DNA from: Podarcis bocagei
Taxonomy: Eukaryota
DNA length: 64,000 nucleotides
Direction: 5' to 3' (one strand)
Assembly: GCA_964188305.1 (NCBI GenBank)
Contig: OZ076888.1
Shown here: one piece after another, positions 1 through 64,000 of the stretch
Numbering within the stretch: the stretch's first letter is position 1
Layout of the letters: each line of letters starts with the position of its first letter
Notes under the pieces: generated by a model
Told to the model about the DNA's origin: nothing
Databases searched by the model: none
The model's input: only the letters and a program-made list of their open reading frames with translations
Program-made: the position numbers and the translations under genes

Positions 1-490
1 CTAGGACTTCATTGCAAGTTAGTGTTGGAGTTCATAGTCTACGTGCAGCTTGGCCAGTGAGCAATTAGTGTTTTGACTACAGGCTAGGGAGACAGAGCAC
101 GGGAGAAATTTGCCTGGAGATAAGAGGACCAAGTAACAGCTCGGTGATTGGCTGAGGTCTCTCATATAGGCAGCATGACCTATGACATTGTTTCACTAGT
201 TAGGAGTAATCTGGAGTGCTTGGAGAGTGAGGAAGTTCATGCCTGTATATAGTAACTTGTATATAGCTTGCAAGTTTACTGCCATATATAATAAACTACA
301 AAATCAGTTACTAGTCGTCAGCTTTGTTCCTGATCGTCGTCCTGACTGAGCAGTCTCGATCATTGCCTAGGAAAAGCTGCACTACTCTGCTAAGTTGTGT
401 ATCATTGAAGAAGTTCAGAGGTGAAGAGACTGGTCCTAGTAGCATGCGAAAGGCCTTCAGAAAGTGCTAACAGGCTTCGAAGTTTTAACA
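1..490 (+). mobile_element. Probable LTR (5' end outside window)
   Basis: ATTGG at ~147, TATA-like CATATAG at ~163, AATAAA at ~290, and ...TAACA ends at 472 and 490. No TSD can be checked. Confidence 0.4.
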
Positions 491-620
491 GTTAGGTCTA
501 CTGATTTCAATAGAACTATTCTGACTACTACCTGATGATATTTGACAGAATTTGATATCTGATATTTAGAACTTTGACAGTATTTTATATCTGATGTAAA
601 AGGGTGTTTATTATCTTATT

Positions 621-1172
621 ATCCCGCTTGGACTACTGCAATGCTCTCTATATGGGGCTACCTTTGAAAGGTGACTTGGAAACTGCAATTAATCCAGAAT
701 GCAGCAGCTAGACTGGTGACGGGGAGCAGCTGCCAAGACCATATAACACAAGTCCTGAAAGACCTATATTGGCTCCCAGTATGTTTCTGAGCACAATTCA
801 AAGTGTTGGTGCTGACCTTTAAAGCCCTAAACAGCCTCGGCCCAGTATATCTGAAGGAGCGTCTCCACGCCCATTGTTTAGCCCAGACACTGAGGTCCAG
901 CTCCAAGGGCCTGCTGGCAGTTCACACACTGCGAGAAATGAAGCTACAGAGAACCAGGCAGAGGACCTTCTCAGTAGTGGTCCCCACCCTGTGAAATGCC
1001 CTTTCATCAGATGTTAAGGAGATGAGTAATTATATAACATTTAGGAAACATCTGAAGGCAGCCCTGTATAGGGAAGCTTTTTAAGGTTTAATGTTTTACT
1101 TTGTTTTTATATATGCTGGAAGCCACCTAGAGTGGCTGGGGCAACCCAGCCAGTTGGGCGGGGTACAAATAA

Positions 1173-1205
<33 letters not shown>
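621..1205 (+). mobile_element. L2 LINE 3' fragment with (TTG)n tail
   Basis: Translates, with a frameshift, to SRLDYCNALYMGLPLK..WKLQLIQNAAARLVT..HITQVLKDLYWLPV, the typical L2 ORF2 C-terminus. The 3'UTR is shared with the copies at 49826 and 51250. Confidence 0.9.
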
Positions 1206-1574
1206 AGACAATATCTGAAAGGTGACGTGTGACTATGTTTAGTTGTTTGACAGCCTGTGATAGATGACAGACACTGGGATTCAATGACACTTGACCTCCT
1301 GAAATTTCATACTTGAGGGCTTCCAAAATCAAAACAGTCAATAGATGCCAAAATTGCACAATCCTATCCATAGTGACTCAGATGTAGGTTGCATTGCATA
1401 TAATGGAGCTGGCTTCTAGGTTGAAGATTTCAGCCCAAAGTAGTCAAATTGAATTCTGAAGTTAAATTTCACATTAAAAATTACAAAGAGTTTGATGAGT
1501 CTTAAGACAAACAAGTTGTATTATGGCATATGCTAATATGGAGTAGAACCAGCTACATCAAATGCTAATGCCAC

Positions 1575-1655
1575 AAAAGAATTTGTTAATCTTTAAAGTG
1601 TCACAAGATTCATTGTTTTTGCCACAACAGACCTCACATGCCCACCTCTCTAGAA
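1575..1655 (+). mobile_element. Penelope-like terminal remnant
   Basis: ttgttaatctttaaagtgtcacaagattc...gccacaacagacctcacatgcccacctctctagaa resembles the squamate Penelope end (recalled from memory). Confidence 0.45.
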
Positions 1656-2835
1656 ATTGGTGGATTAAAAATTATACTTCTGAACACCAAAGGAAGAAAC
1701 CCCATCCTTAATGGGGTGGCCACCTAGATGATCCCATGATTGGGATGGGTTTGAATCTGCACTTCTGGAGGATGGATAAGGGCAGGAGTCATCTCCACCC
1801 TCAAGGACAATCTGCACCTTCCTCTAAGATGGAGATACCCAAGGTGGGCTATATCTCCCATCCACCCCATCCAGCATGGCCAATGGGAAGGGATTAATGG
1901 TCCTAAGTTAGTCATAGGTCTGCTCTGAGTGAAACATGTTGGCTACCTTTGTTCATACCCACCTCTCAGAATTTGCTTCCTGCATTCCTATTTAGTTTCC
2001 CCTGTGTTGACATGATTTAGATCTGAAAAGTTCTTGACGCTATCAGTTAGGTAGTTAGAACCAAAAGTACCACAGCTTGGATTTGCAGGAATCCATGCAC
2101 TTGGTAAATCCCACCAATTACAGCACAACTTATCACTGTCTGAATGCCTAGTCAGGCTCGTGACAACAAGTAATTACATCAGCTAGTATACTAATGATGT
2201 TACAAACACAGCTTTAAAAAGGTGCATATATGAGACTTGTGTCGGGTTGTCTCATTTTAATTCCTCTATTCCCTTAGGTTACTTCCCATCAATCAGTATT
2301 GGTCATCAAGTACAGGTAAATTCAGTTTCTGGAGTGAAGCCCAGAACATTCAACTCCAATCCTTCCTAACGAAAGAGTGTTAAAATACTTTACTGCACTA
2401 TTTATTTCTCAGGACTTTGAAGTAATTACTTGAGAAGACAAGATGATCTCATTATTCAGCTGACTCTATCTCTCACTTTATTTGCCCAGCTAACAATTTC
2501 TCTGCTTTATTTTCTCATTCATAATAATTGACCCGGCAAAGAATATGGCTATCTTAACTGACCTGGCACTTATCAGTGTCTTCTGAGAGAACTCTGGGGT
2601 AAAAAATGAGCAGTGTGGGTCCTTTAAAAGTATCTATTATGATGTGCTGAGATAATCTACACTTATTGGTGACTTCCTTTTAATCTCTCAGTTATGTTCT
2701 TTGAATTCAGGTGTCTATCTTTCATGCATCTCGTAGGCATCCCAAAAGAGGGCAAGTAGCTTTGACTACACTATGACTGGAAAATAAAACTTTTGATATA
2801 CTGCTTAATAGTCAGTTTTTACTACAATTTAAGGA

Positions 2836-2990
2836 AGGGCTATAGCTCAGTGGTAGAGCATCTGCCTTGCATGGATAACAGTTTAGATTCAATTCATGGC
2901 ATCAGATACAACCCATGGCATCTTCAAGTACAGCTGGGAAAACTTCCTTACCTGAACCCCTGGACAGCTGCTGCCAGTGAGTGTGGATAT
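2836..2990 (+). mobile_element. tRNA-derived SINE (Squam3-like), degenerate
   Basis: Box-A-type head gggctatagctcagtggtagagcatctgccttgcatg and body cccctggacagctgctgccagt. Homologous to the copies at 18279 and 60030. Confidence 0.75.
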
Positions 2991-3548
2991 CTCTGTATCT
3001 GCATAGTCATACGAACCATTTAGGTTAAAATACAGAGCATGAATAACAAAGAAGAAAAACATAGGCACTGCAGAATTTATCCAGTTCACCTGGGCATTTT
3101 ACACAGAAGAATGGCTCATCTCCATTCCTACTGCAATGCCATATAATAACTGGGCCAACGGCTTAATTTTTAATTTAATACCCTGATAGGTAGGGAATGC
3201 TACAACTGCCTTGGGTATAATAGAAATGAACAACTGCACAGGGGTGCTGCAATTTTCAAATTTAGGTGCATATTTAGATTATACACTCCATTTAGAATCA
3301 CATTGTAAGTGGATACTTAAATTATTTAATACGTTCCAATGTATTCCCCTTTAATGTCCAAATAAATTTTCTCCATTTTTTTTGGGGGGGGGGATTTCAA
3401 GTTTGACCATGTTTATGGTCAGTTAGCTTTTTTCACAATCACCTTAAAATGCTCCTAGCAGTTACTTTAAACCAAGTTGGGTTTGAGATAATATCACAAA
3501 AGCACCTGCATATAACAGCAGTTGTTATAAAATTGGGGGGGGGGGTCC

Positions 3549-4210
3549 CGTTAAAGTCCTGGATAGTGGATTTCCCCACTCCACCCCCTAATTTCTAGAG
3601 TTAGTAAATGTGGGTGATTGCTGGGTGCTTTAAGTATCCACCTGGGTGCAAGACAACTTAGCAATGTAGAAATGCAGACTGAATCAGCTTCCTGGCTGGG
3701 ACAAGAAGGTAATGGGTGATTGACACAAACAGTTACCCTGTGCTTGGCAGCAGAAGAATGTGAGCCCCTCCTCCCATGAGGGGATGGTGAGCTGAGACAA
3801 AGGCCAGGTTTAGGATTTCAGTGTTTGATTATAGAAGCTGGGAGCAGGGAGGGTGACAGGGTGACAGGGGGCATGATGTCACAAGGGAGGGAGGTGTCCA
3901 TTTAAAACAGGATTGCAGGAAGGGGGGATAACTCCATGCATGCTGTCTGAACCCAGGGAGCATGGCTGGCTTCTGCTCTGAACCCAAGCTTGTTGAAGCC
4001 ATGAGGGAAGCAACAAGAGACACTCTTGGGATGTAATGTTCTGCACTCCCTCCACCTTAACTTGGGTGTAAATATGTGTAAATAAACCATATTTCTTAAA
4101 GACACTACAGTCTCTGTCATGCCCCATTCCAAAGGGACACAAACCCTGGTTAAGTGCCAAGACCTTGGTTGGCAGAGATTGGAATCAATGTTGAAATTAA
4201 ACGATGAACA
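3549..4210 (+). mobile_element. Old solo-LTR-like repeat (family C, copy 1)
   Basis: Shares blocks with the reverse complement of 43329-43994: the (T/C)GTTAAAGT start, CAGGGGGCATGATGTCAC, AAATAAACCATA...CATTCCAAAGG and TTGGCAGAGATTGGA. Contains AATAAA at ~4081. No TSD found. Confidence 0.6.
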
Positions 4211-4561
4211 TCAAATTATTGGTGTGTCTTGGAGCTGAAGTCTTGTCTTAAACTGTGCTTTCAAGGAAGGTTTAGGGCACATACCATAACACAGCCAAGT
4301 TGCTCGTCTGTCCAATATGCATTTGAACACCTCTTCATATGCCATAAATGAATCCTATGTGACAGTTCCAGAGATCAAGGTATTCATCTATGTCTGGATA
4401 CAAATGGGCACCATTTTGATTCAAGGCGGTGGATGGAACCTTTTGAAATTGTGCCAAATTTAACCATTGCTTTCAAAACTGCATTTATTTGTTTGGTTTC
4501 TTGGAATTCCCAAGCAAAGGCAGATACAAGGGCTGCTACTTTTAAATAATTAACCATTCTC

Positions 4562-5703
4562 TTTTTTTTTTAAGAATAGTTTTTTATTAACCGACCACTC
4601 ACATCAAATCAAACCAAATTACATAAATTCCAAATTACACAGCCGAATTTTAAATTTTTGTTGGTGGTACCCATATTTCAAGTTCCGAAGGGATCCAATC
4701 AACTTCTTGCTTCTTACTGCTGTTTTAATGTCCACAAATCTAACCTTATGATGTTCACAGTACTATCCAGTCCTTTCTTATTATTTTCCACATCTCTTGT
4801 TGTTATTTTCATATATTTTTCCTTTCTCTTTGTGACCTCTGATAGTCTCCGCAAGCTGGTTAGAACAGTTTGTAATCCTGCGTGGATATTATTTTTTTTA
4901 TCCAGTAGCCATATCCAGACGTTTTCCATATAACATCACTTCCATACATCAAAAGAGTCTTAGCGTCATTAATCTTCACCAATCTGCCTCCTTTCTCAAA
5001 ACCTCTGAGGAGATTCACTAGGAATGCAGTCTGAAAACAAGTCCATGCTTCCTCCCAGCTATAAATCCTTTGGCAAGATGGCGACTCCGAATTAATTGCT
5101 GCGCCATTCCCAAAAGCTCTTATTGCTTCTCGGTCTCCATAAAGCATACTTTTGGTTAAAGTTTATCTCCACACAGACCTTAATCATCCTGCTTGGGTCA
5201 GTTCAACCGATGGTTCTAATGTGGAGGGGTTCTTGTAAATCACATAGAAGGAAAGTAAAAAAGGTCCCCCCCCATTCAGCCCCGTTGTCAACATACCCCG
5301 CCTTTGGTGTATCTTCATCGTAAAATATTCCTGTTTCTCCAGCCCGTCTTCTTCTTTCGCAGAGGTCACTTAAATTAGCAGACTTCACTCCCCTTCTTCA
5401 CTTGAAATATGTGCATTTGCTTCTTTTGTAATTAATTATTCCAAATTGCTGCAGCTAGTGCGCGATCAGAGACAGCGTCCAGGAGAGCCGAGGTCCACAC
5501 GGGGGCATTCTGCCTAGGGCCCTCACCCCCTTCTTTCGAATTAGGGGGTGATTTATGGGCACAGCAGGCAAGGGCAGTGTTCCCCATTTCCTTGGGGCAA
5601 CAAGGGAGGCTGCCTACTCCCATAACAGCCTCTTAATTACCCCGTGTGGGTCGGAGAGATGGTATTGTCGGCCATCTTCCAATGCGCCCCCTAGTGACCC
5701 CCC
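4562..5703 (-). mobile_element. Full-length 1.14-kb non-autonomous L1-dependent retroposon (HAL1-like)
   Basis: Perfect 18-bp TSD AAATAATTAACCATTCTC (4544-4561 / 5704-5721), polyA (4562-4571 as polyT) and AATAAA (4583-4588). The G-rich 5' end carries AAGATGGCCG (5669-5678). No RT or endonuclease coding. Confidence 0.85.
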
Positions 5704-8599
5704 AAATAATTAACCATTCTCAAGCAAAGATTAACCTTTGTGTCACCACAATTCAATAGTCCCTGTTACTGTGGCAGAGACTAGGCTATTCCAGTAGCAG
5801 CTACAGTGGCAACAATGGCAAAGAACTGCCTTGTATCATGGGAAGATCTGAAAAAGAATGGAACCAGTGTGGTATGAAAATCGGGAGCTTTAAAGCTAGG
5901 CTCCAATAATGTATGAGGAAGTTAATCTTTCACTTCCCGCTTCTGACAGGCTAGGTTATCATGTCTGTAAAACACATTATGGACCATTTTACCAACGCAC
6001 CAAACCACTGATGGCCTCTAAAAAGACACACTAGTAATAACAGAGATAGTGAATCTTTCCTGGCTTTCCCCCACCATTCCGTGTAATTCTTCTTTCTTGC
6101 TAGAGCATCACCTAGAAAATACTTATTACTTTTCTATACACTCATCTTCATCTTCTCTATCAGGCTCAGTTAGTGTATTTCTTCCAAGACGATCTCCGCT
6201 CAGACTTCAGATGAGGTTGCCTTATTACTCCGGCAAAGGGGGAGGCAGCTTTGTTCTGCAAAGCACATTAAGGACTATTTAGGTAGGGAAAGGGGACTGT
6301 TTCTGGATGGGAGGCAAAGGAACGGGAAATGCTGGAAGGCTGGACTCACTGAGATTATTTCTGCTATTAGGGAGTGCTGATAACCTCTTATTCAATTTTC
6401 TCATCTGCAAAGTGAGAAAGATAATGCATCTCCAACCCATCATAGCTGAAATCATTGTGTTCAAAAAAAGCACAAATAAAAGTACTGCTTGAAGAACAAG
6501 CACTGTTGTTCTGATTTTTTTTTATAAAAGCAAATGCATTCTGAAACTGTTAGTGCAAGGAATTATTATCTGAAAGGATAGGCCTAAAATTCAGAGGTAG
6601 ATCTGAATTCACTAAAGGACCTGGCATCACAACACTGGAATTCATTATATTGGGCTAGTGCTGATAGGTGTTCTGTTCCAGATCTGACATCTTCATCAAG
6701 ACTGATCCTACTGGCTATGTGACATAACACCAGGGACTCAGCTAGACTGGTGAAGAAAAAGCAATTTATATGCATTGTATATGCCATATAACGTGGTGCC
6801 ACCAGATCGTGATGTGGAGTCCCATTTTTCTCTACCTGTTTTCCCTTTTTAAATTTACAATGCTTTAAACTGAAATGCTTTTTTGATGTGTCTAGATCCA
6901 GCCCAGGATGCCAATGGCAGTAACAAGTGTACTGTTGTGGATGTTAGAGTTGTCCAGCGGAATCCCTGATCGGGACCTTGTATAGAAATAAATGAGCTTT
7001 CCACCCCAAGGATGAGTTTCAAAGCTTTACTTCAGAACAGTCTTAAAACTAGTTACATAAAGATAAACATTTCGAGAACAAAATACAAAGTGACACATTG
7101 CACTCAAGTAGCAGGCAATGTGGTTCAGTCCCTTGTGAAGTTCTAAGGTGTCCTGAGGATGAAGCAGAAGAAGAGAAGCCTCTTTCACAGGGGAAGAAAA
7201 CTTTTGAGACACTGGAGAACAGGTTTCAGCACAACTGCAGATTACAACATATTTTAAAGGATTAAAAGCTCTGATCGAGGTAGAGGGGGAAAGAGTTGAA
7301 TCAGATAGAAGAAACACTGAGATGTTGTCTACAAGAATTGCAAAGCTAGCATTGAGAGCCACAACAGTAAAGTTCTTTCTTTTCTAAAATATTAATTTTA
7401 GCGTTTGTAAATGCTAGCAAACAAATTGGAGCAGAGTTTAATGTTAGGTCTGGAGGACACAAATAAGTATAGCAGTAGTAGGCATCTTCATACGTTGCAC
7501 TGAACAGAAATACAAGCTGTTTTTTACACATGTACAAGTCTTTGTGTGAAGGAGTATATGTTCATTGATTTGTACAGCTCAGCGGGAAAGGTAGGGTATA
7601 AATAAATATGTAATATAAATAATAATGATTATTTCTGTGCACAGGTACACAGATTGTACACTTATTGAATATAGCATGTAATAATATATACATGTAGGAA
7701 TTAAAAGTTGCCAGAGCAAGCCTTTTTTATATATCCAAATAGAAAAATGTTGCCTATAGTTCTTTCCTATATTTACTAAATATATGAAATGTACAGAGAT
7801 ATTTTTTCTTAACCTCAAACCAGGCATTCACAAACCCATATATCTGAATAGACATCGCTGAAGTGAAGCCTCCAGTTCCATTTATGTTCTGAGATTAAAG
7901 TGATCCATTTTTCTCCAATTGTGATGAAATGTGAGAACACACTTTAAATTTAATTCATATTGTAAATCTTCCAGGGCTTCGGTTCATCTGTCAAATTAAT
8001 TTCGCTAGTCCCTGGTTTAAACCTGCAATTTTCTCCATAATGAATTGGTTAATACATCTGATTATACCATTCATTGATGATGCTTGATGTAGAAGTGTCA
8101 TTTTATGCCTAACTTAAACTTTTTCCCTGGGTCCAAATCAGCTGCATAACGTTCATGCATCTGCCATCCTATGCACTGACATTAAGAACAATTTCATCAG
8201 TTGCTCCTTATGTGCAAATAACACTCTTTCCCCTTATATCTAGACTGATGATTTCTAATTAATCCTATAGCAAGATAATGTAACAGCAATTTGGCATGAA
8301 TTGGATTGGCAGACAGAAAAAAGTGAAGTTAGGGGTGGGGAGAGAAACCCTTACAAGCATCCACAGTAGAGAAACTCATGTTGTCTTTTCCTAAGGGGCA
8401 AGGTACATGTGACAGACACTGCAGTCACATGAACAAAGCTCCAATAACCTCTTCTCCTTTGCAATGTGCTCAGGAGGGGTGGGTACAATTTCCATCAGAG
8501 AAAGGAACGGAAGGAAGGGAATGTTTAACCCATCCCCAGCCAGCTTCCGTTCAGTTGCTCTGAGAGTCCAGCTAGGGTCACAGCCACAGCATCCATATA

Positions 8600-8825
8600 C
8601 AGTGGTACCTCAGGTTACAGACGCTACAGGTTACAGACTCCACTAACCCAGAAATAGTACCTCAGGTTAAGAACTTTGCTTCAGGATGAGAACAGAAATT
8701 GCTTGGCAGTGGCGCAGCGGCAGCGGGAGGCCCCATTAGCTAAAGTGGTGCCTCAGGTTAAGAACAGTTTCAGGTTAAAAACGGACCTCCAGAATGAATT
8801 AAGTTCTTAACCCGAGGTACCACTG
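8600..8825. mobile_element. Tc1/mariner (Tigger/pogo-like) MITE
   Basis: TIRs CAGTGGTACCTC...GAGGTACCACTG flanked by TA on both sides. Confidence 0.9.
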
Positions 8826-8899
8826 TACTGTAAATCACCCTGTAATTTTCTGATGAAGGGCAGTACATAAATTTAATAAATAAAAATAAAAGAAAGAAC

Positions 8900-9068
8900 T
8901 TTTGTACCATTTAAACAGCCATGGTTTCCCCCAAATAATCTTGAGAAGGGGTGTGTTAAGGTGCTGGGATTTGTAGCTCTGTGAGGGGGTAAACTACAGT
9001 TCCCAGGATTCTTGGAGGGAAGCCATGAATGTTAAAGTGGTGTAAAATAGATGGTACAGATGTGACCT
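8900..9068. mobile_element. Palindromic MITE (partial)
   Basis: Contains aactacagttcccaggattctt...gaagccatg..gttaaagtgg, shared with 13990-14277, 15441-16316 and 61305-61465. Confidence 0.6.
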
Positions 9069-9904
9069 ACATGTTACTTTAACTATATGGCACACATCAG
9101 GTGACGTTTTTCTTCACTGCCTAGCATGAATGGATGGGTAGATTTCAGCTCATCAAGAGGAAAGGTTCAATCCTTCATTCCCCAGCCAAGAAATTCCCCT
9201 CCCTACATTACCATTTGATTTAGAAGGAAAAACTACCACCGGTGCCAATGAAATCTTCCACTTTTTCCCATGAGCCAATCTCGCAAACAAGATACTGGGC
9301 TAAACCTTGCCCAATATTTTGCTGCAATCTATGGGCCCAAGCGCCACTGGGCAAAGGCATCCCACACTTACTGGGCACAGAATGAGGCTTCCAGGAATGG
9401 CTATACTTGCTTTGTCTTACAGCAATGTTGACTCATGACTGCAATCCTTGGAAGCAAGAGCGACCGTTCCAACATGCCTTCCTTGCTAGTAATGGGGTTT
9501 ACAGCCTTACAGCCTGGGTCCTACAGACGTTTTCTCAGAAGCAAGTCCCACTAAATTCAGTGGCAAAGGGCTCTCGGGTTTTCAGCCCAAAGTTGCAACA
9601 CTAAGGCACAGTCCAACTATTAGTTAGGATGAACTAACACTATTGTGTTAGTTTTTCTGATTATCATGCTAGCACTGCTGAAACATTTTCTAATGTTTCT
9701 TTCACACTGTTGTGTCTGCTGTGTTATGGAACTGTGGGCTTTTGATCAATAAACCACCATGTTGTGCTAAATTTCATTCAGATCGGTAGACGTGGTGTGA
9801 CACAGTAATGAATGTCATTGAACAATTTTGTTACTCCCCCACTCTTTCCATGCATGTGTGCTTCTGTTCCCCCATGAAAAGCAGCAGGAAAGAATTCTAT
9901 GCCA

Positions 9905-10230
9905 GTAAAGGTAAAGGTAAAGGGACCCCTGACCATTAGGTCCAGTCGTGACCGACTCTGGGGTTGCGGCGCTCATCTCGCTTTATTGACTGAGGCAGCC
10001 AGCGTACAGCTTCTGGGTCATGTGGCCAGCATGACTAAGCCGCTTCTGGCAAACCAGAGCAGCACATGGAAATGCCGTTTACCTTCCCGCTGGAGTGGTA
10101 CCTATTTTGGCGTGCTTTCGAACTGCTAGGTTGGCAGGAGCTGGGACCGAGCAACGGGAGCTCACCCCGCTGACCTTCTGATCAGCAAGTCTTAGGCTCT
10201 GTGGTTTAACCCACAGCGCCACCCGCGTCC
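9905..10230 (-). mobile_element. Sauria SINE (Squam1)
   Basis: (ACCTTT)n tail seen as gtaaaggtaaaggtaaaggg, BovB-like 3' region and tRNA-derived head (ggacgcgggtggcgctgtgggttaaacc on minus). Confidence 0.92.
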
Positions 10231-11848
10231 TACAGCCCCAAATTTTGTCACTTTCCTCCTGCAATTTTCCAGGCTAAGGGGGGTGGAAGCAGATATGTTT
10301 TCCTGGAATCAAATAATATGGAAATGATCACTAGACATGCACTATGTCCCATTGGTTTTCCAGAAGTGGTTTTTAATGTTGTGTGAAAGCTGAAACATAA
10401 TGCAGAAATTAACAGTTAGGGAAACAGAATAAACTGCTGTGTGAACACAGCCTTAGAAAAAGGTTCCATGGAATTCACATCTGAGCAAAATATGCTTAGG
10501 CTCATGCTGCACGAGTATTAACTGTATCAAAATGTTCAAATAGTATTCTTCTTGGGACTAGTATAACATTAGGCTCTGAAAATCAGGGTGTCCAAATACC
10601 ATGTTGTGAATGTGGTTTATTGCTTGTAAAAAGCAAAATATGAGTTTACTGCAGAAGAGCCTTGCTTTTAAATAGAGCCTTTTCATTTTTTAATGATGAC
10701 TCAATTTTAAGCCGTGTGGAGGAATTAATGTCAAGACGTACATTTTCCTAATAGCAACCAACATTAAAGTGCATTGCAGAAAGTTGCCATATTGAGCTCT
10801 GCTAGGAGCAGCAATAATTAAAGAGAAGAAAGCACATCATGTCTCTGTGAGTTACAGCAGAATACTGCAGGAACTCATTATATCAATAATGAAGCAGCAG
10901 CTTCTTAACTAACTAAGTAATGGTAATCTACACGTGCAAGAAGACAGCAGAATATTCAAGGTTAGTAGGAAGCACAGCACCCCAGCCCACAAAAAAATGT
11001 CAATACCATCTCTTTTAAACCTTTATTTACATTCTGGGAAACTGCCTCCCCTGTAAATGCTGGTAATGAACAGAAGCTGATTAAACTGTACATTATGAAT
11101 ATTCATGAAATCACCTGGACTTTCATGTTAATTTTATTCCTTGGAATGTGACTGTCTGTGCATAACAAAGCATTTGTCTTTTGCCAAGAATGCTAAATGA
11201 GTTCACAATAGATGGGGGGGGGGAGATTTGCCTAAATCATGCTGCTAAGCTAAAAGGCAGAAAGAGAGGGGGCGGGAATCAAAATCTAAGCAGTCTAGAG
11301 GAACCCCACTTTTATTGTTTATTTGCTTCATTGATTTTGTTTTTAAAGTAAGCACCACTGCCATTTCTAAATTTATTTTGACATATATCTGTGGCTGAAT
11401 GTGATATATATTTTCTGTCCTGTTATTCAATTATTTTTTAATTGATTGACTCGCAAGCATGATAGTTAATCAGCTAATAACATTAACAGGAACTCAAATA
11501 AAGTGATGGTTTGGCAATATCTCATTTTTTAATTATTTAATAAAATTTACATTCTTCTTAATTGTAAACAAACAAACAAATAAAAAAAACCTAAAAGTGA
11601 TTTACAAAGTGAGGGAGGGGTAAACAAAACCCTGTTTATTTTCATGTACATATGAAAGCTTGTTTGGCAAGAGAGGCCACAGTTTCCATCTTCGAAGTCC
11701 TCTTCAAGTTATTTCCATAGAAAGGCTTTCAATCCAACTGAATGAAGCTAATGTCCTTGGCCTAGTTTGCTTGATGAAATAGCATTGTTGAATGACATCA
11801 TGGGGAGGGAATATCTCAGATTCATTGGTTGAATCTAGAGAGGCAGAG

Positions 11849-12375
11849 CAGCTAGGGTGCTACTAGCCCAAAGATGGAAAGGTGACAAGATACCAACAAA
11901 AGAAGAATGGCAAGAAAAACTGATGGAGTACACTGAAATGGCAAAGCTAACTGGAAAATTAAGAGAAAAAGACAACAGAGACTTTTTAAAAGATTGGGAA
12001 CCGTTTATGTTGTACTTACATAAACATTGTAAAGAAGCCGACTCACTAGCAGGGTTTGATTAAACACTTACAATTAAGAAAACAAGTATAAAAGTTAAGA
12101 TGCAATAATGAGAAAATAATACAGGGTAAGATGCATTTTGAAAAAATGGTACAAAAAGAATAAGAATATAAGAATATTTAAGTAAAAGATTACGAAATTA
12201 AGGTAGAATAAGACGGGCAGGAGAAGCAAATATTTAAAGAACCAGAAGAGGAAGTTGAGGGAAGTCATGGGAGGGGTGGGTGGGTGAGATTGGGATCCAT
12301 GTATTTTCTTTGTGATAATAATGATTGTGTTGAATATAAAATTGTAAAACTCAATAAAACTATTTTTTAAAAAAA
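11849..12375 (+). mobile_element. 5'-truncated L1 LINE
   Basis: ORF2 C-terminus (ARVLLAQRWK..IPTKEEWQEKLMEY.EMAKLT), AATAAA and polyA. Perfect 18-bp TSD GAATCTAGAGAGGCAGAG (11831-11848 / 12376-12393) after TT. Confidence 0.93.
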
Positions 12376-13989
12376 GAATCTAGAGAGGCAGAGATTATGT
12401 CTATGAGGGAAGAAAATCCCTGTGGTCAGATATCAAGTCGAAGAATGAAGTCCTATGCCCTTTGGGAGGTTATATGGCTCCACCTTTCAATGGGTGAAGA
12501 GGGAAAATCCATCCTTGGAAGCCATCATAGAAGGAACACTGCTGTTCCCCTTTCAGAGTCAGAGAGCTGACAGCAGAGAGGCCATTTCAGGGGGAACTTA
12601 GAGTGGTATTTAACTAAGTCTTACTGAGAGTTAACCCCATTGAAATTAATGTCATTAAATTCAGTGGGTCTACTCTGAGCAAAAGTTAATTGACTACCGC
12701 CCTTTGGATCAGCTGCATCCAAAGCCCTTCCGTCCCCCTGACACATATCCATGATGGAGGGACAGGGGAGTCTTCTTTCCATCTTCTTCCCAACTTTCGC
12801 CCTGGCCACCATTAGACCAGCAGGGCTCAGGATTTCCTTCACCATGTATTCTACCTCCCCTGATTGGATTGCTCTGTAAATAAAATGTGTTTTAAATACT
12901 GTTTTCATCTATGAGTAATGAATTAAGTGATCGATTGGTGCCTGTAGCGCTAGAAATCTATTTTCTAAGTGCAATGGAGGTGAGCAAGTAAAATGAGCAT
13001 TATTTGTAAAAGGGATTTTCCAGAGCAGTTCAAAAATCCATAAACATCTCTACAGCAGAAACAATTCTGTGCAGCAATATTAGTATAACCTGGAGGCTCA
13101 AAGTAGCTCACATCAGAGGAAAAATAAAATAAGGATTTTAAATGGATTCTTATAGTTTCATTGTCTATCATTTCAAAAGTCCAAATTTAGTTCGTCTATG
13201 CTGGCATATCCATCGCCTTGCTAGAGCTACATATTTGTTATATATGTATCTTTCTCCTCCTCCATGATACGCAGCAGGCTTCAAGGTGGCATCAGATATA
13301 TGTGCTAGTCAGGCTCTAACATTAATGAATAAAGTAAATTTGGACAAGAAGCTCCTGACACAGCCTAGGGAACTCAGTGGGCCCAGACCCCTGTCTAGGA
13401 AGGCAGCGGTGAGGCCCTCACGGCAGTGCACCCACAGCTGAAGGAGAGGCAAAGTTGCATGAGGGAACAGGAATGTACCAAACCTGTCGCCCCTTCCACT
13501 TCTCCCCAAAGTGCCACCTGAGGTGACTGCCTCAGCAAAGCTAATGGTAGGGCTGGCCCGTCCTGGTGCCAAAGATGGCCTCCTCTATTCCCTTCAGTTT
13601 GGAATAGATAATATATTCGATCTGATTTCTTTTCCTTCTTCATTTTGCTTATTTTCCTGCTTGTCTACCTATTCAAAGAAGTTACCCATGTTGACGCCAG
13701 TGGAGTGTTGTTTACATTCTGTTCTCCACCTCTTTCTAACCAATTTGTCTCTCCCTGGGTAGACACTCCCATCTACTCTGCATCCAGTGCACTCCCACTT
13801 CTGGTTTGGGAAGCTGTGAACGTATGACGTTAATAACAATCAGCATCTATCCTGTATATATCTTGCCATTTTTAAAAAATGAAGTACTATATTTTGATGC
13901 ATTTCCCCCAAACCAGCTCTGATCCTAGTTGGGGGGGGGGAAATATAGCTGCATTTTAAGCAGATAACATGTGGACACCCTGAGCCCAG

Positions 13990-14277
13990 AGTCATTCCAT
14001 ACATTTGAAGCACTATGATATCACTTTAAACAGACACAGATTCCACCAAATAATTCTAAGAGCTGTAGTTTTGTTGAGGGTACTGAGAGCTCGTGTGAGG
14101 CTGCTTTTCCCCTCCCAGAGCTACAATTCCCAGAGTTCCCTCTTCACATGGAACTCTGGGAATTGTGGCCCTGGCAGGTTTCTTCTACAACACTTTGTCC
14201 ACCCCCCGCCCCAATCAAGCAGTGTATAAATATTATGAAATAAAATAAACAGTGCTTTAAATGAGGGTGTGGATGTT
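13990..14277. mobile_element. Palindromic MITE
   Basis: ccatacatttgaagcac...gtgctttaaatgagggtgtggatgt inverted ends. Same family as 15441-16316. Confidence 0.6.
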
Positions 14278-15440
14278 CCTTGAGTCCTCTCAGCTCCTAT
14301 TGGCCCTCCCTCCTCCTTATCTGGCACTCGGTTTGTCAGTCCTCAGCTCTCTTTCATGTCTTCTCCTCTTTCAACCCTCCTTCAACAGTTTCAAATAAAT
14401 GTCTATCAATCTAAACTGAATGTTACCTCTTTAATCATTCCATTTTGGTAATAGACTGCAGATTTGATTGCTCTAAAATCTGGCTTCTTGTTAATGCTCT
14501 CATTAGAAAACTGAGTTTTTGCCACTGTGCACCACAGCTCATGGCCAAAAAGCCATGCGTATGCTGTTCAGGTGCACTGCAAGACATGCAAGGTCCTAGC
14601 AGATGCTATGACCTTCTGTCTCCATTCCTCTTCGCTACCACTACCTGTGTCCATGTTTATGGCAGTTCCATTTACCACAGAAGATTTCCCTTTTCAGTTT
14701 GTCTTTTCGACAGACTGTAGTAGTTCAGTCCCAAAATGAAAAGGGTGAATTATCTCAACGAGTGCTTTTCTTCTTTGTTCTTCTTTTCTTACTTTTGTCC
14801 CTGTGATGATCTGCTGTTTTCCAATTATTCAGAAGGAATTGGGAAAGGGATGATAAATCACTGGAAATGACTACCCTCTCATGCACCTGTGTATAATTAG
14901 GAGGACGACAAATCAAGGGAGATGCCTGGAAGCAAAGTAGGGCGGCTGTTTTGATCTTTGTCTGGGTAGGTGGCTGTTTTGAAGATCTGTCACTCTAGAA
15001 ACCTTTCTACTGCTTTAGTAGGTTTAAGCCTGCTAATGAAAGAGAAAAGCAACTGCTTAGTGATTCTTACCCCCCACCCACCTCCATTCCTTCCCCTGGT
15101 CTAAAATGATCTATACATTTTCTTTTGAGGGAGATTGACCTAATGCCTTCTATGCAATACGTGATTTGTCTTATTTATTGTGCTACAATCCTAGGACACA
15201 CTTACCTAGGACCAAGTTCCATTGAATCCCATAGGGCTTCCTTCTAAGTAGACATGCTGAAGATTGCACTGTTGCTAAGCAATGAGTTTCATACCAGCGC
15301 ACCTGGTGGGACTTACTTCTAAGTAAACAGGATTAAAACCCAACTGGGCTTCCAAAAGCAATATTCTTGATTTCTCTTAACATTTGCTTTTAGGTGGTTG
15401 GTGGAAGCAGTTTTCCTTAAGTGGGTTTTCTTTATTCTAG

Positions 15441-16316
15441 TCACATCCACACCACACATTTATCATGCCACTTTTAAAAGCCATATCTTCCTCACAGAAA
15501 TCAGAGAAACTGCAGTTTTTTAGGGTTCAAAGACAGATAATGGAGTACCACACACCTGACTTGGTATTGTTACACATGAAGGGTGTGTTGGGTGAGAACT
15601 AAATAAGAAATAAATCACTGCTGAGGTGCCCCCACAATTGTCAGGTCTGGGGAGGTTGTACTGATGCTTCCCCAGTTGTTGCCATTGGCTGTAGACTGCT
15701 GCTTAATTCTGAGAGTTTTTCATTCACTCTGATGGGGGCTCTTTCCCACGGAAAACTGTGCAAAGCTCCACTTTTTGAATGTAGGGACACAGCCAATTCC
15801 TTTGTTAATTGCCCACACCTGAGTCAGATCTATTTTCTACCTCCGCACAAAGTCCTATCAAGTTCCTAGCCAAGTTCTCTATCTGCCTCGCACACACCCT
15901 GAGCAGAATTCAAAGTCTAAGCTTGAGGGAGCTGTCACAGTCTCTCCTTGCTTGTTGTCCATGTCTGCTGAGGCCTTTGGGCTGACCACAGGAGAAAATC
16001 CATCAGAGTTATCAAAGAACACCAGCTTTGGGCACCAAAGAGAGGAAGCGATGGAGGGGGGCTGGGAGCTAGGAACTGTAGTTTGTTAAGGGTGCTTAGG
16101 GTTGTTAGGAGACTCTTGTTACCTGCACAGAGCTACAATTTTCAGTTTCCTGTGAAGATGGGTTGACTGTTAAACAACTCTGTGAATTGTAGCTCTGTTA
16201 GAGGAATAGGGGTCTCCTAACAACTCTTAGCACCCTTAACAAACCACAGTTTCCAGGATTATTTGGGGCAAGCCCTGACTGTCAAAGTGCTTTAAATATA
16301 TGGTGTGGGTGTGGCC
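15441..16316. mobile_element. Palindromic MITE interrupted by an unclassified ~550-bp insert (~15525-16070)
   Basis: gtcacatccacaccacacattta ... taaatatatggtgtgggtgtggcc inverted ends, with an internal palindrome at 16071-16260. Confidence 0.6.
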
Positions 16317-16805
16317 TCGGATTTTAGGTTTTCTATTGCTATTTTAAAACTCTTGTGCATTATGCTGATAATTGTATTTCTTTGTTTTCATTGCACTGAT
16401 ATTTTGTAAGCTCCTTTGTGTTTCTTCATTAAAAAATGGTGGGTTATAGTAGTAGCTGTGTGTTTATTGCAAACCGCTACAGTCTGTTACACACTGGGGA
16501 GCTGATTTCCACAAAATAATTGCTATTACTAAGCTTAAACATAGCCAGTATTACTACCAGTTTTGAAACCAGACTATGTCACCCCCGAGAGGCATGTTGA
16601 TGACTTGCCTACATCGTACACCAGCAGCCAAATAATATGCATATTTGTTCATTAGTTGTGATTCTGAGTTCAATGTAACTAGGCATGATTGCAGTGTCTC
16701 TATTCAGGATTAAAAAGACACCCTAATCCACTCAGGCAACACTGTCCAGGTCTAGGGGTATGAAATGCGCCATTCATATTTGCCAGATTGAGCATTTAGT
16801 CCCTG

Positions 16806-17010
16806 GCAGGACCAGCCCACCCATGAGGCAAAGCTAGGCAACTGCCTCAGGTGGCAGGATCCACACGGGCAGCAGATCCCAATGTCAATATGTCTTTTCC
16901 CCTCCCTTATTTCTGATGTATATCTTGTCTTACCCTTTCTTCCCTGGTATGGAAGGAGGTGCCATTTTGGGTTCTGCCTCAGGTGCCAAAATGTCTTGGG
17001 TCAGCCCTAG
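16806..17010. mobile_element. Degenerate hAT-like MITE
   Basis: caggaccagccc...gggtcagcccta ends. The gaggca..tgcctcagg core is also seen at ~13370-13565 and ~44788-45080. Confidence 0.5.
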
Positions 17011-18278
17011 TTCCTGGTTGTTTCAGACTCAAACATTTGCTTCATCCAGAGGAACAAAGGTAGATGTGATTTGTGCATCCAAATCAGTAACAGATGTTTC
17101 GCTGTTGCATTGCTCTAATACAGCCCCATGAATAAGGGGAAAGACAAGGGTGTGCGTGTTCTTGTCTCAGAATGAAATCAGAGAAGTTAAGCTCTTCATC
17201 CCACAGAGTCTGTGTGAGCACAGCCTAACTTCAGTTTACAAAGGAAGGTACGACCGCAGCAGCAGCAGAGAAGATACAGGCATTTCAGAAGAAATCCACC
17301 CACTTTATAACTCTCCTCAATGATTAGGAAAACTTCATTGAGGTCATCCTGAAGTCTACTGCTTCTTGCCAATACAAATGTACGATTATTCTGTCTGTAC
17401 TTGAGAATCCTTTTAGTTGCCTTATGCTGCACCCTGTTGGGTATTATCAGCACTGCAGGCTACTTGTCAGATGTGATTGAAGAGGACATTATCAGCATAT
17501 CAGAAAAACACTTGAGTGCAGAGTTAAGGCACATGAGCAGGACGCTGAAAAAGCAAAAAGAAGAAACAAGCAAAATGGAGTAAAACTCACCTGCATTAGC
17601 TAACAAACAACAATAATTCCATGTTGCAATATGGAAAACAAAAAAACAGTGTTCTTCCGTAGCCACACTGTTCTCAGACAGGAGATTGTTGTTAAGGCCT
17701 ATTGGCTATACTGAGAAAAAATTATACAGTCTCTTAGATCTATAGTTCCATGTTTAGTAGAATGGGGTGCTCTCAAGTCTTGGCTTTCTTCTTCCCCACT
17801 AGTCCCTTGCACCATCTCCACCACCCAATGTGTGTGCTAAAGGGCAGATGGAGCCTCCTGAACAGTAAAGGAGGAAGGGCAATAGGCTGAGTGGGGAATC
17901 CACAAAATCCACTTTCCATTCACAAAAGATCCAAGCCCCTTCAGTGAGTGGAAAGACACTGTTGCCATTGTCTCCTGTCAAGTACTAATTGCGTGGATTT
18001 TAAGTGAAGAATACTTGATTTGCAGAATGCTCTTGTTACTGTGAAATGTCATTTTCACGTTTTCTACTTGTCACAGTTTTGAGATGGATATCCCTTTCCA
18101 TTTTTCGAATGAGTTCTACTCCCAGGTTGCACATAACAGTATGTGTCCTGCATTTTGTTCTGCACATTGTCAAGTGGTTTCTGAACAGAGACAGGATTTC
18201 ATTGTAAACATAATAACAACAACAACAGCAACAACAACAACAACACCTAGTCAACCCAGGGCTAGTTGAAATGTAAAA

Positions 18279-18470
18279 AGGCCATAGTTCAGTGATAGAT
18301 CACATGACTTGCATTCAAAAGTCCTAGGGTCAAGTCTGGGTTGTCTCCATTTAAAGTTGGGAAAGATCCCTCCCTGGTACCCTGGAGAACTGCTGCTGGT
18401 CAGTATTGAAAACACTGAGAGTGATGGTTCAGCAATCTGACTTGGTATAAGGCAACCTCCTATGTTCTTC
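18279..18470 (+). mobile_element. tRNA-derived SINE (Squam3-like)
   Basis: Degenerate tRNA head, ccctggagaactgctgctggtcagt body and ggtataaggcaacctcctatgttc tail. Confidence 0.75.
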
Positions 18471-20083
18471 ATATGATAGAGGGTCTACACCAGAGGTTCT
18501 CTCCCCTGTGTTGTTGGACTACAACTCATTGTCCCCAACAACCAGACATGTGTGTGGAAGTTGAAGTCCAACAGCATCTGGGGGGACCTTGTTGGCTATC
18601 CCTTGTCAACACCAAATAAAATGTTCAGGCACCTCAAATCTCTTTCCTCTACCAACTATCAGGATCATAGAGTGACAACTTCCAAAGACTCATCATGGAT
18701 GTGAATCTCTTGCTCCTCTGAATCTCATATATTTTATTGAAGAGCTCATACGCTTGGTTCTGCTCAGTGGTCAGATTCTCATAGGTTTTTTAACTCATTA
18801 ACGCAACTCTTCAAAAGTTTTGATTCTTTCTGTTGGCCAAGCATAGCACTTACTTCTCTTTCTAAAACCTGCCCCATATGAATGGAGGGGGAGGGTTCTC
18901 TGCAAGTTTTGAGACTCACAGTTAGAGATGGATGCATCTGCAAGTTTTGACTCTTCTCCATTTTTCGTTTTGCCAATCCTGTTGTGAATATGGGGACCTG
19001 AAACGTCTTTTTATACAGAGAGGATCAGAACCTAGGACATGGATCCAAGTGAAGAGTACACATAGATACTGAGAAACAGATCAGAATTTTTGAAAACACA
19101 GAGATACAGGACACCCCTAGTAGGGATGTATTTCAACTTTATCTCTTGGTATGTTTCTTCAAGATTCTCCTGACAGATTACTGAAAGAGAGAAAGATGTT
19201 GCACATCAAACACCATAGCAACAAGTATAAATTCTTTGTAGGTGGCACACAAAAAAGATTAAGAGAAAATGAAATATTCATATTCCTAACACTATGGTAA
19301 GAATGCTTTCGCTAACCCATCACAATTGTGCTCCATTGCATTTCTATGGCTCAGCCACTGTTTTGCTTGCATTTGTTTCTTTTTAAATAATTGCATACTT
19401 TCTTTCTCTCATAGCTGGTATTCAAGGCAACTTAACAAAATCTAATGAAAACGCAACAAAAAACTTAAAGGTTGTATTTAACAAAGTCATATTCAGTGTA
19501 CATCCATTGAGCTCAATGTACTTAAGTTGGTCATGATGACTAACAGCTAAAACAGCTATAAAACCATTAAAAATGCCATTCTACATAGTGTCAATGGCAA
19601 CAATAAAAGCAACTGCTAAAAATTTTCTCCCACAAGAGTCAGTGGTGGCTACCAATTTAGATGGTTTTATAAGTCAGTTGGACAATGTCCTGATCTGCTG
19701 GCCCAAAGGTGGGCTTGTGGGAGCGGTTTGAGGCAGGGATACCAAAGAAGGATGTCAAAGATGCCAGAATGGCCAGTTCTAGTTCTTTGTTAAAGAAAGG
19801 TCTAAACTTGCAATGCAGCACGCAGAGCCTCACTGCTTTTACAGATACTGGGTGGACTCCGCAACAGTAAGAGGTCTTCAAGCAAACATGTATATAGCCC
19901 TATGCACAAAGCAGCATATGTCCATTTCTCCAGTACCTCTCGTCACACTTGGCTGGTGTGACCATAGGTGACAGCTATCCAAAGCTTCTCCCATCTCTAG
20001 GCCTGGAGTCCAGCATCCCAAGCTCCATAGAGAAGCACAGCATCAAAGCAAGCCAAGTAGCATATATCAAAGCAAGGAAATAT

Positions 20084-20325
20084 AGAAGAGAGTTTGGATT
20101 TGATATCCCGCCTTTCACTCCCCTTCAGGAGTCTCAAAGCGGCTAACATTCTCCTTTCCCTTCCTCCCCCACAACAAACACTCTGTGAGGTGAGTGGGGC
20201 TGAGAGACTTCAGAGAAGTGTGACTGGCCCAAGGTCACCCAGCAGCTGCATGTGGAGGAGCGGAGACGCGAACCCGGTTCCCCAGATTACGAGACTACCG
20301 CTCTTAACCACTACACCACACTGGC
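20084..20325 (-). mobile_element. tRNA/CORE-type SINE (Squam2-like)
   Basis: Minus-strand head gccagtgtggtgtagtggttaagagcggtag and MIR-like core (gcccaaggtcacccagc). Near-identical to 55646-55951. Confidence 0.88.
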
Positions 20326-21441
20326 TCTCACATATATGAGTTCATTCTTGCAAGAACTACCAATTATTTCTGAAGTTACCTTGACTACTAAGATGGCATT
20401 TGCAGGCCTTCCAGAACATTTCACTTTGGTTCAATGCCAGCTTGCTCCATCTTCCATACAACAGCCCTTTAGATATTTGGAGGTGGCTATCATAGTCCCT
20501 CTGTGCATTCTTCCCCTGAGTTCTCAATTCATCTTTAGGAAGCACGTGGAAGAAAAACATTTACAATTGTCATTTGGGCATGTGCAACCTTTTTTTATAT
20601 GCAACTATATAAATACAGTCAAATGTAGCATGAGCAACTAAGCAATTATAGCTGTAATCAAGGTTATGCATGCATATGAATATCTGTCATTACTGGTTGT
20701 GATTTGATTCTTTTTTTAGGCTTCATCATTTATTTATATTTTAAAATGCAAATATTTATATGCATGCAAATTGCATAACCTTTCCTGAAATAAGAAACAG
20801 CATTTTTTTTATTAAAAAAACCCACTGAGTGATCAGCTCTATTTTGAGTTTAGAGAAAAACTTCCAAACAAGGGACAAAATGTTTTTAAGCAACCTGTCC
20901 TTGAAATCAATCTTTAAATAAATAATAGTATTTACTTAGTGCTTTTGCAAGGTGTCAAACATACCTAGGAAACCTGGGGCTTCTTTTTCTCTTAGAAGCA
21001 CACAATCTGAGCCAGAGACACGATTGCTAACAATATCTGACATTTCCTCTGTTACATAAACCACATGGCCAGGAATCAGAGTTCCTCTCCTATTACTAGC
21101 AAGTTTTCCTGCTACTATAGCATTCACTATAGTATGCCCTCTCTTCAAAACATCCCCCAAAAAGGCCATTCCACAACTTGAATGGTTCATGGCACAACCA
21201 TTAGTACAGTTTTTAAAACATTCTTACGTTTACTTCTAATACCCAATTGGCTGCACTTCAGTTTGAAGCCATTACCTCTCTCCATTTCCCAAGTGGGCTT
21301 CTTGTTATTTCTAACCTAAGTTCCTTTAAGACTCATTTTATGTTTTTAACCTTTCCAGTTTCAACCCAATGCAGTACTTACGTGCAGTGCTTTTACATTG
21401 CTTCCATATAGCCACAGTGAAAGAAATTCAGTGGCTCATCC

Positions 21442-22149
21442 TGTAGCCTTCTTAGACTTTATCAATTGGTAGGGTGAGCATTGCTCCCAGAGAGGGAGGG
21501 AGGGAGGAGTCAAAAGACACCAAGGTAGATTCAGAGAAAGAGTTCTTTATTTCTGCTCTCCGGAGTAGCAAAAAGGCACCTGCGTGGTCAGTTCACAGCA
21601 AGTCCGAAGAAAGAGAAATTTCACACAGTATATATATCCTCCAGGCACCCTCTCCCCCCTTCCCCAGGAATCCAGCCTCGTACATTCACGTAAGTTGACA
21701 TCCATGACCATAAACAGATGTTCCTGTACGTAAGTTGACACCCATGACCATAAACAGTTGTTCCTGTTCCTGTACTCTTATCTTGGGGTTAAGCTATAGG
21801 AGTTTCCCTTGACGCCATCTCTATCTCCAGCCATAGGGGCTGACAGACCCTGTCTTGCAGAGTCTGTGCGTCAGTGTGTCAGGATATTTACAACCTACAA
21901 GATAAGAAAAGCCCAACTCTGCCGTCCCGTCTCCACTTCGGAACTGACAAGGCCATCCATTAAGCGTCACGGACTGATGAAGGAGAGGGCTTTGTTTATA
22001 CAGCTGGGTTCCTGTTATACATTGGCTCAAGTGCTCAAGTTAATGCTTTTTAGCTAATGGACCCTTGGAGAAGGAAAAATGGGGATTTTGTGGCCCGTTT
22101 CAGACTGACTGCACAGTCAGGCTTTAGATTTAGGAAACCCATTCCTTCA
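21442..22149 (-). mobile_element. Solo LTR, ERV1-like
   Basis: Minus strand reads TGAAGG...GGCTACA. 4-bp TSD ATCC (21438-21441 / 22150-22153), TATATATA at ~21629-21637, AATAAA at ~21546-21551 and a 2x40-bp U3 repeat. Confidence 0.8.
21688..21767. repeat. Tandem 40-bp direct repeat inside LTR U3 (putative enhancer)
   Basis: acgtaagttgaca(t/c)ccatgaccataaacag(a/t)tgttcctgt occurs twice with 2 mismatches. Confidence 0.9.
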
Positions 22150-22403
22150 ATCCTACTCCACACCCTGGCAAATGCCAATCCAAGATTTTGTGGTTGTTTA
22201 TTCATTTCTTAAAGTTGCTTGCACCCTTCCTCCCAAATGAGCCCAGGGTGCAAGAGACAAGAGATCAAACTATTTAAAAAAATCTTTAAAGCAATGTCAA
22301 TACCAAGACCTTAGGTTAAAAGGCTTGTGGAAAGAGGAAGGCCAATGGCAGGCACCAAAAGGACCACAAAGCCAGCGCCTGTTGAATACTCAAGGCGAGG
22401 GGG

Positions 22404-22790
22404 TGTAAAGGATATAGGTTTAATGTGCATAAAATGTTATGTAGAGGTTTGCATGTGTGGAGAACTGTAGCATGTACAGAAGGTGCTTGTGCAGCTAATG
22501 TTTGAAGAAGTTGGAGTCCTTGTTTCAATGTTATGTCTGGATCTCTCTGCCAGTATATTGAAGTAGTAACTTGCTTATCTGAATTTCTCTCTGGGACCAG
22601 AGAGAGGTTAGTTTTGTGGCTATACTAACAAGTAAGAAATTAAAGAAAACTGGACTGCATTGCTAGTTGTTTAAGAGCAATGTGTTGATTTGTACTTACA
22701 ACAGTTTTGTAACAAGTTTAAAGACAATTTGCACTCTTTCTTGTGGTGGAAAGCTCTGCACAAGGCCCAGATTAAGGAATTCCGCTAATA
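22404..22790 (+). mobile_element. Possible solo LTR inserted in an old minus-strand L2 remnant (~22195-23010)
   Basis: TGTAAAG start, ATTAAA at ~22639 and an end GCTAATA. L2-like sequence resumes at aagggacggtgccacaacactaaaggcc. TSD is not clean. Confidence 0.35.
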
Positions 22791-25188
22791 GCGAGTTTTA
22801 AAGGGACGGTGCCACAACACTAAAGGCCTAATTTGTGCTTTGCGGATGTCTCACAATTTGGATTAGGAAGGGATAAAATCCCCCAGATCACCCCAATTCA
22901 TCTTATTATTCAGCCCCATCACAGAGCAGTTGCACACCCCTGGTACATACGTCCGTCTTACGTTCGTGCAAGAGAATGTGTGAATGTATGTGATTCCCTT
23001 GATACCTGGAGATACTGGCTTCTGTACCTACCACTCTCTGTATCTCAGCATGTGCTTGAACTTTGGCCGTCCCCCAAAGTTTCCCTCCCGCTCCTGAGTT
23101 TTGCCATTTTGCTTTTCAGAAGCAGTGTACATGAAACTAATTGTCAATAACATACAGATAACATCTGTGAAATCTTTGAAAGCAGGTATACATAACCTTC
23201 ATAGCTTTCCTGTCTGTCAGAAGAGCCAGCTATTCAAGATTTCTGTGCATGTACCTTGCCTCACTTTACAATCTGATGTTCCCTCCTCAGGTGAAGGGAG
23301 TCTAACAACCCTGTAAGAAAGATTTCAGTGTCAATTTGCCTTTTTTGTTGAGTCAAATCACAACATGATCAGTTCATCGGTTCTGCAGAGAGATACACTA
23401 AGACATTTTGCATAGTGATGGGAGTCTGGAGTTTCTCTATAATCAAATCTCATTTCTAGCAAACCAATCAGGACGAAAATCAAGCTGCAGAAAGCAGCAA
23501 ATGAGAGACTGTTATTGAGGCCAGAGATTATTTGGGGAATGTAAATGGCTTGTTCCTTATCTGTGCTATTTGTTCGTAGGTAGGAGAAAAGATAGCAAGA
23601 GAAAAGTTCATCAAATAAAAAAGGTAATTCACTTAGTAGCTGAACTAAGGGTAAGAGAAGCAAGCAAACATATTCTACCGGAGGATAGCATGTATGGAAA
23701 TTACACTGTAAATGTACATCTTGACAAATAATACTATCAAAGCCTTCTTGTAATAACACAGTCTTAGAGGGCTAAAAAGAGAATTGCAACAATGGGGGGG
23801 ATACTTCTGATAACAACAATGATGAGAACCATTGTTCTGCTTTAGGGCTCTATCAGAATGTTAAAAAACAGATTTTTATCTTTAGCATTAATATGAATCC
23901 AGTTCCAATAATACAATATCCCATTACAACATACCAGATCAAAGTAGCCATGGATCAGATAGATTAGGCTTTGGTATTTTGGAGAAAGAGCCACAAAGAT
24001 GTCTTATTCCCCCACAGATTATTGGGTTCTGCCATTTTGCGTAGCATCTGAAATGAAACTTGCTGTGTGTGTTTGACAGTTAGCTGCAAGGAAGTTGCAG
24101 GAAAATCCAAGGCTCTGGACACTTTCACATATGTGTGATGCATCTATCCAAAAACTGGTGTGAAATATTTATGGGCTGTCTTTTGTGTTCCTACCCTACT
24201 CCACATTCTTGGAGACCATTGGGGTACATGGAGACTGATGGAGTGTTCAAACAGTCCATACAGCACAGGGATGGTGAACTTGTGGCCTTGCAGGACTACT
24301 GCAACTTCCATCATCCATGACTATTGGATATGCTGGCTGAGGTTGATGGGAAACAACATCTGGAGGGCCACAGGTGCCACACCTCTGCCATATGGCAAGT
24401 TCTAAATACACTGGTTGAGGTTGTGATCCACCTGGCAACTGTGACAAGATACTAGTAGTACCTTGTTTCACAAAGGGTTGTAGTTAGGAGAAACACCAAG
24501 AACAGAAGCCATTTTCTGAGTTGTCCAGTTGGAGTCCAGTTCTTTTGTTGTCTCCTTTTATCATTAATAAAGGTTGCATCAACAAATATAACAGACCTCC
24601 ATCTCCCCAAAATCAATAGGGCTTAAGTGCATGTTTAATTGCATCTGTAAAGTGTCTGGATTATGCCCAAGTGGTCCATATTTTTAGATGCAAAGTAAAT
24701 GGTATTCCTTTGGTGATTTTTCTGGATGGACTCCATTGTCTGAAAAAGTCATATAAGCATCGCTTCTGCGGTAGAAAGACAGAGACTGATGATGGTCATA
24801 AATATGATGAATTGATCTGTAATTAGAAGTCTGTGAAAGCTTATAAGGAGGCAACAAATGTGTCACTGTTGATTCACAGCTGAAAATGTATATTGCCTCG
24901 GCACCATTTACTACAGTACAAAGAAGTAATTAAACATAGGTTTTGGCCTACCATAAAACCTTGCCCCAAAGCAGATGTTTTAGCAACTGATGAGTTTGAC
25001 TTTTTGTATATACCACACTGGATATAGCTCTATTTCATACTGCAATGAGTTTTGAAGAACCCAAAAATTATTTTTCAGCACAAGTTCTTCTCAGGTAAAG
25101 TAGCACAACTTTCATTTACCAATCACCTTTCATATAAATTTCTAGGAGATATATAATCATGCCATAAAAAGAGTTCAAAATACAAATG

Positions 25189-25189
<1 letters not shown>

Positions 25190-25220
<31 letters not shown>
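25190..25220. repeat. (CA)n microsatellite
   Basis: Seen directly. Confidence 0.95.
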
Positions 25221-25224
<4 letters not shown>

Positions 25225-26871
25225 AACAAACATATAGTGCTATGCAAGGAGTAAACCAGTTTGGAGCTCTCTAAACATCTCAACAGCCAAGTAGCAAAGT
25301 GGGGTACTTGCTGACAGAAGCTCTATTCAGGCATTTGACCTGATCATATTTTAAGATTCCTTCACTTAACATGGCTTCTGGGCACATGCAAACATGCATC
25401 AAAAGAGATGTTGTAGTTTCCTCTCCCACAGTGTGATCCAACCTCCCTCCCTCTTTCACTATCAGTTTCCCAGAACGTGATACTGGAGAAACAATTTCTC
25501 TGACCAGAAGTGATCAATGTGCTTCCAGAGTGCAGAGACTGCTGTTTTCCTATGGGTTTGCCTGCATCCCACCCATATTACATATTAGTGAACAAATTTG
25601 GTGCCACCAGCTTTAGCATAGTATGACATGAGGTTAGCCATTAACAGGAGTCTCTGGTGGGGAAGGGTCCCTGCGGGTACCTGGCACCCCAGCTGTGGCA
25701 TCATTGCTGCTTCCTGGAAGGGGCAGGGTGGTGAGGAGTTTGGTGCTGTGTGGGTGCAGCAGCAGAAGAACCAGAATGGCTCCCTGTCACCTCATCCCTC
25801 TCCTTCCCAGTAAGCAGCATTGATGTCACTCCCAGGAGGTCTTGTGTGCAATGGCATCCCTCCCCACTGGCCACACCTGGCATTAATTTATCTGGTATGA
25901 GGACTACCCACCCATCTGAAGGGCGATTGGCATGAACACATAGCAATCAACAAGAATGGGTGGTGAGAACTCAGGAGAGGTCCTTCTCCACTGTAGCCCC
26001 CAAATGTCACTTGCTCCCTCCATATTGGCCCTTCTTCATAAGTCTCATGTCCTATGGAGAGCATGGTCTCATTTGCTTGCCTTCAGTTTAATTGTCTTTT
26101 TGTCCCTGGCTGTGAGTTTTTAAACACCTTACTTTTTAAAATGTGGATAAAATTACACTCTGCTCTATTTTATGTTCCTTCGGTTTCTCATACAGATGTT
26201 GAAAGTTGGTATTCACAGTCGAAGAACATTTTTCTTAAGATTCATTTCCTAAAAGAAAAGTTCCTAAAAGCAAAACTTACATTATCAATCATTTTATAAA
26301 TAATTGTGCATAAATTGAAAGAACAAGCATTCCATTTATTTCCTTTTTAAATAATATATAATGCTTTAAACCAACCAGCAGATATAGATATATATATATA
26401 TACCAGCAAATAAAATCATTTAAAGAGGACCATTAAATGAATGTAGTAAAGGCACAATATATGGCAGTCTTTATTTCTGCCTTTATTGGCGTCAGTTTAG
26501 ATGATCCACTGCTATAGTGAGCCATTTAACTACCAAAGTTTTTTGAGAGTCTTTGTTTCCCATTATTTTTTTATACCATGGCAAATAACTAGCTGCTGTC
26601 TATTTCCAGAGGAATGGAAACCAAACGATACAGCCTTGACAACCATCTGCTATTTCTTGACGAATGATGAAGACAAGCATAATATTAATAGAACAGTGGG
26701 CTGGCTTGGAAACATCCTCACTATACTCAATGCCAAGGCTATGGACAGCATTGATTGGCTAGCGCCTGTAATATCACTAATCCACCTCCTCTTCACCCAA
26801 ACAAGAATAGTCATATTTTGGGTGGGAACTGAAATATATATATATATATATATATGGATAGACAGATATAT

Positions 26872-27308
26872 NNNNNNNNNNNNNNNNNNNNNNNNNNNNN
26901 NNNNNNNNNNNNNNNNNNNNNNNNNNNNNNNNNNNNNNNNNNNNNNNNNNNNNNNNNNNNNNNNNNNNNNNNNNNNNNNNNNNNNNNNNNNNNNNNNNNN
27001 NNNNNNNNNNNNNNNNNNNNNNNNNNNNNNNNNNNNNNNNNNNNNNNNNNNNNNNNNNNNNNNNNNNNNNNNNNNNNNNNNNNNNNNNNNNNNNNNNNNN
27101 NNNNNNNNNNNNNNNNNNNNNNNNNNNNNNNNNNNNNNNNNNNNNNNNNNNNNNNNNNNNNNNNNNNNNNNNNNNNNNNNNNNNNNNNNNNNNNNNNNNN
27201 NNNNNNNNNNNNNNNNNNNNNNNNNNNNNNNNNNNNNNNNNNNNNNNNNNNNNNNNNNNNNNNNNNNNNNNNNNNNNNNNNNNNNNNNNNNNNNNNNNNN
27301 NNNNNNNN
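26872..27308. other. Assembly gap flanked by (TA)n and (GA)n microsatellites
   Basis: Run of N. Confidence 1.
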
Positions 27309-27321
27309 TGAGAGAAAGAGA

Positions 27322-27361
<40 letters not shown>

Positions 27362-27463
27362 CCAAGCAATTCCTACTTCCCTATTCCCCCACAGTGCATT
27401 TCAAAACTTCCTCATTTATATTCAGTAGGTGTTATCTATCTATCGACACACACACCCCATATC

Positions 27464-27940
27464 TGTCAGGGACTAGGCAGAGGAGGAATGGTGGAGACTG
27501 CCGCCCCATCCTGACGCCTCCAGGGAGGAGGAAGGGGATGACAGTATAGATTTACAATAGGGGTTTGAGGGAGGTCACAGCTCAGAGGCAGATGAGGGGG
27601 AAAGTTGGGAAATAATGGGAGAGGAGGAGGCAAAACCGGAACGGCAGCTGACTGGTGCGGTGTCTTTAGAAAGCATTCCAGACCAACCCCCCCTCCCAGA
27701 ACCTGGAGAGCCTTAAAAGTAGGAGAGCTAAGTGCTCAAAGACAGAGGGCATGTAGCAGCACCTGCAGAAGTGACGAATGAGGAAGTGGGACATTCACTT
27801 GGGACAATGCCATTATCTAAGAGGCTGGGTACTATAGCCTCTCTCTGTAATATTGGAATAAAAAAGGATGGTAAGAAACTTTCCTTTGTCTTTATACTTT
27901 CCTGGGCGACCAGCCAGGAGCCGCTGACAGCATCCTGACA
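27464..27940 (+). mobile_element. Solo LTR (family A, copy 1)
   Basis: TGTCAGG...CCTGACA inverted ends, 5-bp TSD ATATC (27459-27463 / 27941-27945) and AATAAA at ~27857. Homologous to 45961-46438. Confidence 0.92.
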
Positions 27941-28911
27941 ATATCTGTCTCTCTTACATGCTACATATTGTGAAAGCATCTCTAGGTGGTTTATAACAAA
28001 ATTCATTAAAAATACAATAGCAAAAATAAAATCCAGCAACATTAACAGCCAGTGGAAAGGTTAACCCACAAAAGCATGGCAAATGGCTGGCATTAGTAGC
28101 CAGCAAAGGCTTCTGTAAGTTTTCAGCATATGACAAAACTGAAGCACCATCAGCACAGACCCTACTTCTCAGGGGAGTCTTTTCCAAAGAGCCTCACCAG
28201 GTCTATGCAGGGTGGGGGCAGCTGGGTACACTTGCCCTGGGCCTCAGAGGGCAAAAGCCAGTGAGAGATGGAGCAAGAGTAGCAAGCACGGTCACACTCC
28301 CTATCTTCCTAACTGCTTTAATATAACCATGTCCACCCTTCATCCCAAAGCACACCCTCCTTACCTGACACCCCAACCCCTCTTGCCGTGCCCTAACCAG
28401 GACAGAATCAGGAGGAAGAAGCTTCTATTTTCAGTAAAGTTTTTTTTTAAGGTGTGATAGCTAAATATGTATGTAGCGCTTAAAAATATAAAGTAGGCAG
28501 GCAGCCCACACTAGACACCTGGTGGGAAATACAAGACAGATGGTTCACCCAGTGTTCTGCTTGACAGAATGTATGTCTGACAGGCAAATTGTAAAGCCAG
28601 GAGGAAGCCTGTAGGGGAGAGACCCATTGTGACTTCTCTTTAAATATTATGATTGCCTTCAGCCTAAGCTTCAGTTTGTTCTAGAATGTTACAGGGGTAG
28701 AAATAACATGAACCCAGTGTGCAACTGTCAGTCTCTGTAATCGTAACTAATATCTCAAATACTTACTATTTATTTATGGCTGGATTTCTGGCCCCACCCT
28801 TCCTCCCTGCCCAGGGCAACTAACAAAAAATCTTATGAAACTGTATCCAATCGTCAATAGTGAAAATGGCAATTATAAAAATTACAGTGCCTAAATATAT
28901 CTAGTAGTGGA

Positions 28912-30058
28912 CTGTGGTGGGGCACCATCACCACTCCCCTGACCTCCACTCAGTCACGCCACTGCTGCTTATTGGGATGTGGAGGGTGAGTGAAGTCAGA
29001 GTGGTACAAGCACACTGGTGGAGCCAATACGGTTTACCTGCCTGTATGTTTCGTGTATCGCTCAGCAAGCAGACCAAACTACTGTACCAGCCAATAAAGA
29101 AAAGAAACAAACCAACCCTCTTGCACCTAGCAAGCTGGAACATCAGGACCATGTGTCCTGGCTTGTCCACTGACCTGCTGCAGGTCAACAACTCACAGAA
29201 GACAGCTATTTTGACTATGAGTTGAAAACACTCAACATTCATATTGCTGCTCTATAGGAGACCAGACTCGCTTTGAATAGCATCCTCTGAGAAAAGAACG
29301 ACTGGCAACGAGGGCATTCAGGAGAACCACGTATTCACGGTGTTGGCTTCACAGTGAGGAACTCTCTTCTGTCTGCGACAGAACTGCTGACCAAGGGCTC
29401 AGAACTCTTGCTTTCCCTCTGCCTCCCAACCACCTCTGTTCTGGTTAATATTGTGAGCATCTACACTCCCACTATGTGTTCTGATAAGCAGACCAAGGAT
29501 CAGTTCTACAAGGAACTAGACTAGGCTGTCAGGAGGGTCCCAGCCTGCAAACATCTATTCCTGCTGAGAGATTTCAATGCCAGAGTTGAGGATGATCATC
29601 ACACATGGGACAACTGCATTGGCAGAATGAACAAGAATGGACAAAGGATGCTTGAGTTGTGCTTCTATCACTGCCTACACATCACAAACATGTTCTTCTC
29701 TATCATGGCAAAACAGAGTGTGTCCTGGAGACATCCAAGATCAGACCACCAGCACCAGCTGGACTTGACTGTCACCAGGTGATCAGCACTGAACTGTGTT
29801 CATGTCACACAGAGCTACCACAGTGCCAGCTGTGACATGGATCACCCCCTGGTGGTGAGTCAAAGAGGATTCATAGCACAAAGAAGAAAGTGCAGCCTTG
29901 AATCAACGCTGGCAGAACAGCCATACCTGAAATTTGTGAACACTTCTCTGATTCCGTCGAACAAGCTCTACTGAATTGCCCCAGAGGCATTGTCGAAGGT
30001 GGAACTAGATCAAACAGGCAGCCTGCAATGCAACAATGCTCTCCTTCAATATTTAGGT
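28912..30058 (+). mobile_element. RTE-clade LINE, 5' portion (decayed APE endonuclease), non-BovB
   Basis: Frame-broken translation LASWNIRTMCPGLS..KTAI..LNIHIAAL*ETRL..HGVGFTVRN..SIYTPT..KDQFYKEL..DFNARV..NGQRMLELC..WRHPRS..HQLDL. No RT domain follows. Confidence 0.85.
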
Positions 30059-30667
30059 GTGATACAATAAAAGCCACCATATTTCTCTAGCTCACATTTT
30101 CAATCTCTTTGTTGAATGCCCACCCTTAATACACAAACACCAGGATCCTTGACTGGCTCAGCTCAGGTAAAAATCTGTTAATAAAGTACATAAAAAAATT
30201 TCCTCATCTGATCACATTCCATAGGGATAAATTAATCCCCATAAAATTTCACATTAAGAGATACATTTTAGCAATGAAAGTAATTTGAACTAAATGCTGC
30301 GGTGATATGAAATCAAATAGAATTTGATAGCAATAGTATTAGGAACGTGTATAGCATGAAGGAAACCTTTTCCTGGGGGGTTCAAGGCATAGTAGTGGTG
30401 GTGCTTCTTTTGTGTTGTGTTCATTTCCCAACATATTTATAGAGCTTCCTTTTATAAAAGTGGAGTGAGATGAATGGCTGTCATGGGTGATCTTTCAACT
30501 CAAATTTTATCAGAGAAGACCCAGTGAAATAGAAGGACTTAAGTAACTTAATAAGCCCATTGACTTCAAAAGAACTAATATGAGTTTAGGAGTGGACAAA
30601 TCTATTTTCGTGAGTGAGAAAGATCTTTAATTCAGTTCACATCTCTGTAGCAGGCTGCAATTTTATT

Positions 30668-31880
30668 TTATTTTTTTTTAATGCATTTTTATTGAAGTTA
30701 TGCACAAAAAACAGACATATATGAAAATACAGAGAAAAAATTACAAAGAAAAAAGAAAAAAAAAGGAAAAACCACACGTCCGAAAAAAGAAAAACACACA
30801 ATCTGAACTTCCCTCCATCCTTTTGATAAGTATCGAATATCTCCTTCCATTACGTATTTGATTTTCAATCTATAGTCTTAAGTTCACTTGCTGGTCGTAT
30901 TGTTCTAACCCCGTCAATTCACTTTAAGCATTTATTCCAATATATTTCCAAAATTTACTCCAATTTTTCAGAAATTTCTGTTCATCCTGATCTCTTATTT
31001 TACCTGTTAGTTTGTCAAGCTCAGCATAGTTTACCATTCTAATCTGCCAGTCCTTTATGTTGGGGATGGTTTCCACTTTCCAATATTGTGCCAACATAAT
31101 TCTCGCTGCTGTGGTGGCGTAGAGGAATATCGTCCTATCTTCCTTTTTAATTTCTTTATCCATCATTCCCAACAGGAAGGCTTCAGGCCTCTTGGGAAAG
31201 GTATACTTAAATATTTTTTTAAGTTCATTATAAATTAATTCCCAAAAGCCTTTCACCTTTTTACATGTCCACCATAAATGATATAGGTCACCCTCCACCT
31301 CGCCACATTTCCAGCATCTCTTATCCTTTAATCTATACATTTTGGCCAATTTCACAGGGGTGTGGTACCATCTATATAGCATCTTCCAGATATTTTCTCT
31401 CAGTGCCATACATGCTGTGAACTTTATGTTACAATTCCAAACTTCTATCCACCTTTCAAAATCAATATTATAACCAAAGTCAATTGCCCATTTAATCATT
31501 GCCTCCTTCACCTCCTCATCTTTTGTGTACCACTCTAGTAATATATCATAAATTCTGGACAGGGTTTTATTTTTGCCTTCTATTACTTCTATATTAAACT
31601 TTGATTTTTTATCATCAAAACCCGCCTTCCTCTTATCCTCTTTTAACAAATCATTCACCTGGTGGTATTGCAGCCAACCAGTGAATAAATTTTTTATTTC
31701 TTCATAAGGTCTGAGTTTGGGCCCTTGGTCAGTTTTTCTTAACATTTCTTCATAGGTGGCGTTTATCTCCTCCATATTTATTTTCTTAATCGTTAAGGCC
31801 TCTATTGGTGAAATCCACCATGGGGTCTTTCTTTCAAGGAGGTTTTTGTTCCTTTCCCATGCTTGATATAATGGTCCCCT
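30668..31880 (-). mobile_element. 5'-truncated L1 LINE
   Basis: PolyA and AATAAA at ~30661-30693, an A-rich 3'UTR and an open ORF2 C-terminus. Possible TSD ATTTTATT. Confidence 0.92.
30924..31775 (-). pseudogene. L1 ORF2 C-terminal fragment with Cys-rich zinc knuckle
   Basis: 283-aa open frame with RWYHTPVKLAKM..CWKCGEVEGDLYHLWWTC..ATTAARIMLAQYWK. It lacks the EN and RT domains. Confidence 0.9.
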
Positions 31881-32914
31881 ATTTTATTCTTTGATAGATT
31901 TACAAAAAGAAAAGCACACACAAATAAACTTTAGAAAGTGGCAAGATCACAAGCGGATGCACAAAACATTTTTTTAAAATAAAAAGCATGACTTCTCACA
32001 TTCTTCTCTGGTCCCCCTTTCTTCCTGCCCAGGGTGGCCCTACCCTCTGCCTGCCCTTCAGAGCTGATGCATCACGCAGGCAGCTATAGCTTCTCCTCCT
32101 TGTCCGCTTTCCAGCAGCTGCTGTGAGCTATCCAAGGGAGGAGGCCAGCGGTGGCTGCCAGGTAGAGGCAATGGGATGCTCCCTCACCACTACCGCCACT
32201 CGGGATAAGAGCTGGCACATCCTCCTCAGCGACAGCACTGGTGGTGGGGAATAGGGGCGTTCAAAGCAAAAGCCAGGATGGCTTTTGTCATTTTGGGACT
32301 GTTCCCCTGAAAATCTGGACACTTGGAGGGTAGGTCTTGAACCAATTGTGGAGTTTAACTGGGACAAAAAAATGTAAAAGATCTTTTCAAACTACAAGAT
32401 TGACGACCTGAAATCTGCCAGGTCAAAAATGCTATTAAGCTAATCTTTTTCAAAAAAATTGTTTTATTAGACAAGTTCAGAAGATGTGAATTAAACAAGA
32501 CAGGACTCTTCACAGCACACAATTATCAGCTTGTTAACTTGTTACTCCTTGTACAAAGCTCATGGTTCATGTGCCATGCTTTGTGGTTGCCTCAACTGAA
32601 TGCAAATCCATATCCACACAGCAGCTTCCACCAACCTGGTGCCCTCCAGATGTTTGGGACTACAACTCCCATCAGCCCCAGCCAGCGGCACCAGATTGGC
32701 GAAGACTACAGTACCATAATGTATATTTACTTTTAACTCTAGCCTGATGGAAAGAAGACTGTAAGAGTAAAATAAAACATTAACAATCCAACTGAATAAT
32801 CAAAGTGCACTGCCTTCTTCAGGTATAAGTATGAAGAGGGTTGGGGCCCTGCTCACTACTACAGCTATTAAATTTTGGGCCTGCTTTGGGATGTGCAGGT
32901 GCTGGATATTGTTA

Positions 32915-33242
32915 AGTTTGCAGGGCAGCAGTTGAAGAAGGAGCAAAAAGGGTTTTCTTGTGTGTGTTTCTTTGTGGCTGATTAGCTGTTTTCCCTGTGT
33001 AAAGGTCAGAGGGGGCAGGGTTTCTGTTGAGGCAGGGGATTAGCTGTGGGAGGAGCTTATCAGAGTTTGCAGGGCAGCAGTTGAAGAAGGAGCAAAAAGG
33101 GTTTTCTTGTGTGTGTGTGTTTCTTTGTGGCTGATTAGCTGTTCTCCCTGTGCAAAGGTCAGAGGGGGCAGGCTTTCTATTGAGGCAGGGGATTAGCTGT
33201 GGGAGGAGCTTATCAGACCTAGCAGGGCAGCAGTTGAAGAAG
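32915..33242 (+). promoter_or_regulatory. Tandem ~150-bp monomers in CR1 5'UTR (putative internal promoter)
   Basis: Units start at 32915 and 33064 (149 and 153 bp), with a partial third unit at 33217. Promoter function is inferred. Confidence 0.75.
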
Positions 33243-33404
33243 CGCGCGCAGTTTGATCCATCTTTTAGATTTAGGGGAGCTAGTCTCAAACGTTTGTTGG
33301 GGGAGAACTAGGTGTTTTTTTTTGTGGGGGAAGTTATTTGTCCTGTCTTCAAGCTTTTTATGATGGAGGGCCTCTGTAGCCACCCCCAACGACACGATCT
33401 CAAG

Positions 33405-34433
33405 ATGGAAGGGGAGGGAACAGCTGCAGTCACCTGCGATTCCTGCGCAATGTTTGCCATCTTGCCAAAGGTTGCAGGCAGCTTTACCTGCAGCAATTGC
33501 ATGTTGATTGCCCTTTTAAAAGACAAAGTCCAGCAACTGGAGGAACGTGTAGCTACGCTCCAAAGAATTAGAGAGCTGGAGCTCTTCTTGGAAGCAACAG
33601 AGCACACCGTCCCCACCAAGGAGGAGACAGGGGACTCCCCTGAGAAGGAGGCTAGTTCACCAACACAGGAGCCAGATATATGGAGAAACGTGACTCAAAG
33701 AAGTAGGAGGCCCAGGGTTCACTCTGATTGTTTAGAAATACACAATCGCTTTGAGGTCCTCTCCCCTAGCATGGAAGATGAAGAGCAGACTCCATTTGAG
33801 GATCTCTCCCTCATTACAGTCGATCAGGTATACGAAGACGAGCAGCAAAGTCAGTTCTCAGGGAATGTGCAGGCGACCTTGGAACGGACAGCTCACGGAA
33901 GAACCCCGACCAAAGCCAAGAGGAGGCGTGTAGTGGTGATAGGGGATTCCCTACTGAGGGGAACAGAAGCAGTGATCTGTGGGCCTGACAAGATGTCTCG
34001 GGAAGTGTGCTGTCTCCCCGGGGCTAAGATCCAAGATGTAACTGAACGACTGCAAGGAATCATAAAACCCACTGACAAATACCCCTTCCTCTTGGTTCAT
34101 GTGGGAACCAATGACACTGCAAGCAATAGCCTCCAGAAGATCAAAAGAGACTACGAGGCTCTCGGCAGGAAATTGAAGCAACTAAATGCACAAATTGTCA
34201 TCTCGTCTGTCCTCCCAGTTGAACAACGTGGCCCAGGGAGAGAGGGGAAAATAGTGGAAGTGAACAGCTGGCTTCGCAAATGGTGTAAACAGGAACGGTT
34301 TGGATTCTTAGATCACGGACTGCAGTTTCTTGAAGATGGACTTCTGGCAAGTGATGGGCTGCACCTCACAACGGTTGGGAGAAATGTTTTTGCCAAAAAT
34401 CTCAGAAACCTCATCAGGAGGGCTTTAAACTGA
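33405..34433 (+). CDS. CR1 ORF1p: CX2C-X14-CX2C zinc finger, coiled coil, SGNH/GDSL esterase
   Basis: CDSC...[27 protein letters not shown] and SGNH blocks GDSL, PGA, GTND, DGLH. The ATG at 33405 has strong context (AAGATGG); an alternative ATG lies at 33360. Confidence 0.93.
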
Positions 34434-34438
34434 CTAAT

Positions 34439-37360
34439 GTGGGGGAGGGAGACAGTGCTCCTGAAGGTAGGAGTCTATCAATTAATGAAGATGATCATCC
34501 AAATGTCATAGACCAAATGGAGCAAACAGCACGCGGACCTAGTGGTGGGAGGAAAAAATCCTTAAATAAGAGACACGGGGGAATGATTAATGGACTTCAA
34601 TGTCTGTACACTAATGCGCAAAGCATGGGAAATAAACAAGATGAGCTTGAGCTCTTGGTACAGCAAACTAAATATGACATAATAGGCATCACTGAAACCT
34701 GGTGGGATAAGTCCCACGATTGGAATGTAATAATGGGGGGATACAATCTATTTCAGAGAAACAGACCAGACAAGAAAGGAGGAGGAGTGGCGTTATATGT
34801 CAGGGATGTGTATACCTGTGAAGAGATCCAAGATTTAGAACCTCAAAGCCAAAGTGAGAGCATTTGGGTCAAAATTAAGGGAGAGAAGAATAACAGAGAC
34901 CTCATTGTGGGAGTTTACTATAGATCCCCAAGCCAAACGGAGGACATAGATGATGCCTTCCTGGAACAGATGGCCAAGCATGCAAAAGGAAGGGAGATAG
35001 TAGTAATAGGGGACTTCAATTACCCGGATATTTGTTGGACGTCAAACTCAGCCAAGAGCATAAGGTCAAACAGATTCCTCACTGGCCTTGCAGACAACTT
35101 CATTGTCCAGAAAGTGGGAGAAGCAACAAGAGGAACAGCCATTTTAGATCTGGTCCTAACCAATGTTGATGACCTGGTTAGTGGGGTAGATGTGGATGGA
35201 TCATTAGGCACGAGTGATCATGCTCTTCTGAAGTTTACTATACAGCGGAAAGGAGCAGCCAAGCATACTAGGACTCAATTTCTTGACTTTAAGAAAGCCG
35301 ACTTCATAAAACTTAGGGAAGTGCTGGGTGAGATCCCATGGACAGCAATACTAAAAGGAAAGGGAGTTCATGATGGCTGGGAGTTTGTTAAGAGGGAGAT
35401 AGTAAAAGCACAACGTCAGGCAATACCAATGAGACGCAAACATGGAAGGTACCTAAAGAAGCCAGGGTGGCTATCTAAAGAACTTTTAACTGAATTAAGA
35501 TTTAAAAAGGATGTGTACAAAAAATGGAAAAGGGGGGAAACCACCAAAGAGGAATTCAAACAAATAGCCAGCATGTGTAGACACAAAGTCAGAAAAGCTA
35601 AAGCACAGAATGAACTCAGGCTTGCTATAGAGGTTAAAAGCAACAAAAAAGGCTTTTATGGGTATGTTCGTAGCAAAAGGAAGAACAAAGAAACAGTGGG
35701 GTCACTCAGAGGAGAAGATGGTGAAATGCAAACAGGGGACACAGAAAGGGCTGAACTCCTCAATGCCTTCTTTGCCTCAGTCTTCTCCGATAAAGAAAAC
35801 AATGCCCGACCTGAAGAATTTGGAGCAAATGATTCAGCAAAGGAAACACAGCCCAGAATAACTAAGGAGATAGTACAAGAATATCTGGCTAGTTTAGATG
35901 TATTCAAGTCTCCAGGGCCAGATGAACTGCATCCAAGAGTATTAAAAGAACTGGCAGATGTGATCTCAGAACCACTGGCAGTCATCTTTGAGAATTCCTG
36001 GAGAACAGGCGAAGTCCCGGCAGACTGGAGGAGGGCAAATGTTGTCCCTATTTTCAAAAAGGGGGAAAGAGAGGACCCAAATAATTACCGCCCAATCAGT
36101 CTGACATCAATAGCAGGGAAGATTCTGGAGCAGATCATTAAGCAAACAGTCTGTGAGCACCTAGAAAGGAATGCTGTGATCACCAATAGTCAGCATGGAT
36201 TTCTGAAAAATAAGTCATGTCAGACTAACCTGATCTCGTTTTTTGACAGAATTACAAGCCTGGTAGATGAAGGGAACGCAGTGGATGTAGCCTACCTTGA
36301 TTTCAGCAAGGCATTTGACAAGGTGCCCCATGATATTCTTGTAAAGAAGCTGGTAAAATGCGGTCTTGACTATGCTACCACTCAGTGGATTTGTAACTGG
36401 CTGACTGACCGAACCCAAAGGGTGCTCATCAATGGTTCCTCTTCATCCTGGAGAAGAGTGACTAGTGGGGTGCCACAGGGTTCTGTCTTGGGCCCGGTCT
36501 TATTCAACATCTTTATCAACGACTTGGATGATGGACTCAAGGGCATCCTGATCAAATTTGCAGATGACACCAAACTGGGAGGGGTGGCTAACACCCCAGA
36601 GGACAGGAACACACTTCAAAACGACCTTGACAAATTAGAGAACTGGGCAAAAACAAACAAGATGAATTTTAACAGGGAGAAATGTAAAGTATTGCACTTG
36701 GGCAAAAAAAATGAGAGGCACAAATACAAGATGGGTGACACCTGGCTTGAGAGCAGTACATGTGAAAAGGATCTAGGAGTCTTGGTTGACCACAAACTTG
36801 ACATGAGCCAACAGTGTGACGCGGCAGCTAAAAAAGCCACTGCAATTCTGGGCTGCATCAATAGGAGTATAGCATCTAGATCAAGGGAAGTAATAGTGCC
36901 ACTGTATTCTGCTCTGGTCAGACCTCACCTGGAGTACTGTGTCCAGTTCTGGGCACCACAGTTCAAGAAGGACACTGACAAACTGGAACGTGTCCAGAGG
37001 AGGGCAACCAAAATGGTCAAAGGCCTGGAAACGATGCCTTATGAGGAACGGCTAAGGGAGCTGGGCATGTTTAGCCTGGAGAAGAGGAGGTTAAGGGGTG
37101 ATATGATAGCCATGTTCAAATATATAAAAGGATGTCACATAGAGGAGGGAGAAAGATTGTTTTCTGCTGCTCCAGAGAAGCGGACACGGAGCAATGGATC
37201 CAAACTACAAGAAAGAAGATTCCACCTAAACATTAGGAAGAACTTCCTGACAGTAAGAGCTGTTCGACAGTGGAATTTGCTGCCAAGGAGTGTGGTGGAG
37301 TCTCCTACTTTGGAGGTCTTTAAGCAGAGGCTTGACAACCATATGTCAGGAGTGCTCTGA
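34439..37360 (+). CDS. CR1 ORF2p: APE endonuclease + reverse transcriptase
   Basis: 973-aa open frame. EN motifs YTNAQS, GITETW, GDFN, LDL, SDH; RT motifs [24 protein letters not shown]. The frame is open from 34355 and its first ATG is at 34517. Confidence 0.97.
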
Positions 37361-39374
37361 TGGTGTTTCCTGCTTGACAGGGGGTTGGACTCGATGGCCC
37401 TTGTGGTCTCTTCCAACTCTATGATTCTATGATTCTATGATTCTATGATTAACCTATTGCTACGTTCCATTTTTTATATATTTTACATGAATTGTTAGCT
37501 GTTGCAGTGGTAGTTGTTGTTTTGCTATGTTTTGCGCTATTGCAATTATATTAATTATTGTGGAAAGTGCAGTATGTAAATAAACCAGCCATAATGATGA
37601 CTAGCATTGGCAAGTTGCTCTTTCTTAACCTCAGTCCCTAATATTTAAAATGGGAATAATTGTCCCCAGTGACTAATCAATACTGTGGCTGAAATAAAGA
37701 CTGCAAAACACTGTGGGAATAGAACAAAGAAATAGACCATAGGTCTTCTGTACTATATCACTACACTTTGGAAAATTATGCAGTCAGGGAGCATAAAGTT
37801 TATTCTGCAGTTACTGCTCCACTAATATAGTGAATAGCAGGTAATTGCATTTATTCCAATCCTTGCAACTGTTTCTAGTTCTATTAATCATATAATAGGC
37901 TGAGCTAGAACTCTCTTGTGCTAGAATTTATATCTGTTTAAAAGCCCCTCTTTGTCATGAAGGGTAAACTGAATCATTTCCATTCTTTTAAACAAAAGCG
38001 GGCAAATATCACATTCCAGTAAATTGTTTCAGGTAGTTACTTTCCCCCAGTGTTTTTCCAATTAAAGAACAATGCACTTCTGGATGACACAGTGCCTTCA
38101 AAACAGTATCATCTTCTGACTTGCTTTGATGCAATTTATTAAGTCAGAGCTATTTGATGCTACAGTAGTAAGCACAAGCAAGTACCCTGTAGATGATGAA
38201 GAAAAACAAGTTTAGCAGTAAAGCAAATAGAAAATATTGATCTCTCTTTAGATGCTGTAACTGAAAATCTTCTGTAAGATATATCTTCCCTTATTCTCTC
38301 CTGATCAGTGCCCTTCACTATTTGCCAGCAAGAGACACAGAGAGATGAGTGTAACCTTGAACGATACGAAACTTTCATGTAAGCACTGAGAAAAAGAAAG
38401 AACGAAAGACTGGTCCTTTCCATCATCAGAAAGGTTCAATAGTTGCATATAGACTGAGGAAAACTAAAAGGGTGGTTAATTCTCCCAAGTCTTTCTCCAG
38501 TATTGCTGAAATGAGTGCAGACAGCCATTCTATGCAGAATATGAAATGTATCTGATTATGTCTATAGCATAGCTTAATACAGACAGGAAGGATCTGGACA
38601 TGAATAAACCATTAACTGATATTTTAATGTGTGAATACAAGTGGGAAGGCAAGGGTTGTGTGCCTTTGGAAAAAGTGCAAGCACGTTCCCCATGTGACAA
38701 CTTCTGAACTCTTCTGAGTTCAAAAATGTGTGTGTGTTTACTTCACCAGTAACACTGCAGGAGACCTAAGATGCTGAGAAACAGATGTTTAAGATATTTT
38801 CTGTACCACTGAACACTGTTCTTTTTCTGCGCTCTCTAGCATTGCTGTGCATTGGGAAATTATGAGTTGAAATTCATATGTTATTAGCTGCTGCGAAAAA
38901 AATAGACATGCAGTCTTGAGCTTATTATATAACTATAGTGGTGAAAGACTAACTGGGCAAGATGCCAGGGGATGTTAGCATTTTTAAAGGAACTGAGCTC
39001 TGTCAACAATACCTTCGCCATTTCCTTACTGCCAACACATCATGGAAAAAGACTCGAGAGATGGAGTCATGGTGGAAAGGTCCCATGTATTCACATATAA
39101 CAACAGATCACCTGCCGAAACAATAACCAAACAATGTAAGTAGGGGCAGGTGGGTTTGAAGTGACATATATGAGGGAAGCAGCCCTCCATCCCACTAAGT
39201 ATGGCAGTAGCCAAATTCCATGGCTCTCCAGCGAAGGGTTGGGAGAAAATTCTACATACCCGCTAAGTGAGCCTTGGGTATGTAATTCCACCATATGCAC
39301 TCAGACCTTGCTGTCCAGTATTCACCAAGGTGACATATCAGGTCTAAAGTGCAGCCCCAACAACCTTCTAAGCT

Positions 39375-39510
39375 AACCTTTCTCAACCTGTGGGTCCCCA
39401 GATGTTGTTGAACTACAATTCCCATCACCCCTAGCTAGCAAGGCCAGAGCTGAGGGATGATGGGAGTTGTAGTCCAACAACATTAGCGGACCTACAGGTT
39501 GAGAACCGCT
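39375..39510. mobile_element. hAT (Charlie-like) MITE
   Basis: tttctcaacctgtgggtcc...ggacctacaggttgagaa inverted ends with an actacaattcccatca / tgatgggagttgtagt palindrome. Degenerate relatives lie at ~18490-18605, 24260-24390, 32620-32710 and 40610-40740. Confidence 0.75.
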
Positions 39511-40809
39511 GTGGGACCTAAGCAAAGGCTGTGGAAGGTGATTCCAGGGTGCCATTGAATCCCATAATGCACTGGGGCATCTTGAGTTCTTAAATTCCCT
39601 TCCCTTCTCTTGCTAAATGCCAAACAGACCAAATAAGTACATACATTGAGAATAACCATACAGTGCAGAGTAGGCAAAAAAAAAAGTCATGCCAATAGTC
39701 AATCAGGAACTCCCCCCAGAAAATTCCTACTCAGCCCCAGCAAAGAGTGATTAGCAAAAAAACAAAAGCCCAAAGTATAGATGGCTGAGGGGAGAGTGCT
39801 GCAAAAGAGGAGGAGGTGGTGGAGAGGGGAGAGCAGACTTAAAGAGCAACCTGGTGGCTCCCCTCCTATTGGGCACTCCTGCCCATGTGATCCCACAGAA
39901 AACACCAATTCGTGGAATACTCACGTCTTCTCCCAAGAAAGGGTGTGTGGCAAATTCACCCCTGCTAAAAGGCAGAAGTGGCATTCTCAGGATTTGTTGC
40001 AGTAGTTGACATGAAGTCTGCAGGCTCTTATCTGTTCTTCCAATGATTATTTTAATTGACCAAGAAGCTTTCTTGAAATTGATGGGCCCAGTTATGAATT
40101 ACCACATAATGACAGTGTGTTTAATGGGGAAGGCAAGGCATGTGGTGCTGTTACATATATGAATCTGGGTTACACCTATTTGTCATGCATTCACATGGGT
40201 GTGAAATAACCTAGTAAGAGCTGGTAAACTAGTGGAAAGCTTTCTATAGCCAGTTTTTGTATGATTATCATTTACGATTGTCTCCTAAATGCAATTTGCT
40301 TAAACTGGTTATTTTTGACAGTGTCTCTTTGACTTTTCATTTAGGACTGTGGGATGCAGTCCTTATTGTTCATTGAAATAATAAGAGTGCTTGTGTATTT
40401 GCCAAATATTCACTCGAGATTTCATATTTTTATTCGGTATTCAATTATGTTTTATTTCTGTATTTAATTCTTGTAAAATCTCTGCATCGATTTTGATAAT
40501 AGATTTTGGCAAAAATTTAACCACATCCAGATGGGTCCCAGAATGGGCTTCTGATATCTCTGACACTGACATTAAGCAAGACCAAAAATGACAACTGATA
40601 TTTTCTGTAACAGCTTTCTCAAGCCTGGTGACTTCCAGATATTTAGACTATAATTCCCATCATCCCTGACCTTTGATCATGATCTCTAGGGCTCATGGGG
40701 GTTGGGGTTGTTGTTCATTTGGAAGGCCACAGCTTACCCATCAAGGAAAGCTTCTTCTAGGATTTTAACAGCTATTTAAGTTGAAATGGGACTTCCACAA
40801 GATTCATTT

Positions 40810-40940
40810 GGGGAGAGTGCTGTTGTGCTTATATCCTGCCTGGAGGCTTCCCATAGGCATCTGTTTGGCTACTGCAAGAACAAAACGTTGGACTAGATGT
40901 CCCTTTGGTCTGATTCTGCAGGACTCTTCATATGTTCTTA
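40810..40940 (+). mobile_element. Old CR1-type 3' end
   Basis: ggactagatgtccctttggtctgattctgcaggactcttcatatgttctta matches the TATGTTCT-tailed CR1 type as I recall it. Confidence 0.55.
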
Positions 40941-41118
40941 CATTTGTATATAGATATAGGAACACTGGAAAATTGCCCCACTGAGTGTTTTGCTTATCCC
41001 CAAAGCAAAATAGCAGCAAAAAGCCAGCCGCATTCCAGGCACATTGTACATTTGTTTGTGGCGACTGTTTAAAACAGCAGCCTTTATATGGTGGTAATAT
41101 TGTGGTTCCTTGCCACCA

Positions 41119-41346
41119 NNNNNNNNNNNNNNNNNNNNNNNNNNNNNNNNNNNNNNNNNNNNNNNNNNNNNNNNNNNNNNNNNNNNNNNNNNNNNNNNNN
41201 NNNNNNNNNNNNNNNNNNNNNNNNNNNNNNNNNNNNNNNNNNNNNNNNNNNNNNNNNNNNNNNNNNNNNNNNNNNNNNNNNNNNNNNNNNNNNNNNNNNN
41301 NNNNNNNNNNNNNNNNNNNNNNNNNNNNNNNNNNNNNNNNNNNNNN
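41119..41346. other. Assembly gap
   Basis: Run of N. Confidence 1.
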
Positions 41347-42461
41347 AGAATGTGCTATACCAGAAACCACACTGGTACCTTATAAACAATAGTACTTTTA
41401 TCAACTTCCATTGAAAGAAGTACAAATATTGCTTTGAGAAAGTCTCCCTGTTTTTCATTCCAATGCCCGGAAATGTCAAGTGTGTTCCAAAACCATATGT
41501 TGCAATGTATATGGCACCAGTGTTAATAGCAAAGTTGTAAGCTGTATTTTCAGTGGAGTAGAGCTTGTTCTTAAGTGTTCGCATAATAATGTACAGGGGT
41601 TGCTGTGTTTTTTTTCCTTGATGGGTATAGTCAGCAGCTCTGATTCCAACCTCGATTAGGAGAAACCATCCAGATCTGGAGGACCAGCAGTGAAGGCCAT
41701 GCAACAATTGATCCAGGAAAGGCTCAAAGCCAGAACCAAGAGAGTGCAACCCCTAAGCCTGAAGTTTTAGAGGAACCACTCCTTATTGTTGCATCACTAG
41801 CACAGGCAAAGAGCCAGGGACTGAAAAATGGAGAGGCGATGGGCCAGGATGGGTGATCCAGGGGTAAAATAAGAGAGGCTAGATACCAGTTCATGAGATG
41901 CTCTAGGAAAGAGGGGGCAGTCTGATCTAAGTAATATAAGGGGTCTTGCTTGGGCTTCAATCAGAGCCTGTTTATTTATAGAATTTATATACTGCTTGGC
42001 AGTTTTTAAAAGTCTCTTCCATAAGATATAATAAAAAAGAATCAGTTCATATAAAAAATACAGCAATAGCATTCAGATGAGTCTTTCTAACAATTAAGTC
42101 AGAACACAATGCAACATCATAAGTAAAACTGAGTAGTGCATAGAAGAGAGGAATTTGTGGAGCTTCCGTTGCATAAGCTAAGTGGGAACTCATAGACAAA
42201 CTTGATCATCATAGTATACAGTCGCTGGACAGCTACAGCCTTCAACTGCTATGACCAGGTAATGGCAGCATCACCTTAATGGAACAGGGTTGCTTACCTG
42301 AGCCCTCTGAGGTTTTGCAACTCTGGTCTCCATTGCCCCTTCGTGCCCTGTGGGATTCTGCTTGAGATCAGGAGGGCAGATGGGTAGCATCACAAGCAAC
42401 ACTTACCAAACAGGATGTGGTTCAGGGATTGTTTTCTTTCTTGCCATTCTATGCTGTATGT

Positions 42462-42890
42462 TTAGATGGGGCAATCTGTCAATTTCAGTTTGTCTCTTCA
42501 TTTTTCCAGCCTTAAGCTCAATTCTCCACACTGAGGTGCATCAAAGTCTGCTTGAAAATTAATCAGCATTTTAGTGCCCATTTCTCCTAATACACACACA
42601 TCGGTATGCAATTTTGCCTAATATACACATTTTTTCAAATGCAATGGTCCGAAATGCAATGCATGTTGTATGTTATTTTCATCGACACTTGCATTTTATG
42701 TGCACTGTACCCATGTATATTAATATTTGTCTACGTTGTTTGGCTGGAGAGCAGCATTGCAAACATCAGAGATGGGCAAATTTTGAAGGCTAGCAGTCCT
42801 TTGGTTTGAGGGTTGTTTTGGAAAGTTCAAATTGTGTAGCCTCACCTTAAAATGCAAACTGAATTGAATTTTTTTCCTACCCCATCCCTA
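42462..42890. mobile_element. TAGGGATG-ended non-autonomous DNA element (hAT-like)
   Basis: Ends in cccatcccta. Homologous in reverse orientation to ~46780-47284 and ~57008-57525, with a partial copy at ~63470-63800. Confidence 0.6.
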
Positions 42891-43328
42891 CCAAATGCTC
42901 GTGGTTTTCTTCTGCTTGCCGTAGAAATGGATATGTTCTCCAGGATTGTATTCATTCATCAAAAGCCACACAACACTGGCAGATCTTTCTCCCCACTAAT
43001 TCTTTTCTCATTCCCTCGTTATGACCCATGAAACAGACAAATCTGCAGGCATGAAGCTTTTATTACAGTCGACAACAGTTGTATATGTGTGGATCAAGGG
43101 AGAAATAGACCTTGAAAGGCTTTGCATCTCATCTGCCAATAATTTTCTCTTCTTTTGTCTGTGACACATCAGTTTGGTGTGCTGGCATGAGCAGGAACCT
43201 TCCTTACAACTTCATCTGGGCTTCACTGGCTTGAGGCGCATCATGTTTAATTATTTAAACATTCAGATGCAACAGGAAAGACAATGGCACTTTTAAAGGC
43301 ATGGCTTAATTTTATCAGTCCAATTTGG

Positions 43329-43994
43329 TGTTCCTGCAGGCCACTCCAATCTCTGCCAAGCAGTGGCAAGAGGTTCCACAAGGCTTGGCAATTACCCAGT
43401 GTTTGTGCTCCTTTGGAATGAGGCACAGCAGACACCGGTGTCTTTTAAGACACTATGGTTTATTTTATGCATATTTACAACCTGGGTTTTGATGGAGAGA
43501 GACAGCATTTACATCTCAAGCTGAATGTGCAATCCCTGTGTCTTATCAGGCTGCTCCAGCCAGCCAGCATCGCTGCTGCTGTCCTTCAGTCCCTGCATGA
43601 AGTTATACCCACTTCCTGCTCCTTCTTCCCAGAAAATCCCTGCTCCCCAAACCTCTGTTGTAAAAGGATACCTTCTTTTCCTGCGGTGACATCATGCCCC
43701 CTGTTACCCTGGCAACCTTCCTCTCTCAATTCTCCTATTTCTGTCCACTTCTCCACAGGGGAAGGACAACACCTGCATGGTCAATTGTTCTCAATAGCCC
43801 AGTACTTTGTTCTTAATGGCAATTGCTATCAGCAGTCTCCTGAACAGAAGAACTGGTTCATTCTGTATTTTTCACTGGCCTGGCATCTTCTCTTCAGACT
43901 CCAAAACCAGCTAAATTCAACCCCCCCCCCCATACACACACACATTCATAATGGTATTGTAACCCTAACTTTGGAATGCTGTGTTACTTTAACA
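43329..43994 (-). mobile_element. Old solo-LTR-like repeat (family C, copy 2)
   Basis: Minus strand begins TGTTAAAGT and contains AATAAA (~43458-43463). Multi-block homology to 3549-4210. Confidence 0.6.
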
Positions 43995-45628
43995 TAGCCA
44001 TTTTCAATAATAATAAAAACCTGTTTGCAAAGCAATACAACATTCCCCCCACATCTAGTTTTTGACTTAATCAACTGTTGCTTTGTTGGAGACTGAATAA
44101 TTTATTTCTGAAATAAGAGCTCTCAGGAGCTTAAGAATTTTGAGGTAAAGGCATTGTGTCCTAATGCAAAGAAAGTCCAGGATGAAAGCAGCTATTTCAA
44201 AGGCTATAGCAAAGTCTTTGTGTATGTTTCGGCTTGGGGTGGTGCATGACCTGAGAGAATTCCAAGGGCCAAAGGGAGGGGACCTGAGATACCCCAAACC
44301 TACCTTAGAATATTTCCACAACAGATGGAAATTGATGTTCAGTATGCATTTTCCAGGATACCTGATGATTAGGAAAGTGTGAATGTCTGATATCTGTATG
44401 TCTCTCCATCAGAATTCAGGGAATAACAACAACTAGCACTACAGCAGAAAGAAAGCCAAACCACAGATATGACCATGCAGAGAGGTGAGAGCTCCCCTAG
44501 CTTTGGACCGAGGGAGGGATGATTTAGTATGACAGCCAGAAAGATATCTGTGCTTGCAGAGCTCAAGCTGTATTTACTAGCATGGATAAAAGCAGCCAAA
44601 TCGAGCCTAACACCATTACCATCCATTTTCACAAATTGATTTTAGAAAGAATGAGTGGTGCTTCAGATATTACATTTCCCAATTTCTATTTTTAAAAATG
44701 TGTGCAGAAACAGAGCCAGACTATGGACAAAGCCACACATCTTTGTAATACTGGAAAGGTCAGGAATGAGTGTGTCCATTATCTTCAAGGCCAGCTCTGT
44801 CGTTAGGCAGAATGAGGCAGCCGCCTCAGGCGTCGGATGCTGAGAGGCAGTGGCAGCATCTCCCTGGCTGTTCTTCCTGAACCCCAGCCACTCCTTTCTG
44901 TTGGAGGATGGAGCTGTGTACGCCACACGGACTGTGCTGGGCCTGCTTAAACTAGCCTGGTGAAAGACACTATCCCATATTGCTAGTGTTGAGGTGAAAT
45001 TCAGCTGCCACTAATCTGCTTGCACAAGTGGAATGGGGACAGACACCATTTTATTATTCACCACATTTCTTGGACTGGTCCTGTTTATCTTTCTGAGTTC
45101 CTGGGTGTTTGATCCGACTTCATCTCTTTGGCCTTTTCAAGCACTGCCTGGAAGATACTTTCAACCATTTTGTGGCAGCTTCTCTTTTCAAAACTGAAGT
45201 GGAGAAGCGTTAACATCAGAAGCTGCTCTAAATAACTTTCCAATCCATCTCAGTACAATGAGGTATAATTTATTGGTTGACATTGGAGACATTAATTTAA
45301 CAGTGCATTACAGGCCAAGTTAAGCTTCATATAAGTCACAAGAGGCCTTATCCAATCAGCCCAGATTATAGATTTTAATTTCTCAGCTTTCATTTATGGT
45401 AACGACATCGGGCAGGGTTGCTTTTTTACTGGAAACTGCCAAACCTCTGGTGAAAACATTTAACAAAGGTGATTATTACAATCAAACTTGTCAGCTTCCA
45501 TTTATTATTTTGCCATGTGTGGCCTTTTCTCCCATCAGCGAGAAATTGTGCGCACAGTGAAGAAACGAATCAAATTATTTTCAGAACCAGTATGTTTACT
45601 ATGATGAGCACAGTGTATTAAAACTTAC

Positions 45629-45645
45629 CTGTTGATGAACACAAA
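45629..45645 (-). other. Candidate 17-nt microexon
   Basis: Minus strand: ttctgtgtttgcctttcag|TTTGTGTTCATCAACAG|gtaagt. Perfect donor, in repeat-free DNA. Confidence 0.35.
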
Positions 45646-45960
45646 CTGAAAGGCAAACACAGAATTTATCAGAACGGCTTAGAGTGCGAACGCACCTTGT
45701 CAGCACCCTTCTTCCTTGTTTTGCATTATTGCTTCATTGTTTGACTCTTGGTTTCAGTAAATGTGATGCAGAAGGTGTCGGGGTCTTCAGATCATATTCC
45801 ACAGTACAGCTGGACACTTAGGTAGAAAAAGATGTCTTTTGTCCCTATGCTTCCCTTTGCTTAACAGTGTGTTTTGGTTTGTTTGAATTTGACTTCAGTT
45901 GCCACCTCTCTCTTTTGTGCTGCTGAGTCTCTAAACACCATTAAATTTTACACACCCATG

Positions 45961-46438
45961 TGTTAGGCGGCAGAGGAACCAAGCCCCACAGCAGGTTGCC
46001 AGGAATGGATGAGACAAGAAAAAGCCCTTACCATCCGCTTTTTATTCTATATTTACAAAGAGAGGCTTTAGAATGTAGCCTCTTGGAATAATGGTGCTGT
46101 CCCCAGTAAATCTCTCCCCCCCCCCTTTTCTTCCACTTCCTCATTCCTCAACAGCACCCCCTCTCCTTTATGGTTGCTGAGCTCTTTACTCTCCTACTTT
46201 TAAGGCTTGCCAGGTTCTGGGAGATTGTGGGTCTGGATTGCTTTCTAGTGATAATGTGTCAGCTAGCTGCTCCAGCTCTGCCTCCTCTCCCATTATTTCC
46301 CAACTTTCCCCCTCATCTTCCTCTGAGCTGTGACCTCCCTCAAACCCTTGTTGTAATTCTGAATTGCCTTGTTCTTCTCTGAAAGGGTCAGGCTGGGGAG
46401 GCAGTCTCCACCATTCCTCCTCTGCCTAGTCCTTGACA
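45961..46438 (-). mobile_element. Solo LTR (family A, copy 2)
   Basis: TGTTAGG...CCTTGACA ends with 5-bp TSD CCATG (45956-45960 / 46439-46443). Reverse-complement homolog of 27464-27940. Confidence 0.92.
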
Positions 46439-47572
46439 CCATGTCACTTAGCACTAATCAGCTATTTTTCTCAGCAAAAAAATAGACAAAAGTACTACAC
46501 ACCGTTCAGGCTGCATGCTTACGTTCACTTCACAGTCATGTTCTTATTTCCCTTTCCGTGGAATAAAAACTATTCGGGGAGAGGGCAATGAATTGGTTTT
46601 CATAAAGCAACGGGCCATTACTCTTTCCAGTTCTACTTTTTAACTCCAGAGGATTACAAATTCTCACAAAAGCTTTCTGTTTTCAGAGAACCAGATGGAT
46701 GAAAGAAACTCCCTGGTGACAGGCCACATGCACATGCATGTAGACCACAAATTCAGTGCAAGTACTAGAAACTCTGGCTTCTTCCTTCGGAGGGGGGAGA
46801 ATTTGGCGTCGGTTTCTATTTTAGTACAAACCTACCTAATTCCCACTCCCCCAAACAGTACATGGTCTGAAACACAGGTATCCCTCAAAATTTACGTTTC
46901 TCTGAATTTTTCAATGCAGTTCTCCAACTGAAGAAAAAGCATACAAAAAGGCATGTGTTAGTGGAGAGTGTGCATTAAGATGCACATGTCAGGCAAAATA
47001 AAATACACATTGGGGAAAATTTTGCTTCATTTGCAAATATTAGTGAAAATAGCATGCTGAAATGCATTGTATTGGGGAAAATGCTTGCAAAAATGTCAGT
47101 GACTGTCTAAACAGCATACAAAAACGTGTTATGAGAAATTCGCATAGAAATGCTGATTAATTTTCATGATGATTTTAAAAAAAAAGAAATTGCGGGTTGC
47201 TGCAGAGATGTGGAGAACTGAATTTAACACTGGGAAAATGGCTAACTGGAGATAAAACAAAACCGACAGGTTCACCCATCCCTATGCTCCATCCTCATAC
47301 TACCACCTCTCTCCTTGATGCACTGTGATAAGCCAGGAAGTCTTCAATTAATCATAGTTTCCCTTTCCATCTGAGCCAGCGTTCATAGAGCCATCGTTTT
47401 GCATCCATACTGCGAGTGGGTAAAACATCGCAACTAGCTCTAAGTGCCCTCTAATACTGTCACAACTCCGTTATGAGGCTTGAAGCTAGTAGGAGAGCTG
47501 GGATCACCACAAACATCTAGGTTTTGTTTTTCCTGGGAACTGAGAAACTGCAGGTAGGCTTTCTCCAGTCAC

Positions 47573-47727
47573 CAGTGGCGTAGCGTGGGGGGTGCAGGGG
47601 GGCCGGCTGCACCGGCCGCAACATCTGGGGGGGCGCACTCGCTAGACTCGAGTGCTAAAATCCACGGGTTAGGGGGCACAAATTACTTGCCTTGCCCCGG
47701 GTGCTGACAACCCATGCTACGCCACTG
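47573..47727. mobile_element. hAT (Tip100-like) MITE, CpG-rich
   Basis: TIRs CAGTGGCGTAGCGTGGG / CCCATGCTACGCCACTG. The 8-bp flanks do not match. Confidence 0.8.
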
Positions 47728-48591
47728 GGTGTAGGAGTCAGCCTGTGTCGTTCTGCCCCCCCCCCCAAGCTTCTGTTTGCAGAAACCTGGGAGTGTGTTG
47801 CTAAAGAGTCTGGTTCATGGCAAATAACATCGCAGAGGTCTAAAACAACCAGCCACCAGCCAGTATTCCAAATGATGAAAGAGTTTATTTTAAATAAGTA
47901 ATGATAAGAAGGGGGAGAAAGATGATCAGAGTACAATATAACATAAAATGTAAATTCAGCCTATAGCTAGCCTAACACTACAAAATTCAGCTGCTTTGCT
48001 TGGTGTATGCATGGGTCACCAAGATATTCCAACAAAGAAAAGAAAAAACTCATTTAAAAATCACCTAACTTTTATCTAGGCTGGCAGAGGGGTGGATGAG
48101 GGAAGGCCCAAAATGGAAAAAGGACCTCAGGCAGCATCAAATGCAGTAAACTTTCAGAGTTGGGTACCTGGGCAATTATCACTCTGGATTCCAATTATCA
48201 CTCCTGGATTCGTGCCAGACAGATTTAGCTAAAGAGAAAATGGTATCATGTATTGGTGGGGGTGATGCTTGAGACATGCATCTTTGAGCAATGGAGTCTT
48301 TCTTTGGTTTAAGGAAAATTGTGAATGGACAGGCAGGGGTTTGGGCAGGCCATCATGACACCAGGAAACTGTGTTTACTAGGTTCTGTATTAAACAAGGA
48401 TGTAATTCACAATATGAAGCCAGTTTAAGATCTTGACTTGTTCTAAAGCTGGTAACCACAGTTTCACCAGTCCAGATGAAACAAGAAACTATGGAAAGTC
48501 TTCCTTTCAGGTTTGACTGTGCCTTCCTTAGAAGGGAAGAAAAAAGGGGTGTTTGCATGGATACTTGGCTTATTCACATCTCAGCTTATTT

Positions 48592-48594
<3 letters not shown>

Positions 48595-48634
<40 letters not shown>
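48595..48634. repeat. (TG)n microsatellite
   Basis: Seen directly. Confidence 0.95.
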
Positions 48635-48637
<3 letters not shown>

Positions 48638-48916
48638 CTGCCTGCCTGCCTGTGGCCCGTACTTTGACTTCTACAGCAATGACCCATTCGGTTTGGCTGA
48701 GTCTCACATTCCTTCTTTTAAAGAAACAAAAACAACTTCCAGCAAGCTTGTATCCATCATTCACCTGGAGAAACAAGTTAAATTGGTAGTTGGTTGCAAA
48801 GCCGCAGGTTTCTCAAAGCAGGCAAGGCTACGTGCTTGTGCTGTGTGAGAAACCACTCAGCTGAGAACGTGAGCAGAATTCTCTTCGGAAACAATGTGAT
48901 AGCAAAAGAGGCTTAC

Positions 48917-49126
48917 GTTGATTCAGAGATATTGGTCAAGGCAATGTTTACATTTGCAATCGTAATGTTCAAAGGACCTAGCCCTTGAATGTTTCTTGGT
49001 TCATGCGACACTGTCTTGTAGGATGACATCCCAAAGCAAATGTGAACATTACCATAGGTCATTTGCATATCCACATCTACCTTGCAGCTGTTCCAGGGTA
49101 CAGGTTTCAAGGGAAGATCCTCAAGT
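48917..49126 (-). other. Candidate 210-nt symmetric exon of an unidentified gene
   Basis: cctttcgtgtctggttccctag|...TCAAC|gtaagc. Only one frame is open (LEDLPLKPVPWNSCKVD...NISES). I do not recognise the peptide. Confidence 0.3.
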
Positions 49127-49173
49127 CTAGGGAACCAGACACGAAAGGTTGTATCCAAAGTAGTGCTAAGCAA

Positions 49174-49653
49174 GGGCTCAGCAAGACTGGCTTTTGTGCC
49201 GTGTTTCTAGGCACAGGCACGAGTGTGTATATTTTGTTTTTGTCCAAGCACTTTCCCTGGGAAAACTCATGTTTTACCAATGAATCAGAACAAATGGCAA
49301 CAGCGCATAGCTGTCAACCTTCCCTTTTTTTGTGGGAAATTCCCTTATTCCAGCGCCTTTTCCCTCTGTTTCCCACTGCTATCCTGGATTGTTAGATATC
49401 CCGTAGACTGTCCCCAGACAGGTGAGGCTGTTGATCCCTTATTTTCGAGGCTGCTGATCCCTTATTTTCAAATCTGAAAGTTGACAGCTATGCAACAGCG
49501 TTTTCTGCTGTTTCCTGTTTGCACCAATTCAGCAGTAGAAGGAAGGTTTTCCTGAGGAAAGCTCTGGGACAAAAAACAACAACCACTTGGACACAGAACT
49601 TCCCAGGACTTGTGCCTAGGAAGTGTGGTGCAAAAGGAAGTCTGGCTGAGCCC
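49174..49653. mobile_element. PIF/Harbinger-like palindromic MITE
   Basis: GGGCTCAGC(A/C)AGACT TIRs, CAA/TAA flanks and long imperfect arms. Confidence 0.7.
49306..49492. mobile_element. hAT MITE nested in the Harbinger-like MITE
   Basis: TIRs CATAGCTGTCAAC / GTTGACAGCTATG with perfect 8-bp TSD CAACAGCG (49298-49305 / 49493-49500). Confidence 0.93.
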
Positions 49654-49825
49654 TAAATTGTTCTGTTAGCACGAGGATTTAGACTTGCACAATGGAATTT
49701 TTTCCCATCTCCCCCTTTGCACCCACTATATCTGTTCTGGGGGTTGTCCCACCTCTCTGGGGCAGATTTGGGAAGGCTGCAGAAAATACACAGGAGGAGA
49801 TGGTGAAAAGTTTTGTTCTGCAAGC

Positions 49826-50143
49826 ATACCTGAAGGAGCATCTCCACCCCTATTGTTCAGCCTGGACACGGAGATCCAATGCCGAGGGCCTTCTGGCAGT
49901 TCCCTCCCTTCGAAGAGTGAGATTGCATGGAACCATGCAGAGGGCCTTCTTGGTAGTGGTGCCCGCCCATCAGATGTCAAGGAAATAAACTACTATCTGA
50001 CTTTTAGAAAACATCTGAAGGCAACCCTGTTTAGGGAAGTTTTTAACGTTTGAAGTTTTATCGTGTTTTAAATTTTATCATGTTTTTAATATTCTATTGA
50101 GAGCTGCCCCGAGTGGCAGGGGAAACACAGTCAGATGGGTGGG

Positions 50144-50203
<60 letters not shown>
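49826..50203 (+). mobile_element. L2 3' fragment with (ATT)n tail
   Basis: Homologous to ~846-1170 (YLKEHLHPY..., catcagatgtcaagga, gggtggggtat). Confidence 0.88.
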
Positions 50204-50205
<2 letters not shown>

Positions 50206-50354
50206 AATAACCATGCATTACTCCCATCATCCTTCACTACAGGCCAAGCTCAGAAAAACTCTGGGCACCCGCAGGTTTCCCGCCATTGGTGTAATGGAGC
50301 TTCAGTTTAGCATTGTATGAATTGCCAGCAATGCATTTCTTGAATTTTTATCTG

Positions 50355-50560
50355 TTTCTTTACATGTATATCCCATTTTTCCACAAAAGAGTTCAAGACA
50401 GTGTGCATAATTCTCCTTTCTCCATTTTACCCTCATTGAAACACCGTGAAATTAGGTTAGGCTGAGAGATAGTGACAGCCCAAGGTCTCCAAGTGATCTT
50501 CATAGCTGAGTGGGGGTTTGAAGCCATGTCTTCCCAGTTCTAGCTTGACATCACACTGGC
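50355..50560 (-). mobile_element. Old MIR/CORE-like SINE
   Basis: aggctgagagatagtgacagcccaaggtc...cacactggc. A plus-strand head fragment also lies at ~59108-59213. Confidence 0.65.
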
Positions 50561-51249
50561 TTTCAGAGCCTAAGGAGCATCTTGTGGTTGAGCTGCCGAA
50601 ACCTCTGTGTTGGTTTGGTAATGTTTGCAAGAGGAAAATTGCAGTTCTTGTGGTACACAGTTCATCAAGCCTGATATGAAAATCACCATAATCACTGCAA
50701 ATTCTCAAAGCTTCCAAGGGAAAGTGGGGGTGGATTTCCGCCATGCTTTTAGCTTCCAAAGAATAGTATCAGAGAGTTTTGAGTAGCTACTGTTCTTTTT
50801 CTAGCAAACTGTGGTGGGGAAAGGCAATTACAGAAACAAGGGGCCTTAATGCCAGTATCCAGTAACAGCTACATGCTGTTCTTGGAGATGTTACAATTGA
50901 GCCGATAGTGCATTTCTTAAAAAAGAAAAGCCACAAGATTCTGCTTCATAGGAAGTGCAAAAGGAGACAAGTCATTTACGGCCCATTTTGTGGAGTGGCA
51001 GCAGTTGAAGAAGCATACAAACCTTGTACCGTTTTTCCTGATAGACAAATCCTAATTTTTACAGCATAAAGGAATCTGCTACAGCCCAGTGACAAGCCCT
51101 GAACAATAGTGGTCAAGACTTTTTTCTTTTTCTTTTTTTTAAAAAATGTTCTCTCCCACAACCACACTCCATCAATCGCCCCACAGCCTGACCTCCTAGT
51201 GCTTGTTTCATTTTTCATAGCCTATCATTCAGTTTAGCACCGTCTTTCA

Positions 51250-51550
51250 TATCTGAAGGAGAGTCTCCACCCCCACTATGAGCAGTAAGGTTACAGGGAA
51301 CCAGGCAGAGGGCCTTCTTGGTGGTGGCACCCGCCCTGTGGAATGCCCTCCCAGATGTCAAGGAAATAAACAACTATCTGACTTTTAGAAGACATCTGAA
51401 GGCAGCCTGTTTAGGGAAGTTTTTAATGTTTGATGTTTTATCGTATTTTTAATATTCTGTTGCGAGCTGTCCAGAGTGGCTGGGGAAACCCAGCCAGTTG
51501 GGAGGGGTATGTATGTATGTATGAATGAATGAATGAATGAATGAATGAAT
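51250..51550 (+). mobile_element. L2 3' fragment, internally deleted, with (GTAT)n(GAAT)n tail
   Basis: Homologous to the copies at 621 and 49826. Confidence 0.88.
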
Positions 51551-51682
51551 ATTTATTTAGGAAGCTTTAAGCTCTCCCATTTCACAATCTTAAGACATTT
51601 TTCCTTTCAGCACCCAGGATCGCTAAACGCCTCTGTCTCTTACTTCTGTCTTTTCCATGTAGGAAATTGAGGGCACCTCACA

Positions 51683-52276
51683 CATAGAATCATAGAATCA
51701 TAGAATCATAGAGTTGGAATAGACCACAAGGGCCATCGAGTCCAACCCCCTGCCAAGCAGGAAACACCATCAGAGCACTCCTGACATATGGTTGTCAAGC
51801 CTCTGCTTAAAGACCTCCAAAGAAGGAGACTCCACCACACTCCTTGGCAGCAAATTCCACTGTCGAACAGCTCTTACTGTCAGGAAGTTCTTCCTAATGT
51901 TTAGGTGGAATCTTCTTTCTTGTAGTTTGGATCCATTGCTCTGTGTCCGCTTCTCTGGAGCAGCAGAAAACAACCTTTCTCCCTCCTCTATATGACATCC
52001 TTTTATATATTTGAACATGGCTATCATATCACCCCTTAACCTCCTCTTCTCCAGGCTAAACATGCCCAGCTCCCTTAGCCGTTCCTCATAAGGCATCGTT
52101 TCCAGGCCTTTGACCATTTTGGTTGCCCTCATCTGGACACGTTCCAGTTTGTCAGTGTCCTTCTTGAACTGTGGTGCCCAGAATTGGACACAGTACTCCA
52201 GGTGAGGTCTGACCAGAGCAGAATACAGTGGCACTATTACTTCCCTTGATCTAGATGCTATACTCCTATTGATGCA
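51683..52276 (-). mobile_element. 5'-truncated CR1, same young subfamily as the full-length copy
   Basis: Reverse complement of 36854-37448, with 3 amino-acid differences over ~168 aa and a (CATAGAAT)n tail. Confidence 0.97.
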
Positions 52277-55200
52277 ATGATACATGAAGCATCATGTTCC
52301 CACTTCACTGCAGGAAAACACAGTGGGGAATTCTGATTAGCAATAGATGTGGCTCATATGAGAAACTGCTTGTTTATGTGGCTAATACATATTAAGGACT
52401 CTGACACTATGCCACCAAAGAGGAATGGCAATCATAGTGTTTGGTTCCATTTTTCTCCATTGCAAATATGTAGGGCTGCACTGGATACCATACTCACTAA
52501 TTCCGGTTTTCAATTTCTTTTGGCACTATAGACATTTCTCCAGAATCCTGTTCGGTGACAGTGTTGCATTATCTACAGCAGCAGCACTTTTCCCTGACTA
52601 CTGCTGCTCCTCCTTCAATGAATCATTTGTGAAATCTAGCTTGGGAATGTGATCACAATACCACGAAGCCAATAAGATTTGGCTTGGTGCAAACACCACC
52701 GAGGGCATCTGAGAAGGAGGGCAACGCCAACAACTTAAGGCTGCAGTGTAAGCCCAATTTGCACCAGGCTTGGGGATGGTGTGTGCACCCACTTAATCTG
52801 TTCTTGGGGTTTTTTTCCAACTCTCTGGAGCAGATCCACCCAGCTCTGCTGGCCTCCAACTTCAGACTGATGCCAGCATAATTCTTCTGGTGTGGAGCAC
52901 CCCATTCCAGTGAAATAGGAATGCCCCCAAATGGGGAGGAGGAGGAGAGGGAATGAACCAGCCTGGTATCCACCATCATTTGAGGCTGCTGCCCCAGCTC
53001 CTGGCTGGTGCAACAACTTGTCAGTCACACACCTTGCAGCCAGGCAAATACAGCAATGGTTTCACTGCTCCATCATACTATGTTATTCCCCAGCAGAGGT
53101 TGGGATTGTCACGTTCACAAACATTTTTACTCAAAGAAAAAGGAAAATGCCAAAAAGGGCATCATATTTTTTGCAAAGCCTATTAAATGTTTACAGAGAG
53201 AGAGAGAAAACCCCAATACCCAGTGAATAGTTTTGGCTGATCTTTACTCATAAGCCGTTTTGCAAATGATGTTTTAATGAATATTAGCACACATGATCTC
53301 CTGTAATCTAGTAGACAGTAGGAAATGAGACACCTGAACATTTAGGCAAAGCAAGTAGGATGCTATTGGCGTGAGGAGAATAATGAGGCATTCAGGCACG
53401 GTGTCGTGAGTAGCCAGGGTGACTTGCAGGCTGCATTATTGAATATTCTCAAAAGACCCAAAAGGTTCAATTGAGCACAATAAGTGAAGTGCTTACACTT
53501 GAACCTGGGAACCCAAGATGAACCAAGCAGCCTGCTTTATTAGATTTCTCCACTTTTATCTACACAGCATGAACCAGGAAACACTGCAGTGCATGACAAT
53601 AAATATAAAATGTAGAAGGCAGGGTAGATTTTTAAAAGGGGAAAGAAAAAACAGAGCTAAACATTGCTCTCGGGAGAAAAGACGGGTAAGCCTTGAATAC
53701 TTCATGTTGTTTAAAAGGTGAACAAATTCATCGTAGCAAAACAAGATAATTGAAAGACACCAGGCATGGCTGGGATTTAAACATTTATTTTCACCCATTT
53801 TTATGTACAAGGTATTCCTCTACCCTATAGCAATTAGTGATGTTCTGCAGCAGGTTGCACTTGAACGTTGTTAAGAATTAGTGCAATAATGATTTGCAGG
53901 CCTTTACAGCACACTTACCCTCCAGCTATTTCCCATCAGAACATAAATTCGTAGGATATGATTACTGAGACAAAGCAGCTGGTAACTCCAGGATACAGTG
54001 TTGACAACATGTATGGTATCTCTTAGGTCTCAACACTGTTAGCAGACAGTCTCATTAAAACCAGAACTGCCATGTTTCATTACTGATGCCAATGAAATGT
54101 ATCTGCATAGCTCTGAGGAGAAAGTTCTCACCGGGGAGTGACGAGTGGCATTCAGTTAGTATTGTAAGACGTGAAAAGGGTGAATAGGAATGCTAAGAGA
54201 GTCGAGTTTCTTTATGCTGTTTTTTCATGTAGGTTTCCAAAGCCAGTTGCCATCACATTCATGAGAGCTTTCTTTGTACATATCAGCAGAGAGGCTTGCT
54301 TGGTCCTACTGATAAGTTGATCAGGCCCACTGACTTTGTAGACCCAGGCCATGTTCAAAGACCCTGAGCTAGGGACTATGAGAATGGTCCCAGGGACGTC
54401 TATGGCTAATTTCAGGCCTGATCACTGCTTCTCTCTAACACCACCACTGCAGGCGGCCAACGATGGTATTGCAATTATCACTAGCCTTGCTGATCGATTT
54501 TAGGTCTTAAATAGTTATGATGCTAGAGTGTTGTTGTTTTTCAATATATCATTTCCCTCCCAATATCATTAGTTTTTATTGTTGGTTGGTTTTCAAAAGT
54601 CTGGGGGGATGGCTGTTGATTTTCATATTTCATTTTAAGTTGCCTTTGCATGTGCTGACAAAGGCTCTTTGCCATTGTTTGCACATTCCTTATTTAAATC
54701 CTTGGACATGTAACTATAAGAAGAAATGTGCATTGTTGATTCCCAGACCATCGGATTCAAATTGTGCGGAGTTTGTGGATTTAGTGGGGTGGGGTTGGGT
54801 AATCAACTGATTAAAAAAAACAACTGGATTGAATTGCTAGAGTGACCATTTCTGCAAAAAGGAGTGTGTGGCTAGACTGTAAGGCATTAAGAGGACACTG
54901 GTTAACACTCTCCATTGTTTTAAGCCCCATCTAGACGAATCCCAGGCCATAACACTTGAGTGTTTTTATAAGGGGCAAAAAGACTAGCTTAAAAGCATGA
55001 TATCAATTTGCTGACCCTTAACAGCTCCCAATCTTCCCCAGCCTGCCTTTCCACAGTCTCATAAGTGCAGTGCCTCTGTAGCAGTTCCATACAGCCTATC
55101 CTCAGGGATGGAGGCCATGAAATAAGGGCTTGTAGAGAGTGTTCTGGTCAAAACAAATTAGCAGAGAGGAAAGCTGCAAATCTTTAGTTTGTATTTGATC

Positions 55201-55323
55201 AGGCTGTCCAGCTCTGTGCTCTTGATTGATTCAGACCATAAATCTGGTACACCGAAGAAGCTGGTTTGTTTATTTTCTTGTTTGTTGTGCAAAGCACTCT
55301 GCATGCAGTATTGCTTCTGGAAG

Positions 55324-55470
55324 GCTCAGTTGGTTAGAGGGTGGTGCTGATTGATAACGCCATGGCTGCAGGTTCAGTCCTGAGGGACAGCAGCATGTTC
55401 CTGAATTGTAGGGCGTTGGACTAGATGATCCTCAGGGTCCCTTCCAACTCTACAATTCTATGATTATATG
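55324..55470 (+). mobile_element. Short SINE: tRNA-Ile-like head + CR1 3' tail
   Basis: gctcagttggttagagggtggtgctga..taacgcca followed by gttggactagatgatcctcagggtcccttccaactctacaattctatgatt. Confidence 0.75.
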
Positions 55471-55645
55471 TATGCCCACACACACACATCTGGAAATTGT
55501 CCTCTGCAGTTAAGCTGTGCATTGGATAAATAACTGCTGTACAAACTCAAAATGATATGGCAGCAGCATTGCCAAGGGATGGGCAACGTTGGCCAGTCCC
55601 TCTTTTATTTTCTTCTTTAACTTTCTTTATAGGGTGGCTGTGGAT

Positions 55646-55951
55646 AGAAGAAGAAGAAGAAGAAGAAGAAGAAGAAGAAGAAGAAGAAGAAGAAGAAGAA
55701 GAAGAAGAAGAAGAAGAATTTGGATTTGATATCCCGCTTTATCACTACCCGAAAGAGTCTCAAAGCGGCTCACATTCTCCTTTCCCTTCCTCCCCTACAA
55801 TAAACACTCTGTGAGGTGAGTGAGGCTGACAGACTTCAGAGAAGTGTGACTAGCCCAAGGTCACCCAGCAGCTGCATGTGGAGGAGAGGAGACGCGAACC
55901 CGGTTCCCCAGATTACGAGTCTACCGCTCTTAACCACTACACCACACTGGC
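55646..55951 (-). mobile_element. tRNA/CORE-type SINE (Squam2-like) with expanded (TTC)n tail
   Basis: Near-identical to 20084-20325, with (GAA)n at 55646-55717. Confidence 0.9.
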
Positions 55952-55991
55952 ATAGTGCTGGTGAGACACTAGCAACCCACTTCTTAATCTA

Positions 55992-56338
55992 CAGTGGTGC
56001 CTCGCAAGACGAAATTAATCCGTTCCGCGAGTCTCTTCGTCCAGCGGTTTTTTCGTCTTGCAAAGCAACCCTATTAGCGGCTTAGCGGATTAGCGCTATT
56101 AGCGGTTTAGCGGCTATTAAAGGCTTAGCGGATTAGCAGCTAAAAGGCTATTAGCGGCTTAGCGGCTTAGAAAAAGGGGGGGAAAGTGGGGGGGAAATCG
56201 GAACACTTGCAAGACGTTTTCGTCTTGCAAAGCAAGCCCATAGGGAAAATCGTCTTGCGAAGCAGCTCAAAAACGGAAAACCCTTTCGTCTAGCGGGTTT
56301 TCCGTCTTGCGAGGCATTCGTCTTGCGGGGCACCACTG
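55992..56338. mobile_element. Tc1/mariner (Tigger/pogo-like) MITE, CpG-rich
   Basis: TIRs CAGTGGTGCC(T/C)CGCAAGACGAA, TA TSD and an internal (TTAGCGGC)-like array. Confidence 0.92.
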
Positions 56339-56602
56339 TATATATCTAAATTAGCATATGTAAATGTATATCATGGGTCTATCTTCCATGTCCTTTAAGT
56401 GCTAGCAGCACCCTGGAATAATGATGGCTGGATATCTATCTTGAACAGGCATGTGACTTTAATTGGAAATAGTATTAACTTAGGAGTGATCTACTTAATT
56501 GCCAGCTGGAAATCCTGTATATGTGATGGCACATTGACCTCCACAGGCTTTCCCCCTCACCATGCTTATAACATGGGATATAAAATACTGTATATGTATA
56601 CA

Positions 56603-56979
56603 TGTTGGGATACTGCCAGGGAGACAAAGTCCATCATGGCCCCACATCGATTCCTGACGTCCATCAATCTCCCGTAGACACGCAGTATCAGCAATTAGCG
56701 ACACGAGCTCCAGAAATAGCTTGCCACATTCCAGAGCTGATGCACGCTCTTATCAGCAGATAATGCACAGCGAAAGATGCACGCAGGAGAGCATTATTTA
56801 AGTTTATTCAGCGTTGGTCAGAACAAAGAAAAAACATAACTGCCTGCTTCAGTGTTCAGGCACTGAGAGAGAGAAACAAAAGCAGCAGAAAACATAAACT
56901 TCCTGTGAACAGGAAATACGCAGACTCTGTGACTCACAAAGCCTGCTCCCTTTTAAGGTGGAATGGACATATCCTAACA
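56603..56979 (-). mobile_element. Solo LTR (377 bp, Copia/BEL/Gypsy-type)
   Basis: TGTTGGGATA...TATCCTAACA inverted ends, 5-bp TSD ATACA (56598-56602 / 56980-56984) and AATAAA on minus at ~56803-56808. Confidence 0.9.
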
Positions 56980-57080
56980 ATACATACTGAACATGTATAC
57001 ACTGGATTAGGGGTGATGGGAAAATTTGATTTGGTTCCTATTTAAAGGTAAATTTACCTAAGCTGTATTTTCTGAAACTA

Positions 57081-57226
57081 TAGTCAGTAGAGCATGAGAC
57101 TCTTGAATTCAGTGTTGTGGGTCGAGCCCCATGTTGGGCAAAAGATTCCTGCATTGTGGAGGTTGGACTAGATGACCCTCGTGGTCCCCTCCAACTCTAC
57201 AATTCTGTGATTCCACAGTTCTATGA
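57081..57226 (+). mobile_element. Short SINE: tRNA-Lys(CTT)-like head + CR1 3' tail, nested in a TAGGGATG-type element
   Basis: gtagagcatgagactctt...gtgggtcgagccccatgttgggc followed by ggttggactagatgaccctcgtggtcccctccaactctacaattctgtgatt. Confidence 0.8.
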
Positions 57227-60029
57227 GAATGAAAACAGGACTGCATTCCAAACTCATATTTCTCCATATTTTGCAATGCAGTTCTCCAGCTATGTGTATA
57301 AAAAATGTACATACTAGGGTATGGTGTGCATATAAATGCATATGTTGTTGAAATTAACGTGGAAAAATGCTTTGTTTTAGGAGAAATTGCTTTGCAAAAA
57401 TGTGTATATTAGGCAAATATGCATGCAAACACATACATTCTGAGGGGTTTTTTAAAAGTTTACAAATTGATGTGGAAATGTAGAGAACTGAAAAAGGAGA
57501 AGTCATCATATTCACCCATCCCTCTACTGGATTCACATGATCTTTCTCACCATGCCCTGCCCCCATGCCCTGCCCCTCTGCTTCATATGTTGGGCTATAT
57601 GTTCCATGGGGGATGGATAAGCAGGCCTGCCATTCAACCACAGCCACAAGTCTTCCAGCAGCAATGCTGTGAACTGCTGCTTGTAACAAATTGAAACAAT
57701 GCATGATGCAATGCATATATTTAGACTTTCCTGACACTTTTTCTTTGCTTCAGGGTTGTGTGTGTCTGTGTGTGTGTGAATTTTTATCTTCTCCCATAAA
57801 AGCATATGAGGGAATGCAAATCTAGCACGAATGTTTCTATATAGAAACTGCAGAACCTGAACATCTGGGTGAAAGAGTCAGTGCTAAAAGTGTAGCTATT
57901 TTAGGGGTTGCGCGAGTGACATTTTCATGTGCATGGGAAATTAAGAAGAATGTTTGCATGCCAAATGATAGCTAATTTAGGGCTACAAGACTGTCAGTCC
58001 CCTAAACTTTTCTATACTTGCTCAAAGTGGCAAGCACCACCATTAAGGTCATAAAAATTCCCCCATAAATATGTCAGGGTAGATGCTTTTTAATGTGGGA
58101 ATGGTCCATTGGAAGTGAAGGACTCCAAGAACAAATGCTGGTGGGATAATTAATAGGGACCTCTCCTCTAGGCTATTGTAATCTGAATCTTATTCAACCC
58201 ATTAGCCTAATCGAAAAAGGCTCTTCTAGTGTCCTACCAGATATGCTGTTTGAACACCTAAAAGATATCTTGGAATGGTTTGTTCTGCCAGAAGCTACTC
58301 GGGGTTCTTGCCTTCCCCATCCTTGTTACACTACCCATCCCATCTTAAACCATTTCTGAAACTGAAGGAAGAGTTGGCCACTTACCAACTTTTACCTCTT
58401 GCACCGTTCATCAGACTTCCTATCCAACTGGTAGACCAGTCTTGGAAACTCAGCACTGGTTTGTCCTTTTCTTCCTTTTAATATTTCATAATGGTTGCTG
58501 TCTCCATGCCTTCCTTAAGAATAGAACATGCTCAGATTTATGCTCTGCCCACCTTCTAGTTTGAATTTCCATTGCTCACAGTTTCTTCTTTTTTTAATCT
58601 CTTTTTCAGTACTCTTTTCACCTGTGAAGAAGCCATGAATCATGACAGTTGATCACTATACGTTGATCTACACACACAGCCAACTTTGCCAGAGATAATA
58701 TGGAAGGAAAGATTTATATCAAGTTGAAGAACTATTGTATCTAAAAGGAAGCTGACACACTAAAATCTTCTCATTAAAAAACGGTTGAGACTGGGAGGGA
58801 AATGCTCTGCCTGACTCTGGATTAATGGGCCCACTGTGCAATAGGAAGTTTAAGGTTGCATCCCCCCCCTTTTTTTTGAAGAGTCTCTGGGTTCCTTGGA
58901 GCAGAAAGTCTAGCTGAAAATAGAACTGCAGCAATCTATGATAGGCAAGAACCTACATTCATGCGACATCTATATCTAGCAGTGGGCACAGATGATGGAG
59001 TTTTTCCTAGCAGAACAGCAGTAAGGAATTAATGCAGACCTATTTAGGACAGACAGAGGTCCTAATTTGTCCCTGAGGCCATTTCCCCCAAACCATGGCT
59101 ACCCAAACTGGACTAGTGTTGTGTAGTGGATAGAGTTGTCAGACTAAGATCTGGAAGACCAGGGTATAAATCCCTACTTGGTCATGAAGCTTGCTGGGCA
59201 ACCTTGGGCCAGGTTAGACCGAGTCAAAGGTCTAACTTCATATAAGACAATTTCTGTGGCCTGCGCAGGCATACAAAGTTCAGTTATTGCAAAAGTTTTT
59301 CGTTGTTAATTTATGCATTTTTAAAAATCGCCATGGTATTTAACAGTAATATCTTATGTCCTTTAGAGGAGAAATTGTGAATTGCAGAATTTTAAATACT
59401 CATCATCATCCTTGGCTTCACTCCATTTTGTTTACAACACTCTTCCATTTTCTTATAGTTGTGAGGGTGGGGGGTGGGGAGAGGCCCCACAACTGGAGTA
59501 GCCTAGGGCCTCTCTTCATCTAAATCCGGCCCTGGCCCTGGGATTTTAGGGAGAAGGGCAGGCAATAAGTTAATCATACTGGATTCAGGAGCTAACTTGA
59601 CATGATGGCAACAACACAGTGCATTAGAAACATACACACAGTTGCATACCATCCCAACATTTCTCTGATGAAAATTGGAGTGTCTTAAGGAAAAGTGGGA
59701 CATTCCAGGGTCAAACCAGGAATTGGGATGGCTTCTATAAATCCAGAACTGTCCCTGGGAAATAAGGACACTTGGAGGGTAAGCAGTTGCAGAGCAGAAG
59801 AATGAAAGCAAAAAAACAGAATGCTTCGCCCCCTCCTCCCAGTTGTGTTTCTCCCAGTCTGGCACTGGTCCCAGAAAAAAGCCCAGCTGATGGTTAGTGT
59901 TAAGAAAAAAGATCTGTGTGGCACATCCTGTGCTCTGAGGCACAGGTCATGTCACTGCCACATGTAGTTAGTACCTCAAATCAGCTCCAAATAGCAGCTT
60001 CCACTGAGACCTTTGGGCCTACACTGACA

Positions 60030-60142
60030 GGCAGCGAATCTCCGGGGTTTCACTCAGCAGTCTTTCCCAGCCTTACCTAGAGGTGGTAGGAACTGAACCT
60101 GGAACCTTCTCCATGCAAATAATGTACTCTACCACTGAGCTG
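60030..60142 (-). mobile_element. tRNA-derived SINE (Squam3-like) fragment
   Basis: Minus strand cagctcagtggtagagtacatt...catggagaaggttccaggttcag. Confidence 0.7.
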
Positions 60143-60144
60143 TT

Positions 60145-60272
60145 ATTGGTGGTTTTAAAATAGAGGTTGGATGGCCATCTGTCAGGGATTCTTCATCTGT
60201 GATTCTTGCATTGCAAGGAGTTGGACTACAGGACCCTTTGGGTTCCTTCCAACCCTACAATCCTGTGACTTT
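60145..60272 (+). mobile_element. Degenerate CR1 3' end
   Basis: ggttttaaaatagaggttggatggccatctgtcaggg...ccttccaaccctacaatcctgtga. Confidence 0.7.
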
Positions 60273-60887
60273 ATACCCTTTTCCCAAATGTTCATGAAGC
60301 AAAGGCTATTGCAGAATTGACTCTTGATAAAATCTTACAAAGTGTGATTAGAAAAACTACCATTTAAGAATCAGCAATGCATAGGCTCTACCTCTCTGGG
60401 AAAAGATGTTATTGTACAAACTAGTCGTATGAATTGTTCCAGCAGTCTTCCCATGATGGGGAAGGAGGAGGGGAAAAAGAGACATTCCTCAGTAGCAGCA
60501 AAGGCTTTGATCTTCAAAGGGCATTTTCCAACTGGGCTAATAAAACCATACTTCTCTAACTTGGTAGATACACTACAAAGAGCAGTTCTTGAGGAGTTTA
60601 AAGTTAATAGAATCCCACTCACCACCACCACCCACTACTTGTCTTCAGAAGCAGCTTAATCCCTGCATGTCTGTCACGTTGCTGTAAATTTTCACATTCC
60701 ACAGATGATAAAGTGAGCAGAAAGAGAATATTTTGTTTCTCATGATTTCATGGCTGAACGGATATTTGATTCACGATCACTGGGTTTAACACTAAGTCTG
60801 CTAGTTTGGAGATCTGCAATGAAAGGCTTCTGGGGCAAATTGAGACACACACACACTTGATCTCTCAGTTGCAACCCAAGAGAAATA

Positions 60888-61127
60888 CAATTGTACCTTG
60901 GATCTCAAATGGCTTAGCAGCTGAACAAATCGCCGCAAACCCAGAAGTAGGTGTTCCAGTTTGCAAACATTTTTTGGAAGCTGAACTTCTGACGCGACTT
61001 CCATGACTTCCGATTGAGCACAGAAAGCTTCAGCAGGAAATCAGAAGTCGTGCCTTGGTTTTCAAATAGTTCTGGGAGTTGAACAGACTCCCAGAGTGGA
61101 TTACGTTCGAGAAACAAGGTACCACTG
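60888..61127. mobile_element. Tc1/mariner MITE
   Basis: CAATTGTACCTTG / CAAGGTACCACTG TIRs flanked by TA. A one-ended copy lies at 62424-62518. Confidence 0.8.
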
Positions 61128-62598
61128 TATGAAGTGTCAAAGAGAATTGCATCCATGGCAGGAAAGTTGGGTAGGTGATCGCTTGAACCCTGCACCATCA
61201 ACAAAATCTTAATTGTTGACTAGGGAACCAGGACAAACTTCATTTGAGAACCAGCTGTCAAGTATTCTGCAACGTTCTTCAAACATCGCATTTTTCCTAC
61301 ATAGGCTGCATACTCACCATAAGCACATTCCCCCATCCCAAAAAAAAGAATCTTAGAAACTATAGTTTGTTAAGGGTGTTGAGAACTGCAACTTTGTGAG
61401 GAGTAAATTACAGTTCCCAGGTTTCTTTGCGGGAAGTGGTTCAAATGTGCGTTGTGTATACGTAGAGAACAGAGGTGACCAGCCATGTGTACAGATGCAT
61501 GTGGTGCATGAAAATTGCCTGGGTATCTATTTTATCCTGATTTATGCGTGCTTGGGAGGCATTGTTGCACTTTTGCAAACTTCAGTGGCTGTGCTTGGTG
61601 GCAAACAGGGCCTCTGCTGTTAGCTCAGGTGCTTTGCTTTCAAGCCTTTATGTTCTTTCAGGAAATTAGAAGTTTCATGTCATTTGACTTCCTCCTACAG
61701 TGCCGCGAATAATATTCATCAAGCACCACTATTTTACCGTCTGCTCTCCGTCACTGACAATAACTCACAGTGAATGGATTTGGTTTACAATGGCCATTAA
61801 AGGATTGTTATGAATTTTGATTAGGGTAAGGGCTACTTTAAGCGATAAAGACTTTCCCGCAGGCATTATGTGAATGATGTTCGCTGTTCCCTTCCTGATG
61901 TAGCAAGCCTACAGCTGTTTTGTACTGATATCACTAATCTGACTCTTCGTTTTAGCAGTGGCAGGAGGGGGGAGGCGGGCAGAACAAATATCTGAGAAGC
62001 AAAACAACTTGGTTCAGCTGGCATATTTCTTTTCAAAACACACCAAACACAAATGTCACCCTTGCCCATTTCATGAAGTGGGGCATGAAGGGTCATTTTT
62101 CCTAAGGAAAGGAACCATATATCCTTTAAAAATATGCTTCCGTACTTATAACAAAGAATACTGTTGAAACTTTAATGGTGCTGTTAGGTAATTATGGATC
62201 CTGGGCCCAGGCACCAATCCTAATCCCACTTTCCTGGGAGTAAGTTTCATTAAATTCAATTGGACATAATTCTATGTAGACATGGTTAGGATTGCAGCCT
62301 TTAAGGTATTACCAGGGGACACTTTATATCAGAGATGGGCAGAAGAGAGATCATGATCTACTGTTAAGTGGTTTGCAGTTAGGGATTAGAGAATCCCTAT
62401 TAGAGTTTCTCATTTTCCAATCTACAGCCAGTCGGAAGCCGCGCCTTGGTTTTCGAACAGTTCCGAGAGTCAAACAGACTCCCAGAACGCATTCTTTTCA
62501 AGAACCAAGGTACAACTGTACAGCTCTTCATATTTCCACATCAGTTTGTGATTTTTTTAAAAAAAATCCTCAAGAAGATTCATCAGCAAGTTCCTCTT

Positions 62599-63219
62599 GT
62601 TGTTGTTTAGTCGTTTAGTCGTGTCCGACAATTCGTGACCCCATGGACCAGAGCACGCCAGGCACTCCTGTCTTCCACTGCCTCCTGCAGTTTGGTCAGA
62701 CTCATGTTCGTAGCTTCGAGAACACTGTCCAACCATCTCGTCCTCTGTTGTCCCTTTCTCCTTGTGCCCTCAATCTTTCCCAACATCAGGGTCTTTTCCA
62801 GGGAGTCTTCTCTTCTCATGAGGTGGCCAAAGTATTGGAGCCTCAGCTTCATGATCTGTCCTTCCAGTGAGCACTCAGGGCTGATTTCCTTAAGAATGGA
62901 TAGGTTTGATCTTCTTGCAGTCCATGGGACTCTCAAGAGTCTCCTCCAGCACCATAATTCAAAAGCATCCATTCTTCGGCGATTAGTCTTCTTTATGGTC
63001 CAGCTCTCACTTCCATACATCACTACTGGGAAAACCATGGCTTTAACTATATGGACCTTTGTTGGCAAGGTGATGAGCTATGCCGTGCAGGGCCACCCAA
63101 GATGGACAGGTCATAGTGGAGAGTGTTGACCAAACGTGATCCACCTGGAGCAGGAACCAGAAAGCCACTCCAGTATCCCTGCCAAGAAAACTCCCTGGAC
63201 AAAGACAACAGGCATATAA
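62599..63219 (-). mobile_element. RTE-BovB insertion with inverted 5' segment
   Basis: 62599-63074 is the minus-strand BovB C-terminus (KAMVFPVVMYGSESWTIKK..DAFELWCWRRLLRVPWTARRSN..LEKTLMLGKIEG) with a (CAA)n tail. 63075-63219 is BovB 5'-region-like sequence on the plus strand. TSD AAGTTCCTCTT (62588-62598 / 63220-63230). Confidence 0.92.
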
Positions 63220-64000
63220 AAGTTCCTCTTAACAGAGTGCAAATTTGTTCTAAAATACACATATTTGTATGCAATTATCCCTTTTAAATATGGGAGACTC
63301 ACCTCTTTCCCCTGACTTTTGTCACTTGAGGTACATTGTTGGGACCCATCTTATTTTTATGTTTTTAACTGTTTTTAATATTGTATTTAAATGTTGCAAC
63401 CCACCCTGGGACCTTAGGGTGAAGGGTGGGTAATAAATTAATTGTAATTATAATTGTTTTCAAAGCAGTTTTCCTTAATATAATGCATTTTTGCATGTAC
63501 TTTTTGATAACACATACCTTTTTGTACACATGATTTGGTGGGAGAACTGCATTGCAAAATTCAGAGAGTTGACTTTGGCTCCATCTGCTGGCATGGGTAT
63601 CCGGCTCTGAGCCTGCCTCGCAGAATTGCCAATGGTGGGCAGGGTTGGGGGGTAGGGACCACTCAGGGGGCAGGCCTGACAGAGCAGATAGGCTTCCCTC
63701 AGGTCTGCTGCCAGGGCATTTCGAAGGATGGCTTTCACAAAGTGAGAATTAGGTATGTTCACCTTTCGATGTGAGCTGAATCCAATTTCTCCACATCCCT
63801 GTTTTCAGCACATCCCAAGGATTTCTGACTACCCTTTGCTATACAAGAGCAACAACAAAATGTATTTTCCGTCCCGTCCTGCCCACACCTCAAAATTAGA
63901 CTGTAGGAATTAAGAAAAGCCTCCAGGTATCAGGAATGGATTTTGATCTGGAAGGACTGTTCAAAACTCAGCCTCTGCTCTCTGCTGGTATTCTGTGCTC

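What the first reader, a model, noticed from the sequence alone, without database searches (positions are those of the whole stretch)
34415..34480. CR1 ORF1/ORF2 junction is a canonical U_UUA_AAC -1 frameshift site: possible Gag-Pol-like fusion protein in a LINE
Seen: ORF1 ends GCT TTA AAC TGA (34422-34433), so T_TTA_AAC (34424-34430) is an X_XXY_YYZ heptamer phased exactly in the ORF1 frame. The -1 frame reads TTT AAA CTG ACT AAT GTG GGG... and continues stop-free into the 973-aa EN-RT ORF2. ORF2's first ATG is only at 34517. Downstream, GGGAG (34443-47) can pair with CTCCT (34458-62) and AGAC (34450-53) with GTCT (34473-76), forming a small possible pseudoknot. GCTCCT/AGGAGT is an alternative hairpin. 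Established: U_UUA_AAC is the coronavirus -1 frameshift heptamer, whereas mammalian L1 ORF2 is made by termination-reinitiation. Inference: this CR1 may make a ~1320-aa zinc finger-esterase-endonuclease-RT fusion (...RRALN-LTNVGEG...) at a set ratio. Caveats: the spacer to the predicted stem (~12 nt) is longer than optimal, and I cannot check whether this has been published.
Basis: partly seen in the sequence, partly recalled or inferred. Interest (0 to 1): 0.85.

Follow-up and report, generated by a model that had tools for sequence, protein, structure and literature searches.

The report
Conserved -1 frameshift site in CR1
An intact CR1 jumping gene in this lizard ends its first gene on a textbook ribosome-slipping signal (UUUAAAC, then a stop), and the same letters in the same phase recur in CR1 elements of lizards, snakes, turtles, birds, a frog and shark-like sequences, so the element's enzyme is probably made as a fusion protein by frameshifting.

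Summary
ORF1 (zinc finger plus esterase) ends GCT TTA AAC TGA. T_TTA_AAC (34424-34430) lies in ORF1 phase. The 973-aa EN-RT ORF2 is in the -1 frame and is open from the heptamer onwards.

One TTTAAAC proves nothing: the window has 18, against 14 expected. The comparison is what counts:
- In 12 of 12 diverged CR1 elements ORF1 ends NNT TTA AAC + TAG/TGA and ORF2 is in the -1 frame. The one variant, G_TTA_AAC, is listed in a frameshifting review as the arterivirus shift site.
- 53 of 60 further, mostly decayed, copies keep TTTAAAC.
- Neighbouring synonymous sites are saturated (31% identity), and TTA is a rare Leu codon elsewhere.
- The residue before Leu varies, but its codon keeps the final T.
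- An ORF2 AUG is often missing.
- In some elements the -1 frame closes 1-2 codons upstream of the heptamer.

No downstream structure is conserved or unusually stable. What is conserved is the adjacent stop and a G-rich tract 9-11 nt downstream.

The best reading is programmed -1 frameshifting that makes an ORF1p-ORF2p fusion (confidence about 0.7; no experimental proof). The open literature I searched does not mention it. Two other first-reader notes of this scan flagged the motif in other copies.

The parts
32916..33359 (+). CR1 5' UTR. It contains a direct repeat of about 149 bp (32915-33089 against 33064-33242).
Evidence: Self-BLAST gives 93.9% identity over 179 bp. The sequence was read.
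33360..34433 (+). ORF1, 357 aa from the first ATG (the open frame starts at 33312). It has an N-terminal Cys-rich zinc-finger region and a GDSL/SGNH esterase domain, and ends ...RRALN*.
   Evidence: Translation. Pfam PF13472 at 2.1e-09. 94% identity to a Podarcis muralis SGNH-esterase protein.
34424..34430 (+). Slippery heptamer T_TTA_AAC in ORF1 phase. Before the slip, UUA is in the P site and AAC in the A site.
   Evidence: The heptamer is invariant in 11 of 12 diverged elements and G_TTA_AAC in the twelfth. It is kept in 53 of 60 further copies.
34431..34433 (+). ORF1 stop codon TGA, directly 3' of the heptamer.
   Evidence: A stop (TAG or TGA) follows the heptamer directly in 12 of 12 loci and in 58 of 60 loci.
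34441..34453 (+). Conserved G-rich purine tract GGGGGAGGGAGAC, starting 10 nt after the heptamer. It is a candidate 3' stimulator and encodes G-E-G-D in the ORF2 frame.
   Evidence: A motif GGG N0-3 GG starts 9-11 nt after the heptamer in 12 of 12 loci. The base rate in these elements is 0.0063 per nt.
34430..37360 (+). ORF2 reading frame as entered after a -1 slip: 976 codons plus stop. It comprises a 57-aa linker, an APE-type endonuclease (starting LQCLYTNA) and a reverse transcriptase.
   Evidence: The tool lists the ORF as 34439-37360. The first ATG in this frame is at 34517.
37361..37448 (+). CR1 3' UTR with a GC-rich hairpin-like segment and an (ATGATTCT)n octamer microsatellite tail.
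   Evidence: Sequence read. The 98.65%-identical 5'-truncated copy ends at the same place.

Best explanation
The ORF1/ORF2 junction of this intact CR1 LINE is a selected signal for programmed -1 ribosomal frameshifting. Most ribosomes translating ORF1 decode UUA-AAC and stop at the adjacent UGA, which gives ORF1p (zinc finger plus esterase). A minority slip back one base on U_UUA_AAC (tandem slippage: UUA to UUU in the P site, AAC to AAA in the A site). They continue with CUG-ACU-AAU... through a 57-residue linker into the endonuclease and reverse transcriptase. The product is an ORF1p-ORF2p fusion of about 1333 aa (...[13 protein letters not shown]...), at a fixed low ratio, as with retroviral Gag-Pol. 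Shown here: the anatomy, its conservation in position, phase and letters, and the lack of a conserved ORF2 AUG. Inferred: that slippage takes place, its efficiency, and the stimulator. I infer that the stimulator is not a pseudoknot but the conserved adjacent stop codon plus a linear G-rich tract 9-11 nt downstream, perhaps bound by a protein.
For: 1. Anatomy. The heptamer is in ORF1 phase, ORF2 is in the -1 frame and open from the heptamer, and the +1 frame is closed.

2. Twelve diverged elements all end ORF1 with NNT TTA AAC + TAG/TGA and have ORF2 in the -1 frame. ORF1 identity to the window ranges from about 31% to 82%. The set is the window, Zootoca, Chelydra, Dendrobates, Erythrolamprus, Calypte, and six unnamed contigs, one of them shark-like.

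3. The selection is on the nucleotides. Third-codon-position identity in the preceding 33 codons averages 0.31. An invariant Leu at position -22 uses CTC, CTG, CTT and CTA. TTA makes up only 0-13% of Leu codons elsewhere. The last two codons are TTA AAC in 11 of 11 lineages. Changing the final C to T would be synonymous in both frames, yet it never occurs.

4. The residue before Leu varies (A, T, Y, G, C, S, D), but its codon ends in T in 11 of 12 and in 60 of 60 loci. That is the specific requirement for the P-site tRNA to re-pair. The single exception, GAG TTA AAC, gives G_UUA_AAC, which the Atkins 2016 review lists as the shift site of equine arteritis virus (PMC5009743).

5. 53 of 60 further copies, mostly decayed and mostly from one metagenome sample, keep TTTAAAC. 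The deviants differ by one base.

6. 106 of 144 ORF1 homologues from tetrapods and sharks/rays end in LN.

7. No AUG lies between the junction and the endonuclease motif in 7 of 20 elements in which that motif was found. The next Met lies after the conserved YTNA motif.

8. In the -1 frame, the linker between the heptamer and the endonuclease motif is free of stops in all 20 of those elements. Upstream of the heptamer the frame closes within 1-2 codons in three elements, which pins the switch point to the heptamer.

9. RNA-seq reads cross the junction with no indel or splice at about 45x per run. This argues against a frame change made at the RNA level.
Against: There is no direct evidence of frameshifting, such as a trans-frame protein, ribosome profiling or a reporter assay. 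No conserved or unusually stable 3' stem-loop or pseudoknot exists (alifold finds 0 pairs; z-scores run from about -1.6 to +1.8), although most efficient eukaryotic -1 sites have one. The G tract starts 9-11 nt away, further than the usual 5-9 nt spacer, and it also encodes a conserved G-E-G peptide, so its role as a stimulator is only inferred. Mammalian L1 makes ORF2p without a fusion and without needing its AUG, so AUG-independent initiation has a precedent in LINEs. This copy does have an ORF2-frame ATG at 34517. The 60 extra loci come mostly from one sample and are not independent. A teleost element with an esterase ORF1 has ORF2 in the +1 frame, so the arrangement is not universal.
Confidence: 0.7

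Rival explanations
1. ORF2 is made by termination followed by reinitiation, or by another AUG-independent initiation, as in mammalian L1. The conserved block (AGGAGGGCTTTAAACTRR ... GGGGGARGGG) would then be the signal that holds the terminating ribosome and restarts it in the ORF2 frame, and its likeness to a slippery heptamer would be a coincidence. In the TGA-type elements, including this one, the start could be the CUG that overlaps the stop (C-UGA).
For: The stop codon is invariably adjacent to the heptamer, so termination always happens at this spot. No classical 3' structure is present. The ORF2 AUG is dispensable, as reported for L1 in the reviews read. A conserved G-rich tract next to a stop could tether 40S subunits.
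Against: Reinitiation does not explain why the base before TTA must be T whatever the amino acid, nor why Leu must be TTA and Asn must be AAC. Those are the rules of tandem slippage. Most elements have TAG, which puts CUA, not CUG, at the overlap (49 of 60 and 7 of 12 loci), so the CUG start is not conserved. The 2013 review (PMC3894237) judges reinitiation after a long ORF1 improbable.
Confidence: 0.15
2. ORF2 is translated on its own, from ATG 34517 in this copy, by leaky scanning, an IRES or a subgenomic or spliced RNA. The conserved TTTAAAC-stop-G-tract block would serve another purpose, such as an ORF1p binding or packaging site, a structural need of the ORF1p C-terminus, or a DNA-level signal.
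For: This copy and several others have an in-frame ATG upstream of the endonuclease domain. The esterase C-terminal helix ...LIRRALN is conserved as protein. Motifs resembling a 5' splice site lie 35-70 nt downstream in some elements.
Against: The ATG is absent in 7 of 20 elements examined and varies in position in the rest. A protein-level constraint cannot fix synonymous codons or the third base of a variable codon. A teleost relative ends ...RCLKQV, so the esterase does not need to end at LN. No splice joint or RNA indel was seen at the junction. The stretch between the heptamer and the ATG is kept free of stops in the -1 frame, which independent initiation does not require.
Confidence: 0.1
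3. A chance heptamer in one copy, with no function.
For: TTTAAAC occurs 18 times in the window against 14 expected. In-phase X_XXY_YYZ heptamers turn up 0-4 times elsewhere in these ORF1s.
Against: The position, phase and letters are conserved in 12 of 12 diverged lineages and in 53 of 60 further copies, while neighbouring synonymous sites are saturated. No other in-phase heptamer is conserved in position.
Confidence: 0.02

Closest known systems
Coronavirus ORF1a/1b -1 PRF signal (U_UUA_AAC plus pseudoknot; IBV, SARS-CoV) and the equine arteritis virus signal (G_UUA_AAC)
   Same: The slippery heptamer is identical and in the same phase. The downstream polymerase ORF is in the -1 frame and is made as a C-terminal extension of the upstream product. 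The one CR1 variant found (L007) carries the arterivirus form, G_UUA_AAC.
   Different: There is no conserved pseudoknot or hairpin 5-9 nt downstream. The 0-frame stop is directly adjacent, with no longer overlap. A G-rich linear tract sits 9-11 nt downstream. The host is a nuclear LINE, not an RNA virus. There is no sequence homology beyond the heptamer, and no Rfam frameshift element matches.
Retroviral and LTR-retrotransposon Gag-Pol -1 frameshifting
   Same: The logic is the same: an abundant nucleic-acid-binding first product and a rare fusion that carries the RT, at a ratio set by slippage at the end of the first ORF.
   Different: ORF1p here is a zinc-finger/esterase protein, not a capsid-forming Gag. 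No protease is encoded to separate the fusion. The element belongs to a different class, non-LTR elements that integrate by target-primed reverse transcription.
[quoted passage not shown]
   Same: The slippery heptamer forms the last two sense codons of ORF1 and is followed at once by the stop. The two ORFs are therefore described as non-overlapping.
   Different: The heptamer and the host differ. From my own knowledge, the plant-virus cases rely on an adjacent stem-loop and long-range pairing. I found no long-range partner at a consistent position here.
Protein-dependent linear 3' stimulators: the arterivirus PRRSV C-rich motif and the cardiovirus 2A-binding element. [quoted passage not shown]
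   Same: A short, conserved, unstructured motif lies further from the shift site than a classical pseudoknot would.
   Different: The motif is G-rich, not C-rich, and starts at 9-11 nt. No binding factor is known. This is a resemblance only and was not tested.
Mammalian L1 ORF2 translation (unconventional, AUG-independent termination/reinitiation) and SART1 UAAUG stop-start coupling
   Same: These are bicistronic LINE RNAs in which ORF2 expression does not depend on a conventional AUG (reviews read).
   Different: In those elements no slippery heptamer is involved and no fusion is made. In CR1 no AUG overlaps the stop, the frame relation is fixed at -1, and a slippery heptamer is conserved.

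Membership tests
Canonical eukaryotic -1 programmed ribosomal frameshift signal (tandem slippage) | An X_XXY_YYZ heptamer phased in the upstream (0) frame | tested here: met
   T_TTA_AAC at 34424-34430 lies in ORF1 phase. The review read lists U_UUA_AAC among the most shift-prone heptamers on mammalian ribosomes.
Canonical eukaryotic -1 programmed ribosomal frameshift signal (tandem slippage) | The downstream ORF is in the -1 frame, open from the heptamer, and lacks a start codon of its own that it needs | tested here: met
   The -1 frame is open for 978 codons from the heptamer and ORF2 is in the -1 frame in 12 of 12 elements. The linker is stop-free, and 7 of 20 elements have no AUG in it.
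Canonical eukaryotic -1 programmed ribosomal frameshift signal (tandem slippage) | Conservation of the heptamer at synonymous sites across diverged relatives | tested here: met
   TTA AAC is found in 11 of 11 lineages against a third-position identity of 0.31 nearby. The preceding codon ends in T whatever the amino acid.
Canonical eukaryotic -1 programmed ribosomal frameshift signal (tandem slippage) | A stimulatory RNA structure (pseudoknot or stable hairpin) about 5-9 nt 3' of the heptamer | tested here: not met
   RNAalifold finds 0 consensus pairs in 16 junctions. Single-sequence folds are no more stable than shuffles, with z 0.14 for the window. Only nested structures were modelled, so a weak pseudoknot specific to one lineage cannot be excluded. 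A conserved G tract at 9-11 nt is present instead.
Canonical eukaryotic -1 programmed ribosomal frameshift signal (tandem slippage) | A trans-frame product or a measured frameshift efficiency | not testable with these tools
   This needs reporter assays, in vitro translation, Ribo-seq or proteomics.
CR1-clade LINE (non-LTR retrotransposon) | ORF2 with an APE-type endonuclease and a reverse transcriptase | tested here: met
   PF03372 at 2e-16, PF14529, and PF00078 at 2.1e-35.
CR1-clade LINE (non-LTR retrotransposon) | Esterase-type ORF1 with an N-terminal zinc-finger/leucine-zipper region | tested here: met
   PF13472 GDSL_2. Invariant Cys residues sit at the N-terminus in alignment A1. The homologues are SGNH-esterase proteins of reptiles, birds and frogs.
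CR1-clade LINE (non-LTR retrotransposon) | A 3' end with a short hairpin-like UTR and an 8-nt microsatellite instead of poly(A) | tested here: met
   An (ATGATTCT)n tail at about 37420-37448 follows a GC-rich segment. That this is typical of CR1 comes from my own knowledge.
SART1-type stop-start coupling (UAAUG/AUGA) | An AUG overlapping or abutting the ORF1 stop codon | tested here: not met
   The junction is AAC UGA CUA. No AUG overlaps the stop in any of the 12 loci. Only a CUG overlaps it in TGA-type elements, and CUA in TAG-type elements.
L1-type unconventional termination/reinitiation | ORF2 is made as a separate protein, independent of its AUG, after ORF1 terminates | not testable with these tools
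   Sequence can show only that the AUG is dispensable. Whether ORF2p is separate or fused needs an experiment.

The most novel reading that the evidence does not exclude
CR1 LINEs, the dominant retrotransposons of birds and reptiles, have made their reverse transcriptase as an ORF1p-ORF2p fusion since before sharks and tetrapods diverged. They would do so by -1 frameshifting at U_UUA_AAC, driven not by an RNA pseudoknot but by a new kind of signal: a stop codon abutting the slip site plus a linear G-rich tract 9-11 nt downstream. That tract would be read by a trans-acting protein, a host G-tract binder or CR1 ORF1p itself, which would make ORF2 output self-regulating.
Probability: 0.2. Interest if true: 0.9.

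Novelty: new member of a known kind. Interest (0 to 1): 0.75.

Why it matters
How LINEs translate ORF2 from a bicistronic RNA is a long-standing open question. The reviews read here describe it as unresolved for L1 and, among non-LTR elements, discuss only HeT-A, TART, L1 and SART1. CR1 is the main transposable element of birds, crocodilians, turtles and many squamates.

A canonical slippery heptamer conserved in letters and phase, while neighbouring synonymous sites have randomised, gives a concrete and cheaply testable answer for this clade. The mechanism would be Gag-Pol-style frameshifting. It predicts a fusion protein of about 150 kDa that puts the esterase/zinc-finger module and EN-RT on one chain.

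Three consequences follow:
- Annotators should call CR1 ORF2 from the heptamer, not from the first ATG.
- The site would be a rare, deeply conserved -1 frameshift site expressed from vertebrate nuclear genomes.
- The lack of a pseudoknot, together with the conserved adjacent stop and G tract, offers a possible new type of stimulator for the recoding field.

The caveat is that all the evidence is comparative. I also could not read the original CR1 descriptions (Haas 1997, Kajikawa 1997, Kapitonov and Jurka 2003), which may have commented on the frame relation.

Tried and rejected
1. The bases are there, but the fold is no more stable than shuffles and nothing is conserved across 16 junctions. 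Rejected as the stimulator.

2. A long-range partner for the G tract, as in BYDV. RNAduplex scans found pyrimidine-rich partners of -16 to -23 kcal/mol, but at inconsistent positions: about -690 nt in the window, +2820 in L002, -250 in L003 and -775 in L005. No support.

3. A cis G-quadruplex. By eye, the tract usually has only two or three G runs, too few for a canonical intramolecular G4. Not pursued.

4. Known RNA families. Rfam gave no frameshift element, only a sub-threshold snoRNA-like hit on the minus strand.

5. A frame change made at the RNA level by slippage, editing or splicing. No indel or joint appears at the junction in two RNA-seq runs at about 45x each. The depth limits sensitivity to roughly 7% or more, and only the best-supported differences are listed.

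6. Enrichment of the word TTTAAAC. None: 18 against 14 expected.

7. Literature. Eight full-text searches and nine papers read found no statement that CR1 uses frameshifting. Haas 1997, Kajikawa 1997 and Kapitonov and Jurka 2003 are not held, so prior mention cannot be excluded.

8. Annotated 'fusion' proteins (P0076, P0118, P0122) that read ...GFKL... across the junction. I take these for gene-model artefacts or copies with indels, not evidence of frameshifting.

9. One call failed on a frame slip of my own and was corrected (then).

The N runs in the window (665 N) were left alone.
Full report
**What is in the window**

Positions about 32916-37448 (+) hold a full-length, uninterrupted CR1-type LINE.
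- ORF1 (open frame 33312-34433, first ATG 33360, 357 aa) has a Cys-rich N-terminus and a GDSL/SGNH esterase domain.
- ORF2 (listed as 34439-37360, 973 aa) has an APE-type endonuclease and a reverse transcriptase.
- The 3' end carries a GC-rich segment and an (ATGATTCT)n tail.
- A 5'-truncated copy 98.65% identical to it lies at 51683-52276 on the minus strand.
- The closest ORF1 protein is from Podarcis muralis (94%), so the host is a lacertid lizard.

**Check of the observation**

- ORF1 ends GCT TTA AAC TGA (34422-34433), so T_TTA_AAC (34424-34430) is an X_XXY_YYZ heptamer in ORF1 phase.
- ORF2 lies in the -1 frame. That frame is closed by a stop 23 codons upstream of the heptamer and then stays open for 978 codons. 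The +1 frame closes immediately.
- The first ATG in the ORF2 frame is 34517, 31 codons after the heptamer and 26 codons before the endonuclease motif LQCLYTNA.

On its own the heptamer is weak evidence. The word TTTAAAC occurs 18 times in the window against 14 expected. In-phase heptamers of this type appear 0-4 times elsewhere in the ORF1s I examined.

**Comparative test**

I searched with ORF1 and found 81 relatives. I then fetched the DNA for eleven of them:
- Zootoca vivipara (82% ORF1 identity)
- Chelydra serpentina (turtle)
- Dendrobates tinctorius (frog)
- Erythrolamprus reginae (snake)
- Calypte anna (hummingbird)
- six unnamed metagenome or Logan contigs with 31-60% identity, one of which (L010) is 77% identical to a shark protein

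In all 12 elements ORF1 ends NNT/G TTA AAC followed at once by TAG or TGA. ORF2 is in the -1 frame and the +1 frame is closed. The codon before Leu is GCT, ACT, TAT, GGT or TGT, that is five amino acids and always a final T. The exception is L007, which has GAG. That gives G_UUA_AAC, which the Atkins 2016 review lists as the equine arteritis virus shift site (PMC5009743).

A scan of metagenome contigs added 60 junctions, most of them decayed copies from one sample. Of these, 53 keep TTTAAAC and the seven deviants differ by one base. A stop follows directly in 58, and the preceding codons (GCT, ACT, TCT, GAT) again all end in T. At the protein level, 106 of 144 ORF1 homologues collected from squamates, turtles, birds, frogs, sharks and rays end in LN. 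Most of the rest are truncated or chimeric gene models.

**The conservation is on the nucleotides, not the protein**

I compared eleven lineages (the window and L002-L011; L001, the Zootoca element, was left out as a close relative of the window).
- Identity at third codon positions in the 33 codons before the heptamer averages 0.31, which is close to saturation.
- A Leu invariant in all eleven (position -22) uses CTC, CTG, CTT and CTA.
- Invariant Gly and Asp positions use two or three codons each.
- TTA makes up only 0-13% of Leu codons elsewhere in these ORF1s, and AAC 27-91% of Asn codons.
- The last two codons are nevertheless TTA AAC in 11 of 11.

A change of the final C to T would be silent in ORF1 (Asn) and silent in the -1 frame (CTR to TTR, both Leu), yet it never occurs. 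A fixed T at the wobble position of a variable codon is what re-pairing of the P-site tRNA on UUU requires. An ORF1p constraint or a downstream initiation model does not predict it.

**Further points that fit frameshifting**
- In the -1 frame, the 33-91-codon linker between the heptamer and the endonuclease motif is free of stops in all 20 elements in which that motif was found.
- Upstream of the heptamer, the -1 frame closes within 1-2 codons in L008, L010 and L011, within 6 in L007 and within 8 in L005. The frame switch therefore cannot take place much before the heptamer.
- Seven of those 20 elements have no AUG in the linker: turtle, frog, snake, hummingbird, L007, L062 and L032. In them the next Met lies inside the endonuclease, after the conserved YTNA motif. 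Starting there would probably give a defective enzyme, which is an inference from homology with other APE-type nucleases.
- Where an AUG exists, its position varies.

**The stimulator**

RNAalifold on 16 junctions, from the heptamer to +100 nt, finds no consensus pair. Eighty-nt downstream segments fold no better than dinucleotide shuffles, with z 0.14 for the window and a range of -1.6 to +1.8 for the others. Rfam gives nothing.

Two things are conserved instead. One is the stop directly after the heptamer. The other is a purine tract (GGGGGAGGG, GGGGAAGG, GGGAAGGG and the like) that begins 9-11 nt after the heptamer in 12 of 12 elements. The base rate for such a motif in these elements is 0.006 per nt. 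The tract keeps its distance from the heptamer even where its codon phase differs (L008, L010, L032), which suggests an RNA-level role. It also usually encodes G-E-G, so a protein-level reason is not excluded. A scan for a long-range pairing partner gave no consistent position.

The spacing and the lack of structure recall the protein-dependent linear stimulators mentioned in the Atkins review. This is inference only.

**RNA evidence**

Two RNA-seq runs of a related lizard cover the whole element, at about 45 reads per run across the junction. They show no insertion, deletion or splice joint there. A frame change made at the RNA level at roughly 7% or more would have been visible. The reads do not show which copies are transcribed, and they cannot show translation.

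**Limits of the distribution**

An esterase-ORF1 element from the teleost Sparus aurata ends ORF1 with TGT TTA AAG CAG GTT TGA and has its long ORF2 in the +1 frame with an ATG. Three teleost ORF1 homologues do not end in LN. The arrangement is thus a feature of the CR1 lineage of tetrapods and cartilaginous fish, not of every esterase-type LINE. The esterase fold also does not need to end at LN.

**Mechanism proposed**

Ribosomes translating ORF1 reach UUA (P site) and AAC (A site). Most then terminate at the adjacent stop and release ORF1p. A fraction slip one base back, to UUU and AAA, and go on with CUG ACU AAU GUG GGG. The product is ORF1p-linker-EN-RT, 357 + 976 = 1333 aa counted from ATG 33360, with the junction ...[13 protein letters not shown]....

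The anatomy and its selective maintenance are shown. The slippage, its rate, the role of the stop and the G tract, and the fate of the fusion are inferred. I put 0.7 on this reading.

The main rival is termination/reinitiation at a conserved signal (0.15). It accounts for the fixed stop and the missing structure, but not for the heptamer rules. The CUG that overlaps the TGA stop in this copy is CUA in the majority TAG-type elements. Independent initiation with another function for the block (0.1) and pure chance (0.02) fare worse.

**Comparison with what is known**

The heptamer is that of coronaviruses and the logic is that of retroviral Gag-Pol. A stop abutting the heptamer is known from luteo- and dianthoviruses (my own knowledge) and from some mycoviruses (abstracts).

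For non-LTR elements, the reviews I could read discuss HeT-A, TART, L1 and SART1, and they treat ORF2 translation as unresolved. None of the open CR1 papers I read mentions frameshifting or ORF overlap: Suh 2014, Metcalfe and Casane 2014, Schneider 2013, and the 2026 survey of CR1-group elements. Full-text searches combining CR1 with frameshifting terms returned nothing relevant.

The original CR1 descriptions are not in the library. From memory, overlapping -1 ORFs were noted early for some insect LINEs of the Jockey/CR1 group. I therefore rate this as a new member of a known kind, not a new kind, and prior mention cannot be excluded.

Two other first-reader notes of this scan flagged the same motif in other copies of this genome. 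They agree with this reading but are not independent evidence.

**Verdict**

The frameshift interpretation is well supported by comparative evidence. The pseudoknot is rejected. The conserved adjacent stop and G tract are new details that deserve testing. Interest 0.75.

Noticed in passing
window 34465-34474; L002 about 4546-4556; L005; L008: Motifs resembling a 5' splice site lie 35-70 nt downstream of the junction in several lineages: AAG|GTAGGA in the window, GAG|GTAAGT in the turtle, AAG|GTACGA in the hummingbird, AAG|GTAAGC in L008. No splice joint from here was seen in the RNA reads.
   Followed up: partly
window 32915-33242: The CR1 5' UTR holds two copies of a unit of about 149 bp (32915-33089 and 33064-33242, 93.9% identical). 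The RNA reads show joints that skip or repeat one unit (32966 to 33242, and 33221 back to 32920), so the unit number varies among copies.
   Followed up: partly
window 33231 joined to 36433: Seven RNA reads from two runs join the 5' UTR directly to the 3' part of ORF2, skipping 3201 nt. This is probably an internally deleted, non-autonomous CR1 derivative present in the genome.
   Followed up: no
window 51683-52276 (-): A 5'-truncated CR1 copy 98.65% identical to 36854-37447. It fits recent activity of this family.
   Followed up: partly
L092 (Sparus aurata) 4340-4373: The teleost element with an esterase ORF1 ends TGT TTA AAG CAG GTT TGA. It has an in-phase T_TTA_AAG three codons before the stop, but its ORF2 is in the +1 frame with an ATG. 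This may be a relic of the CR1-type site.
   Followed up: no
proteins P0046 and P0089: CR1 ORF1 esterase proteins are filed in NCBI as 'SGNH/GDSL hydrolase family protein' of Klebsiella pneumoniae and Pseudomonas aeruginosa, on 3-4 kb contigs. They are almost certainly vertebrate DNA contaminating bacterial assemblies.
   Followed up: no
proteins P0076, P0118, P0122: Database gene models from a tortoise and a stingray read across the junction as ...GFKL..., that is in the -1 frame, and continue into the endonuclease. These are probably gene-prediction artefacts or copies with indels. They show that annotators already produce ORF1-ORF2 'fusions'.
   Followed up: partly
codons -5 and -4 of ORF1 (window 34416-34421) and the same place in L001-L011: The two Arg codons just upstream of the heptamer are almost always AGG AGG (15 of 17 Arg codons AGG, 2 AGA, none CGN). 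The slip site is therefore flanked by purine-rich tracts on both sides. This could be part of the signal or just CpG-poor codon usage.
   Followed up: no
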